Below are positions 1 to 64,000 of a stretch of 64,000 nucleotides of DNA, piece by piece. The notes under the pieces are model-generated. The model saw only the letters and a program-made list of their open reading frames with translations, was not told the origin of the DNA and did no database searches. The DNA is from Candidatus Lustribacter sp. (GTDB taxonomy: Bacteria > Vulcanimicrobiota > Vulcanimicrobiia > Vulcanimicrobiales > Vulcanimicrobiaceae): assembly GCA_965277805.1 (NCBI GenBank), contig OZ255842.1, positions 288,001 through 352,000 on the forward strand. The letters run 5' to 3'. How positions within the stretch are numbered: position 1 is the first letter of the stretch; every line of letters starts with the position of its first letter. Position numbers and translations under genes: made by a program.

Positions 1-39
1 CACGACCGGCACGCGCGGCGACGACAACCGCTTGCGCCA

Positions 40-609
40 GTGGTGGACGGCCTGGCGGCGGTTCATGGGCGTCGAGCTGAACTCGCTGGAAGGCGAATTG
101 TGACGAAAACGCTCGCGCGCGCCGAGCTGCTAGCCGGTCAGCAATTTGCGTGGTCCGAGCGCACGCCTTTGCAGCGCGCGATGATCGATCGTGCCGCGTC
201 GGCGCTCGCGGGCGCCTTGCACGCCGCCGATCCGGACGCTCGTGTCATGCGTGAGCCCGACCTGCTGCTCACCGCGCAGGCCGTCGTCATTCCGGATCTG
301 GCCGTCTTTCGCGGCGCGACGTGGTCGGGTCCCGATCTCGTCATCGAGTATCGCGCCGAATCCACCGACCGGCTGTTTTACGGCCCGAAACGCCTGGCGT
401 ATGCGCGCGCCCGCGTTGCAGAAGTGTGGTTCGTCGATGCGACGAAGGAAACGCTGACCGCATTGCGCCTGACGGACGCGCTGGACTATCCTTGGCCGGC
501 AGCGTCGTTCGGCCGCGACGATCTCGTCCGTTCGACCGCGATTCCGGGCCTGGCCCTTGCGGTCGGGGACTTCTTGCAGAGGGGAAACGACTTGCATGCA
601 GACCGCTAA
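40..609 (+). CDS. Uma2-family (PD-(D/E)XK-like) putative endonuclease; start uncertain because the frame is open to the window edge
   Basis: VIPDLAV...PDLVIE...KRLAYARARVAEVWFVD and C-terminal S.AIPGL pattern typical of Uma2/DUF820. Confidence 0.7.
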   Translation: MVDGLAAVHGRRAELAGRRIVTKTLARAELLAGQQFAWSERTPLQRAMIDRAASALAGALHAADPDARVMREPDLLLTAQAVVIPDLAVFRGATWSGPDLVIEYRAESTDRLFYGPKRLAYARARVAEVWFVDATKETLTALRLTDALDYPWPAASFGRDDLVRSTAIPGLALAVGDFLQRGNDLHADR

Positions 610-1288
610 TCCGCTCGACGCGCTCAAGATCGAGCGCGGCTTGCTCGAGCGTCAAACGGCGGCCGGGTATGTTGCCGACTCGCTGCGCGCGGCGATTCAA
701 ACCGGCGCGCTGAGCGACGGCATGGAACTCAATCAAGTGGCCCTGGCCGAACACTTCGGGATCTCGCGGGTGCCGGTTCGTGAAGCGCTGCGCGCGCTCG
801 AAGGCGAGGGCTGGATCACCGCGACGCCGCACCGGCGGGCCGTCGTGCAGGCCGTCAGCCCCGAGCGGATCCAGGAGACGTTCGAGATTCGCGCGCTGCT
901 CGAGACGCATCTGATCGAGCGCGTCGTCGCGCGCATCAGCGACGAGCAGATCGCGAAGCTGAAGCAGGCCTGCGACCGAATGGATCAGATTGCGGACCAC
1001 CAGAAGTGGGTTGTTGCGAACGCCGAGTTTCACCACGAACTGCTCGAATCGGCCGGCTCGCCGATGGCGCTCGAACTCGTCAACCAGTTGAGTTCGCAAG
1101 TCGAACGCTACCTGCGCCTCTCGGGCGAAACCGTGATTCGCGAGAACGAAGCCGGACGCGAACATCGCGACATCGTCGACGCCGTCGCCGCGCGCGACGT
1201 CGACGCTGCCCGGCAGCTCATCTGCACGCACATCGAACATACCCGGGGACGCGTCGTCGACGCAATCAGCGAAGAGGAGAAACCCTAA
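596..1288 (+). CDS. GntR-family transcriptional regulator (FCD domain)
   Basis: wHTH LAEHFGISRVPVREALRALEGEG; FCD motifs EFHHEL and EHRDIVDA; ATG 596 after GAGGGG. Confidence 0.92.
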   Translation: MQTANPLDALKIERGLLERQTAAGYVADSLRAAIQTGALSDGMELNQVALAEHFGISRVPVREALRALEGEGWITATPHRRAVVQAVSPERIQETFEIRALLETHLIERVVARISDEQIAKLKQACDRMDQIADHQKWVVANAEFHHELLESAGSPMALELVNQLSSQVERYLRLSGETVIRENEAGREHRDIVDAVAARDVDAARQLICTHIEHTRGRVVDAISEEEKP

Positions 1289-2340
1289 TGCCCCTACCCT
1301 ACAAACGCCACGAAGTCAAAGAACGCTCGCGCGCGCACTGGCACGGCGCGTGCAACGTCACGCTGCCGTCGTTCACGTCGACGTTCGATGGTCTCAACCC
1401 GCGCGCGATCGAGCACGACATCAAGCACGGCGCGGCAAACGGGTTCTGGGGCACGCTGGTTGCGGCCGAGTGCGGGACGACGTTCGATGAGTACGTGAAC
1501 TTCATGGAGCTCTCGGCCGCCGCGGCGCCCAAGGGCTTCAACCTCGTCACGCATCTCAGCAACGATACGGTCGAGCAGATGATCGCGACGGCCAAAGCGG
1601 CCGAAGCCCTGGGCTTCGAAGCGGCGCTCGTTTCGTATCCGACGTCGTTCCGGCCGAAAACGGCGGCCGACATCGTCGAGTTCACGAAACATATTTCGGA
1701 TAACACCGATCTGGCGCTGATCCTCTTCGCCGTGCCGACGTGGGGCTTCGGGCCGCTGCATCCGAGCAAGTTCCCGCCCGAGGCGATCGCGGCGATGGCG
1801 AAGTTCGAAACGGCCGCTGCGGTCAAGTACGAAGCGAACGCGCCCGCGACGACGACCGGCATCGCCGATCTGTTGCGCCGCTGCAAGAACGACGTGATCG
1901 TCGAGGTGCCGCTCGAGCAGTACGCGCCGGGCCTCATCGATTGGTACGGCATGCAGTGGATGGGCACGAGCGCCTACGACTCGTTCGGCGATCGCGTGCC
2001 GCGCTGGTTCAAACTGCTGACCGACGGCAAGTGGGATGAAGGCATGGAGCTGTACTGGAGCTATCAGCCGGCGCGCGAAGCGAAGGGCGCCTTCCACGCC
2101 ACATTCGGCGGTGCGAACTTGATCCACCGCGTCGGCTGGAAGTACTTGAGCTGGCTGCACGGCTACAGCGGCGGTTTGCTGCGGATGCCGCAGATGCGTT
2201 TGCTGCCCAACCAGATGGGGGCGCTGCGCACCGGTCTGCAGCGCTCGGGATTCAAGCTGCCCGAAACGGATGACGCGTTTTTCGCAGGCCGCTTCCCGCT
2301 CGAAACGGCCGAACTCGTCACCGCCGGACGTTCTGCGTGA
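1288..2340 (+). CDS. Dihydrodipicolinate synthase-family aldolase/lyase
   Basis: DHDPS-like barrel pattern with Schiff-base Lys in AVKYE; TAATG overlap with GntR stop; RBS GAGGAG. Confidence 0.75.
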   Translation: MPLPYKRHEVKERSRAHWHGACNVTLPSFTSTFDGLNPRAIEHDIKHGAANGFWGTLVAAECGTTFDEYVNFMELSAAAAPKGFNLVTHLSNDTVEQMIATAKAAEALGFEAALVSYPTSFRPKTAADIVEFTKHISDNTDLALILFAVPTWGFGPLHPSKFPPEAIAAMAKFETAAAVKYEANAPATTTGIADLLRRCKNDVIVEVPLEQYAPGLIDWYGMQWMGTSAYDSFGDRVPRWFKLLTDGKWDEGMELYWSYQPAREAKGAFHATFGGANLIHRVGWKYLSWLHGYSGGLLRMPQMRLLPNQMGALRTGLQRSGFKLPETDDAFFAGRFPLETAELVTAGRSA

Positions 2341-3344
2341 CGCTGTTCTACGACGGGGCGTTCTTCGAGAAGAGCATTTCGCCGGAGATCGCGATTCGCG
2401 CGGTAGCGGCCGGATTTGATGCCGAGGCCGACGGCAAAACGCAATTGCCGCCGCGCATCGACACCCCGACCGGCAGCGGTTTCATCCGCGTGATGCCCGC
2501 CGTGCTCGATGACGTGATGGGGCTGAAGGTCATGACGCTGGTCGAAGGCCTCGGCAATCGTTACTTGGTGCTGCTCTACGATGTGAAGACGAGCGAGCTG
2601 CTCGCGCTCTTCGATGCAGACGAACTCACCCGCGTGCGCACGGCCGCGGTCACCGCGCTCGCCGGTACCGTCATGGTGAAGACGCCGCCGTCGTCCCTCG
2701 GGCTCATCGGTACCGGCTTCGAGGCGGTCGGGCATCTGCGCATGCTCGCCGGCCTCTGGCCGTTGAAGGACGTCACGGTTTTCAGCCCGCATCCCGAGCG
2801 CCGCGCGCGGTTTGCCGATGCGATGTCGCGCGAACTCGGCATCACGGTCACCGCCGCCGCGAGTTCGGGCGAAGCGTTGCGCGATCGGCCCGTCGTCGTT
2901 CTGGCAACCAAAGCGAAAACGCCCGTCATCGACGGCAAGGATCTTGCGCCGGGCTGCGTCGTGCTCTCGATCGGATCGACGCGGCTCGATTTACGCGAAC
3001 TCGATCACGCCTCGGTCGGGCGCGCGACGATCGTCGTGGCCGACGATCCGCAGATGGTGAAGCTCGAGTCGGCCGATATCGCCGAAACGATCGCGGCCGG
3101 GGTGCTCGATCCGGCGCGGATCGTCGCCCTGGCGCACGCCCGCCGCAACGGAATCCCCGTCCACGCCGGCGGCGACGTTGCGATTTTCAAATCGGTCGGC
3201 ACCGCGCTGCAAGATCTCGCGCTCGCGCGCATGATCTATCGCGACGACGGCCTGCGCGCCTCGGCGGAGCGTTTGCCGGAGCTCACGCGCCTCAAACCGT
3301 TCTCCGCCAAGGCCTTCGATCTAGCCGCGTCTATGCGCGCGTAG
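2337..3344 (+). CDS. Ornithine cyclodeaminase/mu-crystallin family protein
   Basis: LTRVRTAAV, GLIGTGFEA and FKSVGTALQDLALA motifs. Confidence 0.9.
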   Translation: MTLFYDGAFFEKSISPEIAIRAVAAGFDAEADGKTQLPPRIDTPTGSGFIRVMPAVLDDVMGLKVMTLVEGLGNRYLVLLYDVKTSELLALFDADELTRVRTAAVTALAGTVMVKTPPSSLGLIGTGFEAVGHLRMLAGLWPLKDVTVFSPHPERRARFADAMSRELGITVTAAASSGEALRDRPVVVLATKAKTPVIDGKDLAPGCVVLSIGSTRLDLRELDHASVGRATIVVADDPQMVKLESADIAETIAAGVLDPARIVALAHARRNGIPVHAGGDVAIFKSVGTALQDLALARMIYRDDGLRASAERLPELTRLKPFSAKAFDLAASMRA

Positions 3345-4239
3345 ACCGCGCCGCGACCACGTGGTCGTGCATGTGTTTCCAGTCGACCAAGTCGTTGAGC
3401 AAGATCGTTCCGCGCAACGTCGGATCGGTGGCGCCGCTTTCGATGACTTCCGCGGCGGCTTGCTCTTCGGCTTTTTTCATCGCGTTGAACTGCGCAACCC
3501 ACTCGGCTTTTTGTTCGGCGCTGGGCGCGGCGATGTGGTCGAGCACCCAGGCTTCGAACTGCAGGTAGGTCGGCTTTTCGTTGTTGATGTACGCGCTCGT
3601 CGCGACGAGATCGAGACCGATCGTGTCGGCACAGCGTTTGTCGAAGCCGCAGACGACGCCGGTTTTCCACTCGGCCGGCAGTGCGTGCACGGATGCGAGC
3701 AACGCCTTCATCCACATGCGCGGCAGATGGGGAATGCCGGCGAGACCGACTTGCGCTGAACTGACCATCGGCACGAGCGGTTCGATACCGTCGGCTTCGT
3801 GCGCGAGCAGTTCTTCGTGCGCCGTCAGCCAGTCGTCGTAGCTGAGCAGCAAGGCGCTATTGGTGACGTTCGCATCGGTGATACCGGTGCGGGCGCGCGT
3901 CGCGGCCGCGCCTTCCGGCGCCCGATCGAAAGATGAGACCTTGGCGTTCAGGGCGGCGATCGAGGCAGCGTCGAGTTTGGTCGCGTGTGCGCGGACGTAG
4001 TCTTCCGCTTGCGGATACGTCGGCATCGTGGCGAGAAACGCAAACCACGCTTCGGGCTCGAGTCCGAGGCCGTCGCAGACTTGCTTATTGAACCCAAAAT
4101 AGTTGTCGAAGTAGCCCTCCCACAGCATCCCGGCTGCAGAATAGACGCCTTTCAGCCACATCCGCGGCAAGTGCATGACGCCCAGGGGACCGGTCACCGT
4201 CGCCCCGATCAAGGGCATGATCCGTTGCATCCGATACAT
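3331..4239 (-). CDS. Protein with two tandem DUF5069-like domains
   Basis: Two internal repeats, GPLGVMHLPRMWLK...PTYPQAE and GLAGIPHLPRMWMK...PTYLQFE; RBS GGAGGAG. Confidence 0.65.
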   Translation of the reverse strand: MYRMQRIMPLIGATVTGPLGVMHLPRMWLKGVYSAAGMLWEGYFDNYFGFNKQVCDGLGLEPEAWFAFLATMPTYPQAEDYVRAHATKLDAASIAALNAKVSSFDRAPEGAAATRARTGITDANVTNSALLLSYDDWLTAHEELLAHEADGIEPLVPMVSSAQVGLAGIPHLPRMWMKALLASVHALPAEWKTGVVCGFDKRCADTIGLDLVATSAYINNEKPTYLQFEAWVLDHIAAPSAEQKAEWVAQFNAMKKAEEQAAAEVIESGATDPTLRGTILLNDLVDWKHMHDHVVAARSTRA

Positions 4240-4340
4240 CGTTGTTCTCCTCCGGCGGCTTGCTTCGCCTCAGGTGGTGAAGCCCCCGCGGGGCGGATGC
4301 GCTCGGCGAGCGAAGCGGTCCGTTGAGGTAAGCGACAAGG

Positions 4341-4892
4341 ATGGAGCAAGACTCGAGCGCCGCGGCTGCAAAAGCGGTCGCGTTCGCGAACGGCCTGCGG
4401 AAAAGTATCAGCGCTTCGGGCCGGCGCTGGGCACAGTGGCCGGGCGGGGCGAACGATCTCGCCGCCGTCCTCGGCTGCATCGATGCCGTCGCACAGCGTC
4501 TGCAATCCGTAGCGCCGCAAGACGGCGATAACGGCGTCGCTGCGTGCATCGCCGATCTGCGCGCGATACTCGAATGGTCGACCTATCAGTCCGCGAGCAT
4601 CCAAACGGCGCAAGCGCTGCGCGTCGCGCGCAAGACCCGCACGTTCGCCGAACGGCTCGGCGTGCTCGACAATCCCGCGGCGCGGCTATCGATCCTGGTC
4701 GATTCGGAAGAATCGCTGATTGAGAACGTCCAGACGAAGAACGCCTACATGCTGACGATCGCGGAAAAGCACCCGCAACTTGGACTCCCGCCGCCGCTCG
4801 TACGCAGCGAGAGCCTCGTCCCAAAAGCCGAGAAGAAACCGAGCACCCTCGACTTCATTCAGCAGCTCCGGAGAAACGCCAAGAAAACGTAG
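4341..4892 (+). CDS. Hypothetical protein (helical)
   Basis: 183-aa ORF with host-like codon usage filling the gap; no motif recognised. Confidence 0.6.
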   Translation: MEQDSSAAAAKAVAFANGLRKSISASGRRWAQWPGGANDLAAVLGCIDAVAQRLQSVAPQDGDNGVAACIADLRAILEWSTYQSASIQTAQALRVARKTRTFAERLGVLDNPAARLSILVDSEESLIENVQTKNAYMLTIAEKHPQLGLPPPLVRSESLVPKAEKKPSTLDFIQQLRRNAKKT

Positions 4893-4895
4893 CCC

Positions 4896-4924
4896 TTGAC
4901 ACCATACCAACTAGTTGGTATGGT
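4896..4924 (+). promoter_or_regulatory. Sigma70-type promoter overlapped by a perfect 24-bp palindromic operator
   Basis: TTGACA(4896-4901)-17 bp-TATGGT(4919-4924); palindrome ACCATACCAACTAGTTGGTATGGT 4901-4924. Confidence 0.85.
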
Positions 4925-4930
4925 CAGCGC

Positions 4931-5539
4931 GTGGCAACCGATTCGAAGACCAAGCTGCTGAATGCCGCTTTGCGGGTGATACGCACCAAGGGCTACGCCG
5001 CCGCGACCGTCGATGACATCTGCCTGGCGGCCGGGGTGACGAAGGGCAGCTTCTTCCACCACTTCAGCAGTAAGGAAGACCTCGCGCTCGCCGCCGCCGC
5101 GTATTTTTCCGCCACGACCGACGCGGCGTTCGCCGCCGCACCCTATCATCGCCTGAGCGATCCGCGCGAGCGGCTCCTCGGCTACATCGACTTTCGCTCG
5201 GCACTGCTGCGCGGTGAGCTGCCGGATTTCACGTGTCTGCTGGGCACGATGGTGCAAGATACATATACGACGCACCCGGCGATTCGCGACGCGTGCAATA
5301 CCTACATCAGCAGCCACGCTTCAACCGTCGCTGGCGACATCGTGCTGGCCAAGCAGCAGTACGCGCCGGACGCCGCGTGGACGGCCGAGAGCCTCGCGTT
5401 GTTCACGCAAACCGTGTTGCAGGGCGCGTTCGTTCTCGCCAAAGCGCAGAACGGGCCGAAGATCGCGGCCGAGAGCCTTACGCACCTGCGCCGCTACATC
5501 GAAGATCAACTTCCCCTCCCGCGCCCCACGGCGCGCTGA
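4931..5539 (+). CDS. TetR/AcrR-family regulator (NemR-like)
   Basis: HTH KGYAAATVDDICLAAGVTKGSFFHHFSSKEDL; CLLG motif in the C-terminal domain. Confidence 0.92.
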   Translation: MATDSKTKLLNAALRVIRTKGYAAATVDDICLAAGVTKGSFFHHFSSKEDLALAAAAYFSATTDAAFAAAPYHRLSDPRERLLGYIDFRSALLRGELPDFTCLLGTMVQDTYTTHPAIRDACNTYISSHASTVAGDIVLAKQQYAPDAAWTAESLALFTQTVLQGAFVLAKAQNGPKIAAESLTHLRRYIEDQLPLPRPTAR

Positions 5540-5550
5540 AAGGTAAACAC

Positions 5551-5970
5551 ATGTCGCAACTGATTCCGAGTCTGGGCTTTTCCGGCAACGCTGAAGAGGT
5601 GCTCACATTTTATAAAAGCGCTCTCGGCGGGGACCTCGAACTGGCTCGCTTTCGTGGAACGCCGGCCGAGTCGATGGCGCCCGTCGAATGGCTCGACAAG
5701 ATTCTTTATGGCTCGCTGCGTTCGCCATTCGGCGTCATCAGCGCGATGGACGCGCCACCGGGGCGTGCCGGAACGCCCGGCGACAACTTCTCGATAAGCG
5801 TTCAACTCGAAGATGAAGCGCAAGCTGCTGCGATTTTTTCGGCGCTTTCCGGCGGCGGCAACGTGACGATGCCATTTGAGTCGACGTTCTTCGCGAAGAA
5901 GTTCGGCATGCTGAAAGACCGCTTCGGCATCGGGTGGATGGTGCACGTTCCCGCCGCGGTCCCGGTATGA
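5551..5970 (+). CDS. VOC family protein (PhnB/YjdN-like)
   Basis: AEEVLTFYKSALGG...MPFESTFFAKKFGMLKDRFGIGWMV. Confidence 0.88.
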   Translation: MSQLIPSLGFSGNAEEVLTFYKSALGGDLELARFRGTPAESMAPVEWLDKILYGSLRSPFGVISAMDAPPGRAGTPGDNFSISVQLEDEAQAAAIFSALSGGGNVTMPFESTFFAKKFGMLKDRFGIGWMVHVPAAVPV

Positions 5971-6770
5971 GCGAGCGCAGCAGCTACCCGGCGGGCGTGC
6001 CGTGTTGGGTCGACACGCTGCAGCCCGACCCGCGCGCGGCGCTCGACTTCTATTCCGATCTCTTCGGCTGGGAAATCGCCGGACCGGGCCCGATGCAGGA
6101 CAGCCAGGCGTACTACGTCGCGCGGACCGGCGACCGCGATGTCGCCGGGATCGGCGCGCTGCCGCCGAACGCGCCGGCGCCTGCGTGGAATACGCACGTG
6201 CGCGTGGATGATGCTGCGGCAACCGCACAACGCGCGGAACGCGCCGGCGGAAGCGTGCTCGTTGCGCCGTTCGATGCGTTGCCCGCAGGGCGCATGGCCG
6301 TTTTGAACGATCCGTCGGGTGCCGCGTTTTGTGTGTGGGAAGCGCGCTCGCGCGAAGGTGCGCAGCGGGTGAATGAGCCCAACGCCTGGGCGATGAGTGC
6401 GCTGCACACGAACGACGTGCCCGGTGCGATCGCGTTCTACCGCGACGTCTTCGGCTGGGAACCCGAAGCGTTCGATGCCGGGCCGGCGACGCTCACGATG
6501 TGGCGTTTGGCCGGATACGTCGGCGGCGAACCGCAACAACCGGTTCCCCGCGACGTGGTCGCAATGCTCCTCCCGCTCGCCGCCGATGCAGGCTTGCGGC
6601 CGTACTGGGGCGTTGACTTCTGGATATCTGACGCGCGTGCCGCGGCGGCGCGGGCGCAAGCGCTCGGAGGTCGCGTCGTCGTTCCGCCGTACGACACCCC
6701 AATGTTCATCGAAGCCGTTCTCGCCGATCCCGCCGGAGCCACGTTCTCGATCAGCCAACTCCTGCGCTAG
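5967..6770 (+). CDS. VOC/glyoxalase family protein, two domains (Cfp30B-like)
   Basis: GVPCWVD, FYSDLFGW, DPSGAAF repeated twice; ATGA overlap. Confidence 0.88.
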   Translation: MSERSSYPAGVPCWVDTLQPDPRAALDFYSDLFGWEIAGPGPMQDSQAYYVARTGDRDVAGIGALPPNAPAPAWNTHVRVDDAAATAQRAERAGGSVLVAPFDALPAGRMAVLNDPSGAAFCVWEARSREGAQRVNEPNAWAMSALHTNDVPGAIAFYRDVFGWEPEAFDAGPATLTMWRLAGYVGGEPQQPVPRDVVAMLLPLAADAGLRPYWGVDFWISDARAAAARAQALGGRVVVPPYDTPMFIEAVLADPAGATFSISQLLR

Positions 6771-7379
6771 GTGCTCCAGCCGCAAGCGTTCGCGCGGTCG
6801 GACGAATCGCCGGACGCGGTGTTCTACGTGCAGCCGCGCTTCGTCGAGCACATCGATGAGGTTGCGGTTGCGGACGTCGTTCGGCTGCATCGCGAGCATC
6901 TTCCGGCCGGCGGCGAGATCCTCGATCTCATGAGCAGCTGGGTGAGTCACCTTCCGGACGACGTCGCGTACGCGCGCGTCACCGGCCTGGGCATGAACGC
7001 GGAAGAACTCGCCGGAAATCCGCGGCTCGATGCGTTCGTCGTGCACGATCTCAACGCGTCGCCCGCATTGCCGTTCGCGGGCGGGAGCTTCGATGCGGCG
7101 ACGATCTGCGTCTCGATTCAGTATTTGGTCGATCCGGTCGCCGTGCTCGCCGACCTCAGGCGTGTCGTGCGTCCGGGCGGGTGCGCGATTGTGACGTTTT
7201 CCAATCGCTGCTTTCCAACGAAAGCCGTCGCGGTCTGGCAAGTGCTCGACGACGGCGGACACGTCGAGCTGGTCACGAAGTACTTCGAGACCGCCGGCTG
7301 GACGAGCATCGCATCTGTTGCCTCGCCGCCCCGCCGAAGCGATCCTCTCTACGCCGTGATTGCAACGACACCATCATGA
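6771..7379 (+). CDS. Class I SAM-dependent methyltransferase (type 11)
   Basis: FYVQPRFVEHID, ILDLMSSWVSHLP, FSNRCFPTKAV. Confidence 0.85.
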   Translation: MLQPQAFARSDESPDAVFYVQPRFVEHIDEVAVADVVRLHREHLPAGGEILDLMSSWVSHLPDDVAYARVTGLGMNAEELAGNPRLDAFVVHDLNASPALPFAGGSFDAATICVSIQYLVDPVAVLADLRRVVRPGGCAIVTFSNRCFPTKAVAVWQVLDDGGHVELVTKYFETAGWTSIASVASPPRRSDPLYAVIATTPS

Positions 7380-8194
7380 ACGAGACCGCCGGCGAGCAGT
7401 TCGCCGTTTCCATCGAACCGCGCGCCGGCGGCGGCGCTCCGTTGATTTTCGCCTTCGCCGGTAAGGACTTGGTCGTTACGGACGATGCGTTGCCGTCGCT
7501 CGAGGCACTCGGCGCCGGAGCGTCGCTCGACGGCGCGATCTGCATCGGCGAGCGCGGGCGAAGCACGTGCTATGCGCTCGCACTGCGCGATCCCGAACCG
7601 CCGCCCGGAACGCGCAGCATCGGGTTGCGTGCCGTGTTCGGCGAACTCGGTCCCGAAGCGTTCGCGATGGCTAGCCGCGCCGCGCAGCTGCTGACGTGGG
7701 ATCGGGAGCATCGCTTCTGCGGCAACTGCGGCACGCCGACCGAACGCGCCGCCGGTGAACCAGCGCGCATTTGTCCGGCCTGCGACCTGCACGCCTACCC
7801 GCGCATCTCGCCCGCGATCATGGTGCTGATCACGCGCGGCCGCGAAGTCTTGCTCGCGCGCAACAAACGCAACACGACCGGGATGTTTTCGGCGCTGGCC
7901 GGTTTCGTCGAGGCGGGCGAAACGCTCGAGGAAACGGTCGTGCGCGAAGTCCGCGAAGAAGTCGGCGTGAGCGTCGATAACATCCGCTACTTCGGAAGCC
8001 AGTCGTGGCCGTTCCCGCACTCGCTGATGATCGCATTCACGGCTGACTACGTGAGCGGCGAGGTGACGCCCGACGGCATCGAAATCGAGGAAGCCCGTTT
8101 CTTCGACGTCGACGCGTTGCCCCAACTCCCGCCCGCCGGCCTCAGCATCGCAAGCCGCCTCATCAACACCGTCACCACCGAACTCCGCACGTAA
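7376..8194 (+). CDS. nudC: NADH pyrophosphatase / NAD-cap decapping Nudix hydrolase
   Basis: Zn ribbon CGNC...CPAC, Nudix box GFVEAGETLEETVVREVREEVG, SQSWPFPHS signature. Confidence 0.92.
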   Translation: MNETAGEQFAVSIEPRAGGGAPLIFAFAGKDLVVTDDALPSLEALGAGASLDGAICIGERGRSTCYALALRDPEPPPGTRSIGLRAVFGELGPEAFAMASRAAQLLTWDREHRFCGNCGTPTERAAGEPARICPACDLHAYPRISPAIMVLITRGREVLLARNKRNTTGMFSALAGFVEAGETLEETVVREVREEVGVSVDNIRYFGSQSWPFPHSLMIAFTADYVSGEVTPDGIEIEEARFFDVDALPQLPPAGLSIASRLINTVTTELRT

Positions 8195-8200
8195 GCAGAA

Positions 8201-9151
8201 TCACTGCCAGATTAGGGCGGATCCGGAGATTTTAGGGATGCCGAAATATCGGATCTGCGCGTCGATGACGGGTTGGAGCAGGGCGCCGGTTGCAGGGCTG
8301 GTGTCGTAGACCGCGCGGGTGAGCGAATTGATCGTGGCGACGCTCATGTTCGTGTAGTGCGAGAGGATCGTTGCCGACTCGGCGTTGTTCGCGTTGGCCC
8401 ACGCGGCGATCTTCAGCGTGGCGGCGGCGAAGCGTTGCGCCGCGTCGCGGTTTTGCGCGAGCCACGAGAGCTTGCCGACCCACACGGTGCCGATGAAGCG
8501 CGGGCCGATGCCGGGCATCGTGTCGCCGATGATCCGGACTTTGCCCTTTAGCGCGGTCGTGAACGGTTCGACGAGTAAGGCCGCGTCGATGCGCCCTTGA
8601 TCGAGCGCCGGACCGACGGCCGGAAACGAAACTTCAATCAGCTTCACGGATTTCACGTCGGCGCCGTTCGAGCCGAGCCATTGCAGTAGGGCGAGATGCG
8701 TGAGGTCGCCGAGGCCGTTCACCGCAACCGTTTTGCCGTTGAGATCGGCGGCCGTTTTCACTGCCGATCCCGCGGCGGTCACGACGACGACCGACTGACC
8801 TTGACCGCGGTCGTAGATCAATCCCGGCGCCACCACGCGCAAGTCGATCCCGTGCGTGTAGGCTTGTGCGACCGGCACGACCGTACCGGTGATGATGTCG
8901 AGCGATCCCGCTGCGAGCGCTGCGTTCATCGCCGCCCCGTTGAACATCGTCGAGAGCGTGACGTCGAGCCCCGCGTCTTTGTAGAAGCCTTTGTCGACGC
9001 CGTAGAAGCCCTCGCCGGTCGCGTCGGTCGGCGGTACGCCGACGCGCAGCGGAATCGGATCCGCTGCTGCCGCGGAGCGCGGTGCGGTTGACGTTAAGAT
9101 GGCGGCGGCGCTGCCGCCGAGCCACGTCGCGCGAGAGATGGCGGTATTCAT
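8201..9151 (-). CDS. ABC substrate-binding protein, NitT/TauT (SsuA/THI5-like)
   Basis: Signal-like MNTAISRATWLGG; GFYKDAGLDV, ADLNGKTVAV, GRIDAALLVEPF. Confidence 0.88.
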   Translation of the reverse strand: MNTAISRATWLGGSAAAILTSTAPRSAAAADPIPLRVGVPPTDATGEGFYGVDKGFYKDAGLDVTLSTMFNGAAMNAALAAGSLDIITGTVVPVAQAYTHGIDLRVVAPGLIYDRGQGQSVVVVTAAGSAVKTAADLNGKTVAVNGLGDLTHLALLQWLGSNGADVKSVKLIEVSFPAVGPALDQGRIDAALLVEPFTTALKGKVRIIGDTMPGIGPRFIGTVWVGKLSWLAQNRDAAQRFAAATLKIAAWANANNAESATILSHYTNMSVATINSLTRAVYDTSPATGALLQPVIDAQIRYFGIPKISGSALIWQ

Positions 9152-9226
9152 GGCCACCACCCTACTCCCAACGGCTCCCGTTGTCACGCGAGGACTACAT
9201 CGGGCACCTGCGAAAGCGCCCGCCCC

Positions 9227-9856
9227 ATGAGTACGACCACCGAGCTCGACCACGAGAAGACGTTTGCGGATGCGTGGGCCAACCCGCGCTACACGCGCCT
9301 CGAGCGGCCGCCGGTTGACGTCAATGCCGTGCTCGCAAAACACTATCGCCTGAGCCGCCCGGTTGCGTTCACGCGCACGCAGCTGTGGGACATGGAAGTG
9401 CGCAAGGCGTTCCGGCCCGATATCTACATCCCGGCAGCCGTACAAGAAGGCAGCGCCGGCACGTGGAACGTGCGGGATCTCGGCGAGGGCGTGCAGTCGT
9501 TCTATCGCCGCACGAATCAGCGCCAGCGGCTCGTTCCCGGCTACGATCTCGTGCTCGAACAAGTTCGCGTGAACCCCGCCAACGGCAAGGTGACGTTCAT
9601 CGGCGCGAGCGAGCTGCCGGGTGAGGGCGGCACGATGCTGCGCGCCGGAACGCAGCAGCCCATCTTTCACGTCGAGCACGTCGCAACGGGCACGGAAACG
9701 CAACCGATCAACGAGTGGCGCTTGGTGCATCTGACGGACGGCCCCGATCAGCGGCTAATCGATCACTTCACCCGCTCCGAAAACGTCTACTTGCCGCAGT
9801 TTCTCGAAGTCTATTTGAGCGAGGTACTGAACGTCGAATTCACGCGCCTCGCCTAA
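9227..9856 (+). CDS. Hypothetical protein, possibly SRPBCC/START fold (DUF1857/AtaL-like)
   Basis: TRTQLWDMEVRKAFRPDIYIP resembles the N-terminal DUF1857 motif. Confidence 0.5.
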   Translation: MSTTTELDHEKTFADAWANPRYTRLERPPVDVNAVLAKHYRLSRPVAFTRTQLWDMEVRKAFRPDIYIPAAVQEGSAGTWNVRDLGEGVQSFYRRTNQRQRLVPGYDLVLEQVRVNPANGKVTFIGASELPGEGGTMLRAGTQQPIFHVEHVATGTETQPINEWRLVHLTDGPDQRLIDHFTRSENVYLPQFLEVYLSEVLNVEFTRLA

Positions 9857-10451
9857 GGGCGTGCCGCTGAAGGCTCAGATCGCCGAGCAGCTGTTTTGCC
9901 GCGGAACGGAACCGGGCGACATCGCTGTAGATTCGCGCGACCAGCATAGCGCCTTCGAGAGCACTCGCGAGGAGCCGCGCCCGCTCCTTGGCCGGCTCCG
10001 CGAAGGCCAACTCGCCGGCGCGCCGGCCGTCTTGCAGCACGCCGGCAAGCCAGCGTTCATTCGAATCGAAGAAGCCGCGCAGTTCGGCCTGCATCGACGG
10101 CGGGAGTGTGGTGTACTCGGCTGCCAGCATCCCGCAGAGACACATGCGATCGTCGAGCATGACGTTCACGTAGAGATCGACATAGCGCTTCAGCTTATCG
10201 CGGCTGTCCCCCGGCCCTCGCGCGATATCGTCGAGCGCGCACTCGAACGCGGTCCGATAGCGCCTGATCAAAGCGCTGCCGAGGTCGGCCTTCGAAGGGA
10301 AGTGGTAATGAAGGCTCGCCTTCGTAAGAGACAGTTCTGTTGCGATGTCGGCGTAGCTGAAACCATTGAATCCGCGGGTTTGCGCGAGTCGCTCGGCGAC
10401 GTCGAGCAGTCTATCCGCGGTCAGTTTTCGAGGTCCCGTTCCGGGCGGCAT
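9840..10451 (-). CDS. TetR/AcrR-family regulator
   Basis: RGFNGFSYADIATELSLTKASLHYHFPSKADL; MCLCGMLAAE. Confidence 0.92.
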   Translation of the reverse strand: MPPGTGPRKLTADRLLDVAERLAQTRGFNGFSYADIATELSLTKASLHYHFPSKADLGSALIRRYRTAFECALDDIARGPGDSRDKLKRYVDLYVNVMLDDRMCLCGMLAAEYTTLPPSMQAELRGFFDSNERWLAGVLQDGRRAGELAFAEPAKERARLLASALEGAMLVARIYSDVARFRSAAKQLLGDLSLQRHALRRGA

Positions 10452-10471
10452 GCGGAATTTTTTGACGCACC

Positions 10472-10499
10472 TTGACTTCTACCTTCCAGTAGGTAAAAT
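10472..10499 (+). promoter_or_regulatory. Promoter with likely TetR operator
   Basis: TTGACT(10472)...TAAAAT(10494-10499); imperfect inverted repeat TACCT-N6-AGGTA at 10480-10495. Confidence 0.55.
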
Positions 10500-10543
10500 A
10501 CTCGTACCGCCGGGTTATTTGCATCCCTCTTGGGAGATTACAG

Positions 10544-10750
10544 ATGCTACAGAACGGTGATAGAAAGATAATCGACTGCCGGGAATTTCCGAGTGAAACG
10601 AACTGCTCCCTGACGATTGCCGGCACGGAATCCGAAGTCCTCAAAGCGGCCTCCGAACACGCCGTCTCGAGTCACGGGCATACGGCCGGTCCCGAACTCA
10701 TAAGCGCGCTTCGCTCCGCCTTGCACGACGAAAAAGTGAATACGCGCTAG
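10544..10750 (+). CDS. DUF1059-family small metal-binding protein
   Basis: RKIIDCREFPSETNCSLTIAG.E.EVL.AA.EHAV..HGH. Confidence 0.8.
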   Translation: MLQNGDRKIIDCREFPSETNCSLTIAGTESEVLKAASEHAVSSHGHTAGPELISALRSALHDEKVNTR

Positions 10751-11700
10751 TCGAGAACGCCGAGCGACTTCCAACTGCGCTCTGCAGCGGGGTGGAGCGG
10801 AACGTCGTACGGCGCGTCGCCGGCATTGCCGCACATGCGCGCGAGCGAGAGCGGCGCGTCTTCTTGCCATGGGATTCGCGCGACGCACGCTGCGAGGGCC
10901 GCGCAGATTTGCGTCACGTCGGCGTCGGGAAGGTCGGCGTGCACGAACAGCGGCCAGCCGCTGAAATCGATGGTGAGAACGTCGGCCGGGAGTTTCGGAT
11001 AGCGCGTCTGCGGAATCACGGCGCGCCGGTAGCCGAGCGCTTCGAGTTGCGCGACCGCGGGTTCGGCGAGCGTCAGCACCGTCATGCCGGCGTCGAGCGC
11101 GGTGCTGATCCAGGAATCGGCACCTTCGTCGAAGATCGCATCGAGCGATCCGTCGAGAAACGCCCGAAACTTCGGCGCGCGCGCATCCGGTGACACGCCT
11201 TCAAAGCGAAACTCGCCGCCCCACGCGATGATGTCGTCACGCGTGAAGCCGCTCGCGCGCATGATGTCGTCGAGCATGAAGTGCAGCGAGTGCGCGCGGT
11301 CGCCGCGCACGCCGATGCGCAAGGCGGGCCGTTTCGCCGCGATCTCCGCAAACGAGCGCAGCCCCGTTTGCGGATGCACGGCGAACACGTACTGATCGCG
11401 CGAGGGCAGCACGGCGATCGTGCGCACCGGCACGGGCGCCGTAAACGGCCCGGTGCCGCGATACGCGAGCGTGAGAGTTGCCGACGGGTTCACGATCGCT
11501 AGCGCGACCTCGCGCGCGGCGACCGCGTGTATGCCGGCGATGGTGCTCGAGCCGAACAGCGCGATCTCGCGTCCGCCGCCGAGGTCGACGATGGCCTTCG
11601 CTTGACGCGCGGGCGTGGGTGCGGCAGCGAGCGCGAGTTCGGTGGCCATTTCCAGCACCAGCACCGAGCGCGTCGTCGGGGGAAAGACCGGCGGCATCAA
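10747..11700 (-). CDS. TAXI-type TRAP substrate-binding-fold protein lacking a signal peptide
   Basis: LAYRGTGPF, VFAVHPQTGLRSFAEI, C-terminal VPLHPAAER. Confidence 0.65.
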   Translation of the reverse strand: MMPPVFPPTTRSVLVLEMATELALAAAPTPARQAKAIVDLGGGREIALFGSSTIAGIHAVAAREVALAIVNPSATLTLAYRGTGPFTAPVPVRTIAVLPSRDQYVFAVHPQTGLRSFAEIAAKRPALRIGVRGDRAHSLHFMLDDIMRASGFTRDDIIAWGGEFRFEGVSPDARAPKFRAFLDGSLDAIFDEGADSWISTALDAGMTVLTLAEPAVAQLEALGYRRAVIPQTRYPKLPADVLTIDFSGWPLFVHADLPDADVTQICAALAACVARIPWQEDAPLSLARMCGNAGDAPYDVPLHPAAERSWKSLGVLD

Positions 11701-12446
11701 GCGTTCAGTTTATAGAGGTCGATCGCGGCGAGCCCAATCTGGTGGTACTGGTATTTGTGCACGAGGATCGACTCGCGCAACGCGGCGGCCGCGCGGTCTT
11801 GATCCGCTTCGGTTACCGCATATTGGGCCAAGAGCGCGAGCGCGTCTTCGCCATGCCCCGGACCGTCGTCGCCCACGCCGTGGTCGGCATGTTCGGCGGC
11901 CGACCAGTGCGACATCGCTTCGCGCTGCAAGCCGAGCTTCGCCCACGGCTTCGATGAGTTGCCCGGGATCTGACCGTAGCGTGCCGCGAGCGGCGCGTTG
12001 GTCAGCATTTCCAGGCACGCGATGGCCGCGAAGGCCTCGAGCCACGGTTTAGTGCGTGAGACGTTGTCGAAGTACTGCAGCGCCATCGTGGTGACGATCA
12101 TCGGCACGTACTCGCGAATCTGCTGCTCGCTCGCGCCCAGCGCCTTTGCGAACATCCACATGCTCTCGTTGTGGCCGACGTCGATCGTCGGGTCCTTGAC
12201 CTCTTCCACGTACATGTTTTCGATCATGTACGCGCGGGCGTCGATGTGCGGACAGTTCGCGATGATGTTGCCGAACCAGCGCGGGAATTTATCGGTGAAT
12301 TGACAGTGCTCGAGCGCGAAGAGCAAGGCGCCTTCGCGGGACATATACTCGCGTTGAAATTGATACATCGCCGGCGGCGATTCCCAGTAGATCTCGCCCA
12401 CCATAGAACGAATTTGTTCTTTATAAGCGTCACCGTCGCGGATCAT
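11697..12446 (-). CDS. Heme-oxygenase-like diiron (PqqC/CADD/TenA fold) redox enzyme
   Basis: IIANCP...ENMYVEE...GH, FAKALG, W.EA...LE pattern. Confidence 0.75.
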   Translation of the reverse strand: MIRDGDAYKEQIRSMVGEIYWESPPAMYQFQREYMSREGALLFALEHCQFTDKFPRWFGNIIANCPHIDARAYMIENMYVEEVKDPTIDVGHNESMWMFAKALGASEQQIREYVPMIVTTMALQYFDNVSRTKPWLEAFAAIACLEMLTNAPLAARYGQIPGNSSKPWAKLGLQREAMSHWSAAEHADHGVGDDGPGHGEDALALLAQYAVTEADQDRAAAALRESILVHKYQYHQIGLAAIDLYKLNA

Positions 12447-12458
12447 CGCCGTCCTTTC

Positions 12459-13196
12459 TCATCGTGTGCTCACCCGTCCCGCCGTCGCGCCGCCGTCGAC
12501 CACGATCACGCTGCCGGTGACATAGCTCGCGGCATCCGATGCGAGGTAGGCGACGAGTTGCGCGACGTCGGCGGGCCGGCCGAAGCGGCCGATCGGGATG
12601 TGCGCTGGGAGCGTATCGTCGTCGACGCGTTCGTCCGGCAGGATGGACCCGGCGCAGATGCAGTTCACGCGCACGCCGTACGGGCCGGCTTCCAATGCGG
12701 AGACCTTCGTGAACGTGGCGATCGCGGCTTTGGACGCGGCATAGGCGCTGCCGAGAGCGTAGGGCAGAAGACCGCTGATCGATCCCATGTTCACGATCGA
12801 GCCGCCGCCGAGCCGGCGCATGTGCGGCAGCGCGTATTTCGTGCACAGCATCGTGCCGTCGACGTTGACGCGGAACGTTTCGCGCCACGACTCGAGCGCA
12901 TGCTCTTCGATCCCTTCGGTGGGGTGCAGTGCGGCGTTGTTGCACAGCACGTCCAAGCGGTCGAACTCCGCGATCGCAGCGGTGATGCCGAGCTGCGCGC
13001 CATCCGGCGTACCGGTATCGCCGGTGAGGAAGCGGACGTTCTGACCCGCGGCTAGCGAGGCTGTAGCGCGCGCGTTGGCGGCGGCATCCCAGTCGACGGA
13101 GACGACCGCCATTCCGCCGGCGGCGAGCGTGCGCACGATCTCGAGCCCGATGTTGTTGGCACCGCCGGTGACCACGGCGACGCGTGGCGTTTCCAT
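12459..13196 (-). CDS. Short-chain dehydrogenase/reductase
   Basis: TGGANNIG, NNAA, YAASK, RFGRPADVA, VDGG. Confidence 0.93.
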   Translation of the reverse strand: METPRVAVVTGGANNIGLEIVRTLAAGGMAVVSVDWDAAANARATASLAAGQNVRFLTGDTGTPDGAQLGITAAIAEFDRLDVLCNNAALHPTEGIEEHALESWRETFRVNVDGTMLCTKYALPHMRRLGGGSIVNMGSISGLLPYALGSAYAASKAAIATFTKVSALEAGPYGVRVNCICAGSILPDERVDDDTLPAHIPIGRFGRPADVAQLVAYLASDAASYVTGSVIVVDGGATAGRVSTR

Positions 13197-13201
13197 CCTC
13201 G

Positions 13202-14305
13202 TCAACCCTTCACGCGGTAGCGCCGCAATTTTTCCGGATCGATCGTTGCGCCGAAGCCGGGCCGCTCGGGCACGGCGATCGCGCCGTCCACAACGGCGAG
13301 CGGTTCGGACATCACGTCGCCCGCGAGGCGTTCGAAAAACTGAATCTCGCTCGGCCACGGATCGAGGGCCGGGATCGCGGCGCGCAGGTGCGCGCGTGCC
13401 AGCGCACCGACGTTCGATTCGAGGTCGGTGCCGACGATCGCGGGCAGGCCGGCGGCTTCGCAGAGCGCGATGATCTTCAACGTCTCCGTGATACCCGTGC
13501 GCCGCGGGTGCAGGCTGATCGCGCCGACCGCTTGCGCCGCGATGTAGCGTTCCGCCGTGTCGAGCGAATCGATCGGTATCTCGCCGAGCAGCGAGATCGG
13601 CAATGCGGCGCGCAGCGCGCTCATGCGTTCGAGCGGCAGGTTGCATGGATCCTCGATCAGAGCCACGCCGTATTCTGCGAGGAGCGGCAGCAGCGCGAGC
13701 GCTTCGTTTTCCGAGTACGAGTGGTTGGCATCGGCGTAAATGAGCACGTCTTCGCCTACCGCAGCGCGTATGTCGCGAACCAGGTGGACGTCGTCCATCG
13801 AATGGCGCCACAGCTTGACCTTGAGCGCGCGAATGCCGCGCGCGACCGACCGCTGCGCGTCCTCGAGCATCGCGGCCGGCGTATCGCCGAACAGGATCGC
13901 CGTTACCGGAACGGGCCGCGGCCGCGTTCCGCCGAGCAGTTGCCAGACCGGTTGCCCCGCGATCCGGCCTTTGAGATCCCACAGCGCGGTGTCGATCAGC
14001 GCTTTCGCAATCGTCGCGCCGCGCACGCGTTCGAGCGCGACGAGCAGCCGCTCGTGATCGAGCGGGTCGGCGCCTTCGAGCAGCGGGCGGAAGAAGCGGT
14101 CGAACTGCGCTGCGAGCACCGCCGGATCGCTGTCGGGGATGTTTGGGATGCCGGTCACTTCGGCGATGCCCACGGTGCCGTCGCGCGTCGTCAAGCGGAG
14201 CAGCGCGTACCCACTGCTCGCACCTTGCGACGAGCGAAATTGGACCTTCGACTGATACGGCAGGTTGAGCTCGATCAGCTCGACCTGCGCGATTGCGAGC
14301 GCTAT
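13202..14305 (-). CDS. Mandelate racemase/muconate lactonizing (enolase superfamily) enzyme; start non-canonical or frameshifted
   Basis: KVK, DAN, IEDP, GE motifs; N-terminal capping domain (IAQVELIELNLP...ALLRLTTRDG) extends upstream of TTG 14194. Confidence 0.8.
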   Translation of the reverse strand: MALAIAQVELIELNLPYQSKVQFRSSQGASSGYALLRLTTRDGTVGIAEVTGIPNIPDSDPAVLAAQFDRFFRPLLEGADPLDHERLLVALERVRGATIAKALIDTALWDLKGRIAGQPVWQLLGGTRPRPVPVTAILFGDTPAAMLEDAQRSVARGIRALKVKLWRHSMDDVHLVRDIRAAVGEDVLIYADANHSYSENEALALLPLLAEYGVALIEDPCNLPLERMSALRAALPISLLGEIPIDSLDTAERYIAAQAVGAISLHPRRTGITETLKIIALCEAAGLPAIVGTDLESNVGALARAHLRAAIPALDPWPSEIQFFERLAGDVMSEPLAVVDGAIAVPERPGFGATIDPEKLRRYRVKG

Positions 14306-14317
14306 TTGGTCACGTGG

Positions 14318-15385
14318 TCACGCGTACGTGACCAGCGCGGTCAGGACGGTCGGCGATGCGGGGATCACGGGTTCCCACGTTTCGCCGGCATCGCGCGAGA
14401 CGTAGAGTGCTCCCTCGCCGGAGGTTTTGGTGTTGACGAAGTAGCCGCGCGCGCCGTTACCCATGCCGCAGTAAAGCGTGTTCGGATCGCCGGGATGCGG
14501 CGCGAGCACCCACGGCACCCACTTTTCGATGCCGTGCGTGACGACGCGCCAGTCGTCGCCGCCGTTATCGCTCACGAGGATGTGACCGTCGGGGTTCGTG
14601 TGGTCGAGCGCCCAGACGCCCGGCGAGCCGCGCGAGCCGCACACGACCATGCGAGGCCGGCCGTTCACATCGAGGAACTGCCACTCGTGCGAATAGCACC
14701 AGGCGGGCTTTTCGGCCCACGGCATGCCGTGCTCGACGCGGTACCAGTGCGCGCCCATGTCGTCGGTGCGGTAGAACCCCTGCGCCGAGGAAACGTAGTA
14801 GCGGTCGCGGCTGCCGGGATAGTTCGCGATCATGTGCATGTCGACGTAGTCGATGCCGTCGCTGCGGTCGGCCCACGTCGCGCCGCCGTCGCGGCTCAAC
14901 AGACAACCGCCGTGTTCGAGCAGCACGAAGATCTGCTGCGGATCGTCCGGATGAATGTGGATGTGGCGCAGATGCGGCTCTTCTTTGCCGCGATAGGGAA
15001 ACGGAACGTCCCACTTTTTCTTGGCTTCGTCCGGCACGTCGAGCATGCCGTCGAGCGGTTCCCAGGTCGTGCCTTCATCGTCGCTGCGAAACAGCCGCAC
15101 CGGCCCGATCCCGGCCCAGATGACGCGCTCGTCGTGGGGGTCGACCGTGAAGGTGCGGACGTCGCCCGACAGGACTTTCTCCCACGACTTGCCGGCATCG
15201 CGCGAACGGTAACCACCCTCGAACGCGACGCCCGCGAAGATGATCTCCGGTTTACCCGGGATATGCTTGAGGTCTTCGAGCGTGCTGTTTTCGAACGCCG
15301 AATCGACGACGTGCGGCGCGGCACCATTGCTCTCGAGGATCTGCAGGCCGCGGTTGTACCCGAGGTAATAGCGTAATTTGTCCAT
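14318..15385 (-). CDS. BNR/Asp-box beta-propeller protein (WD40/YVTN/BNR-like), no signal peptide
   Basis: Repeated Asp boxes SRDAGKSW, SDDEGTTW, SRDGGATW, TDDMGAHW, SDNGGDDW, SRDAGETW. Confidence 0.85.
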   Translation of the reverse strand: MDKLRYYLGYNRGLQILESNGAAPHVVDSAFENSTLEDLKHIPGKPEIIFAGVAFEGGYRSRDAGKSWEKVLSGDVRTFTVDPHDERVIWAGIGPVRLFRSDDEGTTWEPLDGMLDVPDEAKKKWDVPFPYRGKEEPHLRHIHIHPDDPQQIFVLLEHGGCLLSRDGGATWADRSDGIDYVDMHMIANYPGSRDRYYVSSAQGFYRTDDMGAHWYRVEHGMPWAEKPAWCYSHEWQFLDVNGRPRMVVCGSRGSPGVWALDHTNPDGHILVSDNGGDDWRVVTHGIEKWVPWVLAPHPGDPNTLYCGMGNGARGYFVNTKTSGEGALYVSRDAGETWEPVIPASPTVLTALVTYA

Positions 15386-15483
15386 CTACTCATACTCCCG
15401 GGGCGGATAGAACGAGAAGGATAGAATTCTAACGAGGAGTCTAGCCTCTCCGCTTGCTAAAAGTCAACTAAGGGAGAAACGCG

Positions 15484-16422
15484 ATGGCTGTATACTCTCG
15501 CACTGCACTATTGGCCGTCCTGAGCGCGGCCGTGGCGGCGCCGGCGTGCGTGCGGGCGGCGGAACCGGCGACGATCCGCATCGGTACCGCAGCGACCGAT
15601 GCGACGGCGCAGCACTTCTATGCGCGCGACAACGGCTTTTTCGCCGCGGCCGGGATCAACCCCGAGATCACCACGCTGCGCAACGTTACCGAAATGACGG
15701 CCGGCGCCATCGGCGGTTCGCTCGACGTGATCGCCGGCAGCCTCGTGCCGATCGCGCAAGCCGACAAGCACGGTAACGATCTCCGCGCGATCGCCCTCGG
15801 CAACATCTACACAGGCCCGCCGCCGCAAGGCGTGGTCGTCACCGGACAAAATTCGACGATTCGCAGCGGCGCCGATCTGAACGGCAAAGTCGTCTCGGTA
15901 AACGGTCTCGGCGATTTCTCGCAAGTGACGATCGAGGCATGGATCGATTCGACCGGCGGCGATGCCAAGAGCGTGAAGCTGCTGGAGTTGCCGTTCGCCG
16001 GCGTCGCGGCCGCGCTCGCGCAGGGCCGCATCGATGCCGCCCTGCTCGTCGAACCCTTCACGACGATGGCCAAGGATCAGGTACGCGTGATCGGCGACGC
16101 GCTCGCGCCGGTCGGCAAACACTTCATGGTCACCGGCTGGTACGCCAGAGCCGCCTGGCTCAACGCCAACCGCGACGCGGCTCGGCGCTTCGTTGCCGTG
16201 ATGCTGCAAACGGCGGTCTGGGCCAATAAGAATCATGACCAGTCAGCCGCGATCCTCGCGCACTACAGCCCTGTTCCGCTCGAAGTCATCCGCGCGAGCC
16301 CGCGCGCCCTCTACGGCGAGATGCCGATCAGTGCGGATTGGCTGCAGCCCGTCCTCGACTTCTCAACCAAATACATCGGCCTCGAGAAAACCTCGGCCGC
16401 GTCCCTGATCTGGAAACCTTAG
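15484..16422 (+). CDS. ABC substrate-binding protein, NitT/TauT family (paralog of 8201-9151)
   Basis: Signal peptide; shares VNGLGD, GRIDAALLVEPFTT and SA.IL.HY with the paralog. Confidence 0.88.
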   Translation: MAVYSRTALLAVLSAAVAAPACVRAAEPATIRIGTAATDATAQHFYARDNGFFAAAGINPEITTLRNVTEMTAGAIGGSLDVIAGSLVPIAQADKHGNDLRAIALGNIYTGPPPQGVVVTGQNSTIRSGADLNGKVVSVNGLGDFSQVTIEAWIDSTGGDAKSVKLLELPFAGVAAALAQGRIDAALLVEPFTTMAKDQVRVIGDALAPVGKHFMVTGWYARAAWLNANRDAARRFVAVMLQTAVWANKNHDQSAAILAHYSPVPLEVIRASPRALYGEMPISADWLQPVLDFSTKYIGLEKTSAASLIWKP

Positions 16423-17099
16423 GGGACGAGTGCGCGGAGGCGGTCGGGATCGGCGATGATGACGTGCGCGGTGCGCATGTCGACCAGTTTCTCATCCCAG
16501 AAGCGATTCAGCGTGCGGTTGACCGTTTCGCGCGTGGTCGCGATCATGTTCGCCATCTCTTGATTGGTCAGGCGCAGCGAGATGCGCGTGCCGCTATCGA
16601 CCGGTTCGCCGAACTGCGAGCTGAGATTCAGCAGCAGCGAGGCCAGGCGCGCGCGGATGTCCTGTGAGGTCGTCGCCGCGATCAGCGCGTTGGCGGCGCG
16701 CAGGCGTTCGGAGAGCGCGATTGCGAGCGAGCGTCCGATGCGCGGGTTGTCATCGAGCAGCACGAGGAAATCGGTGTAGCGGATCGCGCCGACCTCGACG
16801 TCGGTCAGCGTCTTGATCGATGCGCTGCGCAGCGATGAGTCGAACATCGCCATCTCGCCGAAGAAGTCGCCCTCTTTGAGGATCGCGAGGATCATCTCAC
16901 GCCCGTCGGGCATGATGCGGCACACCGACACCGAGCCCGTCACGAGGAAGAAGAACGTGCTGCCCGGATCGCCCTCGCGCACGACGAAATCGTGTTTGGT
17001 GTAGGTGCGATCGGTCGCCGTCGCCACGATGCCGGCGACCTCATCGTCGGCGAAATCGCGAAACAGCGGAACCCGCCGGATGCACGCTGCGTCGATCAT
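16419..17099 (-). CDS. Crp/Fnr-family transcriptional regulator
   Basis: cNMP site GDFFGEMA...RSAS; HTH LTNQEMANMIATTRETVNRTL. Confidence 0.93.
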   Translation of the reverse strand: MIDAACIRRVPLFRDFADDEVAGIVATATDRTYTKHDFVVREGDPGSTFFFLVTGSVSVCRIMPDGREMILAILKEGDFFGEMAMFDSSLRSASIKTLTDVEVGAIRYTDFLVLLDDNPRIGRSLAIALSERLRAANALIAATTSQDIRARLASLLLNLSSQFGEPVDSGTRISLRLTNQEMANMIATTRETVNRTLNRFWDEKLVDMRTAHVIIADPDRLRALVP

Positions 17100-17103
17100 C
17101 CGG

Positions 17104-17607
17104 CTAGCCGCCGTAGAAGATCGTGTCGCCGAGGTCTTTCATTTCGAGGATCGCGTTGTCGGGCCGTCCCGCCGGCGGCTTCATCACGTGCGCTTCGACC
17201 ACTTCGGCGACGACGACGTGATGGTCGCCGTCTTCAACGATCGAGGTGACCTTCAGTTCGACGGCGGCGATGGCCGAATCGAGAATCGGCACGCCGGTCG
17301 TGCCCTTGTGATAGGGCTGCCCGCTGAGCTTCATGCCCTCGACGACGGTTGGTTTGAAAAACGCGAACGCCACGTCTTTCTGATCCTTGCCGAGCATACA
17401 CAAACCGAAGTGCGCGCCTTTGGAGAGCGCCTTGCGGCCATGCGAATCGGCCTTCACGCCGATCGCGACCAGCGGCGGCCCGAACGACGCCTGCGTCACC
17501 CAGTTGACGGTGGCAGCCGACAGGTTGCCTTTGCCGTCGTCCGTCGTCATCACGTAGAGACCGTAGGGAATCATCCGCAGAGCGGTCTTTTTTGCGTCAG
17601 CGTCCAT
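17104..17607 (-). CDS. Flavin reductase-like family protein
   Basis: MIPYGLYVMT, WVTQASFGPP, GDHHVVVAEV. Confidence 0.9.
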   Translation of the reverse strand: MDADAKKTALRMIPYGLYVMTTDDGKGNLSAATVNWVTQASFGPPLVAIGVKADSHGRKALSKGAHFGLCMLGKDQKDVAFAFFKPTVVEGMKLSGQPYHKGTTGVPILDSAIAAVELKVTSIVEDGDHHVVVAEVVEAHVMKPPAGRPDNAILEMKDLGDTIFYGG

Positions 17608-17643
17608 CGCCGGAAAAGTGCGCCGCAAGCGGCGCTTACCCTG

Positions 17644-18462
17644 CTACGGAGAGCCGTAGAGCGCGGCCGCGTTGTCCCAGGAAATCCGGGCCGCCACGCC
17701 CGGCGGCAATTGCGCCGCGATCCGGCGGTAACTGCGTATCACGACGGGGTAGCCTGACCAATTCGAGCCGAGGGTCGTGTAGAAGTCGGAACCGTACATG
17801 AGCCTGTCGCTGTGCTGGGGTGCGCGGAGAGAATCGCTTCCGCTTTATCGGGCGACCCGTAGGCTAAGCTCGGCAAGACGAAGCGCTGCTGCGGCCATGC
17901 GGCGTAGAGCTTGTCGAAGTTCGCGCGATCGCGATCCCACGCCCACGCTTCGAAGTGCGTCATGAGCGGTACGTCGGCGCTTGCTATTTGCGTGAGCAGC
18001 GCCTTCGCTCCGGTGCCCTGCCGGTTGACGAAGATGTCGCCGGTCTTGGTCGGTTTGTGATCGGGCTTATCGCCGTGCGTGTAGAGGATCTCGCCGATGA
18101 ATTTGTAGGTCCCGTTTTTGACGCCGTTGACGGTCTCTGCGACGTAGCCGCGCGGGAGATCGCCCTCGGTGATGAAACCGATCTTCGGCGCGCCGAGGAC
18201 GATCGTTTCGGGATGGGCTTGCGCGAGCGCGGCGACGGCTTTGGCGGTCGGCGTTGCACTGCCTTCGCGGCTGTTGGCGAAGATCGCGATGCGTTTTACC
18301 CCGGCCGCTTGCATCGCGTCGATCACGTGGCCGACGTTGGGATTCCATGACTGCACGTTCGCATCGAAGATCGGGCCGTCGTACGGCGGCGGCAGCGGCG
18401 GGCAATCGGCGGCGCGCGTGGTGCCGCTCGAAAACGCGAGCACGATTGTCGCGCATGCGACG
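17644..18462 (-). pseudogene. Amidohydrolase_2-family gene broken by a deletion and frameshift at about 17817
   Basis: First frame ...IGEI...THFE...AILSAHP then nonsense; second frame continues HSDRLMYGSDF...ISWDNAAALYGSP* to TAG 17646-17644; 5' end approximate. Confidence 0.7.
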
Positions 18463-18520
18463 GGTCGGGCGCGTTCCCTCGGAAATAGGAGCGCGCCGGG
18501 CGGTGCGAAATGGGGAGCGC

Positions 18521-19711
18521 ATGAAAGCATCGGCGGCAGCATTGCTCCTCGCTCTCGTGCTCGCGGGTTCGAGCGTTCCGGGCGGGGCGCAGTCGGGAAC
18601 GTATACGATTCCGGTCGTGCTCTCGCAGACCGGCCCCGGGGCCTCGCCCGGCGGCGATGAAATGGCCGCGATTCAGGCGTACGAAAGGCTCGCCAATCGT
18701 ACCGGCGGCATTCACGGCATGCAGGTGCACTTCCAGATTTACGACGATGCCTCGAGCCCGCAAACAGCGGTGCAATTGACGAACACGATCCTGCCGCAGA
18801 AGCCGGCCGTGATGCTCGGTTCGACGCTCGCACCGTCGACCGCCGCGATGATGCCGTTCTTCAAAGACGGTCCGGTGCTCTACGCGCTGACCCCGCTGAT
18901 CTTTCCGGAGAAGGGCAGCTACGTGTTCGCGACGCTGCCGCTGGTCGTGCACGTCGAGTCGGTGATGTTTCACTACATGCGCGCCCGCGGCTGGACGAAG
19001 GTCGCGATCCTGCGCACGAACGATGCGTCGGGCCAAGACAACGCGAAGGCGATCGACGGTGCGCTGGCCGAGCCGGAGAACCGCGCGATCAACCTGACGA
19101 CGCAGCAGCTCTTCAACGGGCAGGACATCAACATCGCGGCGCAAGTCAGCGCGATCAAGTATAGCGGCGCCCAGGCGTTGTTCGTGTCGGCGACCGGCGC
19201 ACCGTTCGGCACGGTGCTCCGTAGCCTCGCCGACGCCGGCGTCGATCTTCCGCTGTTTACCGGCGCCACCAACATCGCGCCCGACTTCATCGCGCGCTTC
19301 AAACAGTACGTGCCGAAGTCGGGCCTCTGGATCGTGTTCCCGAGTTACGCCAAGCGCGACCGCGGGCCCAAGGATCCGCTGCGCGCAACGATCGACGAGT
19401 TCTACACCTCGCTCGAAGCGGCCGGGCTGCATCCCGGCGCGGCGCACGCGTTCGGCTGGGACGAAGCGAAGATCGTCGTCGCTGCGTTGCGCGCGTTACC
19501 GCCGAACGCGCCGGCGCAAGCGATCCGCGATTGGATCGAGGCGCTGCACGATTTCCCGGGCGCGCTCGGGATGTACAACTTCCGCCTCGGCGACCAGCAC
19601 GGCCTCGACGACAAGTCGCTCTACATCGTCCGCTACGACGCGAACGCGGCAGGCGGCGGCGACACGACGGTCGTGAGCGACGCGGGCGGCACGCCGCTAG
19701 CCCAGAAGTAA
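18521..19711 (+). CDS. ABC branched-chain amino acid-type (LivJ-like) substrate-binding protein
   Basis: Signal peptide; GGIHG..V.FQIYDDASSP, G.YNF motifs. Confidence 0.85.
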   Translation: MKASAAALLLALVLAGSSVPGGAQSGTYTIPVVLSQTGPGASPGGDEMAAIQAYERLANRTGGIHGMQVHFQIYDDASSPQTAVQLTNTILPQKPAVMLGSTLAPSTAAMMPFFKDGPVLYALTPLIFPEKGSYVFATLPLVVHVESVMFHYMRARGWTKVAILRTNDASGQDNAKAIDGALAEPENRAINLTTQQLFNGQDINIAAQVSAIKYSGAQALFVSATGAPFGTVLRSLADAGVDLPLFTGATNIAPDFIARFKQYVPKSGLWIVFPSYAKRDRGPKDPLRATIDEFYTSLEAAGLHPGAAHAFGWDEAKIVVAALRALPPNAPAQAIRDWIEALHDFPGALGMYNFRLGDQHGLDDKSLYIVRYDANAAGGGDTTVVSDAGGTPLAQK

Positions 19712-19721
19712 GGAGCGTAAT

Positions 19722-20438
19722 ATGGAAGTCACTGCCCGCCTCGATGCCGAGGTCGACGATTTCGCCCGGCGCTGCCGGTTTCTCAACACGCCGGTGACGC
19801 CCGAGCGCGCGCAAATGTTCGTGCGTCAGCACCGTCTCAATACGCGCCAGCGCAACAGCGTGCACAAGCTCGCGGTCGCGACGAACTGTCCGCATTGGGA
19901 GATCCGCATGCGGATCATCGGCGCTTCGGCGCAGGAGCTGATCGCCGACAACGAGTTCGGCGAGGGCAAACCGCACTGGGAGATCATCGAAGATCTTGGC
20001 GTCGCGATCGGGATGGACCGCGACGCGATTCGCGCCACGCCGCCGCTGCCGAGCACGCAGCTCTGCTGGCTGGCGTGGGAGACGCTCACCAAGAACCGTC
20101 ACTGGCTCGAGGGTTTGGTGGCGAACACCTGCTCCGAACGCATCAACGTGCCGGGTTACGGCAACGGGCGTCAGCGCGAGGTGGGCTGGTCGGGCGCGCA
20201 GCGCGACGAGTGGCGCAAGCTGTTCGGTTTGAACGACACGCAGCTTGCGTTTTGGAGCGTGCATAGCGAGGCCGACATCGATCACTCGAACTTGGGTTGG
20301 CAAACCGTCGCGAAGTACGCCGAAGAGCTAAACATGGCCGACGCGGTCGTCGAAGCGTGCCGCATCAACCTGATCGTGTGGGAAAACTACTTCAACGGTA
20401 TCCACGATGCGTCCGAAGCCGTTGCGAAGGCTGCCTAA
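19722..20438 (+). CDS. Heme-oxygenase-like diiron (CADD/PqqC-like) redox enzyme
   Basis: TNCP...QE...PHW, CSE, FWSVHSEADIDH give the E-H-E-H-D-H ligand set; RBS AAGGAG. Confidence 0.8.
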   Translation: MEVTARLDAEVDDFARRCRFLNTPVTPERAQMFVRQHRLNTRQRNSVHKLAVATNCPHWEIRMRIIGASAQELIADNEFGEGKPHWEIIEDLGVAIGMDRDAIRATPPLPSTQLCWLAWETLTKNRHWLEGLVANTCSERINVPGYGNGRQREVGWSGAQRDEWRKLFGLNDTQLAFWSVHSEADIDHSNLGWQTVAKYAEELNMADAVVEACRINLIVWENYFNGIHDASEAVAKAA

Positions 20439-20625
20439 TGTCATGCCGAGCGGAGCGCCGTAGGGCGCGTAGACGAGGTACGCGCCACCATCATGCTTGA
20501 TGGTCAGGGCAACTCCACTCAGCGTTGCTTTACACCGCTCGTCCGCCCTTCGGCGTCCGTACTCGGCGACAACGATTATCGCGGTCCCTCGACGACGCGC
20601 CTCCAGCGCTTCGCTCGGGATGACA
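20439..20625. repeat. REP/REPIN-like inverted-repeat element, copy 1
   Basis: TGTCATGCCGAGCGGAGCGCC...GCGCTTCGCTCGGGATGACA; left arm near-identical to the element at 31793. Confidence 0.8.
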
Positions 20626-20631
20626 GAGGCT

Positions 20632-22392
20632 TCAGTTGCCTCCTCCGCGGCGCTCGGCGCGCAGCTTCGCCGTGGCAGCGTCGTCGACGTCGTTCGTCTT
20701 CGCATCCAACACTACGCCGTAGACGGTGAGGGCATCGTCGCGCGAGATGTACTCCTCGATGACGTCCATGCGCACGAGCGCGGGATCGCGGTCGAGCGCG
20801 TTGCCCCAGCCGCCGCCGCCGGCGGTCATGATCGTCACGCTGCTGCCGGGCGCGAGCAGTTTGCGGAACGGATCTTCGCGGTGGAAATCGGCGTCGCCGG
20901 CCGCTTTGATGTAGGCCTCGCCGACCTTACCGGAGCCGCCGCCGTGAATGCCCCACGGCGGAAATTGCGTGCGGCCCTGTTGGCTCGACGACCAGCGGCC
21001 TTCGGCTAAACTCTCGATCGTGGTCGTGATGCCGAGCCCGCCGCGGAACGCACCGGCGCCGCCTGAGCCCTCGCGCAGCGAACGTTCGCGCACGATCACC
21101 GGCGTCTTCAGCTCGATCGTTTCGACCGGCGCGTTGCGCACGTCGCCTTGACACACCGAGACCGATGCCGATTCGCCGTCTTCCCACGGCCGCGCGCCCC
21201 AGCCGCCGCCTTCGATCGTCTGCAGCACGAAGTTACGGTTCTTCGCCGCATCGCGGCCGAAGAACGCGAGCGCGCCGCCGAGCGTGCCCATCGTTGCGGC
21301 CGGAATGCGATCGGGCATCGCGTCGGCGAGCGACGTGAGGATCGTGTCGACAACCGTCGGCAGCATGCGGCTCCACGACGACATCGGCGCCGGGAACACT
21401 GCCATCATTAGGTTGCCTTCTTGAATCTCAACCTTCAGCGCGCGGAACGAGCCTTCGTTCACCGGTTCGAGCGCGCCGGTGAGGCCCTTGTAGGCGATGT
21501 AGGCGCCGGCCAGCGTGCGCCCGTTGATGGCGCCGCGCGTCTGCATCGAGCCTTTGGTGAAGTCGATCGTGAGATCGCTGCCCTTCACGACGACGTCGAC
21601 GACGATCGGCACGCGCTTGCCGGTCTCCACGCCGTCGTCGTCGAGGAACGATTCGGCATGGTAGGTGCCGTCGGGGATCTGCTCGACGATCAAGCGGCAC
21701 TTGCGTTCGGCATCGTCGAAGATGCGTTCGATCGCGATGCCGATCGTCTCGGCGCCGTAGCGGCTGTAGAGTTCCTCGAGCCGGCGTTCGGCCAGCGTGC
21801 ACGCGGCCATCTGCGAGCGCAAGTCGCCCATCGACGATTCCGGAAAGCGGATGTTGTCGGAGATCATCCGCAGCATTTTCTCGTCGGGCTTGCCGGCTTC
21901 GTAGATCTTGATCTGATCGAACTGCAGGCCTTCTTGCCAGGGATCGATGATCGAGGTGCCGGCCCCGAAGCCGGTGCTGTTGCCCCCGACGTCGACCCAG
22001 TGCGCGCGCACGATCGTGAACGCCGTCAGCTTGTTCTCGAAGAAGAACGGCGTGAGGATGCAGACGTTGTTGAGATGCTGCCCGGCGACGCGCTGGTGGT
22101 TCGTGATGATTACATCGCCCGGCGCGAAACCATCGACGCCGTAGCGTTTCACGCAATCCTTGATCACGACGCCGAGATCGGCGACGAAGTGCGATACCCC
22201 GCCGATGTTCTGCGCGAGCAAGCGCCCTTCGACGTCGAGCACGGCGCAGCAGTAGTCGCGGACTTCGTAGATCATCATGTTGTACGAGGTGCGCTGGAGG
22301 TCGACCGACATCTCGTCGGCGATCGCCGGCAGCGCGCTGCGCAGGACTTCGAGGGTGACCGGGTCGAGCCGGGTCTTTTCGGTGACGGTCAT
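20632..22392 (-). CDS. Hydantoinase B/5-oxoprolinase family subunit
   Basis: DPVTLEV, QHLNN, HWVDVGG, GGGWGARP..DG, SGGAGAFRGG. Confidence 0.92.
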   Translation of the reverse strand: MTVTEKTRLDPVTLEVLRSALPAIADEMSVDLQRTSYNMMIYEVRDYCCAVLDVEGRLLAQNIGGVSHFVADLGVVIKDCVKRYGVDGFAPGDVIITNHQRVAGQHLNNVCILTPFFFENKLTAFTIVRAHWVDVGGNSTGFGAGTSIIDPWQEGLQFDQIKIYEAGKPDEKMLRMISDNIRFPESSMGDLRSQMAACTLAERRLEELYSRYGAETIGIAIERIFDDAERKCRLIVEQIPDGTYHAESFLDDDGVETGKRVPIVVDVVVKGSDLTIDFTKGSMQTRGAINGRTLAGAYIAYKGLTGALEPVNEGSFRALKVEIQEGNLMMAVFPAPMSSWSRMLPTVVDTILTSLADAMPDRIPAATMGTLGGALAFFGRDAAKNRNFVLQTIEGGGWGARPWEDGESASVSVCQGDVRNAPVETIELKTPVIVRERSLREGSGGAGAFRGGLGITTTIESLAEGRWSSSQQGRTQFPPWGIHGGGSGKVGEAYIKAAGDADFHREDPFRKLLAPGSSVTIMTAGGGGWGNALDRDPALVRMDVIEEYISRDDALTVYGVVLDAKTNDVDDAATAKLRAERRGGGN

Positions 22393-24443
22393 TGTGCTGC
22401 TCCGATCGTGACGATCATTTCGCCGCTGGGAGCGACGCGCATCTCATCGCCCGGGAAGAGAACGGTCGTCGACGCGTATTCCTGGATGACGGCCGGGCCG
22501 CTCACCTTCGCGCCCGGTCCGAGCCGCTCGCGGTCGTAGATCGCGCAGTCGATGCCCTCGAGCGAATCGTCGAAGATCACCTTGCGGTGCGCGATCAGCG
22601 CGTCCGTCGTAGCCGCCGGCAATTCGGGGAAACGCGAGCGTTCGCGTTTGCCGGTTGCGGTCAGGCGCACGTTGACGAGCTCCACTGCCTCGGTCGGCGC
22701 GTGGTGACCGAAGCGGCGATCGTGGATCTCATCGAACGCGCCCCGAATGGCGGTCATGTCGCCGCTCGCGATCGCCGCTTCGGGGATCGGCGTCTGAATC
22801 GGGAATTCCTGACCCACGTAGCGGATGTCGAGAAAGCGCTGGAATGCGATCGCTTCCGGTGCGGTGCCTTCGTTGAGCAGCAGTTCGCGCGCTTCGTCGA
22901 TCATGAACGTGAAGATCTTGCGCAGCTCATCGAAGTCGGTATCGGCCAGCGACTTGTAGTACGTGCGCACGTAGTCGTGGCGCAGATCCGACATCAGCAT
23001 GCCGAGCGCGGAGAAGTGCCCCGGCACGCGCGGGATGATCAGCGTAGGTACGTGCAGCTCGCGCGCGATTTGTGCTGAGTGCAGCGGACCCGCGCCGCCG
23101 AAGCCGACCATGGCGAAATCGCGCGGATCGTACCCGCGCTCGACCGATACGCCGCGCACGGCCAGCGACATCTCGGCGACCGCGATCTTGATGATCCCGA
23201 GGGCCGCGGCTTCGATCGAAAGATCGAGCGGTTCCGCGATCGTAGTGCGGATCGCTTCGCGCGCGCCCTCGACGTCTAGCGGCATCTCGCCGCCGAGAAA
23301 CCGGCTCGGACTGAGGCGTCCGAGAATGACGTTGGCATCGGTGACGGTCGGCGCGGTGCCGCCCTGTCCGTAGCACACGGGTCCGGGATGACCGCCTGCG
23401 CTGCGCGGGCCGACCTTGAGCGCGCCGACTTCGTCGATCCACGCGATGCTGCCGCCGCCCGTTCCGACTTCGATGATGTCGACGACCGGCAGCATGACCG
23501 GATGACCGCTCGCGAGGCCGCCGATGTAGTAGCCTTGCGCGATCGACGGTTCGCTGTTCTGCACGAGGCTGACTTTGGCGGTGGTGCCGCCCATGTCGAA
23601 GGCAAGCACGTTCTTGTAGCCGAGGTTGCCGCTGACTTCCGCCGCCGCGATGATGCCGCCGACCGGTCCCGACTCCATCATGTTGACCGGCACGCGTTTG
23701 GCCGTTTCCGGCGTCATCGTGCCGCCGTTGGACTGCATGATCAAGAGCCGGCCGTTGAAGCCGAACTCGCCGAGCAAGTTTTCCAGATCGCCGAGGTAGC
23801 GCTTCACGCGCGGCCCGACGTAGGCGTTGAGCACGGTCGTCGAGGTGCGCTCGTACTCGCGGTATTCGCGCAGGATCTCGTGCGAGAGCGAGCGGTAGAG
23901 CCCCGGCGCTTCGCGCGCGATGATCGCACCGACTTCCGCTTCGTGATCGGGGTTGGCCCACGAGTGCAAAAACACGACCGCGACCGACTCGATGTCGTCG
24001 GTGTTGAGCTGCTTTGCGACGCCGGTTGCGTTCTCGCGGTCGAGCACCGTGATCACTTCGCCGTCGGCGTTGAGGCGTTCGACGATCTCGAGCGTGTGGT
24101 GGCGCGGGACGTAGGGCACCGGCCGTTTGAAGAAGATGTTGTAGGCTTCTGGGCGGCTGCCGCGGCCGATCTTGTAGACGTCACGCATGCCTTCGGTTAC
24201 GACCAGCGCGGTTTTCGCGCCGGTGCGTTCGATCGCGGTATTGATCGCGACGGTCGAACCGTGAATGAACGTTTCAGCCGTTGCTAGGGGCAAACCGCTC
24301 TTCGCCAGCGTCTCACGAATGCCGACGGCGAGGTCGTACGGGGTCGTGGAGCTTTTGGCTTGATGGACCTCACCGGTGGCGAGATCGAACGCAACCAAGT
24401 CGGTGAACGTGCCGCCGATATCGAGCGCGAGAACGAGTGACAA
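22389..24443 (-). CDS. Hydantoinase A/5-oxoprolinase family subunit
   Basis: DIGGTFTD, EYERTSTT, SGPVGG, DMGGTT, PTVTDAN; TTG start after AGGAGA. Confidence 0.93.
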   Translation of the reverse strand: MSLVLALDIGGTFTDLVAFDLATGEVHQAKSSTTPYDLAVGIRETLAKSGLPLATAETFIHGSTVAINTAIERTGAKTALVVTEGMRDVYKIGRGSRPEAYNIFFKRPVPYVPRHHTLEIVERLNADGEVITVLDRENATGVAKQLNTDDIESVAVVFLHSWANPDHEAEVGAIIAREAPGLYRSLSHEILREYREYERTSTTVLNAYVGPRVKRYLGDLENLLGEFGFNGRLLIMQSNGGTMTPETAKRVPVNMMESGPVGGIIAAAEVSGNLGYKNVLAFDMGGTTAKVSLVQNSEPSIAQGYYIGGLASGHPVMLPVVDIIEVGTGGGSIAWIDEVGALKVGPRSAGGHPGPVCYGQGGTAPTVTDANVILGRLSPSRFLGGEMPLDVEGAREAIRTTIAEPLDLSIEAAALGIIKIAVAEMSLAVRGVSVERGYDPRDFAMVGFGGAGPLHSAQIARELHVPTLIIPRVPGHFSALGMLMSDLRHDYVRTYYKSLADTDFDELRKIFTFMIDEARELLLNEGTAPEAIAFQRFLDIRYVGQEFPIQTPIPEAAIASGDMTAIRGAFDEIHDRRFGHHAPTEAVELVNVRLTATGKRERSRFPELPAATTDALIAHRKVIFDDSLEGIDCAIYDRERLGPGAKVSGPAVIQEYASTTVLFPGDEMRVAPSGEMIVTIGAAQ

Positions 24444-24451
24444 AGAATCTC

Positions 24452-25510
24452 CTAGAACGTCGGGGCGACGATGAACGCGCCGGGTTTGCCGGCGCCGGAA
24501 GCGACGGCGGGCGCGCCGAGCAGGATCGGGGTGCCGTCGACGACCGTGACCGCTTGCACGGTGACGATGCCGCCGGCCGGGATGGCGAGCGCGTGCGGCA
24601 CGGCGGAGCCGGCCATCGCCTCGAGCGGCTGGGCCGCGCGCGCGCCTTCGATCAGATACGAATCCATTGCGACGAACTTGTTGAGGATCGGCAAATCGGC
24701 GACGGCGGCGGCGAACTGCTCCGTCGCTTTGACGACGAGGCCCGAGGTGTCGTTGCGCACGACGGTGCGAACCATGCGTACCCACGTTCCCTTATATGCG
24801 ACCGTCGCGCGCACCGCGAACTCATCCGCGAGGTCGGCGCCGCCCTCGAGCCGCATTAGACGGCGATCCTTGCGCGCGTTGACGGCGATGGCAACGTACG
24901 ACTCTTCGGCGCCAAGCCGGCGCGCTTCGAGATCGACTGCCGCGACGACCGCCGTGGCGTCGGTGGCCTCGGCATCGAACGCGGCCAGCGCGTCGTGGGC
25001 GAAGCCGGCGGCGATCCGCGCGAGGGCGCCACTCGCCGCATCACCGGCGGCGCGCGCCGTAACGAACGCGTCGGTCGCGTCGACGAGCTTCGCCCCGACC
25101 GTCTTCAGCGCGATACCGACGGCGGCCGGAACTTGATCGAGTTCGACCACGCCGATCGTGGCGCCCGACGGCAGCGCGTCCTTGAGTACGCGCGCGGTTT
25201 CGGTGCCGATCTTGGGCGAGAACAGCAAGTTCTCGCTGTAGGTCGTCGATTGAATCCACGGTTTGCCGCGCGGCGATACGGCGGAAACCATCGAGAGCGG
25301 GCCCTCCTTCGGCACGACCAGCGCGCACTCGGACCAGTACGGAATGAACGAGCAAAGCCACGAGACGGCCGAGGGCCGGGTAAAGTTCGTGTAGGCGACG
25401 AGCGTATCGATGTTGGAGGCGGCCATGGCCGTGCGCATCGCGGCGATGCGCGAATCAAAAACGCTTTCGGGAAGTTCGGTCTTCGACCACTCGATCAATC
25501 CGCGGCGCAT
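24452..25510 (-). CDS. Degenerate creatinase/M24 peptidase-like protein
   Basis: Creatinase_N-type start (EFDSRI-like...V.WLCSFIPYWSE); C-terminal fold lacks metal ligands; TGATG coupling. Confidence 0.7.
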   Translation of the reverse strand: MRRGLIEWSKTELPESVFDSRIAAMRTAMAASNIDTLVAYTNFTRPSAVSWLCSFIPYWSECALVVPKEGPLSMVSAVSPRGKPWIQSTTYSENLLFSPKIGTETARVLKDALPSGATIGVVELDQVPAAVGIALKTVGAKLVDATDAFVTARAAGDAASGALARIAAGFAHDALAAFDAEATDATAVVAAVDLEARRLGAEESYVAIAVNARKDRRLMRLEGGADLADEFAVRATVAYKGTWVRMVRTVVRNDTSGLVVKATEQFAAAVADLPILNKFVAMDSYLIEGARAAQPLEAMAGSAVPHALAIPAGGIVTVQAVTVVDGTPILLGAPAVASGAGKPGAFIVAPTF

Positions 25511-26616
25511 CAGGCAGCTCCGTCGAAGAGCACGCGCGGCGTGGTCGTGAAGACCTCGCAGCCCGTTTCGGTGACCGTGACCGAATCGCCCAGCATCATG
25601 TAGCCGACGTTCGGGTTGTAGGTGTTGGGATGCACGACGAACGTCATGCCGGGCCGCAGCTCGATCTGCACGTCCTCGAGAATGTGCGGTTTCGAATCGG
25701 CAAAGAGCCCGAGCCCGTGTCCGCGCACGCGCGTGTAGGCGCTCGTGACGTATTCGCCCATATCGTATTTGCGGAACACGTCGTTCTCGGCTTTCGCCAC
25801 GTCGGAGGCGCGCGCGCCGGGCTTTACCGCGGCGATGCCGGCCTCGAGCGCTTCGATATAGATGTCGTAGGCGCGCTTTTGCGCGTCGGAGGCCTTGCCC
25901 ACGACCAGCGTGCGGCAGATCTGCGCGTAATAGCCTTCGATCGACGGCGTCAATTCGGTGATGACGTTGTCGCCCTTCGCGAGCTTGCGGTTCGACGGCG
26001 GCGTGACGCTGTAAATGTCGGTGCCGCCGGAGCCGATCAGCATGAAGTTGTCGGCGACGCCGCGGCTGCGCAGCCACGACTCGGTTTCGGCCACGACTTC
26101 GAACTGCTTGCGGCCCTCTTGCGCCGCCTGGCGAAAGATGACGTAGGCTTCATCGGCGGTTTGCGCCGCTTTGCGCACGCGGTCGACTTCGGCCGGCGTC
26201 TTGTGCATCAGGCACAGATCGACCATCGGCGTGCCGTCTTCGATCGTGCCGGGCGCGTTTTCGATGAGCGAGAACGGCACGAATCCGAGCGGCGCTGCGG
26301 CCATGCGCACCTTGCCGCGTGCCTTGAGGTCGGCGGCGACGTCGCGGCCGATCTGCTGGCTGAAGCGAACTTCGATGCCGCTGGTCTCGGCCGTCGCGCG
26401 ATCGATTTCACTCGCGCTGTCGAGATAGAGGCGGCACGTGCCGTCTTGCGTGAGCACGGCCATGCCGTGGCCTTCGAGGATCGGGAAATCGCTGACGTAC
26501 ATCAGGTAGTCGCCCTGCCAGGCGTTGCCGTAGGCGACCAGCACCTCGATGCTGTTGGCGGTCATCGCCGCGGCGAGTTTGGTGCGGCGTTCTTTGCCGA
26601 GCGTTGTCGTTTTCAA
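25510..26616 (-). CDS. M24 (Xaa-Pro peptidase/creatinase) family hydrolase with a variant metal site
   Basis: KTPAE, GYYAQICRT, GHGLGL, LRPGMTFVVHP. Confidence 0.85.
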   Translation of the reverse strand: MKTTTLGKERRTKLAAAMTANSIEVLVAYGNAWQGDYLMYVSDFPILEGHGMAVLTQDGTCRLYLDSASEIDRATAETSGIEVRFSQQIGRDVAADLKARGKVRMAAAPLGFVPFSLIENAPGTIEDGTPMVDLCLMHKTPAEVDRVRKAAQTADEAYVIFRQAAQEGRKQFEVVAETESWLRSRGVADNFMLIGSGGTDIYSVTPPSNRKLAKGDNVITELTPSIEGYYAQICRTLVVGKASDAQKRAYDIYIEALEAGIAAVKPGARASDVAKAENDVFRKYDMGEYVTSAYTRVRGHGLGLFADSKPHILEDVQIELRPGMTFVVHPNTYNPNVGYMMLGDSVTVTETGCEVFTTTPRVLFDGAA

Positions 26617-26617
26617 A

Positions 26618-27598
26618 TCAGACCTTTACCGGCACAAAGCGGGTGGTATACATATTTTTCGGGTCGAGCGGTTGATCGTACATGCCGAGATCCGCGACCG
26701 ACTTGCGCACTTCGTCGAGCGCGGCTTGCGTGAACGCGCCGTCGCTCGACATCATGGTCATATCGGCCGCGTACGACTTGTCGACGACGGCCGGGTCGAC
26801 TTCCAGCACGCGCGCCACCGTCTTGATCGCGGCTTCTTTGTTCTTGCGCATGTAGGCGACGGTGGTGAACCAGCCTTTAAGGAAGCGTTGCAGCACTTGC
26901 GGCCGCTGCGCGACGACGTTGTCGTGCGCGAAGATCACGTGCGTGTCGAAGTTCTTGACGATATCGCCGAACAGCGTGAGGATCGTGCCCTTACCGACGC
27001 GTTCGATTTCGTAGGCTTCGGTGAGGTCGTGCACGGACGCCGCGATCTGGCCCGTGCCGAGCGCGCTGATGCGCGTCTCCATCGCGCCGAGCGGCAAGAT
27101 CGTGACGCCCTCGGGTCCCCAGCCTTGACCGGCCGAGATCTGGCGCGCGAGCCAGTCGGTCAGCGAGCCGGCCGTCGTGACGCCGACGCTCTTGCCTTTG
27201 AGCGCCGCGATCGTTTTGATCGGGCTGCCCTTGGCGACGACGAGCGCCATATCGAGCGGGCGCCCGGCCATCACCGCCACGGCGATCGAGGGAACGCCCT
27301 TCGAGCGGTACGCCATCGACGGCCCCGAGCCGAGCCCGATGTCGATGGTGCCGGCGGTCATGCCTTGCTGCACTTGGGCGTCGCCCTTGAAGGCGATGCT
27401 GTTGATGTCGAGGTTGAGCGACTTCCAGATCCCGGCGTCCATACCGACTTCGAGCGCGGCGAACGGGAACGACGAGAACACCGCCTTACCCACGTTCAAC
27501 TTATCGGGCGCACCCTGGGCGAATGCCGGGCGAGCGGCCGCCAGCACCAGCGCTGCGCTTCCGGCCAATACCTCGCGGCGCGAGAAGACATCAGTCAT
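26618..27598 (-). CDS. ABC substrate-binding protein, NitT/TauT family, Tat signal
   Basis: SRREVL twin-arginine signal; LKGKSVGVTTAGS. Confidence 0.88.
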   Translation of the reverse strand: MTDVFSRREVLAGSAALVLAAARPAFAQGAPDKLNVGKAVFSSFPFAALEVGMDAGIWKSLNLDINSIAFKGDAQVQQGMTAGTIDIGLGSGPSMAYRSKGVPSIAVAVMAGRPLDMALVVAKGSPIKTIAALKGKSVGVTTAGSLTDWLARQISAGQGWGPEGVTILPLGAMETRISALGTGQIAASVHDLTEAYEIERVGKGTILTLFGDIVKNFDTHVIFAHDNVVAQRPQVLQRFLKGWFTTVAYMRKNKEAAIKTVARVLEVDPAVVDKSYAADMTMMSSDGAFTQAALDEVRKSVADLGMYDQPLDPKNMYTTRFVPVKV

Positions 27599-27623
27599 TG
27601 AAACTCGGCTCCTTACAACATCG

Positions 27624-27640
27624 ATTTACTATTAGTAAAT
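27624..27640. promoter_or_regulatory. AT-rich palindromic operator between divergent operons
   Basis: ATTTACTA-T-TAGTAAAT. Confidence 0.6.
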
Positions 27641-27718
27641 GAGGTTTATCAGTGCGGCGTGGGGAAGATGGTTTCCGACGACTTTCTGCCCGCTCCTGTC
27701 ATCGTAAGGAGGCCCCGC

Positions 27719-28741
27719 ATGCGCATCATCGACTCTCATTTTCACTGGTGGCCGCGTTCCGTTTGGGACGCGTTGTGCAAGCGCAAGGGCTACCCGCGCG
27801 CGGAGGCCGACGGCAAAGGCGGTTACCGCTATTTTCCGACGCCGGGCAAAGAGAATTCATCGCTCGGCCCGTGGCCCGCGTGGTTCGATCTCGACGAGCA
27901 GTTCGAACACATGGACAACCTTGGCCACTACATCGAAGCGTTCGGCTCGATCGGACCGTTCTCGGTGCACTTCTCGTACCTGCCGAAAACGGAAGGTAAA
28001 GAAGCCGCAATTCATTGGAACGAAGAGATGGCCGGCGCGATGAAGTCGCATCCGGGCCGCTTCTGGGCCAGCGCCGCGGTGCCGTTCGTCGACACCGCGA
28101 CCGCGCTCGAAGTGCTCGAAGATGCCGTCGGGCGTCTCGGTTTGATGGGCGTGAACTTGCCCGGTAGCGTCGGCGCCGATCCGCGTATCGATGCCGAACG
28201 GCTCGAACCGTTTTACGATCGCGTCGAACAACTCGGCCTGCCGCTGTTTTTGCACCCGACCGACGCGGTGTTCGCCGACATGCTCTCCGACGGTTACGGC
28301 GGCGCGCTGCACCTGAGCCTCGGCCGCGTGGTCGAAGTCAGCGTCGCGGCAATGCGCCTCGTGTTCTCGGGCGTGATGGAACGTCATCCGAACCTCAAGC
28401 TCGTGATGTCGCATACCGGCGGCGCGCTGCCGTATCAGGCCGGGCGCATGGACAAAAACGGCAAGAAGGCCAATCTGCCGCACCAGCCCAGCGAGTACAT
28501 CAAGCGCTTCTACACCGACACCGTCACGCCGCACTCGCTCGGCATGCGCTACGCCGTCGAGTTCTTCGGCGCCGATCACGTGATGTACGGCACCGACTAC
28601 CCCTGCTGGAGCCCGGCCGACGCGCTGCGCTTCTTCGCGGAGTGCGGTTTCTCGGAAGAAGTGCAGGCGAAGATCTTTGCCGGTAACGCGGAACGGATCT
28701 TGGGCATCCCGGCCCGTACTCCCGAACTCGTCCTGTCCTAA
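27719..28741 (+). CDS. Amidohydrolase_2 family (ACMSD-like decarboxylase/hydratase)
   Basis: IDSHFH, FLHP, SHTGG, YGTDYP, NAERIL; RBS AAGGAGG. Confidence 0.9.
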   Translation: MRIIDSHFHWWPRSVWDALCKRKGYPRAEADGKGGYRYFPTPGKENSSLGPWPAWFDLDEQFEHMDNLGHYIEAFGSIGPFSVHFSYLPKTEGKEAAIHWNEEMAGAMKSHPGRFWASAAVPFVDTATALEVLEDAVGRLGLMGVNLPGSVGADPRIDAERLEPFYDRVEQLGLPLFLHPTDAVFADMLSDGYGGALHLSLGRVVEVSVAAMRLVFSGVMERHPNLKLVMSHTGGALPYQAGRMDKNGKKANLPHQPSEYIKRFYTDTVTPHSLGMRYAVEFFGADHVMYGTDYPCWSPADALRFFAECGFSEEVQAKIFAGNAERILGIPARTPELVLS

Positions 28742-30198
28742 CGGCTCAATACGCGGCGAGCGCCGCGCGCATTCTCGATACCGCGAGTAGCGCCGGCGCT
28801 CAGTACGCGGACGTCCAGTTCTGGACGGTCCGCCAGGAAGACGTCGCGGTCCGCAACGGCGACGTGCGCGACGCCTCCGACGTTTCGTCGGCCGGCTACG
28901 CCGTGCGCGCGCTGGTCGACGGCAGTTGGGGATTCTTCGGCAGCGACCGTTTCGACGGCGCTGCCTTTGACGTCGCGGCTGCGCGTGCGACCGCACTCGC
29001 GAAATCCGGCACGAAGGTTGCCGATCGCATCTTCGGTATTGCGCCGCAAGAGAAGATCGTGGCTCATTACGAGACGCCGATGACGAAGGATCCGGCGAGC
29101 GTCGGCCTTAGCGCGCGAGCCGACATGCTGCTCGCGGCCGAGCATGCCGGGCACGTGGCGAAGAGCGTGATCGCGGGTTTCGCGTTCATGACGATCTGGA
29201 CGACCGCGAAAGAGTTCTACTCGACGACCGGCAGCGCGATCACGCAAGTCTTGCGGCAAGCGGGCGCGGGCTGCGGCGTTTCGGCGCTGGGCCGCGATAA
29301 AGATGTCCAAACGCGCGGCGGTCCGGGCGACTTCGCACTTTTTCAGGGCGGGGGCTACGAGGTCGTCGAGCGCGCGGGCTTACACGCGCTCATGCCGGAG
29401 TACGGTCGCGAAGCGGTGCTGCTCGCAAATGCACCGCCGTTGCCGTCGGGCGTGCGCGATCTGGTGCTGGATAGCGGCGTGCTGAATTTGCAGCTGCACG
29501 AGTCGGTGGGTCATCCGCTCGAGCTCGATCGTTCGCTCGGGTGGGAAGCGAATTTTTCGGGCGTATCGTGGGCCACGCCGGATCAAATCGGCAAACTGCG
29601 CTACGGCAGCGACTTGATGAACGTCTACGCGGACAACGCGCTGCCGCTCGGCATGGCGACGGTCGGCTACGACGACGAAGCGGTGAAGCCGGCGCGTGTG
29701 CCCTTGATCGAGCGCGGCATCTTGCGGGCCTTTCTCACCTCGCGCGACACGGCGGCGCAAACCGGCCTCGTGCAAACGGCGTCGACGCGAGCGCAAGATT
29801 GGTCGTGCGTGCCGATGGTGCGCATCACCAACATCGTGCTCGCCCCGCACGAGGGTACGCTGGCCTCGATCATCGCCGACACCAAGGACGGCGTGTATGT
29901 CGCCGGTATGCGCTCGTGGTCGATCGACGATCACCGGTTGAACTTTCAGTTCGGGCCTCAGATCGGCTACGAGATCAAGAACGGCAAACGCGGCAAAATC
30001 TTCAAGCAACCCACTTACACCGGGGTCACACCGCATTTCTGGAACTCGCTGGACCGCGTGAGCGGTCCCGAGGATTTCGTCGTATGGGGAACGCCGAATT
30101 GCGGCAAGGGTGAGCCCGAGCAGATCGCGCGCACGACACAGGCCTGCAGCGCAGGGCGCTTTCGCGGCGTCACGGTCGGGGTGAAGAGCGATGCGTGA
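28741..30198 (+). CDS. tldD: TldD metalloprotease; start probably at ACG 28741 or 5' end lost
   Basis: HESVGH zinc motif, CGKG; N-terminal AQYADV segment lies upstream of GTG 28864. Confidence 0.85.
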   Translation, partial: TAQYAASAARILDTASSAGAQYADVQFWTVRQEDVAVRNGDVRDASDVSSAGYAVRALVDGSWGFFGSDRFDGAAFDVAAARATALAKSGTKVADRIFGIAPQEKIVAHYETPMTKDPASVGLSARADMLLAAEHAGHVAKSVIAGFAFMTIWTTAKEFYSTTGSAITQVLRQAGAGCGVSALGRDKDVQTRGGPGDFALFQGGGYEVVERAGLHALMPEYGREAVLLANAPPLPSGVRDLVLDSGVLNLQLHESVGHPLELDRSLGWEANFSGVSWATPDQIGKLRYGSDLMNVYADNALPLGMATVGYDDEAVKPARVPLIERGILRAFLTSRDTAAQTGLVQTASTRAQDWSCVPMVRITNIVLAPHEGTLASIIADTKDGVYVAGMRSWSIDDHRLNFQFGPQIGYEIKNGKRGKIFKQPTYTGVTPHFWNSLDRVSGPEDFVVWGTPNCGKGEPEQIARTTQACSAGRFRGVTVGVKSDA

Positions 30199-31522
30199 TC
30201 AGGATCGCGCGCTCTCGCTCGCCGAAACGGTGCTCAAAGCGGCCGCCGCAGCCGACCAGGCGCAGGTGACCGTGGCCATCAGCGATGCGTCCTATGCGCG
30301 ATTCGCGCGCAACTACGTGATCCAAAACCTCGATGCGGTATCGACCCAGATCACGCTGACGTATTACGTCGGAAAGAAGTCGGCGTCGATTTCGACCGAC
30401 GACGCGAGCCCGGCCTCGATCCGGCGCGTCGTCGCCGAAGCGCGCGACATCGCGCATCGCGTGCCGCCGGACAGCGGCTTCGTCTCGCTGCCGAAAGCCG
30501 CGCCGGTCGCGCACCCGGGCCACGGCTACTTCGATGCGACGGCCGGCGCGACGCCGGACGACCGGGTCGAGCAACTGCTGCCGGTGTTCGCGCGGCTGAA
30601 ATCCGCGCAGCTCTCGTCGTCCGGCTTCATGACGACGCAGACGAACACGTCCGCCGTCGCCAACTCGCTCGGCGTGCGCGCCGCGTACACCGGCACGATG
30701 AGCGGATTGCAACTGAAGGCCATCGCGCCCAAAACGAGCGGCTTCGCGACGTTCTACTCGCCCGACTTCGCGCGCATGGATGCCGCCGGCGTGAGCGAGC
30801 GCGCGGCGGCCAAGGCGTCCTTCTCGCTCGAACCGGCCACGTTCGCGCCGGGCAACTACACCGTGCTGCTCGAGCCGAGCGCCTTCGCAGCGGCGCTCAA
30901 AGCGCTCACCGAAGGTATGGGTGCCGACAACGTACTCGAGGACAAGGACTCATGGATGGTCGGTCGGATCGGCAAGCGCGTGTTTTCACCGCACTTCACG
31001 CTGCGCGACGATTGGAGTCATCCGCTGTTCGCGAATCCGCCCTTCAACGTCAACGACGGCGCGGCGACGAAGAAGGTCACGCTGATCGATCGCGGTGTCG
31101 CCGAACACTACGTCACGAGCACCTATAGCGCGAACAAATACCACGTTCCGGGCACCGGTCACGCGAACTTTCCCAATAGTTGTATCGTCGAGCCCGGCCC
31201 CCGTTCGCGCGAAGCGCTTATCGCGTCGATCGAGCGCGGCATCCTGATCACGCGCACGTGGTACGAGCGAGTCGTCGATCCGCGCCGGGCGTCGATCACC
31301 GGCATCACGCGCGACGGCGTCTATCTGATCGAGAACGGCAAGCTGACCAAAACGCTGAAAAATTTCCGTTACTTTGTCTCGATGGTCGACGTGCTCAAAG
31401 ACGTGGAGTTCTCCGACACCCAGGAATTGACCGAACCCGACTCCGACACGAACACGTCCTCGGTGCTGCCGGCGGCGAAGATCGCCAACTACCACCTCGC
31501 CGCCCAAACGTCATTCGCATGA
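30191..31522 (+). CDS. tldE: TldE/PmbA-family partner subunit
   Basis: ARFARN, PGNYTVLLEP.A, ITGITRDGVYLIENG; no HExxH; directly follows tldD. Confidence 0.8.
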   Translation: MRDQDRALSLAETVLKAAAAADQAQVTVAISDASYARFARNYVIQNLDAVSTQITLTYYVGKKSASISTDDASPASIRRVVAEARDIAHRVPPDSGFVSLPKAAPVAHPGHGYFDATAGATPDDRVEQLLPVFARLKSAQLSSSGFMTTQTNTSAVANSLGVRAAYTGTMSGLQLKAIAPKTSGFATFYSPDFARMDAAGVSERAAAKASFSLEPATFAPGNYTVLLEPSAFAAALKALTEGMGADNVLEDKDSWMVGRIGKRVFSPHFTLRDDWSHPLFANPPFNVNDGAATKKVTLIDRGVAEHYVTSTYSANKYHVPGTGHANFPNSCIVEPGPRSREALIASIERGILITRTWYERVVDPRRASITGITRDGVYLIENGKLTKTLKNFRYFVSMVDVLKDVEFSDTQELTEPDSDTNTSSVLPAAKIANYHLAAQTSFA

Positions 31523-31689
31523 AGCGCGCCCTCTTTCTCGTCTCCCTCGCGGCTGCCGCCGTAACGTTCACCACACTTCGCGCCGCGCGCACCCGCAACG
31601 CCCGCCTCTCCCACGGCACACTCGCCGGCCAATGCACCAACCACCACCGCGGACGTTGGTCAAGCTACACCGCCGCGGACTTCAGCTAA
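31519..31689 (+). CDS. Possible 56-aa signal-peptide-like small protein
   Basis: ATGA overlap with the tldE stop; MKRALFLVSLAAAAVTF. Confidence 0.35.
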   Translation: MKRALFLVSLAAAAVTFTTLRAARTRNARLSHGTLAGQCTNHHRGRWSSYTAADFS

Positions 31690-31792
31690 CGAGTTTCATT
31701 GAGTTAGGGATTATTGAAGAACATACGCCTCGGCCCTACGGCCATCGGCTTCGCACGCCAACGTTAACGTCGCGGTCATCGCCCGTCACCGG

Positions 31793-31999
31793 TGTCATCC
31801 TGAGCGGAGCGCCGTAGGGCGCGCAGACGAAGGACGCGCCACGATGGTGCACTGAATGGCAGGGCAATGCTACAAATGTGCAAGATCGCGAATCCGCGGT
31901 GCGGCGCACTCCACGTTACAGGCGTTGCCCTGGCAGAATAATCGAGGTTGTGGCGCGTTCCTCGTCTGCGCGCCCTACGGCGCTTCGCTCGGAATGACA
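31793..31999. repeat. REP/REPIN-like inverted-repeat element, copy 2
   Basis: About 50-bp arms TGTCATCCTGAGCGGAGCGCCGTAGGGCGCGCAGACGAAGGACGCGCCAC / GTGGCGCGTTCCTCGTCTGCGCGCCCTACGGCGCTTCGCTCGGAATGACA. Confidence 0.85.
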
Positions 32000-32010
32000 G
32001 GTTCTAATGT

Positions 32011-33453
32011 CTAGCAGCATGGGGGCCCGATGGCTGTTGATGAGGGCAGGGCGGAGGCGATGCGGTGTTCGGTGCGGGCTTTTAGGTTTTCGAGGTCGCT
32101 GGCGGAGTAGTGTTTGCCGGCGCGGATGACGGCTGAGATTTTGTGCAGGTTTTGGATGCTGGTTATTGGGTTGGCGGAGAGCAGGACGAGGTCGGCGTCT
32201 TTGCCGGCGGCGATGCTGCCCATCGTCGATTCGCGGCCGAGGAATGCGGCCACGTTGGACGTCGTCATCTGTAAGACTTCGAGCGGGGTGAGTCCGGCGG
32301 CTTCGAGTTGATCGAACTCCTGGTGCAGGCCGGGACCCGGAATGCACCACGCCGCGGCGCCGCCGGAATCCGATCCGGCCAGCATTTTTACGCCGGCCGT
32401 TTTGAACGGCCGAACCAGGTTCGCGAGCGCGGCGAACAAGCGCGCCAGCGTTTCGCGCGCCGCCGCCGGCAAGCGCTCCGAAAACTGTTGCGCGATGTCT
32501 TCCCACATCTGCCGCAACGGTAGCGGAACGTAACGCAGGTTGACGTCGCTGCGATAGGCTTGGTCGTCGGCGAGCGCCATCGTGCGCACGCGCGTGAGCG
32601 TCGGACAATGCCAGGTGCTCGTGGCAACAAAGTGGGCGGCCAAATCGTGCATGCGCTCGTCGCTGTAGGTGTCGATCACGCGCGCATAGCGCGTGAACTC
32701 GCTTGGATCGGTGGCCAAGAGCGGGCTGGCGATCGCGCGCATGATCACGTTGACCGGAATCGGTCCTGAAATGCGCGGTCCGGGTGCCGGCTTGTTCAAT
32801 ACTTCATGGCGGAGTGCGCTTTCCTCGGTCGAGCAGCCGAGCAGCACGCTGTCTTTCGGCCCGAGATGTTCGATCGAACGCAGACCGGCTTGCGCTGCTT
32901 TACGCACGTCGACGGTCGGTGGAAGATGCCCGAGGTACGGCAGGTTCAGCCGCGCGCTCTCTTCGAGCGCGGCGAAGAAGACCTCGGGCGTTACGTCGAT
33001 CACCTTGATGAAGTCGACGCCCTGCGCGTGCTGCGCGCGTACTTCGGCGATGGCCATCTCCGCACTGCGCGCATTGGCGCCGGTGAGGATCTCGCCGCAC
33101 ATCTCGAGCAGCTCCGGCGCGTCGGTGGACGGCATCAGGCGGCCTTCGCGGCGCGCTGCGAGCAGTTCCGGCGTACCGGACATCTGCCGGAAGCCGGTGA
33201 TGCCGTTGGCGAGCATCACAGCGAGCCCGTCTTGCGCGTCGGGCGCGTTCAGCGGGTGCGCATGCGCGTCGTTGTAGCCGGGCACTGCAAACGCGCCGAG
33301 CCCGTCGATCACGCCGTCACCGTCGCCGACATTCGCGGCCGGGGTGATCTTGGCGATCGAACCCTTCTCGATGACGATCGCCATGCCGGGGGAACAGCTG
33401 CCGTCGCTGGTGTCGACGATCGTGACGTCCCGCAGGACGAGATCGGTGCTCAT
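32011..33453 (-). CDS. Amidohydrolase family protein (imidazolonepropionase-like), cytoplasmic
   Basis: PGYNDAHAH, FIKV, GHL, SIEH, AGSDS, GKDADLVLL. Confidence 0.9.
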   Translation of the reverse strand: MSTDLVLRDVTIVDTSDGSCSPGMAIVIEKGSIAKITPAANVGDGDGVIDGLGAFAVPGYNDAHAHPLNAPDAQDGLAVMLANGITGFRQMSGTPELLAARREGRLMPSTDAPELLEMCGEILTGANARSAEMAIAEVRAQHAQGVDFIKVIDVTPEVFFAALEESARLNLPYLGHLPPTVDVRKAAQAGLRSIEHLGPKDSVLLGCSTEESALRHEVLNKPAPGPRISGPIPVNVIMRAIASPLLATDPSEFTRYARVIDTYSDERMHDLAAHFVATSTWHCPTLTRVRTMALADDQAYRSDVNLRYVPLPLRQMWEDIAQQFSERLPAAARETLARLFAALANLVRPFKTAGVKMLAGSDSGGAAAWCIPGPGLHQEFDQLEAAGLTPLEVLQMTTSNVAAFLGRESTMGSIAAGKDADLVLLSANPITSIQNLHKISAVIRAGKHYSASDLENLKARTEHRIASALPSSTAIGPPCC

Positions 33454-34643
33454 TTTTCGGTCGGGTCCTCCACTGCCGGGTAGGTGGCGATCGTGGTGTT
33501 CTGGAGTTGGCCGTTCACCTTGTCGACGCGCCGGATGTAGATCGGCTGGATGAGGTCGCGCGTTTGCGGATCGATCTGGATCGGGCCGCGCGCGCTGTCC
33601 AGTTTCATGCCGCGCAGCAAGGTCATCGTTTTGTCCGGATCGATGCCGGCGGGTTGCGCCGCCGCGACTTTATACGCAGCCTGCAGCGTGTCGTAGATCG
33701 CGACCGTATAGAAGTCCGGATACTCGACCGCGGCGTCGGCCGCGTGCATGTCGTGGGTGAGCTTCTTGTTCATCGGCACGTCGAGGGTCGGTGAATAATT
33801 CATCGCGGTGTAGACCCCGAGCGCGCTGTCACCTTCGTCGGGGAAGAACTTCTCGAGCGTGAGATCGCCGGTCGCGAGCAGCTTGATGCCGCTCTTCGCG
33901 CCGCCTGCGCTCTGCCACGACTTGAGGAATTGCCGTCCGGTCACGGTGAGAAAGAGAAATACCGCTTGCGGCTTAGCGTCGCGCACGCGCTGCACGTAGG
34001 CGGACATGTCGGTCACGCCCAGCGGTACGTGCACCTCGCCGTCGATCGTTCCGCCTTTGGCGGTGAACGCGTCGCGAAAGGTCTTCGCCGCATCAAGGCC
34101 CGGGCCGAAGTCCAAGACCACGATGTACGCGTTCTTGATCTTTTGCTTCGACGCCCAGTCAGCCAGGGGATACGTGACTTGGCCTGTCGTGAAGCTGAAG
34201 CGCGCGAAGTACGGGTTCGGCTCGAGAATGCCGTAGCCGCCGGCGTTGATCAGCAGCGTCGGTTTCTTCGATTGCGTCGAGACCGGTCCGACCGCAGCGG
34301 CGTTCGGCGAGAGCGTGAGGCCGAGCAACAGCTCGACCTTGTCGTTGATAATCAGTTCTTGCGCCAAGCGCCGCGAATTCTCGGGCGAGAGACCGCCATC
34401 GTCCTTGCGCACGAGCTCGACTTTGCGTCCGCCGACCGTGTCGCCGTGTTCTTTGAAGAACGCGCTGATCGCCGCTTCGGCCGGTGCGGCTTCGTCGGCG
34501 TACGGACCCGAGAACGTACCGAGAAAGCCGATCTTCAGCGGCGGCAGATCGGCCGTGGCCGTGCGCGACACCGCGAACGTGAAAGACGCGCAAGCGGCGA
34601 GGGTGAGCAGCGCTGCGCGCGCGAGTGCCGGCGGACGGATCAT
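33450..34643 (-). CDS. ABC branched-chain amino acid-type substrate-binding protein
   Basis: Signal peptide; LKIGFLGTFSGPYA, GGRKVELVRKDD, SARGPI. Confidence 0.88.
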   Translation of the reverse strand: MIRPPALARAALLTLAACASFTFAVSRTATADLPPLKIGFLGTFSGPYADEAAPAEAAISAFFKEHGDTVGGRKVELVRKDDGGLSPENSRRLAQELIINDKVELLLGLTLSPNAAAVGPVSTQSKKPTLLINAGGYGILEPNPYFARFSFTTGQVTYPLADWASKQKIKNAYIVVLDFGPGLDAAKTFRDAFTAKGGTIDGEVHVPLGVTDMSAYVQRVRDAKPQAVFLFLTVTGRQFLKSWQSAGGAKSGIKLLATGDLTLEKFFPDEGDSALGVYTAMNYSPTLDVPMNKKLTHDMHAADAAVEYPDFYTVAIYDTLQAAYKVAAAQPAGIDPDKTMTLLRGMKLDSARGPIQIDPQTRDLIQPIYIRRVDKVNGQLQNTTIATYPAVEDPTEK

Positions 34644-34656
34644 GGGGCCTCTTTTT

Positions 34657-36192
34657 TCACGCCATGCAGCAAGCGCATAGCGGCAGTGCGTTGGGTGCCG
34701 AAGCGAGTCCGGCGGCGACGCGGGTGGCAGTTTGTTCTTTCATCGCGGCGAGCGTGTCGCTCGAATAGAACGTGCCGGCGCGCACGACGGCGGAAATGCG
34801 GTGCAGTGCCGCGACGCTCGCGACCGGGTTCGCATCGAGCAGCACGAGATCGGCGTTCTTGCCCTCTGCGACGCTGCCCATCGTGGCTTCGCGACCGAGG
34901 AATTTGGCGCCGTTGAGCGTCGTCATCTGCAGCACGGCGAGCGGTGAAAGCCCGGCTTGCGCGAGCAGATCGAACTCGTGATGCAGGGCGAAGCCGGGAG
35001 TGACGAATCCGCCGCCCGAGTCCGACCCGGCCATCATCTGCGCGCCCGCATCGTGGAACGGTTTCACGAGCGTCGCCTGCAATGCGTAGAGGTTCCGGAG
35101 CGTAGTCCGTGCGCTGGGCGGAATCGTGGCCGCGAACTGGCGCGAGACGTCCTCCCACATGGCGACCGTCGCTTGCGGCACGTAGCGCAGGTTCGGATCG
35201 TTGCGGTAGAGCGGATCGTCGCCGATCTCCATCGTTCGAACGCGAATCAGGGTCGGCACTTGCCACGTTCCGGCGGCGACGAAGTGCGCCGCGAGATCGT
35301 CGCGCCGCGCCGTGCTGAACGTGTCGATCACGCGCTGGAAGCGAACGAAATCGGCCGGATCCGTGCCGACGACCGGGTTCGCAAGCCCGCGCTTGATGTC
35401 GGCTTCGGTAGGTGGCGCAGCCGGCGGCGGCTTGGGCGGCGCTTGCGCCATGATCGCGCGCAGTGCGGCTTCATCGGACGAGCAGCCGAGCAAGATGCTG
35501 TCGCGCGGGCCCATGTGCTCGATCGAAGCCATGCCCGCCGTCACCGCGTCGCGCACGTTGACGCTCGGCGAGAGATGGCCCAGGAAACGCAGGTTCAGCC
35601 GCGTGCTCTCTTTGAGCGCGGCGAAGAACACGTCGGGGCGGGTATCGATGACTTTGATGAAATCGGCCCCGAGCGCTTTTTGTTTCTGCACTTCGGCGAC
35701 GGCGATTTCGGGCGTGCGCGCGTTCGGTCCGGCGAGCGTGGTACTTGCAAGCTGCAGCAGTTCCGGTACGTCGGTCCACGTCATCAGCGTGCCGTTCGCG
35801 CGCGCGACGAGGGTCGCGGGCTGCGAGGCCATCTCACGCCAGCCCGTAATGCCGTTGGCGAGCATCAGCGTGAGGCTGCCCTGGGGATCGCTCGAACTCA
35901 ACGGATGCGCGTGGTAGTCGTTGAAGCCCGGCACGACGAACTTGCCGCGCGCGTTCACGGTACGCGAGTTCGCGGCGGAGATGCTCCCGGCGGGTCCGAT
36001 CTTCACGATCTTTCCGCCGTCGACGAGCAGCGCCATGTTCGGGCTCAGCGTGCCGTCGTGCGTATCGACGATCGTGACGCCGTTGAGGATCAGCCGCTGT
36101 TTCGCAGCGGTCTGCGCACCGGCGCGGCTACCGGCGGCGATCAGGCTGCCGGCAGCGCCGGTGCCGAGGACCAAAGCACGACGACGATTCAT
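34657..36192 (-). CDS. Amidohydrolase family protein with Tat signal (paralog of 32011-33453)
   Basis: MNRRRAL signal; PGFNDYHAH, FIKV, SIEH, AGSDS. Confidence 0.9.
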   Translation of the reverse strand: MNRRRALVLGTGAAGSLIAAGSRAGAQTAAKQRLILNGVTIVDTHDGTLSPNMALLVDGGKIVKIGPAGSISAANSRTVNARGKFVVPGFNDYHAHPLSSSDPQGSLTLMLANGITGWREMASQPATLVARANGTLMTWTDVPELLQLASTTLAGPNARTPEIAVAEVQKQKALGADFIKVIDTRPDVFFAALKESTRLNLRFLGHLSPSVNVRDAVTAGMASIEHMGPRDSILLGCSSDEAALRAIMAQAPPKPPPAAPPTEADIKRGLANPVVGTDPADFVRFQRVIDTFSTARRDDLAAHFVAAGTWQVPTLIRVRTMEIGDDPLYRNDPNLRYVPQATVAMWEDVSRQFAATIPPSARTTLRNLYALQATLVKPFHDAGAQMMAGSDSGGGFVTPGFALHHEFDLLAQAGLSPLAVLQMTTLNGAKFLGREATMGSVAEGKNADLVLLDANPVASVAALHRISAVVRAGTFYSSDTLAAMKEQTATRVAAGLASAPNALPLCACCMA

Positions 36193-36193
36193 G

Positions 36194-36811
36194 TTAGGAA
36201 AACCCCTCGCTCATGTCGCTGCCGGCAAGCCACGCGCTGCCGCGTGCGTAGAGCCGTTCCACGGCCGCTCCCAGTCTGCCGGGCATATCCATGCTCACGG
36301 TCATCCCGGCCTGTGTCTGGAGGTAGGCGAGGTGGCGATAGCCCTCAGGAAAAGCGGCTAGCTTCGTGCGATCGATGGCCGGGAGCCGGCCCGCATCGAC
36401 CGCGTCGGCGCGATCCTTTTCGTAGATGGGCTGGCGGAACACGAGGCCCCAGCGTCCGGAGCGCCGTTCGAGGAAATCGTAGAAGCGGCCGGTGCAAACG
36501 ACGTCGCAGAGAACGCCCTCGAGCAGGCCGCGCTGCGCGATCGTCATTTTGGTCTGCGAGATCGCCCGGTCGCCGGCCAGATCGATGCTCTGGCCGCCGA
36601 GGAAGTGGATGACGTTGAGCCCCTTCGCCTGCGCGGCGCGCGACGCCGCGATGAACTGATCAACCGGTGCCTGCGTCCAGGTTGCGCTCATCCGGCCGTC
36701 GTCGTGCCAGAGCGTGCGAAAACGTTCCCAGTCGCCCGAGTCGCGCCAAATCACCCAGTTTTCTACCAGGTCGCGAATGGCCGCGCGGTCGCAAGCCTCG
36801 CAGGGGCTCGT
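36194..36811 (-). CDS. SnoaL/NTF2-like family protein; start probably ACG 36811
   Basis: DRAAIRDLVENWVIWRD.GDW, HFLGG, GRFYDFLERR, IYEKDR. Confidence 0.8.
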   Translation of the reverse strand, partial: TSPCEACDRAAIRDLVENWVIWRDSGDWERFRTLWHDDGRMSATWTQAPVDQFIAASRAAQAKGLNVIHFLGGQSIDLAGDRAISQTKMTIAQRGLLEGVLCDVVCTGRFYDFLERRSGRWGLVFRQPIYEKDRADAVDAGRLPAIDRTKLAAFPEGYRHLAYLQTQAGMTVSMDMPGRLGAAVERLYARGSAWLAGSDMSEGFS

Positions 36812-36824
36812 GCTGCAGTGTGAT

Positions 36825-36851
36825 GAAATAGTATGGTACTCATACTATTTC
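36825..36851. promoter_or_regulatory. Inverted-repeat operator, probably bound by the adjacent MarR
   Basis: GAAATAGTATG-N5-CATACTATTTC, perfect 11-bp arms. Confidence 0.75.
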
Positions 36852-36886
36852 CATGCGCTTCCCGTCAAGGCACGCGCCTGGTCTGA

Positions 36887-37474
36887 CTAGCGCGTCAACG
36901 CGCGCGCGGTGATCTTTTCGCGCAACGCGATGAGATCGGCGCGCATGCTCTCGTAGCGTTTGGCCCCGAGCAGATCGGCGAAGTCGGCTTCGATGCGTTT
37001 GGCGGCGCGCCGGGTGACGGCCATGAATTCGCGTCCGCGTTTGGAGTAGCTAACGATCTTCGCGCGGCCGTCGGCGGGATCGCGCGTCAGCTCGACCAGG
37101 CCGAGGCGAACGCAATCCTCGACCAGTTGGCCCATCGCGCCTTTCGTGACCCCGGCGCGCGCCGCGAGATCGATGATGCGCGTGCCCTTCGGCACGTCGA
37201 TATGGCGCATCACGTTGAGGTGCACTTGCCGTACGTCCTCGAAGCCGGCGGCGTGGTGCCCGTCGAGCATCCGCGCCTCGAACGCGTGGAAAACGAACAA
37301 CAGCAAACGGCCGAGATTATAGTGGCGCCACGCGAGCATCGCATCGGGATCGAGGCCTTCGAAACGTTCCGGATCGACGCCGCTGCTGATCCGCAGCACG
37401 CGTTTGGTGTCGACCGAACGCGCACTGACGGATCGGTGCCGGGTCGCGGTTGCACCGCTCGCAGTTTTGGCCAT
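36887..37474 (-). CDS. MarR-family transcriptional regulator
   Basis: LAARAGVTKGAMGQLV...GLVELTRDPADGRAKIV. Confidence 0.9.
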   Translation of the reverse strand: MAKTASGATATRHRSVSARSVDTKRVLRISSGVDPERFEGLDPDAMLAWRHYNLGRLLLFVFHAFEARMLDGHHAAGFEDVRQVHLNVMRHIDVPKGTRIIDLAARAGVTKGAMGQLVEDCVRLGLVELTRDPADGRAKIVSYSKRGREFMAVTRRAAKRIEADFADLLGAKRYESMRADLIALREKITARALTR

Positions 37475-37547
37475 GCGCGTTCGTTCGCCAAAACGGCGCA
37501 AGTCCGTCCTTGACGGGACGGCCCAGGTAGTATATGAACTGGACCAT

Positions 37548-38396
37548 ATGAAACTTCTACGCTGCGGCGACCCCGGCAAAGAGCGGCCTGCGATCCTCGA
37601 TGCCGGCGGTGCGATACGCGACCTCGCCGGTCACGTTCCCGACATCAACGGAGCGGCGCTCGGCGATGTCGGGCTCGCGGCCCTGCGCAAGATCGACCTG
37701 CAATTGCTGCCGGTCATTCCTGCCGGCACGCGCATCGGACCGTGCGTCGGCAACGTCGGCAAGTACGTGTGCATCGGCTTGAACTACGCGGACCACGCGG
37801 CCGAAGCGGGCATGACCCTGCCCAAAGAGCCGACCATTTTCATGAAGGCAACGTCGTCGATCATCGGGCCGAACGACAACGTCGTTTTGCCGAAGGGCGC
37901 GACGCAGGGTGATTGGGAAGTCGAGCTTGGGTTCGTGATCGGGCGCAAGGCGTCGTACGTCGACGAAGCAGAGGCACTCGACTACGTGGCCGGATACTTC
38001 GTCGCAAACGATGTGTCCGAGCGCGACTTCCAAATGAACCACGGCGGACAGTGGACGAAGGGCAAGAGCTGCGATACGTTCGGACCGATCGGTCCGTGGC
38101 TCGTGACGCGCGACGAAGTTCCCGATCCGCAAAAGCTCAATCTGAAACTGTCGGTCAACGGTGCGGTGATGCAGTCGAGTTCGACCGCGCAAATGGTGTT
38201 CGGGGTCGCGAAGATCGTCAGTCACCTGAGCCGATTCATGAGCTTGTATCCCGGCGATATCGTCGCGACCGGAACGCCGTCGGGTGTTGGTTTAGGCCGC
38301 AAGCCGCAAGTGTTTTTGAAAGCCGGCGACCGCATGACCGTCAGCGTCGATGGATTGGGCGAACAGAATCAACTCGTTGTCGCACGCGAAGAATAA
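37548..38396 (+). CDS. Fumarylacetoacetate hydrolase family protein
   Basis: CIGLNYADH, DWEVEL, NDVSERD, KGKSCDTFGP, TGTPSGVG. Confidence 0.93.
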   Translation: MKLLRCGDPGKERPAILDAGGAIRDLAGHVPDINGAALGDVGLAALRKIDLQLLPVIPAGTRIGPCVGNVGKYVCIGLNYADHAAEAGMTLPKEPTIFMKATSSIIGPNDNVVLPKGATQGDWEVELGFVIGRKASYVDEAEALDYVAGYFVANDVSERDFQMNHGGQWTKGKSCDTFGPIGPWLVTRDEVPDPQKLNLKLSVNGAVMQSSSTAQMVFGVAKIVSHLSRFMSLYPGDIVATGTPSGVGLGRKPQVFLKAGDRMTVSVDGLGEQNQLVVAREE

Positions 38397-38546
38397 TGCG
38401 CGTGCAACCCAGCGGGCGAGCGCAGGCCCGCGCATTGCAACTTCGTTAGAGAGTGGACCGAGCGGCACCGATCAAATCGGGTCGTCGTTGTTCTTCAAAG
38501 ACGCGGAAACGCGGGACCGGCCACTCGGGCCGGATGAGGAGCAACC

Positions 38547-38876
38547 ATGAACACATTGATCAAGAACATCGTCATCGGCGCCACCGGGCTCGTGCTCGCA
38601 GCCGCTCCGTTGGCCGCTAGCGCCCAGGGCTATCACGACCAGGGCCGCGACCAGCGCGGCGCTACCTACCAGCGCGGCAGTTCGGACCAGCGCGGCAATT
38701 ATGATCATCGCGATAACCGCGGCGGCTACGGGCGACCGGAGTACCGGTCGGGATATCAGCCGGCCTACGTCAACGGCTACTTCGGCTGGGCTCCGGGCGG
38801 TTTCCAGGGCTACTACTGGAACGGTGGCTGGTATCATCACCGTCGCTGGAACGGAGGCGTGTGGATCTACTTCTAA
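38547..38876 (+). CDS. Small secreted Gly/Tyr/Arg/Trp-rich protein
   Basis: Signal peptide ending ASA-Q; low-complexity DQRG repeats; RBS GAGGAG. Confidence 0.75.
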   Translation: MNTLIKNIVIGATGLVLAAAPLAASAQGYHDQGRDQRGATYQRGSSDQRGNYDHRDNRGGYGRPEYRSGYQPAYVNGYFGWAPGGFQGYYWNGGWYHHRRWNGGVWIYF

Positions 38877-38890
38877 GACACGGACTACGA

Positions 38891-39544
38891 GTGGGTGCGG
38901 CCGGCATGCTCGCGATGCTGCTGGCCACCACGGCACGGGCGCAGGTTGACCTGCGCCCGTCCGTCGTCGAAGTGGAGTGGAATACGCCGGCCGGATACGA
39001 ACGCTGCGCTGCCGTCATCACGGCGCGCCGTCCGCGGGGGCTCGAGGTGTGGACGGCCGGACACTGCGCCGATCACCCGTTTTCGATCGTCCGCTTTTTC
39101 AACGGCTATACGATGTACGGCTCGAGCGTTCGCGTCCTCGCGCACAGCGAGAACGTTGATGCGGCGCAGCTGTTCCTGAACCTCGATGCGGCGCGCGTGA
39201 GGGCTGCCCAACCCGCCGTACGCGCGCGCTCGATTCCGCCGCTCGGCACTACTGTCACGATCATCGGCCATCCGGTGTCGGCCTTACGCGGACCGAACCA
39301 GGGACGCTGGACCGTCACCTACGGGCGCATGGGCGAGACCGAACCCGACCAGCAAAGCGGTGCGCTGGAGTACGAAGTCTATTGCGGCCGCTGCGGTCCC
39401 GGCGACTCGGGTAGCGGCGTGTTCGACGCGAACGGGCACCTTCTCGGCCTTGTCTACGGCGTGACGGAGATCGATAACGTCGCCGGCGGCCGCCTCCCGG
39501 ACGGCCTCTACGCCGACGTCATCGCCGCCGGGGCGCTCCGCTAG
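38891..39544 (+). CDS. Secreted trypsin-like serine protease
   Basis: TAGHC, DAAQL and GDSGSG catalytic triad motifs; start approximate. Confidence 0.85.
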   Translation: MGAAGMLAMLLATTARAQVDLRPSVVEVEWNTPAGYERCAAVITARRPRGLEVWTAGHCADHPFSIVRFFNGYTMYGSSVRVLAHSENVDAAQLFLNLDAARVRAAQPAVRARSIPPLGTTVTIIGHPVSALRGPNQGRWTVTYGRMGETEPDQQSGALEYEVYCGRCGPGDSGSGVFDANGHLLGLVYGVTEIDNVAGGRLPDGLYADVIAAGALR

Positions 39545-39581
39545 CGGGCTAATCTAGCAATTCACGGGAACTGCCCAGATA

Positions 39582-40868
39582 GTGCCTGCGCTTTCCATTT
39601 TCGACGCCCAAATCTTCGCCAGCTTACGACGCCACCGCAACTACCGGCTCTATTTCTCCGGGCAGCTCGTTTCGCAGATCGGGACGTGGCTGCAGAACGC
39701 AGCGCAGGCCTGGCTCGTCCTCGGTATCACGAATTCGCCCGAAGCGGTCGGCGTGCTGAGCTTCTTCCTATATCTGCCGTACGCGATCTTGGGCCTGATC
39801 GGCGGCGCGCTGGCCGACCGCTGGGATCGCCAGCGCATGATCATCATCACGCAGACGCTGATGGCGCTGTGCGCCGCGGCCCTGGCCGTCGTCGCCTACT
39901 TGCACGTCGACAGCATCGCGGTCATCGATACGATCGCGTTCGTGCGCGGCACGGTAATGGCATTCAACAACCCGACCCGCCAAGCGATCATGATCCAACT
40001 CGTCGGCCGTTCCGAGCTGCCCAATGCGATCGCGCTCAACTCGAGCTTGAACAACGCGACGCGCATCATCGGCCCGGCGATCGCGGGCGTCCTGATCTCC
40101 TCGGTCGGCGTGGGCCTCTGCTTCGCGCTCAACGCGGTCAGCTTCGTCGCGGTCATCTTCGCGCTCATGATCATGCGGCGCGATGAGTTCTTCCCGACCG
40201 GCAGCAACACGCGCACGCCGCTGATCAAGTCGATCAAGGACGGCCTCGTCTACGCGCGCCGCACGAAGACCGTTGCGGTCGTGTTGACGATGCTGTTCGT
40301 CATCTCGACCGTCAGCATCAACTTCCAAGTCATTCTGCCGGTCATGGCCAAAAACACGCTGCACGGAACCGCGCAAACGTACGGCTTCATCTGGTCGATG
40401 TTCGGCCTCGGCGCGTTCATCGGCGCCGTCTCCGCCGCTTCGCGCAAACGCGTGTCGCGCCGGCTGCTGCTCTGGGCCGCCGCCGGCTTCGGCCTCGCGC
40501 AACTCGTCGTCGCGACGCAGAACACGGTGGTCGGCGTTTCGATCGCGCTGTTCGTCACCGGCATCTGCTATTCGATCTACACGTCGAGTTCGAATTCGAT
40601 CGTGCAGCTCGCGGTCCCGATGCACTTGCAAGGCCGCATCGCCGGCCTCTACAACTACGTCTTTCTCGCCTCGGGCCCGCTCGGCTCGCTACTAGCCGGT
40701 TGGTTGGCCGAACGAGGCGCGCCGCTAGCGTTCATCGCCGGCGGCGTAGCCGCGGTCGTGATGGCGTTTTTCGGTTATACGCAGCGTCCGTGGCCGATGC
40801 CGACCGGTACGCATCGCCCGCGCCGCCGGCGCCGTAACCAAATCGCGAGTGTGACGCAGCGCGCATAA
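39582..40868 (+). CDS. MFS transporter (MFS_3 type)
   Basis: RNYRLYFSGQLVSQIGTW, GALADRWDR, NAIALNS; multiple TM segments. Confidence 0.9.
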   Translation: MPALSIFDAQIFASLRRHRNYRLYFSGQLVSQIGTWLQNAAQAWLVLGITNSPEAVGVLSFFLYLPYAILGLIGGALADRWDRQRMIIITQTLMALCAAALAVVAYLHVDSIAVIDTIAFVRGTVMAFNNPTRQAIMIQLVGRSELPNAIALNSSLNNATRIIGPAIAGVLISSVGVGLCFALNAVSFVAVIFALMIMRRDEFFPTGSNTRTPLIKSIKDGLVYARRTKTVAVVLTMLFVISTVSINFQVILPVMAKNTLHGTAQTYGFIWSMFGLGAFIGAVSAASRKRVSRRLLLWAAAGFGLAQLVVATQNTVVGVSIALFVTGICYSIYTSSSNSIVQLAVPMHLQGRIAGLYNYVFLASGPLGSLLAGWLAERGAPLAFIAGGVAAVVMAFFGYTQRPWPMPTGTHRPRRRRRNQIASVTQRA

Positions 40869-40922
40869 CCGCGGCGACCGGCGATCGAGCGCAAAATGGA
40901 GGCCGACGTCCGCATCTAACGT

Positions 40923-42302
40923 ATGTGGGGCGTGATGCCCGGTACGATTTCCGAACCGCTTGATTTTGCGCCGACCGGCGCAGCGCTCGCGGCGGCGATC
41001 GGCGAGCTCGAAGAGCTCGGTGCTCGCGGCGGTGGAGCCGTCGATGCACGTGTGCGCGAAAAAGCGCTGCACGCGTTCCTCAACGCGCGGCGCAGAGCGA
41101 TGCCCAAACAGTGGCGCCATGATTACTCCGCGCTGGACTTTGCGGGACTCGAATGGTCGAGCGGCCGCGCGCGCGTGCCGGTGTTGCCGCGCTTCACCGG
41201 GGCCGCCGGCGATGACGCCGGTGACGTGCCGGCGCTCGCCCTCGAGAATGCCGGCGGCCTCGTGCATCTCGGCAGCGCGTATCTCGAACCGGATGAGACG
41301 GCGGGCGATCCGCGCGTCACGCTGCTCGCGCTTGCGGATGCGCGGCGCACGCGACGCGAGCAAGTGGACGCGGTTCACCTCCGCATCGTGTCGCCGGTTG
41401 CCGATCGCTTCACCGCGCTCTCCACGGCATTTCAGAACTGCGGCGCGTACGTCGACGTGCCCGACGGCGTGATCGTGGAAGCGCCGCTGCAGCTGGTGTG
41501 GACGTCGCGGCCGGGCGCGCCGGACGCGGTGTTTCCGCATACCGTCATTCGCGTCGGCGCGGGCGCGCGCGTGACGATCGTCGAGCGTCACATCGGCAGC
41601 ACTGAAGCGCTGATCGCCGGAATCGCGGAAGCCGATCTCGGGCCCGGGGCACGGCTCGATTACGTTGCGATTCAGCAGACCGACGAGGGCGCGCGCATCT
41701 TCATGCACCGCCGCGCGCGCTGTGCGGCCGGCGCAACCATCGCTTGGCACGTCGCCGAGCTGGGCGGCGCGCTCGTGCGCAGCGTCTGCGGCGCGCAACT
41801 CGCCGGTGCGCGCGCGACGGCCGAAACGAACGCGTTTTTCTTCGCCCGCGGTTTCACGCACGTCGACGCCGTCGTCAACGCCGATCACGACGCATCACGG
41901 ACGGAGTCGCGCACGACCGTGCGCAGTGCGGCGGCCGATCGCAGCCGCGGACGCTTTTCCGGCGCGTTGCGCTTCGCCCCGAATGCGACGCGCTGCATCG
42001 CAGCGATGCGCGACGACGGCTTGATCCTCTCGCGCGACGCGTACCTCGACGCCGCGCCTGTGCTGGCGGTTCCGGCCCATCATGTCTGGGCGTCGCACGC
42101 GTCGAACGTCGGATCGCTGGATGAAGAAGAACTGTTCTACGTGCAAACGCGCGGCATCACGCGCCCGATTGCCGAGCGAATGATGTCGCTCGCGTTCTTC
42201 GAACCGGCCATCGCGCGCTTTCCGACCGATGCGATCCGCGACGAAGTGCGGACCGCCCTCGATGCGCGCCTCGACGAAATTCCCGATACTTTCGAGCAGT
42301 AG
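40923..42302 (+). CDS. sufD: SufD/SufB-family Fe-S assembly protein
   Basis: C-terminal ASHASNVGSLDEEELFYVQTRGI; beta-helix segments. Confidence 0.75.
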   Translation: MWGVMPGTISEPLDFAPTGAALAAAIGELEELGARGGGAVDARVREKALHAFLNARRRAMPKQWRHDYSALDFAGLEWSSGRARVPVLPRFTGAAGDDAGDVPALALENAGGLVHLGSAYLEPDETAGDPRVTLLALADARRTRREQVDAVHLRIVSPVADRFTALSTAFQNCGAYVDVPDGVIVEAPLQLVWTSRPGAPDAVFPHTVIRVGAGARVTIVERHIGSTEALIAGIAEADLGPGARLDYVAIQQTDEGARIFMHRRARCAAGATIAWHVAELGGALVRSVCGAQLAGARATAETNAFFFARGFTHVDAVVNADHDASRTESRTTVRSAAADRSRGRFSGALRFAPNATRCIAAMRDDGLILSRDAYLDAAPVLAVPAHHVWASHASNVGSLDEEELFYVQTRGITRPIAERMMSLAFFEPAIARFPTDAIRDEVRTALDARLDEIPDTFEQ

Positions 42303-42308
42303 CGCCGT

Positions 42309-43283
42309 CTACGGCGTGAGCAACAGCTTCCCGGACGTTTTGCGCGATTCGAGCAGCGTGTGGGCTTCGGCCGCCTTCGCGAGCGGCAGCACCGCTTCGA
42401 TGCTGAGTTTGAGCCAGCCCTCGCGCAAGCCGGCGATCAGGAATTCCGCCCGCCGCTCGATGTCCGCGCGTGTGGCGATGAAGTTACCGAGGCTTGCGCC
42501 GCTCACCGTCAGCGCGCGGCCGCTGAGCGCGGCGTTGGGGCTAAACGGGTCGACCGGCCCGCTCGCCGCGCCGTACACCACGATCTGACCGCGCGTGCGG
42601 ACGGCTTCGAGGTCGCCCGGAAACGTCGTCTTCCCGACGGCGTCGAGGATGAGATCGGCGCCCGTACCGCCGGTGATCGTTTTGACGGCGGCGGCAAAGT
42701 TCGTCTCGGTATAGAGGATCACGTCGCGTGCGCCCATGGCCTTCGCCTTCGCGGCCTTTTCCGGCGATGACGTCGTGCCGATCACGTGCGCGCCGAGATG
42801 CGTTGCGATCTGGGTCAACAGCAGGCCGACGCCGCCGGCCACCGCGTGCACGAGGACGATCGTGCCCGGTCCGACCGCACGAAAATCGTGCAGCAAATAG
42901 TGCGCGGTGAAGCCTTGCAGCGGGATTGCGGCAGCTTGCACGAGATCGATCTCGGGCGGCACGGTCACGAGCAACGTCGCGGGCACCGCAACGAACTCGG
43001 CATACGTGCCGTTCGGGCCCATCGCATACATCACGCGATCGCCGGGCTTCACGCCGGTGACGCCTTCGCCGACGCTCTCGACGGTTCCGGAGGCTTCGCC
43101 GCCCGGCGTGAAGGGTAGCGTCGTACCCGCGCGGCGCCCCGCGCGCTGCCCGATGTCCATGAAGTTCACACCGGATGCAGCGACGCGCACGAGCGCTTCG
43201 CCGGCTTTCGGCGTGGGCTGCTCGATGTCGGTGAGCGTGAGAACGTTGGGGCCGCCGAAGGCGGAGACGCGGATGGCTTTCAT
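42309..43283 (-). CDS. NADPH:quinone oxidoreductase (zeta-crystallin/MDR)
   Basis: GVNFMD, PGGEASG, HAVAGGVG, GKLLL. Confidence 0.92.
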   Translation of the reverse strand: MKAIRVSAFGGPNVLTLTDIEQPTPKAGEALVRVAASGVNFMDIGQRAGRRAGTTLPFTPGGEASGTVESVGEGVTGVKPGDRVMYAMGPNGTYAEFVAVPATLLVTVPPEIDLVQAAAIPLQGFTAHYLLHDFRAVGPGTIVLVHAVAGGVGLLLTQIATHLGAHVIGTTSSPEKAAKAKAMGARDVILYTETNFAAAVKTITGGTGADLILDAVGKTTFPGDLEAVRTRGQIVVYGAASGPVDPFSPNAALSGRALTVSGASLGNFIATRADIERRAEFLIAGLREGWLKLSIEAVLPLAKAAEAHTLLESRKTSGKLLLTP

Positions 43284-43337
43284 GCTTCGCTTGCGACAGT
43301 CCGAGTGTTCGGTCGAGTTGCGGCGAAGGCAACGCCG

Positions 43338-44336
43338 ATGGTACGCGGGCGGCAGTTCGAAGCGGAGATCCGGGAACAGCCCGTCGTGTTGGCCCGGCTT
43401 GCCGCAACGCAGGCGGCGGTGCAGCTCGATGCCGCGATCGGCAACCGCGATCCGCTCTTCGTCGGCAGCGGCAGCAGCTTGTTCGTGGCCCAACTCGCGG
43501 CGGTCGCCTGGCGGCGCATCGGTCGCCGCGCCGGCGCGCTGGCCGCAACCGAGGCGCACTTTCAAGCGGCGGCGCATCGCGAACGTTGCGTCGTCGCGCT
43601 CTCGCAGAGCGGCCGCAGCGCCGACGTGCTCGACGCGCTCGACGCGCTCGCGCCGTCGCGCATCATCGCGCTGACCAACGATCCAACCTCGCCGCTCGCG
43701 GCGCGCGCCGATCTGACGATCGACGTTCAGGCCGGGCCCGAACGCGCGGTGCCCGCCAGCAAGAGCGTGACCGCAATGGCCGCGCTACTGCTGTGGGCGG
43801 CGGCGCACGGCCGCGGCGGCGATACGGCGGCAGCGGACGAACTCGCGCGCGCCGCGGCCGGCATCGGCACGTGGCTCGAGGGTGCGGGCTTCGCGCAAGT
43901 CGACGGCATCGCGCTGCGCCTCGAACCGGCGCAGAGCATCATCGTCATCGGCGCAGGTTACGGCGTGCCGGTTGCGGCCGAAGTCGCGCTGAAGATCAAA
44001 GAAGCGTCATACCGTCACGCGGAATGTTTCGGTGCCGGCGAATTTCGTCACGGCAGCACGGCGATTCTCGATGCGACGCGCGGCCTGATCGGCATCGTCG
44101 ACGCCGAGTCGCGCTCGGCCGTCGGCGCGGTGCTTACCGTCGCGCGAGATGCGCAGGCGATCACGGTCGCGCTGGGCGAGGCATTGCCGGATGTCCCTGC
44201 CTTCGGTCCGCCGGCGAGCGGGATCTTCGCCCCGCTCGCGTGGATTGTGGGCGGGCAAGTCTTGGCTCTCACGCTCGCGCGGCGTGCGGGCATCGACAGC
44301 GACACCCCGCGCGGTTTGCGCAAATTCTTAGGATGA
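43338..44336 (+). CDS. SIS-domain sugar-phosphate isomerase/deaminase (GlmS C-terminal-like)
   Basis: EIREQP, GSGSS, SQSGRS, EVALKIKE, EFRHG, PRGLRK. Confidence 0.88.
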   Translation: MVRGRQFEAEIREQPVVLARLAATQAAVQLDAAIGNRDPLFVGSGSSLFVAQLAAVAWRRIGRRAGALAATEAHFQAAAHRERCVVALSQSGRSADVLDALDALAPSRIIALTNDPTSPLAARADLTIDVQAGPERAVPASKSVTAMAALLLWAAAHGRGGDTAAADELARAAAGIGTWLEGAGFAQVDGIALRLEPAQSIIVIGAGYGVPVAAEVALKIKEASYRHAECFGAGEFRHGSTAILDATRGLIGIVDAESRSAVGAVLTVARDAQAITVALGEALPDVPAFGPPASGIFAPLAWIVGGQVLALTLARRAGIDSDTPRGLRKFLG

Positions 44337-44340
44337 GGAC

Positions 44341-44958
44341 ATGACGAAGATAGCGGTGATCTACTACAGCTCGACCGGCAACGCGTACAAGGTCGCGCAA
44401 AGCATCGAAGCGGGCGCGCAGTCGGCCGGCGCGGAGGTGCGCTTGCGCAAGGTGCGCGAGCTCGCGCCGGATGAGGCGATCGCCTCGAACAAGGGCTGGG
44501 AACAACATCGCGTCGCGACGCAGCACGTGACCGAAGCGGCACTGGACGATCTGGAATGGGCAGACGGCTTCGCATTCGGCACGCCGACGCGCTTCGGCGC
44601 GATGTCGGCGCAGCTCAAGCAGTTTCTCGACACCAGCGGCGGCCTCTGGATGAAGGGCCTGCTGCAAGACAAAGCGGCCACCGCATTCGTGGGCGCCTCG
44701 TATCCGCACGGCGGCCAAGAGACGACCTTGATGACGATCTACAACATGATGTATCACTGGGGCGCGATCATCGTACCGCCGAGTTACACCGATCCGGTGA
44801 TCGGTAAGGGCGGTGGGAATCCTTACGGCACGAGCTACACCGATCCGCGCGGCGGCGAGCTGCCGGCCGAAGTGCTCGCGGCGGCGCACTACCAAGGCGT
44901 GCGCTTGACGCGCTATGCGACGGTGCTCGCTGCGAACCGCGCGGCGCTGCGCGGCTAG
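44341..44958 (+). CDS. wrbA: NAD(P)H:quinone oxidoreductase, WrbA type
   Basis: YYSSTGN, GTPTRFG, HGGQETT, GNPYG. Confidence 0.92.
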   Translation: MTKIAVIYYSSTGNAYKVAQSIEAGAQSAGAEVRLRKVRELAPDEAIASNKGWEQHRVATQHVTEAALDDLEWADGFAFGTPTRFGAMSAQLKQFLDTSGGLWMKGLLQDKAATAFVGASYPHGGQETTLMTIYNMMYHWGAIIVPPSYTDPVIGKGGGNPYGTSYTDPRGGELPAEVLAAAHYQGVRLTRYATVLAANRAALRG

Positions 44959-46127
44959 ATGCGCAGGCCGCGCTCGGCCAAGAGCGGCTGGACGTGCTCT
45001 GCGAAGAAGTCGAGGTCGGGACCGTAATCGTAGAAGCCGATCTGGATCCCGTCGAAGCCGGCCAGCTTCAGGCGCTCGATCGCATCGGCCACGTCCTGCG
45101 GGCTGCCGGTGATCTGCAAGTGGCCGCCGAGAATGCGGTCCGATGCATCGTGCTGCTTCCAGCCGTGCGCATCGCCGTTCGTATGCCGCGCGTAATAGGC
45201 GCTGATCGAATCGCTGTCGGGGTGGCTTACGATCGCCTCGCGATAGGCCAGCGCTTCGGCGCGCGTCTTCTTGCACACGATCAGCGGGAAGATGATGATC
45301 TTCGGCGCGCGTCCGGTCTTCGCGTAGGCCGCGCGAATCTGCGCGGTGTGCGCGGGCAGCGCGTCGATCGCGCCGTCGAAGTCCGCACCGGCCGGACTCG
45401 ACGTGAACACGATATCCGAATGGTCGGCGGCGTAAGCGAAGCCGGCCGGGGACGCGCTCGCCGAAACGAGGATCGGCCGGCCGTACGCCGGACGCGGCGA
45501 CACGTACGCGCCGTCGAGCTGATAGAAGCGTCCGTTGTAGGTGAGGTTTTCTTCGCCCGCCCAGAGATCTTCCATGATCGATGAGAACTCGTCGGCGCGC
45601 TCGTAACGCTCGTCGTGCTGGATCCGCGTCATGCCGAACATCAGCGGTTCGCGCTGATCGTAGCCGGTGACGATGTTGAGGCCGAAGCGCCCGTGCGAGA
45701 TGTGATCGGCCGTCGCTCCAAAGCGCGCGAGGTGCAGCGGATGCCAATGCCCGTAGAGGATGTGCACGGTCGAGATCGTGATGATCTTCGTCGTAAGCGC
45801 GCCGATTGCGACGGTCGAGATGAACGGGTCGAGAAAGTTCTCGCGATACCGCATCTCGCCGCCGAAGCCGCCCTTGCCGAGCCATTGCTGTAAGCCGAAG
45901 ACGAAGTCGAAATCGTAACGTTCGGCCGTCAGAGTCAGATCGCGGTTGTAGTCGAATTCCCAGCGCGTGCTGCGCGGCAGCGTCGATTGCGAAAAGCCAC
46001 CGGTTTGCGTGGGCAAGAACAGCCCGAGCATCATCGGCTGTTTCACCGCTTGGGCGAGCGGGCTTTCCGGGAACGAGAGCGGCGAGCGGGCGCGGTGAAG
46101 TTGGAGTTGATCTTGGTGTGTCGTCAT
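44955..46127 (-). CDS. LLM-class flavin-dependent monooxygenase (SfnG/RutA-like)
   Basis: LFLP..TGG.S.STLP..T.W.FDYN, DHISHGRFGLNIVTG. Confidence 0.85.
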   Translation of the reverse strand: MTTHQDQLQLHRARSPLSFPESPLAQAVKQPMMLGLFLPTQTGGFSQSTLPRSTRWEFDYNRDLTLTAERYDFDFVFGLQQWLGKGGFGGEMRYRENFLDPFISTVAIGALTTKIITISTVHILYGHWHPLHLARFGATADHISHGRFGLNIVTGYDQREPLMFGMTRIQHDERYERADEFSSIMEDLWAGEENLTYNGRFYQLDGAYVSPRPAYGRPILVSASASPAGFAYAADHSDIVFTSSPAGADFDGAIDALPAHTAQIRAAYAKTGRAPKIIIFPLIVCKKTRAEALAYREAIVSHPDSDSISAYYARHTNGDAHGWKQHDASDRILGGHLQITGSPQDVADAIERLKLAGFDGIQIGFYDYGPDLDFFAEHVQPLLAERGLRI

Positions 46128-46594
46128 GTCCGTGTATCCGCTCGTAACTGCCGCAAGAGTGCGGAGCGTTGCGCGCTCGTCGTGGTGTCGGGGTTCGATG
46201 GCCGCGGTGCCGCGCGCACGGCGCGGGTTCGCTCGTCGAGCACCTGCGTGAGGTAGGCGAGCGCCGCAGGCAGCGACGGTGCGCCGTCGTCGAATTGCCA
46301 CGTCGGGTCGATCGAGGTGCGCAAGTAATACCAGCCCTCGCGCTCGAGATGCGCGATGTCGGCGTTCGCATCGTCGCGCAGGCGGTCGCGCGCGAATCCG
46401 CAGATCAGCGCGCACTCGTTCTCGCCTTCGTTGAAGAGATCCAGGGCGAACACGAGATCGCGCTTCCCTTGATACGCGAGCGGCAAATCGCTGAAGATCA
46501 GCGCCACCGGATTGGGCAGCGCCGCGTTGAGCGCGGCATCGAAGGCATGTTCCAGCTCGGCTGTCCCGCGCTCGATGGCGTCGAGCTGCGTCAT
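46124..46594 (-). CDS. Hypothetical protein
   Basis: 156-aa ORF coupled by ATGA overlaps to both neighbours. Confidence 0.6.
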   Translation of the reverse strand: MTQLDAIERGTAELEHAFDAALNAALPNPVALIFSDLPLAYQGKRDLVFALDLFNEGENECALICGFARDRLRDDANADIAHLEREGWYYLRTSIDPTWQFDDGAPSLPAALAYLTQVLDERTRAVRAAPRPSNPDTTTSAQRSALLRQLRADTRT

Positions 46595-47376
46595 CCCAGC
46601 GTGATGGAGAGCATGCCCAGCCCATTGATGCCCGAGCCGTTGCCGCCGACGAGGATCGCCGGCTGCTCGTCGCTGCGCTGCAGCCCGAGGACCGAGAGAA
46701 ACGGCAGGTAGTGGTCGGGGGTCGGGATCGCCAGCTGCGCGTCGGGCCCGAGCTTCTCGTAGGCGATGAGGGCGGCATGATCGCCCGCGTCGAGACGTCG
46801 CATGAGATCGTCGCTGAAGCGCTGCTCCCAGCCGTCCGGTTCGGCCGGCCACGGATTGCGCCCGATCTCCTGATTGTGGATCACGTTGCCGCTGCCCACG
46901 ATGAGGACGCCTTCATCGCGCAAGGGCGCCAAGCGTGCGGCGAGTTCATAATGGAAGGACGGCGGCTGGGTTCGGTCGAGACTCAGTTCCACAACCGGCA
47001 CGTCGGCCGCGGGATAGAAGTTGGCGAGGACGTTCCAGGCGCCGTGATCATAGCCCCAATGCTCGTCCAGGGTGACGGGCACGGGGGCGAGCAGGTCGCG
47101 TACCCGCCGGGCCAGTGCCGGATCGCCGGGCGCCGGGTACTCAAAGGACGAGACCGCGCCCTTGAAGCTGATGAAGTCGTGGTTCGTCCGCGGGCGGGTA
47201 CCGGCGGTTACCCGGGTACCCGAGGTGTACCAATGCGCCGATATCAGGAGTACGGCCCGTGGCCGGACCCGGACCCCGAAGGCGCGCCAGGCATCGGTGA
47301 AGCGATTGCCGCCGAGGGCGTTCTGGGGGCTGCCGTGCCCGATGAAGGCGACGGGAAGGCGAGTTGACCGGTCCAC
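46591..47376 (-). CDS. ygiD: DODA-type (YgiD/LigB) extradiol dioxygenase
   Basis: FIGHGSP, SAHW, DHGAW, GSGNVIHN, PTPDHYLP. Confidence 0.88.
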   Translation of the reverse strand: MDRSTRLPVAFIGHGSPQNALGGNRFTDAWRAFGVRVRPRAVLLISAHWYTSGTRVTAGTRPRTNHDFISFKGAVSSFEYPAPGDPALARRVRDLLAPVPVTLDEHWGYDHGAWNVLANFYPAADVPVVELSLDRTQPPSFHYELAARLAPLRDEGVLIVGSGNVIHNQEIGRNPWPAEPDGWEQRFSDDLMRRLDAGDHAALIAYEKLGPDAQLAIPTPDHYLPFLSVLGLQRSDEQPAILVGGNGSGINGLGMLSITLG

Positions 47377-47393
47377 TTCCAACGTGGTATGCT
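47364..47393 (+). promoter_or_regulatory. Promoter of the cys operon
   Basis: TTGACC(47364-47369)-18 bp-TATGCT(47388-47393) with extended -10 TG; ATG 8 nt downstream. Confidence 0.7.
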
Positions 47394-47401
47394 CCCAAGC
47401 G

Positions 47402-47482
47402 ATGCGCTGTCCTTGTTGTTGTCCCGTTTTCGAGCCCACCTGTTGCCTTCCGGCAATCGGGCGGGGTGCTGCACTGGGCTGA
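47402..47482 (+). CDS. Cys-rich leader peptide MRCPCCCPVFEPTCCLPAIGRGAALG (attenuator uORF)
   Basis: 6 Cys codons in the first 15 codons, 5 of them TGT; lies directly upstream of a terminator and the sulfate assimilation operon. Confidence 0.8.
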   Translation: MRCPCCCPVFEPTCCLPAIGRGAALG

Positions 47483-47505
47483 GGGTGAACCCCCGAGACC
47501 AGCGT

Positions 47506-47539
47506 GCGACCCTCGCCTGAGCGGGGGTCGCTTTCATTT
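47506..47539 (+). terminator. Intrinsic terminator (attenuator) in the cys leader
   Basis: GCGACCCTCGC-CTGA-GCGGGGGTCGC followed by TTTCATTT. Confidence 0.8.
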
Positions 47540-47584
47540 CCAGCCAGCTCGGCACCCGAACGTACGGGGCCAGGAGTCCGACCC

Positions 47585-48256
47585 ATTTCCACCGATATCG
47601 CCGCCGCCGCCGGCCAAGCGAACGAAATCATCCGCCGCACGATCGAAGCCTATCCCGGCCGCACCACGCTGTCGTGCTCCTTCGGCGGTCCGTCGGGGAT
47701 GGTGCTGCTCGACCTGGCGTTGCGGATCGAACCGCAGCTCAACGTGTTCGTGGTCGACACCGAACTGTTGTTCCCGGAGACCTACGCGCTGATCGAGCGC
47801 GTCGAACGGCGTTACGGCATCAAGGTCGAGCGCGTGCACCCCGAGCAGACCGTTGAGGAACAAAACGCAACGCACGGTGACGCGCTCTGGAAGCGCGATC
47901 CCGACGCGTGCTGCGATCTGCGCAAGGTCGAGCCGCTGCGCGCGTATTTGCAACACTTCGACGCCTGGCTCACGGCCGTTCGGCGCGATCAGAGCGATAC
48001 GCGCACCGACCTTCCCATTCAGGCGTGGGATGAGAACGCCCAGATCGTGAAAGTGGCGCCGCTTGCGGAGTGGACCGAAGCCGACGTGTGGGGGTACGTG
48101 CAAGAGCACGACGTTCCGGTGAACACGCTGCACTTCGAAGGCTATCCGAGCATCGGCTGCATGCACTGCACGCGCCGCGTCGCCCCGGGCGAACACGCGC
48201 GTGCCGGCCGTTGGGCCGAGTTCGACAAAACGGAGTGCGGCATCCATGTCGCCTGA
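47585..48256 (+). CDS. cysH: APS reductase (Fe-S type CysH); probable ATT start
   Basis: SFGG, VDTELLFPETY, CC..RKVEPL, SIGCMHCT, ECGIH; AGGAG 8 nt before ATT 47585. Confidence 0.9.
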   Translation: MSTDIAAAAGQANEIIRRTIEAYPGRTTLSCSFGGPSGMVLLDLALRIEPQLNVFVVDTELLFPETYALIERVERRYGIKVERVHPEQTVEEQNATHGDALWKRDPDACCDLRKVEPLRAYLQHFDAWLTAVRRDQSDTRTDLPIQAWDENAQIVKVAPLAEWTEADVWGYVQEHDVPVNTLHFEGYPSIGCMHCTRRVAPGEHARAGRWAEFDKTECGIHVA

Positions 48257-49256
48257 GTACGCGGCCCCTACGGGTATCGCGCTCGAGAGCGTGAGCAAAC
48301 ACTTCGGCACCGTGCGCGCGGTCGACGGCGTTACGTTCGACGTTGCTCCGGGCTCGCTCACCGCGATTCTCGGGCCGTCCGGCTGTGGCAAGTCGACGCT
48401 CTTGCGTTTGCTGGCCGGCTTCGAACACGTCGATGCGGGTCACGTCACGCTCGGCGGCCGCGACGTGACGGACGTGCCCCTGCGCGAACGCAACATCGGG
48501 TTCGTCTTCCAAGGTTACGCGCTCTTTCCGCACTTGACGGTGGCGGAGAACATCGCGTTTCCGCTCGACGTGCGCAAGGCTGACCGCGCCAAGACGCGCG
48601 CCCGCGTTGCCGAGCTGCTGGATCTGGTGCAATTGCCGGGTTATGAGAAGCGCCGTCCGCACGAACTCTCCGGCGGTCAGCGCCAACGCGTCGCGCTCGC
48701 GCGGGCGCTGGCGGCGCAACCTGCCATCCTCTTGCTCGACGAACCGTTTGCGGCGCTCGACGTGCACGTGCGGCGCGATCTGCGTGCGTGGCTGCGCCGG
48801 CTGCACGACGACGTGCACGTGACCACGCTGCTCGTGACGCACGACGCCGACGAAGCGATGGAGATCGCGGATGCGCTCGTGCTGATGAACGCCGGCCGCG
48901 TGGAACAAGCCGGCAGCCCGCTCGACCTCTACGATCGTCCGGTGTCGCCGTTCGCATTGCACTTTCTCGGCCCGGCGAACATCATCGCCTCCGGCGGCAA
49001 CCCGCAGTACGTGCGGCCGCACGAGCTGCAGGTCGATTCGCATGCGTTCGACGGCTCGCAGCCGGCCCGCGTGTCGCGCATCGTCGATCTCGGGTCGCGG
49101 CGGCGGATCGACCTCGTCCTACCCGGCGGAGATCCGGTAAGCGCCGAAATCCGCGCGCCGTACAACGGTTTGAGCGCGGTGCGCGACGGCGATACCGTGC
49201 ACTTTGCGCTCGTTCATCAGCGGTCGTTCTCACCGACCTCACCTGAAAGGCCCTAG
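48246..49256 (+). CDS. cysA: Sulfate ABC transporter ATPase
   Basis: GPSGCGKST, LSGGQRQRVALARALA, LRAWLRRLHDDVHVTT. Confidence 0.92.
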   Translation: MSPEYAAPTGIALESVSKHFGTVRAVDGVTFDVAPGSLTAILGPSGCGKSTLLRLLAGFEHVDAGHVTLGGRDVTDVPLRERNIGFVFQGYALFPHLTVAENIAFPLDVRKADRAKTRARVAELLDLVQLPGYEKRRPHELSGGQRQRVALARALAAQPAILLLDEPFAALDVHVRRDLRAWLRRLHDDVHVTTLLVTHDADEAMEIADALVLMNAGRVEQAGSPLDLYDRPVSPFALHFLGPANIIASGGNPQYVRPHELQVDSHAFDGSQPARVSRIVDLGSRRRIDLVLPGGDPVSAEIRAPYNGLSAVRDGDTVHFALVHQRSFSPTSPERP

Positions 49257-49258
49257 CG

Positions 49259-50257
49259 TTGCGTTTCCTCCGCTCCATCGCCGCCGCCGTCTTCGTGGCG
49301 GGCGTAACGCTGCACGCCGCATCGGCCGCAACGCTGCTCAACGTATCGTACGATCCGACGCGCGAGCTGTATGCCGAGTACAACACGCTCTTCGCGAAGT
49401 ACTGGAAGCAGAAGACGGGCGAGGACGTGACGATCCAGCAGTCGCACAACAGTTCCGGCGCGCAGGCGCGTGCGGTCATCAGCGGCCTCGAAGCCGATGT
49501 CGTGACTCTGGCGCTCGCGGGCGACATCGATGCGATCTCGCAGAACGCGAAGTTGCTGCCGCCCGATTGGGCCAAGCGGCTGCCGCAAAATTCGACGCCG
49601 TACACGTCGACGATCGTGTTCCTCGTGCGCAAGGGCAACCCGAAGCACATCCATGACTGGAACGATCTGACGAAGCCCGGCGTCGGCGTCATCACCCCCA
49701 ACCCGAAGACCAGCGGCGCGGCGCGCTGGATCGTTCTGGCCGCGTATTCGTACGGCATGAAGAAGAACCAGAACAGCCAGGCCAAGACGCGCGCGCTGAT
49801 CGGCGCGATCTACAAGAACGCGCTCGTCCTCGATTCCGCCTCGCGCGCCTCGACGCTGACGTTCACCGAGCGCGGCCTCGGCGACGTGCTCGTCTCGTGG
49901 GAAAACGAAGCGATCCTGGCACAGCGCGATCATCCCAAAGATTACGAACTCGTCGTGCCTTCGGTGAGCGTGCTGGCCGAACCGCCGGTGGCGTGGATCG
50001 ACGTCAACGTCGCCAAACACCATACCGAGGCCGTCGCGAAAGCCTATCTCGAGTTTCTCTACACGCCGCAGGCGCAGCGCCTGGAGTGCAAGTGGGGCTA
50101 TCGCCCGCGCGATACCTCGGTGCTCGGGCACTGCGGCACATCGTTCCCGCGCACCGACCTGACGACGGTTGCGAGCTTCGGCGGCTGGCCGAACGCCAAC
50201 AAGGTGTTCTTCGCTGACGGCGCCCTGTTCGACCAGGTCTTCACCGCTCCGAAATGA
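49259..50257 (+). CDS. sbp: Sulfate-binding periplasmic protein
   Basis: LLNVSYDPTRELY, PYTSTIVFLVRKGNPK, NPKTSG, WENEA. Confidence 0.95.
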   Translation: MRFLRSIAAAVFVAGVTLHAASAATLLNVSYDPTRELYAEYNTLFAKYWKQKTGEDVTIQQSHNSSGAQARAVISGLEADVVTLALAGDIDAISQNAKLLPPDWAKRLPQNSTPYTSTIVFLVRKGNPKHIHDWNDLTKPGVGVITPNPKTSGAARWIVLAAYSYGMKKNQNSQAKTRALIGAIYKNALVLDSASRASTLTFTERGLGDVLVSWENEAILAQRDHPKDYELVVPSVSVLAEPPVAWIDVNVAKHHTEAVAKAYLEFLYTPQAQRLECKWGYRPRDTSVLGHCGTSFPRTDLTTVASFGGWPNANKVFFADGALFDQVFTAPK

Positions 50258-50264
50258 CCTCTCC

Positions 50265-51074
50265 ATGATTCCCGGACGCGGTGTTGCTCTAGCGACGACG
50301 ATGACGATCGTAGCGATCGTCGTCGTCGTTCCGCTTTCCGCGCTCGTGCTCTCGCTGCACGGGATCACGCCGGCAGGCTTCATCGCGACCGCGTTTTCGC
50401 CGGGAGCGCTCGCCGCGTACCGGCTCAGCTTCGGCGCGGCGATCCTCGCGTCGGCGATCGACGTCGTCGCCGGCGGTGCGATCGCGTTCGTGCTCGTGCG
50501 CTATCCCTCGGCCTGGATGCGCCCGTTCGACGCGCTCGTCGACGTGCCGTTCGCGTTGCCGCCGGCCGTTACCGGGATCACCTTGGCCGAGTTGTACGGG
50601 CAGCACGGCTGGATCGGCTCGTGGCTCGGCGCGCACGGCATCCAAATCGCTTATACGCCGGCCGGCGTGCTGCTCGCGCTCACGTTCGTCGGGCTGCCGT
50701 TCGTCGTGCGCACCGTGCAGCCGGTGATCGCCACCTTGCCGCGCGAGTACTCGCAAGCGGCAGCCTCGCTCGGCGCGCGGCCGTTCACGATCTTCCGCCG
50801 CATTACGCTGCCGCTGGTCGCGCCGTCGTTTCTCACCGGCTTCGCGCTGTCGCTCGCGCGCACGCTGGGCGAATACGGCTCGGTCATCTTCATCGCCGGC
50901 AACATGCCGGGCAAGACCGAGGTCATTCCGCTGATCGTGATCACGCGGCTCGAGCAATACGATTTCGCCGGCGCGGCGGCGGTGGCGCTGGTGTCGCTGT
51001 TCGTCTCGTTCGTCATGCTGTATGCAATCAACGCGCTGCAGCGCCGAATCGTCGACGTGCGGAGCGCGGCATGA
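50265..51074 (+). CDS. cysT: Sulfate ABC permease CysT (CysU)
   Basis: DVPFALP, LPFVVRTVQPV, GEYGSVIFIAGNMP.KTE. Confidence 0.92.
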   Translation: MIPGRGVALATTMTIVAIVVVVPLSALVLSLHGITPAGFIATAFSPGALAAYRLSFGAAILASAIDVVAGGAIAFVLVRYPSAWMRPFDALVDVPFALPPAVTGITLAELYGQHGWIGSWLGAHGIQIAYTPAGVLLALTFVGLPFVVRTVQPVIATLPREYSQAAASLGARPFTIFRRITLPLVAPSFLTGFALSLARTLGEYGSVIFIAGNMPGKTEVIPLIVITRLEQYDFAGAAAVALVSLFVSFVMLYAINALQRRIVDVRSAA

Positions 51075-51952
51075 CCGCGATCAACCTCGAACCGCTGGTG
51101 ACGCCGGTGCGCACGCGCGGGCACGCGGCCCGCTTGCATCTGTGGGAGCGCGCGGCGATCGGTGCCGTGGCGCTGTTGCTCGGCTTCTTCGTGTTCATAC
51201 CGCTGTGCTCGATCGTGTACGAAGCACTGCGCGCCGGTTTGCCGATGGCGGCGGCGACCTTCGCGGACCCGTACGCGCAGTCGGCGATCTGGCTCTCGGC
51301 GATTACCGCGGTGGTCACGATCGCGTGCAACGGTGCGTTCGGCATCCTCGCGGGCTGGACGCTCACCAAGTACTCGTTTCCCGGCAAAGCGCTGCTGCTC
51401 GCGATCATCGACTTGCCGTTGACGATCTCGCCGGTCGTCGCCGGGCTCGCGCTGCTGCTGGTGTTCGGGACGCGCTGGCCGGTCGGTGCGTGGTTCGAGG
51501 CGCACGGTATGCAGATCGCCTTCGCGCCGCCCGGGATTATCCTCGCGACGATCTTCGTCACGTTCCCGTACGTCGCGCGCGAAACGATCGCGCTGATGAG
51601 CGAGACGGGCCGCGAACTCGAGGAGGCGGCCCTTGGCCTCGGCGCAACGCTCTGGCAAACGTTCGCGCGCGTCACGTTCCCGCGGGCGCGTTGGGCCATC
51701 CTCAACGGCGTGCTGCTCTGCAACGCGCGGGCGCTCGGTGAGTTCGGCGCCGTCTCGGTCATCTCGGGCAACATCCGCGGCTTGACCAATACCGTCCCGT
51801 TGCACATCGACGTGCTCTACAATAGCTACAACCTCGTCGGCGCGTTCACATTGGCCGGCGCGCTGGCGCTCGTGACGATCACCCTCACCTTCATCCGTAC
51901 CACCATCGACGCCCGCATGCATCAGCGGACCAACATAGAAACGAGAAACTGA
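51071..51952 (+). CDS. cysW: Sulfate ABC permease CysW
   Basis: DLPLTISPVVAG, LCNARALGEFGAVSVISG.IRG.TNT.PL. Confidence 0.92.
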   Translation: MTAINLEPLVTPVRTRGHAARLHLWERAAIGAVALLLGFFVFIPLCSIVYEALRAGLPMAAATFADPYAQSAIWLSAITAVVTIACNGAFGILAGWTLTKYSFPGKALLLAIIDLPLTISPVVAGLALLLVFGTRWPVGAWFEAHGMQIAFAPPGIILATIFVTFPYVARETIALMSETGRELEEAALGLGATLWQTFARVTFPRARWAILNGVLLCNARALGEFGAVSVISGNIRGLTNTVPLHIDVLYNSYNLVGAFTLAGALALVTITLTFIRTTIDARMHQRTNIETRN

Positions 51953-51954
51953 CC

Positions 51955-52749
51955 GTGGATTCCCTCGATCGGCTGGAAGCCGAAACCATCACGATCTTGC
52001 GCGAGGCCTACCGGGCCAGCAGTAAGCCCTGCATGCTGTGGTCGATCGGCAAAGATTCGACCGCGCTCTTGTGGATGGCGCGCAAAGCCTTCCTGGGCCG
52101 CGTTCCGTTTCCGATGGTCTTGCTCGAAACGTTCATGGAATTGCCCGAGGTGTACGAATTCCGCGATCGTCTGATCGACGAGTGGCAACTCGAGTACTTC
52201 GCGCAGATCTGTCCGCCGGAGAGCGAAGTCGATCAGACGCTGCCGCCGGCAACGCGCGCCGCCGCACGCAAGACCGAAGGCCTGCGCACGATGCTGCGCG
52301 AGCAGAAGTTCGACGCCGTGATGGTCGGCATCCGGCGTGACGAGCAGGCGATGCGCGCGAAGGAACGCGTGTTTAGCCCGCGCCGCATCGACGGCACGTG
52401 GGACGTGAAAGAGCAGCCCCCGGAGTTCTGGGGCTACTACACGACCAGCGTGCCGGACGGCGCGCACCTGCGCGTGCATCCGCTCCTGTCGTGGACCGAA
52501 CTCGACATTTGGGAGTATACGCTGCGCGAGAACATCCCGTACGTCCCGCTCTACCTCGCGCGCGACGGCAAACGCTATCGCTCGCTGGGCGAGAAGAACA
52601 TCACCGTGCCGATCGACAGCAACGCATCGACGATCGAAGAGATCATCGCCGAGCTGCGAGCGACGCGCGTGCCCGAACGGGCCGGCCGCACGATGGATAA
52701 CGAGAGCGAAGCCTCGTTCGAACGCCTGCGCGCGGGAGGGTACATGTAA
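51955..52749 (+). CDS. cysD: Sulfate adenylyltransferase subunit 2
   Basis: [12 protein letters not shown]...[21 protein letters not shown]. Confidence 0.93.
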
Positions 52750-54587
52750 TGGACCTGCGCGTAGCGATTACCGGTCACGTCGACCATGGCAAGTCCACGC
52801 TCATCGGGCGTCTGCTCTACGATACCGGCAGCTTGGCCGACGGCAAGGCCGAAGAAATCATCGCTTCGAGCGAACGCCGCGGCCTCGCGGTCGAGTGGTC
52901 GTTCGCGGTCGATGCGGCGCAAGAAGAGCGCGATCAAGCGATCACGATCGAAACGACCCGCGTTTGGATGCACTACGGCGGGCGGCGCATCGTGATCATC
53001 GATACGCCCGGCCATCGCGAGTTCATCCGTAACATGATGAGCGGCGCGGCCGACGCCGACGCCGGCATCCTCGTGATCGATGCGCTGGAAGGGATCGCCG
53101 ATCAAACCTATCGTCATGCTTACCTGCTGCGTTTGCTCGACGTACCGGAGATCATCGTCGCGGTCAACAAGATCGACGCGGTCGAAAATCCGGCCGAGCG
53201 TTTCGCGCAGATCAGCCGCGACATCCGCTCGGTGCTCGAGACCGCGGGCAAACCGTTGCGCGCGATCGTGCCGCTCTCGGCCCGCGACGGCGACAACGTC
53301 GTCAATCGTTCGGAGCGTACCGCATGGTACACCGGCCCGACCCTCATCGACGTTCTCGTCTCGCTGCATCCGGTCGCGCCGCTGGCCGACCGCCCGCTGC
53401 GCTTCGAAGTGGCCGACGTCTACCGGTTTAGCGACGAAGAGCGCATCTCGGTCGGCAACGTGGTAGCCGGCACGATCGCGCCCGGCGATCGCGTGCGCAT
53501 CGCGCCCAGCGGCGCAACCACGCGCGTGCGCGGCATCAAGCGTTGGCCCGACGATCCCTCGCCCGCGCTCGCGGGCCAAGCCGTCGGCCTCACCTTCGAT
53601 GATCCCGTGTTCATCGATCGCGGCGACATCGTCACTCACGCCGACCGTCCGCCGCTCGTCGCGACCACGTCGTTCGACGGCGTCTTCTTCTGGCTTTCGG
53701 AGGCGCCGCCGCGGGTCGGCGAGACGCTGTCGATCAAGATCGGCCGCGCTGAAGTTGCGGTGACGATCATCGGCATCGACGAGACGATCGATCTAGGCAT
53801 TCTCGACAAAGTTCAGCCCGATGAATCATCCAAGCATTCGGCGTTCGCCCTGCGCCTGCGCGCGGCGCGCACGGTTGCGGCCGAACCGGGCGCGCGCTGT
53901 GTGCTGCTGCGCACGGGCGAAGTCGTCGGCGGGGGCAAGCTTTCCACCGTCGAGCCGGTCAGCTCGCAGCGATCGGATAACCTCGTACCGCAAGGCCATC
54001 TGATCTCGCGCGAAACGCGCGCGCATCGCAACGGCTATCGCGGTTTGGTCGCCTGGCTCACCGGTTTGCCGGGCAGCGGCAAGTCGACGATTGCGATGGC
54101 GGTCGAACGCGAGCTGTTTGCGCGCGGCTATTTCGTCTACGTGCTTGACGGCGACAACGTGCGGACCGGGCTCAATCGCGATCTCGGTTTCACGCGCGAA
54201 GGACGTCAGGAAAACATCCGGCGCATCGGCGAGGTGGCGGCGCTGTTCGCCGACGCCGGCGCGATCGTCATCACCGGCACGATCTCGCCGCACGCAGCCG
54301 ATCGTGCCGCCGCGCGCGCGGCGGCGCCCGGCTCGTTTCACGAGATCTACGTGCGCGCGAGCGTCGATACGTGCGCGACCCGCGACGTGAAGGGTCACTA
54401 CGCGAAAGCGCGCGCCGGCGAGCTGCCCGACTTCACCGGCGTTTCAGCGCCCTACGAAGAGCCCGAGCACCCCGACTTGCTGGTGGACACTAACGCCTCA
54501 ACGATCGAAGCCAGCGTGTCCTCCGTGGTCGAGTACCTGATCCGCGCCGCCACCGCTCCCGAGGTACTCCTCAGCTACTCGATTTAA
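52749..54587 (+). CDS. cysNC: Fused sulfate adenylyltransferase subunit 1 / APS kinase
   Basis: [18 protein letters not shown] GTPase domain; [28 protein letters not shown] kinase domain. Confidence 0.93.
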
Positions 54588-54763
54588 TGCTTGTGGAAAA
54601 CGTCTTCGGCCCGGGCGACGCCTGAGCCGACGGCGGTCTCCGTGCGGTTGACGAGGTTCATGATCCAGCGCACCGTGGCGATCACCCCGATCACGGCGAA
54701 CGCGAAGATCACGAAAAACACCCACAGCGCGAAGTGGATCAGGTGGCCGAGGAACACTTCCAT
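54584..54763 (-). CDS. 59-aa single-pass membrane protein (below the ORF-track cutoff)
   Basis: [68 protein letters not shown]3-rich codons. Confidence 0.7.
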
Positions 54764-54822
54764 GGCAGCTCCGTTGCGGTGGCAAAAAACGGAACCCTGC
54801 GCGGCGGGTCGAACCTTCGGGT

Positions 54823-55032
54823 ATGCCAGTGAGCGCTCTGAGCTCCCAGCCGCCGTTCCTGAATCCGCCGCCGCTGCCGTTCAGCGCCGAGAACAATCAG
54901 CCCGCGCCCAAGGCACCTCCGGGCAGCGAAGGGCATCAGGGCGGCGACGTCACGAGCCAGCTCGTGAAGGGCAACCCGGGTGGCGTCGGCGCCGGCTTCG
55001 GCCTCGGCATCGCACTGGACGCGAGCACCTAG
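54823..55032 (+). CDS. Small Pro/Gly-rich hypothetical protein
   Basis: 69 aa ending GLGIALDAST. Confidence 0.5.
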   Translation: MPVSALSSQPPFLNPPPLPFSAENNQPAPKAPPGSEGHQGGDVTSQLVKGNPGGVGAGFGLGIALDAST

Positions 55033-55034
55033 CG

Positions 55035-55235
55035 ATGGTCCAAAACCTCGTCCTCAACAATTCGGACTTCAACTTCAGCGCCAAGTCCGACCAGATCCGG
55101 CAGAACTTCGATCAAACGAAGGTCGTGCCGACGCCGGGCACCGATGCCGCGCAGGTCGCGCAGCTGCGCGCGCAACTCGAGTCGGGCGCGCTCACGCAAC
55201 ACGGCAGCGGGATCAACGCCGAGTTTTCGGCCTAA
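55035..55235 (+). CDS. Small hypothetical protein
   Basis: 66 aa MVQNLVLNNSDFNF...GSGINAEFSA; strongly host-like codons; starts 2 nt after the previous stop. Confidence 0.6.
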   Translation: MVQNLVLNNSDFNFSAKSDQIRQNFDQTKVVPTPGTDAAQVAQLRAQLESGALTQHGSGINAEFSA

Positions 55236-56013
55236 CCGGATTCGCCGGTCGCGAGGCGTCATAGGCCTCTTTTAACGCTGAGAGCACGAGCGGGATGATC
55301 GTGCGGCGCAGGACGTTCGTCTTCTCGTCGTCGCCGCGAAAGGCGTCGGCGGCATGCCGCGCCGCGCCTGCGAACGTTCCTTTGGCGATCATCACGCCCG
55401 CGAGCGGATCGGCGACCGCGGAAAGCGCCACCGGCGGTGCGCCGTCGAGCACGTAGGCGACCGTCGCCGTGCCGATGCGGTGCACGCCCGAGAGCACGAG
55501 CGCGACGAACACGCGCAGTTCGAACGTGGCCACGCCGTCGCGGCGGCGAATGCGCCGGTCGGCAAACGCGACCTTCGGCAGTTCGGCCTTCAGCGTGACC
55601 GCGAGCGGGATCTCGTTGGGCGGCAGCTCGCGCGTGGTGAGCGTATCGAGCCCGGCGACGCGCGTCGCGCCCATGCCGGCGATGATGACCTGCGCGCCGA
55701 GTGCGCCGAGCCGGAAGCGCGCGGCATCGGGTCCGAACGGCGTATCGCCGAGCGCGCTGCGAATGAGGGGCTCTTGCGCGACGCGTTCGATATCCGCGAA
55801 TGCGCCGATCTGCAGCCCGTGACGGTCGCTTTGGATCTCGCGAAAATCGGGCACGTCGGCGACGTCGACGATGAAGCCGTCGCCTTCGCCGGGATACTCG
55901 AGGCCGAGAAAACCGCTCTTGCCGGCGCGCCACCGGATGCGTCCGCGATGCACGAACGCGAGGCCGAGGGCTTCGCGCAAATGACGCGGACGAGCAACGT
56001 TCGTCGCTTCCAT
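55213..56013 (-). CDS. Divergent CoxM/XdhA-like FAD-binding subunit
   Basis: RPRHLREAL...AG...IVDV..VP..REI...GLQIGA resembles the FAD_binding_5 N-terminus. Confidence 0.55.
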   Translation of the reverse strand: MEATNVARPRHLREALGLAFVHRGRIRWRAGKSGFLGLEYPGEGDGFIVDVADVPDFREIQSDRHGLQIGAFADIERVAQEPLIRSALGDTPFGPDAARFRLGALGAQVIIAGMGATRVAGLDTLTTRELPPNEIPLAVTLKAELPKVAFADRRIRRRDGVATFELRVFVALVLSGVHRIGTATVAYVLDGAPPVALSAVADPLAGVMIAKGTFAGAARHAADAFRGDDEKTNVLRRTIIPLVLSALKEAYDASRPANPVRPKTRR

Positions 56014-56099
56014 TGCCGCTTGTGTTCCACGCGAGGCATGCGCTGACCCAGTACGCGCGCCGAAAGGTACGAAGCGACGCGGCAGCGGACCTCATCGGT

Positions 56100-57095
56100 G
56101 TGAGCGGAAGCGAGGCGACGGTGGCCGGCGCGAGCGGTCTCGGCGACGGTATTGCGCAGATACGCTTGCCGATGGCGGGCAATCCGTTGCGTTACATCAA
56201 CGGGTACGTGCTCGAGGATGAGGGCGGCCTGACCCTCGTCGATTGCGGTTGGAAAGCGGACGACGTCCTCGCTGCGCTGCACGCGGGCTTGAACGAATTG
56301 GGCTACGAACTCGCGGGCGTGCGCCGGATCGTGATCACGCACCATCACTTCGATCACTACGGACTCGCGGCAACGCTGCGCCGCGCCGGCGTGCCCGAAC
56401 TGCTGATGCACGAGCGCGATTGGGAGATCGCGAAGTATTTCGAGGCAACGCACCACGAGGACGATCGGGCCAGCAACGAGTGGCTCGAGCGCAACGGCTT
56501 CGTGCCCGGCGACTTCGGCGACCAGGGGTTCGCGGGCCGCTGGGAGATCATGGAGCCGACGCAGCTCGTCGCCGACGGCGACCGGGTGGGCCGGCTCGAG
56601 GCGGTTTGGACGCCGGGACATTCGCCCGGCCATCTGTGCCTGGCCGATACGCGCAGCGGCCGGCTGTTGACCGGCGATCACGTGCTCGATCCGATCACCC
56701 CGCACGTCGGTCTCTGGCGCGGACGCGACGCCGATCCGATGGGCGACTACCTCGCCTCGCTGGAAAAGGTGCGCGGACGCGGTCCGGCCGGCGCTCTGCC
56801 GGCGCACGGCGAGCCGTTTGCGGACCTCGACCGGCGCGTCGGGGAGCTGATCGCGCACACGCTCGCGCGCGAAGCGCAGGTCCTTGAGGTGCTGGCAGCC
56901 GCCCCGGCCAGCGCGGGCGACATCGCCCGGCGGTTGCCGTGGACGCGCCGCAATCGCACGTTCGAGAGCCTCGGCCCGTGGCACCAGCAATTTGCGGTCT
57001 CCGAGACGATCGCGCACCTGCAGCACCTGTTTGTAAACGGGCGTATCTCGCGAGTTTCCGGCCCGGACCCGATTCGTTACATTCAAGCCGCATGA
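56100..57095 (+). CDS. MBL-fold metallo-hydrolase with C-terminal winged helix
   Basis: THHHFDH, TPGHSPGH, TGDH, PAHG; start approximate. Confidence 0.9.
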   Translation: MSGSEATVAGASGLGDGIAQIRLPMAGNPLRYINGYVLEDEGGLTLVDCGWKADDVLAALHAGLNELGYELAGVRRIVITHHHFDHYGLAATLRRAGVPELLMHERDWEIAKYFEATHHEDDRASNEWLERNGFVPGDFGDQGFAGRWEIMEPTQLVADGDRVGRLEAVWTPGHSPGHLCLADTRSGRLLTGDHVLDPITPHVGLWRGRDADPMGDYLASLEKVRGRGPAGALPAHGEPFADLDRRVGELIAHTLAREAQVLEVLAAAPASAGDIARRLPWTRRNRTFESLGPWHQQFAVSETIAHLQHLFVNGRISRVSGPDPIRYIQAA

Positions 57096-57162
57096 AGGCC
57101 GGAGGAGCGGCAAACCACGCGACTAATGCGACGGCGTTAATGGTTGCTTACATGGTGCCGCC

Positions 57163-58218
57163 GTGGACGTAATGACCATCCTCGTTCTCGAAGAGACCGA
57201 GGCGGATTTGGGCCACCATCAGCGGATTCTCGAGACGATCCCCGGCGTCCGGTTGGGACTCTTCGCCGACCCGGCAGCCGCCCAGAAAATTTATATCGAC
57301 CAGAAAATCGACGTGCTGGTCGTCGACGACGGGATCGCGGAGGGCGGCCTCGCCTTCCTAAAACAGGTGCATCTGCTTTCGGGCCGCCGCGACGTGCCGG
57401 TGATCTTGCTGGCCGCCAACGGCGACAAAGACGTGCGGCGCGCGGCCTACGAGTACGGCGTGTACAACGTGATCGAAAAACCGATCGATCCGGCTTCGTA
57501 CCTCTGCATCGCCCGCAACGCGCTCTCCATGCAAGTCATGCGCCGCAACGATGCCAACAACACGACCGCCGTGGTCGAGCAGATGAAGACGGTCGTCGCG
57601 CAGGTCGAAGAGCGCGAGATCCAGCTGATCTACGGCCTGCTGCACACGGCCAACATGGTCGATCCCGCGCTTTCGCGCCGGATGGTAAAGGTCGCCGGCA
57701 TCGCCGCGAAGATCGCCCACCGCGCGAGCGCCATCGGGCACGACGAGGCCCGCCGCTTCGGCATCGCGGCGCGGATCTACGACATCGGCATGCTCGCGCT
57801 GCCGGGTCCCGTGCGCGAGCGCCGCACCGAACTCGCGCCGGCGGATGCCGCGCGGCTTCTCGCCCCGCACGTCGAACGTTCGGGTGAAGTGTTTGCCAAA
57901 GAGAAGACCGGCATCGTCGAGCTCGCCGCGATCATCGCGCGCCAGCATCACGAGCGCTTCGACGGCCGCGGTTATCCCGACGGCCTCGAAAAGCACGCGA
58001 TTTCGATCTACGCCCAACTGGTGCTCGTCGCGGAAACGTTCAACGACGCGGTGACGACCGGGCCGCCGGGATCGAGCCGCACGACGCCGCTCTCCGAAGT
58101 TCAGGCGATGGCGTATATCGATCGGCAATCCGGCACGGCGTTCGATCCCGAAGTCGTCGAAGGATTGCGGCTGATGTTGCAGTCGCCGCTCGATCCGCTG
58201 CTGTCGGCAAAAGTGTAG
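57163..58218 (+). CDS. Response regulator with a degenerate HD-GYP domain (RpfG-like)
   Basis: REC domain (VVDD, EKP); YDIG in place of HDIG; HHERFDGRGYP; GTAFDP. Confidence 0.85.
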   Translation: MDVMTILVLEETEADLGHHQRILETIPGVRLGLFADPAAAQKIYIDQKIDVLVVDDGIAEGGLAFLKQVHLLSGRRDVPVILLAANGDKDVRRAAYEYGVYNVIEKPIDPASYLCIARNALSMQVMRRNDANNTTAVVEQMKTVVAQVEEREIQLIYGLLHTANMVDPALSRRMVKVAGIAAKIAHRASAIGHDEARRFGIAARIYDIGMLALPGPVRERRTELAPADAARLLAPHVERSGEVFAKEKTGIVELAAIIARQHHERFDGRGYPDGLEKHAISIYAQLVLVAETFNDAVTTGPPGSSRTTPLSEVQAMAYIDRQSGTAFDPEVVEGLRLMLQSPLDPLLSAKV

Positions 58219-58679
58219 TGACTCCCCTCATCGCCACCATCGCGCTCGCCGCGTTGCTGCTGATGATCGGTATCGAGCTTGCGATCATGCGCAGCCGCAA
58301 GCGTCCGCAGCGGCGTTACGCGCACCGGCACGCGCGCCGTCAGCCGCTGCTCGAGGACCGTATGCGCGGCGCGCTCGACGAACCGCAGGCCCAGTACGGC
58401 GAGGTCTTCACCAGCTACATGATCTGGAAGCGCGATCAAGAGACGCGCATGGAGCTGTTTACCGGCGACCCCTGGATGCAGCTCAACGAGTTCACGCGTT
58501 CGATCGTCGTCCGTCACATCTGGCGCGCGCTCGAGAAACTCGCCAAGGGTTCGGTCGTCGTCATCGATCAGCCGCCGCAAGAGTGGTCGGCGCAAATCGA
58601 TCAAGCCTTTGACGATCGCGGAATCGACCCATGGGGCGAGAAAATCCCGCCCGGCCCCCAATACGCGAAGGAACGCTAG
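58218..58679 (+). CDS. Hypothetical membrane-anchored protein
   Basis: N-terminal hydrophobic helix; start overlaps the upstream stop. Confidence 0.7.
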   Translation: MTPLIATIALAALLLMIGIELAIMRSRKRPQRRYAHRHARRQPLLEDRMRGALDEPQAQYGEVFTSYMIWKRDQETRMELFTGDPWMQLNEFTRSIVVRHIWRALEKLAKGSVVVIDQPPQEWSAQIDQAFDDRGIDPWGEKIPPGPQYAKER

Positions 58680-58688
58680 CTGCGCACC

Positions 58689-58718
58689 GCTGTCATCCCG
58701 AGCTTGTCGAGGGACAGC
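58689..58718. repeat. Short REP-like hairpin, copy 3
   Basis: GCTGTCATCCCGAGCTTGTCGAGGGACAGC between convergent stops; same TGTCATCC end as copies 1 and 2. Confidence 0.65.
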
Positions 58719-59722
58719 TACCAGCCTAGCGCTTCCGGCACGAACAGTTCGTCGAGGCTGACGATGCGTTTGGCGAGGCCCTGTTCGTAGTCGTAGCGCG
58801 CGATCGTTTCCAATTCGGCGCGTGATGAGATCACACCGTACGGCATCGGGTCCTTCGCGAGCGCGGCGCTATCGAGCAAACCGGCGGCCAGAAAAGGTTC
58901 GACGTTGCCGTCGCGCTCGGCGTAGATCGAAGCCTTCGCTTTGACGAACGCATCGTAGAGGCTCTTCGCGACCCACGGTTCGCGCTCGTAGAGCGAGCGG
59001 CGCATCACGACCGTATGATTGATCGGGAACATGCCGGTTTTCGCGTAGTAGCGCTTGGCTTCGCTGACCGGGTCGGGAAAGAGCGGCACGATGTCGTTGC
59101 GGCCTTCGAGCTCGACCGAGCTGCGGTCGACGAGATTGCCGTCCGTGATGTAGAGGACGGTGGCGTCGAGCTCGCCCTTGATCATCATCTCGCCCATGTT
59201 GGTCGTGGGCGGAATGTAGTGGAACTCGACGCCGGGCGGTGCGGAGAAACCGGTCGAACCGCCGTGGCTCTTCTCCGGCGTGCGCTCCATGTACCACACG
59301 TTGTCTTTCGGCTGCACGCCGAACTCATCGGCGAAGATTCCGCGGCTCCACACGGCCCAGGTTTGTTGGTACTCCGGAACGCCGATGCGTATGCCGCGTA
59401 AGTCGCTCGGCTTCGTGATGTTCAGGCTCTTGCGCACGAGTACCGAGGTGTGGAAGAAGTGGCGCGCCGTGAAAACCGGAATCGCGACCCACTCCGTCGG
59501 CGCGATCGAGGTCGCGATGCAGAGCGACGACACCGACATCTCCGAGACGTCGAACTCGGAGAACTTGAGCTGGCGCCAGAACAGTTCCGAGGCGTGAACG
59601 GTGCTCGGCAGCAGGCGCAAGCCGTCGGCTTGGATCTCGCCGGAGAGCATCGGCGCCGTGCGCTGGTTGTGCATTAGCGCCATGCTCAGCTCGAGCGGTT
59701 TGGTTTCGGTTGCAGCACTCAT
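58718..59722 (-). CDS. 4,5-dihydroxyphthalate decarboxylase-like (OphC/PhtD, SBP-fold) protein
   Basis: FDVSEMS, AIPVF..R.F.H, RIGVPEYQQT.AVW.RG, FPINHTVV, PYG. Confidence 0.82.
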   Translation of the reverse strand: MSAATETKPLELSMALMHNQRTAPMLSGEIQADGLRLLPSTVHASELFWRQLKFSEFDVSEMSVSSLCIATSIAPTEWVAIPVFTARHFFHTSVLVRKSLNITKPSDLRGIRIGVPEYQQTWAVWSRGIFADEFGVQPKDNVWYMERTPEKSHGGSTGFSAPPGVEFHYIPPTTNMGEMMIKGELDATVLYITDGNLVDRSSVELEGRNDIVPLFPDPVSEAKRYYAKTGMFPINHTVVMRRSLYEREPWVAKSLYDAFVKAKASIYAERDGNVEPFLAAGLLDSAALAKDPMPYGVISSRAELETIARYDYEQGLAKRIVSLDELFVPEALGW

Positions 59723-59838
59723 TCGGATGTCACCTCGCGGGGTGGATTGCCCGAAGCCGGCGTCCGTACCTTTGCGACAATGAGGCCGTACGTCTTCGCC
59801 ACGCTCGTTGCGCAGCGAAGACGACGGCACGTTGGATG

Positions 59839-60096
59839 CTAAGCGCGGGCGCGGGTTAACGCACGACCGATGAACAGCAGAATGACCGCGCCGACGAAGG
59901 CGACGAAAATGCTGTAGAGATTGAGTCCGTCGACCGCGGAATGGCCGAGCATGTTGAAGACCCAACCGCCGATGAAGGCGCCGATAATTCCGATGATAAG
60001 ATCACCTAAAACGCCGCCCGGACCTTCGCCGGGAACGACGTACTTCGCGAGAAATCCGGCGATGATGCCGACGATCAACCAACCGATGATGCTCAT
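59839..60096 (-). CDS. GlsB/YeaQ/YmgE-family stress membrane protein
   Basis: MSIIGWLIVGIIAGFLAK..VPG...GIIGAFIGG...AFVGAVILL. Confidence 0.9.
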   Translation of the reverse strand: MSIIGWLIVGIIAGFLAKYVVPGEGPGGVLGDLIIGIIGAFIGGWVFNMLGHSAVDGLNLYSIFVAFVGAVILLFIGRALTRARA

Positions 60097-60308
60097 ATGT
60101 GTATGCCTCGATGAGAGCGATGCGCGGTAAAGGCACCGCACGACTCTCTGTTTACCCGGTCTCCATTTGAGCTAATCCCAAATGTGAAATAATAAATAAT
60201 AAAAATTAGCGAGGTGTACGGCATAGCGCAATCGATTCGCGGAGCCGCCGCGTTATGGGTATAACGACCTCGGTCGTCGCTCACATTCACTTAAGGAAGG
60301 CAGCTAGA

Positions 60309-60515
60309 TTGGCAGATTCAGAACGCAGCGCCGTATCGCATACGATCGCTAAATCGCTTTTACGGCGCTTGGAACGCATCGCATACAAGCATCGCGTGAG
60401 TCGAAGCGCGATCGTCGAATATGCCGTCACACTGCTCTTCAGCACATATCCGAGCGACGTTGCGCTCGGTGAATTCCTCATTGCGAGAGGGGCGGGCCGA
60501 AGGCGCACGACCTAA
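60309..60515 (+). CDS. Ribbon-helix-helix (CopG-like) DNA-binding protein
   Basis: AVSHTI...LLRRLERIAYKHRVSRSAIVEYAV; AAGGAAGG RBS before TTG 60309. Confidence 0.6.
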   Translation: MADSERSAVSHTIAKSLLRRLERIAYKHRVSRSAIVEYAVTLLFSTYPSDVALGEFLIARGAGRRRTT

Positions 60516-60519
60516 GCAG

Positions 60520-61911
60520 CTACGTCCACGGTCCTGCGCGGTCGCGGCGCAGTTCGCGAACCGACTCGATGCGCAGCGTGCTGATCGCCACCGCTACGAG
60601 GGAGAGTCCGACCGATACCCAGAGGGCAACGCGGACCTCCGTGCTCCCGGCGCCGCCGGCGCTGAAGATCAGCGCGGCGAGCGCCACGCCGGTCGTCATG
60701 CCGGTCATGCGCGCGGTAGTGGTCAATCCGGTGATCGCGCCGCTGCGGTGGCGCGGCGCCGCGCCGACCATCGCGCGCAAGTTGGGCGTGACGAACACCG
60801 CAAAGCCCGCGCCACCGAGCGCGGTGCGCCAGACGATGTCCCAGGTCGCCGGATGTTCGGGCACGAGCGCCAGGAGTGCCATCGAGAGCGCGAAGGTGCC
60901 GAGGCCGATCGAACCGAGGATGCCCGCATGATAGCGATCGGCGAGACGTCCGGCGATGATCGCGACGAGTGCCGAGCCGATGGGGAAGGGCGTCATCAGG
61001 AAGCCGGTCTCGGCGGCGGTATACCCCAGCGAGTGGAAGTAGAACGGCAGCGCGATCAGCGATGCGTTCAGGGCGATGAACGCGGTGAACGATGCCATCA
61101 GCGAGAGCCGGATGATGCGGATCTGCAACAGATCGATCGCGATGAAGGGCACTTCGAGCGCGCTCTGCCGGCGCACGACGATCGCGCCGACGATGAACGC
61201 ACCGGCCACCTCGATGCCGAAGAAGATCGTATTCGCGGGCGCGCGCAGCTGATCGAGTCCGGTGATGAAGAGCGCGAGCGCGGCACCGCTGAACGCCGCG
61301 CTGAACCAGTCGAAGCGGTGCGTCGCGCGCGGCATGTCCGGCAGCCGCCCGCTGAGCGCGAGCGAGACCAGGGCGAACGGCACGTTGATCCAAAAGAGCA
61401 GCGGCCACGTGCCGAACGTTAGGACCAGTCCGCCGATCGCGGGGCCGGCGGCGGTCGACACCGAGACGATCAAGCTCTGGATGCCGATCGCGACGCCGAG
61501 CTGCGAGCGCGGAAAGGCAAAGCGCGTGATCGGCTGCGAGGTCGCGAGGATCGCCGCCGCGCCGATGCCTTGAAAACAGCGCGCCGCAACGAGCATGGTG
61601 AGGCTTTGTGAAAGCGCGCAGGCGATCGAACCGGCGATGAAGATCACGATGCCGGTGCGATAGATGCGCGCGAAGCCGCCGATGTCGCCGTAGGTCGAGA
61701 GCGGCACGATCAGCATCGTTTGCGCGAGCGCAAACGCATTGACGACCCACACCACGGCGCTCGAACTCACCTTGAGGTTGCCGGCGATCGTCGGCAACGC
61801 GACGTTCATGATCGTGCCGTCCAGCACGCTCAACACCGTCGTGATGCCGACCGTGAAGACGACGATCCGTTGCCGGCCGAGGGGCAGACCCTCGCCGTAC
61901 TCGACGCTCAG
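60520..61911 (-). CDS. MFS transporter, DHA2/YebQ-like; probable CTG start
   Basis: EGLPLGRQR...VLDGTIMNVALPTIA, WVVNAF, WINVPF. Confidence 0.88.
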   Translation of the reverse strand: MSVEYGEGLPLGRQRIVVFTVGITTVLSVLDGTIMNVALPTIAGNLKVSSSAVVWVVNAFALAQTMLIVPLSTYGDIGGFARIYRTGIVIFIAGSIACALSQSLTMLVAARCFQGIGAAAILATSQPITRFAFPRSQLGVAIGIQSLIVSVSTAAGPAIGGLVLTFGTWPLLFWINVPFALVSLALSGRLPDMPRATHRFDWFSAAFSGAALALFITGLDQLRAPANTIFFGIEVAGAFIVGAIVVRRQSALEVPFIAIDLLQIRIIRLSLMASFTAFIALNASLIALPFYFHSLGYTAAETGFLMTPFPIGSALVAIIAGRLADRYHAGILGSIGLGTFALSMALLALVPEHPATWDIVWRTALGGAGFAVFVTPNLRAMVGAAPRHRSGAITGLTTTARMTGMTTGVALAALIFSAGGAGSTEVRVALWVSVGLSLVAVAISTLRIESVRELRRDRAGPWT

Positions 61912-61912
61912 A

Positions 61913-62755
61913 CTATGCGCCCGCGCTCGCCCAGGCGAAAGCCTCGCGACCCTCGACGTAGGTGAGCGGATCGATCGCCGGGTTGCGATTGACGAGCGCG
62001 CGGCCGAACAGGGGATGGCGCAGGCTGCGCACTTCGTGTTCGAGCCGGTAGTACACGCGGCCGTCGTCGCCGGCGATGTCGAGGAACCGGTACTCGTGCG
62101 CGTTGTTTTCCATTGAGATCAGATTGCGTTCGAGCAGCTTGCGGTGCGGCGTGGAAAAGTCGGCCAGATAGATTTGGATGTGGTGACCGTCGTAGGGTTG
62201 GAGCGGCGCATCGGTTTCGCGGAAGATCAGTTCTTGCCAACCGGCGCGCACGTGCGCGGCACCATCGGTCACCGTCGCGGGTGCGCCGATGATCTCGCGG
62301 TAGAACGCGGCGATCGGCTCCGCGGCGCCGCCGGCGACGTCGTGCTCGACGTACGCTAGGCCCAACGTCACCGGACCGAACTGCGGCGCGGGGGCATGCG
62401 CGCGAATGCGATTGCCCCATGGCGAGACGACCTCGATACCGCCCGCAACTTCCGTGAGCGGAATCTTCGCTTTGGCCAGCCGCGCGCGCAGCTCGTCGAG
62501 GTCGGGCACGACGAGCCCGGTGACGCCATGCAGGCGCTGTCCGCGTTTGGCCGTCGGCAAGTGGAATTGATGGCGGCCGACGTTGATCCACATGTTGTTG
62601 GTCGCGGTCATGAGATAGGGGTCGCGCGTGAGCCCGAGGCCGGTCACGTAGAATTCCGTCGCCGCAAGCTGATCGGTGACGTTGACGTTGACATGCCCGA
62701 TCTCGACGAGGTTGCCTACATCGTCGGCGGCACGGTCGTAGCGTTGTTCGGCCAT
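61913..62755 (-). CDS. VOC/glyoxalase-like protein
   Basis: HVNVNV.D...FY..GLGL, QFHLP, second FYREIIG module. Confidence 0.7.
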   Translation of the reverse strand: MAEQRYDRAADDVGNLVEIGHVNVNVTDQLAATEFYVTGLGLTRDPYLMTATNNMWINVGRHQFHLPTAKRGQRLHGVTGLVVPDLDELRARLAKAKIPLTEVAGGIEVVSPWGNRIRAHAPAPQFGPVTLGLAYVEHDVAGGAAEPIAAFYREIIGAPATVTDGAAHVRAGWQELIFRETDAPLQPYDGHHIQIYLADFSTPHRKLLERNLISMENNAHEYRFLDIAGDDGRVYYRLEHEVRSLRHPLFGRALVNRNPAIDPLTYVEGREAFAWASAGA

Positions 62756-62830
62756 ATTTGCCTCGTTAGTGTCCTAAACCGTCGCCTCCCTTGCAAGGAG
62801 GGGGCCCGGGGCGCGCGATAGAGTCGGGAG

Positions 62831-64000
62831 GTGTCCCAATATGTCTATACCATGCATCGGGTCGGCAAAATCGTGCCCCCGAAGAAGCAGATTCTCAAAG
62901 ATATCTCCCTGAGCTTTTTCCCCGGCGCGAAGATCGGCATTCTGGGGCTCAACGGGTCGGGAAAGACGACGATCTTGCGCATTATGGCCGGCGTCGACAC
63001 CGACATCGACGGCGACGCGATCCCGATGCCGAACTTGACGATCGGCTACCTCGAACAAGAGCCGAAGCTCGATCCCGCCAAGACCGTGCGCGAGGTCGTC
63101 GAGGAAGCGCATGCGGAGTTGCTGGCGGTCCGCAAGCGGCTCGACGAAGTGTACGCTGCGTACGGCGAGGCCGATGCCGACTTCGATGCGCTGGCCGCTG
63201 AGCAAGCGAAGCTCGAAGCGATCGTGTTCGCCTCGGACGGCGAAGACCTCGACCGGCAGTTGGAGATTGCGGCCGACGCGCTGCGCTTGCCGCCGTGGGA
63301 TGCGCTGATCGGCCCGCTCTCGGGCGGTGAGAAACGCCGCGTTGCGCTCTGCCGTCTGCTGCTCGAGAAGCCCGACATGCTGCTGCTGGACGAACCGACG
63401 AACCATCTCGACGCCGAGAGCGTGGAGTGGCTCGAGCAATTCTTGCAGCGGTTCCCCGGCACCGTCGTCGCGGTCACGCACGATCGCTACTTCCTCGACA
63501 ATGCCGCGGAATGGATTCTCGAACTCGACCGCGGCCGCGGGATTCCGTGGAAGGGCAACTACAGTTCCTGGCTCGATCAGAAACAGGAGCGGCTGGCGCA
63601 AGAAGAAGCGACCGAGACCGCGCGCCAGAAAGCGCTCAAAAAAGAACTCGAGTGGGTGCGCTCGGGCACGAAGGGCCGTCAATCGAAGAGCAAGAGCCGC
63701 ATCGCGCGCTTCGAGGAGCTCTCGAGCTACGAGTACCAGAAGCGCAACGAAACGCAAGAGATCTTCATCCCGGTCGCCGATCGGCTCGGCGATCAAGTGA
63801 TCGAGTTCAGCGGCGTGCGCAAAGCGTACGGTGACCGTCTCTTGATGGACGACGTAAACTTCCGTATCCCGGCCGGGGCCATTGTCGGCATCATCGGTCC
63901 CAACGGCGCCGGTAAGTCGACGCTCTTCCGCATGATCGCCGGCACCGAGCAGCCCGATGCCGGCACGATCAAAATCGGGCCGACCGTGAAGCTCGCGGTC
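62831..64000 (+). CDS. ettA: Energy-dependent translational throttle ABC-F ATPase, runs off the window end
   Basis: GTG start MSQYVYTMHRVGKIVPPKKQILKDISLSFFPGAKIG; LSGGEKRRVALC; LLDEPTNHLD; second Walker A GPNGAGKST. Confidence 0.95.
   Translation, partial: MSQYVYTMHRVGKIVPPKKQILKDISLSFFPGAKIGILGLNGSGKTTILRIMAGVDTDIDGDAIPMPNLTIGYLEQEPKLDPAKTVREVVEEAHAELLAVRKRLDEVYAAYGEADADFDALAAEQAKLEAIVFASDGEDLDRQLEIAADALRLPPWDALIGPLSGGEKRRVALCRLLLEKPDMLLLDEPTNHLDAESVEWLEQFLQRFPGTVVAVTHDRYFLDNAAEWILELDRGRGIPWKGNYSSWLDQKQERLAQEEATETARQKALKKELEWVRSGTKGRQSKSKSRIARFEELSSYEYQKRNETQEIFIPVADRLGDQVIEFSGVRKAYGDRLLMDDVNFRIPAGAIVGIIGPNGAGKSTLFRMIAGTEQPDAGTIKIGPTVKLAV

Follow-up and report, generated by a model that had tools for sequence, protein, structure and literature searches.

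Why should a short open reading frame (sORF) rich in cysteine codons lie between a promoter and a sulfate assimilation operon? The locus sits in a window of 64,000 nucleotides (the whole stretch of DNA that was analysed, to which all coordinates refer). Its host is an uncultured soil bacterium, and the nearest named relatives are Eremiobacterota MAGs. Elsewhere, cysteine and sulfate assimilation are controlled by CysB and CymR, by S-box and T-box RNAs and, in mycobacteria, by translational poly-Cys sORFs; we know of no work on gene regulation in this uncultured phylum. The initial annotation proposed attenuation of the trp/his type, and our analysis supports that model, since every proposed element is present and conserved in relatives. 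Judged from the sequence, the locus is very probably a transcription attenuator of the ribosome-mediated, leader-peptide kind, which responds to the supply of charged tRNA-Cys and controls entry into cysH-cysA-sbp-cysTW-cysD-cysNC.

Comparison with Pfam and NCBIfam bore out the gene order cysH-cysA-sbp-cysT-cysW-cysD-cysNC that had been assigned downstream of the leader:

47585..48256, plus strand, cysH, phosphoadenylyl-sulfate/APS reductase (PF01507, 1e-50; NF002537, 261 bits, cut-off 154)
48246..49256, plus strand, cysA, sulfate ABC transporter ATPase (TIGR00968, 348.2 bits, cut-off 342.75; start probably ATG 48246)
49259..50257, plus strand, sbp, sulfate-binding protein (NF008022, 418.8 bits, cut-off 288)
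50265..51074, plus strand, cysT permease (TIGR02139, 312.7 bits, cut-off 246.1; putative start)
51071..51952, plus strand, cysW permease (TIGR00969, 261 bits, cut-off 240; putative start; 290.6 against the CysW equivalog, under its cut-off of 329.1)
51955..52749, plus strand, cysD, sulfate adenylyltransferase small subunit (NF003587, 312 bits, cut-off 195)
52749..54587, plus strand, cysNC, sulfate adenylyltransferase large subunit fused to APS kinase (PF00009 and PF01583; 520.9 bits against NF004035, under its cut-off of 715)

Upstream of cysH the leader begins with the following features:

46591..47376, minus strand, divergent 4,5-DOPA extradiol dioxygenase-like gene, LigB family (PF02900; NF007914, 274 bits, cut-off 233, aligned from residue 4)
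47364..47393, plus strand, promoter: -35 TTGACC (47364-69), 18-nt spacer, extended -10 TG (47385-86), -10 TATGCT (47388-93)
47402..47482, plus strand, leader sORF, 26 codons plus TGA, peptide MRCPCCCPVFEPTCCLPAIGRGAALG

The letters and coordinates of the promoter (TTGACC-18-TGnTATGCT) are as first described, and it is the sole sigma-70-like match in 46800-48000, where shuffled sequences average 0.1. The same geometry recurs in 16/16 of the sORF-positive loci first examined and in 10 further loci. The -10 element ends 8 nt before the sORF at this locus and 6-9 nt before it in all unit-bearing relatives, and the start codon is ATG in 30/31 leaders. Because ATG 47402 follows the -10 element by only 8 nt, there is no space for a Shine-Dalgarno sequence (SD), in agreement with the earlier view that the sORF lacks a ribosome binding site (RBS), and the promoter geometry suggests a leaderless sORF. 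The dioxygenase-like gene, whose likely GTG start (47376) falls within the promoter spacer, is outside the switch.

The sORF reads exactly as previously translated (MRCPCCCPVFEPTCCLPAIGRGAALG followed by the stop codon). Its six Cys codons among 26 (47408-10, 47414-22 and 47441-46) include one run of three and one of two, and the operon downstream is cysteine-related. The reported preference for TGT, against the habit of the genome, also holds: the leader uses five TGT and one TGC, and TGT accounts for 103/138 Cys codons across the sORFs compared with 15.8% genome-wide (1725/10887, from 1877 long GC3-rich open frames). The genome has a single tRNA-Cys with anticodon GCA, which would read the scarce TGT codons by wobble and probably sharpen the sensor. 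In 29 non-redundant leaders, 121/656 in-frame codons encode Cys, and the two alternative frames give 50 and 22, an enrichment that is partly circular because Cys codons were a search criterion for positive loci.

In another reading, the sORF would encode a functional small cysteine-rich peptide, metal- or redox-active or a precursor, with the hairpin described below as its own terminator and cysH transcribed from elsewhere. The recurrence of C-terminal residues across loci (…GRGAALG, …RGSA) fits such a peptide, but the codons concerned overlap the partner strand of the terminator arm in the RNA, and the residues other than Cys vary freely even inside the genus (V/A, E/K, P/A, L/R). The promoter scan of 46800-48000 found no promoter-like site between hairpin and cysH, and the unit is linked to sulfur genes of three different kinds. 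We therefore regard a functional peptide as very unlikely and return to attenuation, which calls for RNA elements in a fixed order:

47442..47457, plus strand, hairpin 1:2, GTTGCC-TTCC-GGCAAT, present in the MFE fold, with the last Cys-Cys codons as its 5' arm
47459..47486, plus strand, antiterminator 5' strand (segment 2); 47461-47469 pairs with 47506-47516, with an alternative, 47477-47486, across the stop codon
47506..47539, plus strand, predicted intrinsic terminator, an 11-bp stem (47506-47531) followed by the T tract TTTCATTT (47532-47539)

The segments named in the initial annotation (47435-47447, 47452-47465, 47459-47469, 47477-47486 and 47506-47517) carry exactly the letters given for them, and their complementarity is plain. 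Its terminator was likewise recovered: nine of the 11 stem pairs are GC (-21.8 kcal/mol), with the caveat that the T tract TTTCATTT is interrupted. The genome employs intrinsic terminators of this kind, as hairpins resembling them number 70 in terminator orientation and 14 in the mirror orientation. Hairpin 1:2 most likely serves as an anti-antiterminator in the predicted folds; in L001, L019 and L020 its stem is retained and its loop altered. A search of 46800-48000 against Rfam at permissive thresholds (up to E 10) returned four chance-level matches only and no riboswitch or leader family.

From these elements we propose the following mechanism. Transcription would begin at, or a few bases from, ATG 47402, and a 70S ribosome would translate the 26-codon leader as RNA polymerase proceeds. 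With plentiful cysteine the ribosome would reach TGA 47480 and mask segment 2 (47459-47486); the hairpin 47506-47531 and its U tract would then form, and transcription would stop near 47535-47540. When Cys-tRNA is scarce, the ribosome would stall while decoding the Cys-Cys codons 47441-47446 and would cover segment 1, so that a free segment 2 could pair with the terminator 5' arm (47506-47516) and polymerase could continue into cysH. In an untranslated leader, segments 1:2 would pair with upstream sequence, segment 2 would be sequestered and the terminator would form. RNA-library contigs of close relatives (95-96% identity) span the terminator into cysH (X2, 47451-47633; X1, 47483-47659), but such contigs give neither starts, ends, strand nor level, may contain DNA and are uninformative where they leave parts uncovered. 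Only four metatranscriptome runs contain the region, in small shares (0.05-0.08), and all four are stored as contigs.

Constrained folding with a ribosome footprint, suggested at the outset as a check, agrees with this scheme. When the last Cys-Cys pair occupied the A site, 47461-47469 was predicted to pair with the terminator 5' arm ahead of synthesis of the 3' arm, closing a structure of -26.9 kcal/mol; with the ribosome at the stop codon the terminator was the sole remaining structure, and it also formed in the folds of this locus without a ribosome. The initial annotation had offered two antiterminator alternatives, and the folds choose 47459-47469 and not 47477-47486. We extended the calculation to the 18 leaders with a detected terminator, namely 16 cysH leaders, among them L001 and L002 (identical to this locus in the terminator and near-identical in the leader), and two further units of this genome. 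At the stage before the 3' arm is made, the terminator 5' arm had a higher predicted occupancy with the ribosome on the last Cys-Cys pair than with it at the stop codon or absent in 17/18 leaders, a comparison in which the drop with ribosome advance is partly trivial because less RNA remains to pair. At this locus the values were 0.81 (last Cys-Cys), 0.52 (stop) and 0.66 (no ribosome), and they were stable for footprints of 9-17 nt. The exception, L047, gave 65 at the last Cys-Cys pair, no higher than ribosome-free (0.58; early codons already 67-69), and did not reach 79 until a single Cys codon further on.

Equilibrium folding gave a less uniform picture. The terminator probability at this locus with the ribosome on the last Cys-Cys pair ranged from 0.24 to 1.0 depending on the assumed footprint, and it exceeded 0.8 at that position in ∼ 8/18 leaders. 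As the terminator is often still favoured at equilibrium on the full leader, the attenuator model requires kinetic trapping. A clear dip at the Cys codons appeared in ∼ 10/18 leaders and was absent from L019, L020, L024, L028, L040, L042, L045 and the minus-strand unit of L048; for this reason we relied on the co-transcriptional measure of arm occupancy instead. A ribosome stalled at this locus on codons 5-7, the first Cys run, was predicted to leave termination intact (P = 0.99), which counts against the model.

Is the arrangement kept in relatives? The search for Cys-rich sORFs and stems before the cys operons of relatives, also suggested by the initial annotation, drew on 401 genomes of the phylum and covered 57 cysH loci. 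We defined the unit as a promoter with a -10 element ending 6-9 nt before ATG (GTG in one case), a 19-27-codon sORF with at least three Cys, and a hairpin. It stands complete directly upstream of cysH in 27/57 loci. In 14 operons where cysH is not the first gene we fetched the region upstream of the first one, and six of these also carry the unit (before sulfite reductase in five and cysK in one, in sir-cysH or cysK-cysH operons). The architecture is thus kept in 33/57 loci, from 19 genera of one family and with divergent sequence. It was not found in the DNA fetched for the other 8/14 (L082-84 and L086-89, where a TauE-like gene comes first, and L079, which ends at a contig end), nor in two cysH loci outside the family (L060, L074). 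Two candidates were left out of the count: L050, which has only two separated Cys, and L072, which resembles a decayed copy. In 30/31 leaders the element after the sORF is a hairpin whose tail is T-rich; L022 has no good T tract.

In GC-rich intergenic DNA, where ORFs and stems abound, a short ORF might by chance lie between a promoter-like site and a hairpin. Against shuffles the fold of the 146-nt leader has z = -2.33; that of the 219-nt stretch reaching into cysH has only z = -0.28, no better than the shuffles and in line with chance. The recurrence of the ordered elements across those loci and genera despite divergent sequence, and the rarity of the pattern genome-wide, nevertheless make coincidence extremely improbable.

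The pairing partners have changed together. The stretch just before the sORF stop pairs better with its own terminator 5' arm than with the arms of other loci: over 27 loci the duplexes average -18.06 kcal/mol for own arms and -15.63 kcal/mol across loci (0/20000 permutations as low), and with one locus per genus (18 loci) -18.21 and -15.96 (4/20000). Matched changes of segment 2 and arm include GGTGAGG/CCTCACC (L046), GGCGTGG/CCACGCC (L065), GACGAGGC/GCCTCGTC (L073) and, in a second locus, CGAGCGAG/CTCGCTCG. The same test on 1:2 duplexes was matched by 69/20000 permutations. When 12 sequences are aligned, 83.3% of the cells of the antiterminator helix are paired, compared with 18-49% when the helix is slid; its core CGGCG/CGCCG is invariant in this group and covariation is modest (15/500 shuffles reach the score). 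For hairpin 1:2 together with the terminator the paired share is 84.2%, and 0/500 shuffles attain its covariation score; in the P1 helix, where 4/6 pairs are altered on both sides, the share is 77.8%.

Past the terminator lies the translation start of cysH:

47572..47587, plus strand, cysH RBS and start: AGGAG (47572-76), 8-nt spacer, ATT start codon (47585-87)

There is no in-frame ATG, GTG or TTG between the terminator and the conserved N-terminus of CysH, and ATT or ATC occupies the cysH start place in 12/30 loci. GTG 47504 was considered as a start and rejected; it lacks an SD and lies at the foot of the terminator stem. L019 has no in-frame ATG, GTG or TTG from the upstream in-frame stop to the conserved N-terminus, so the GTG is not a shared start. 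Ms5788A, the sole experimentally characterised poly-Cys leaderless sORF, acts by translational attenuation according to the accessible part of the mycobacterial report (10.1101/834739). A stalled ribosome might likewise open a duplex hiding the cysH RBS here, the hairpin 47506-47531 being a structural element or pause site, and 3/5 SD bases are indeed paired in a small local hairpin of the MFE fold of 47402-47620. That hairpin is confined to 47547-47577, so its folding is independent of the ribosome position on the leader. The SD lies 40 nt past the terminator hairpin, this distance ranges from ∼ 10 to ∼ 70 nt among loci, and SD masking does not need the GC-rich stem with its immediate T tract that 30 of the 31 leaders retain. 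We consider translational control of this kind unlikely and favour termination as the output.

The same kind of unit occurs elsewhere in this genome, before an SsuA-like transporter operon and before a flavoprotein gene; each is a leaderless-type poly-Cys sORF followed by a terminator. In the 5.53-Mb genome, 10 ORFs of 8-45 aa lie behind TTGACN-16..19-TANNNT-6..9-RTG, and 4/10 have at least three Cys. Among sORFs defined by a -10 element and start codon, poly-Cys cases make up 3/17 where the -35 matches at five or more of six positions and 16/1193 where it is weaker. Three of the strongest combinations of promoter, start and short ORF are poly-Cys sORFs followed by terminators, each before sulfur genes. 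The scan also returned Cys-containing sORFs at 2312471(-) and 5236479(+), which may be chance matches. No Cys sORF was found in the sir and cysK leaders of this genome, which counts against the attenuator reading.

The sir and cysK promoters share another element, of which an imperfect copy lies here:

47364..47375, no strand assigned, palindrome-like site TTGACCGGTCCA, one mismatch from the palindrome TGGACCGGTCCA, overlapping the -35 element

The perfect 12-mer TGGACCGGTCCA has two genome copies only, in the cysK and sulfite reductase promoter regions, and the palindrome-like site is kept in the genus relatives L019, L020 and L022. It is a candidate operator with a putative regulatory role. 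A repressor acting there on initiation could in principle account for regulation by itself, with sORF and hairpin as a constitutive partial terminator or RNA-stability element that senses no cysteine. The placement of the palindrome at sulfur promoters, including the one-mismatch copy over this -35, speaks for such a repressor; the palindrome is restricted to this genus, however, and 18 other genera retain the Cys-codon sORF-terminator unit without having the palindrome. A constitutive terminator accounts neither for the Cys codons and their TGT bias nor for the matched changes of segment 2 and arm. We judge initiation control as the whole explanation to be quite unlikely, a shade more so than translational control, and think it likely that palindrome control and leader control coexist at this operon.

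More tentatively, and leaning slightly to the sceptical side, we suggest that one Eremiobacterota family independently evolved a termination-acting cysteine 'ribulon'. It would consist of UGU-tuned leaderless cassettes of poly-Cys sORF and terminator, set before sulfur operons of five or more kinds (cysH-sulfate transporter-cysDNC, sir-cysH, cysK-cysH, the SsuA-like transporter and the flavoprotein gene) and, in this genus, of two layered controls, namely a palindromic operator also present at sir and cysK and, for cysH, weak initiation at AUU/AUC.

The comparative support over 19 genera offers a ready regulatory annotation for these MAGs, and the leaders are indirect evidence for leaderless translation and intrinsic termination in Eremiobacterota. 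As a compact natural cysteine sensor, which it is predicted to be, the leader would suit cell-free coupled systems.

The classical leader-peptide attenuators are trpL, hisL, leuL, thrL and pheL of E. coli and Salmonella. This locus has in common with them a short leader ORF rich in codons for the end-product amino acid, the mutually exclusive pairings 1:2, 2:3 and 3:4, an intrinsic terminator before the first structural gene and, by prediction, a fold set by the position of the ribosome. It differs in that it would sense cysteine, in an ORF that has no Shine-Dalgarno sequence and apparently starts at the mRNA 5' end, and in its repetition at several sulfur operons in Eremiobacterota; there is no sequence relationship.

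The mycobacterial 'Cys ribulon' is closer in organization. In Ms5788A a stalled ribosome releases a sequestered RBS, so that control is translational, and for the other mycobacterial Cys sORF loci the authors leave transcriptional versus translational control undecided, as far as the accessible text shows (Canestrari et al., 10.1101/834739). On the basis of that text, both systems have leaderless-type sORFs with consecutive Cys codons before cysteine or sulfur operons, in several independent units per genome that all depend on Cys-tRNA (predicted here). Unlike Ms5788A, this locus has a conserved intrinsic terminator and antiterminator that point to transcription termination, and we did not find the RBS-sequestering output described in the portion available. 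As the phyla differ and the sequences are unalignable, the two probably have separate origins.

The initial annotation suggested, with reserve, that a terminator-based version in this apparently non-actinobacterial genome was undescribed. That was too broad, judging from the accessible parts of two papers. Leaderless leader peptides with Rho-independent terminators, ilvL among them, have been reported from Streptomyces lividans (PMC8079986), and the uORFC-8-2 motif upstream of cysS in Rhodobacterales combines a Cys-Cys uORF with an intrinsic terminator and is a predicted Cys-sensing transcription attenuator (PMC8632094). For a sulfate-assimilation operon and for this phylum, our literature search found no terminator-based Cys leader peptide. 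Excerpts on the ilvBNC attenuator of Corynebacterium glutamicum describe a leader peptide on a leaderless transcript with hairpins and a U-rich tract (PMC11857589). These actinobacterial leaders likewise use Rho-independent termination, but in the passages available they sense branched-chain or other amino acids and not cysteine. In common with our sORF and its leader, the uORFC-8-2 motif has tandem Cys (usually at positions 14-15), stems into which the Cys codons fall, and a U run at its end; in contrast, as presented in the sections accessible, it gates a tRNA synthetase gene in alpha-proteobacteria, is not stated to be leaderless and is a prediction only. The gene downstream here is cysH and not cysS, which sets this locus apart from that motif. 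Candidate Cys leader peptides before cys/cbs operons of Mycobacterium, Propionibacterium acnes and Bifidobacterium longum (PMC1262725, in its accessible portion) resemble our sORF in being short ORFs with Cys-codon runs near the stop upstream of cysteine operons, but they lack conserved terminator hairpins in that account, where a Rho-dependent mechanism is suggested. Set beside these systems, the mechanism is most likely textbook attenuation, adapted to cysteine and found in a phylum that has received little study.

The initial annotation had described a leaderless, poly-Cys upstream ORF acting as an attenuator of the sulfate assimilation operon, and all of its strings and coordinates match the sequence (47100-47800 read directly). 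The cysH locus is laid out as follows.

47364-69, + strand: -35 element TTGACC
18 nt, + strand: promoter spacer, with TG at 47385-86
47388-93, + strand: -10 element TATGCT
47402 (ATG) to 47480-82 (TGA), + strand: leader sORF, translated in frame as MRCPCCCPVFEPTCCLPAIGRGAALG
47506-47531, + strand: terminator, 11-bp stem with 9 GC pairs, then TTTCATTT (-21.8 kcal/mol)
Downstream of the leader, + strand: cysH, cysA, sbp, cysT, cysW, cysD and cysNC (Pfam; NCBIfam, most above curated cut-offs)
Upstream, opposite strand: 4,5-DOPA-dioxygenase-like gene (LigB family), likely GTG start at 47376, within the promoter spacer

This promoter is the only sigma-70-like site in 46800-48000 (shuffle mean 0.1). 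Because only 8 nt separate the -10 element from ATG 47402, there is no space for a Shine-Dalgarno sequence ahead of the sORF, in which TGT supplies five of the six Cys codons. The minimum free energy structure of the 146-nt leader contains both the 1:2 hairpin (47442-47457, with the last Cys-Cys codons as its 5' arm) and the terminator (z = -2.33; just -0.28 for a leader lengthened to 219 nt). No Rfam family matched the leader. Since it sits in a divergent intergenic region, the hairpin is not the terminator of the upstream gene. Intrinsic terminators are in use by the source genome, where perfect 8-bp GC-rich hairpins with a T run number 70 in terminator orientation vs 14 in the mirror orientation. 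The nearest named relatives of cysH (92-94% identity) come from MAGs labelled Vulcanimicrobiota or Candidatus Eremiobacteraeota.

The strict promoter and start pattern occurs before just 10 ORFs of 8-45 aa in the 5.53-Mb genome, four of them with at least three Cys; poly-Cys sORFs make up 3/17 of those combining a -10 and start with a strong -35, vs 16/1193 with a weaker -35. Two other poly-Cys units lie back to back and divergent at ∼2.2125 Mb (L048, a further region of the source genome, 5864-6204; genome contig G000:C1, about 2212363-2212703).

∼2.2125 Mb: MSARRFVCTCPCCLAGNERALFVM and terminator, before an SsuA-like binding protein, two permeases and an ATPase
∼2.2125 Mb: MSFVNRCCCAETVRRSGVMLV and terminator, before a 531-aa FAD flavoprotein, then a Rieske/LigXa-like oxygenase

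Because the SsuA family match scores under the curated cut-off, the transporter substrate is left unassigned.

A CysH search of 401 genomes of the phylum provided the 30 best loci and 27 more, a set of 57 that leaves out two matches in genomes flagged unpublished. The strict pattern (TTGACN, 16-19 nt, TANNN[T/A], 6-9 nt, then an ATG/GTG sORF with at least three Cys) was satisfied by 14 of the first 30 loci, including the cysH locus of the window, and by 10 of the further 27. Counting also L022 (four non-adjacent Cys), L059 and L073 (both with a weaker -35), the sum is 27/57. In most 'negative' loci cysH is placed behind another gene, and 6 of 14 fetched further-upstream regions carry the unit before the first operon gene (sulfite reductase in five, cysK in one), giving 33/57 loci from 19 genera of a single family. 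The sORFs have 19-27 codons, start with ATG in 30/31 leaders and end 7-12 codons after the last Cys in 28/29; in 30/31 leaders the sORF is followed by a hairpin whose tail is T-rich. Outside the Cys codons, no peptide conservation was found across the compared sORFs. The sir-cysH leaders of genus g2 (L076, L077, L080) have fewer Cys codons (2-3) with Met codons between them (...RCLMMVC..., ...CCLSMMQC...), and may sense both sulfur amino acids. The leader of L072 (genome G011) shares its start, ...GATACGGCGTAG and terminator with L024/L028, and its ATG frame has a single Cys and continues beyond the usual stop; it is possibly a decayed attenuator.

Ribosome position was modelled in 18 leaders (including L001 and L002, near duplicates of the cysH locus in the window) by masking the RNA from the 5' end through 13 nt beyond the A-site codon and folding the remainder. 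With the A site on the last Cys-Cys and the terminator 3' arm not yet made, the 5' arm is 65-100% paired with upstream RNA (54% in L045), vs 18-61% with the ribosome at the stop. The last Cys-Cys value exceeds both the stop and the no-ribosome values in 17/18 leaders; in the exception, L047, it is not above the no-ribosome or early-codon values, and 79 is reached only at a later single Cys. In the stalled fold of the window locus, 47461-47469 pairs with 47506-47516 and so closes a structure of -26.9 kcal/mol, a result that holds for 9-17 nt footprints. Equilibrium folding of the complete leader gives a weaker picture: P(terminator) dips at Cys codons in ∼10/18 leaders and varies with footprint at the window locus (0.24-1.0), so the attenuation model has to appeal to kinetics, as is usual for such systems. 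With the ribosome stalled on the first Cys run there, P(terminator) is still 0.99, and the model offers no explanation for the role of this run. In L024, L028, L032, L042, L044, L045, L047 and L058 a conserved GCGCGC lies a few bases past the sORF stop, and its predicted partner is the CGGCG near the end of the sORF (columns 68-71 and 81-84 of alignment A1); this may be an extra helix that competes with the antiterminator.

Segment 2, taken here as the stretch freed by the stall and covered with the ribosome at the stop, forms duplexes averaging -18.06 kcal/mol with its own terminator arm vs -15.63 kcal/mol when combined with arms from the other loci (27 loci; matched by 0/20000 permutations). 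With one locus per genus the values are -18.21 vs -15.96 (4/20000 permutations as low), and 69/20000 permutations are as low for the segment 1:2 pairing. Arm and segment 2 change jointly, as in GGTGAGG/CCTCACC, GGCGTGG/CCACGCC and GACGAGGC/GCCTCGTC. In a 12-sequence alignment 83.3% of the cells of the antiterminator helix are paired, vs 18-49% for slid positions; the helix core does not vary, and covariation in the helix is modest (15/500 shuffles reach it). The 1:2 hairpin and terminator are 84.2% paired, with a covariation score reached by 0/500 shuffles. Family-wide conservation, the ribosome-masked folds and this co-variation support the attenuator interpretation of the initial annotation.

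TGT accounts for 103/138 Cys codons in the 32 listed sORFs, and for 1725/10887 (15.8%) in the genome background (1877 long, GC3-rich open frames). The genome has one tRNA-Cys, with anticodon GCA, so TGT codons are read by wobble. The preference fits a sensor tuned for sensitivity; it could also be structural, favouring U-rich, weakly pairing RNA.

Contigs of relatives from four metatranscriptome runs (90-96% identity) cover parts of the window. Two span the terminator into cysH (47451-47633; 47483-47659 plus 50 more upstream letters) and are compatible with read-through transcripts, though such contigs prove nothing about strand, transcript ends or origin from RNA. On the side of the divergent dioxygenase gene, RNA-library contigs of 210 nt that are identical between two runs of two studies cover 47210-47395, with an exact end at 47395 and no loose end, a weak hint of a 5' end ∼19 nt upstream of that gene's GTG at 47376.

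cysH itself seemingly starts with ATT/ATC, 6-8 nt past AGGAG(G), in 12/30 loci (window 47572-47587; also L019, L020, L024, L032, L044, L047, L050, L051, L062). In L019, L024 and L032 the stretch from the preceding in-frame stop to the conserved N-terminus lacks any in-frame ATG, GTG or TTG; L051 and L062 have their first canonical codon within the conserved region. The weak start codon may add another level of control; alternatively, this family may often use non-canonical starts. The perfect palindrome TGGACCGGTCCA has only two copies in the genome (G000:C1 2939911 and 5382623), one in the cysK promoter region and the other in the sulfite reductase promoter spacer; a one-mismatch copy, TTGACCGGTCCA (window 47364-47375), overlaps the cysH-leader -35 and is kept in genus relatives. 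It is a candidate operator of a sulfur-responsive regulator.

The unit is best described as a predicted Cys-sensing, apparently leaderless, terminator-based leader-peptide attenuator, and its sequence features are conserved across one Eremiobacterota family and found at three operons in the source genome. Its mechanism would be shared with classical attenuators. The nearest characterized Cys system, mycobacterial Ms5788A, is a poly-Cys leaderless sORF that frees a sequestered ribosome-binding site, its authors leaving open transcriptional action at other mycobacterial loci (10.1101/834739). That defining release does not apply here, because the cysH Shine-Dalgarno sequence lies 40 nt beyond the hairpin and is uncoupled from the leader fold. 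Predictions exist of Cys leader peptides lacking terminators in Actinobacteria (PMC1262725) and, in Rhodobacterales, of a Cys-Cys uORF that precedes cysS and has a terminator (PMC8632094); a leaderless leader peptide with a Rho-independent terminator is reported for Streptomyces ilvL, with Corynebacterium discussed (PMC8079986, PMC11857589). Full-text literature searches gave no report of a Cys sORF/terminator unit in Eremiobacterota, nor of one preceding a sulfate-assimilation operon. This type of attenuator is well known; its cysteine/terminator form at a sulfate-assimilation operon in Eremiobacterota appears to be new.
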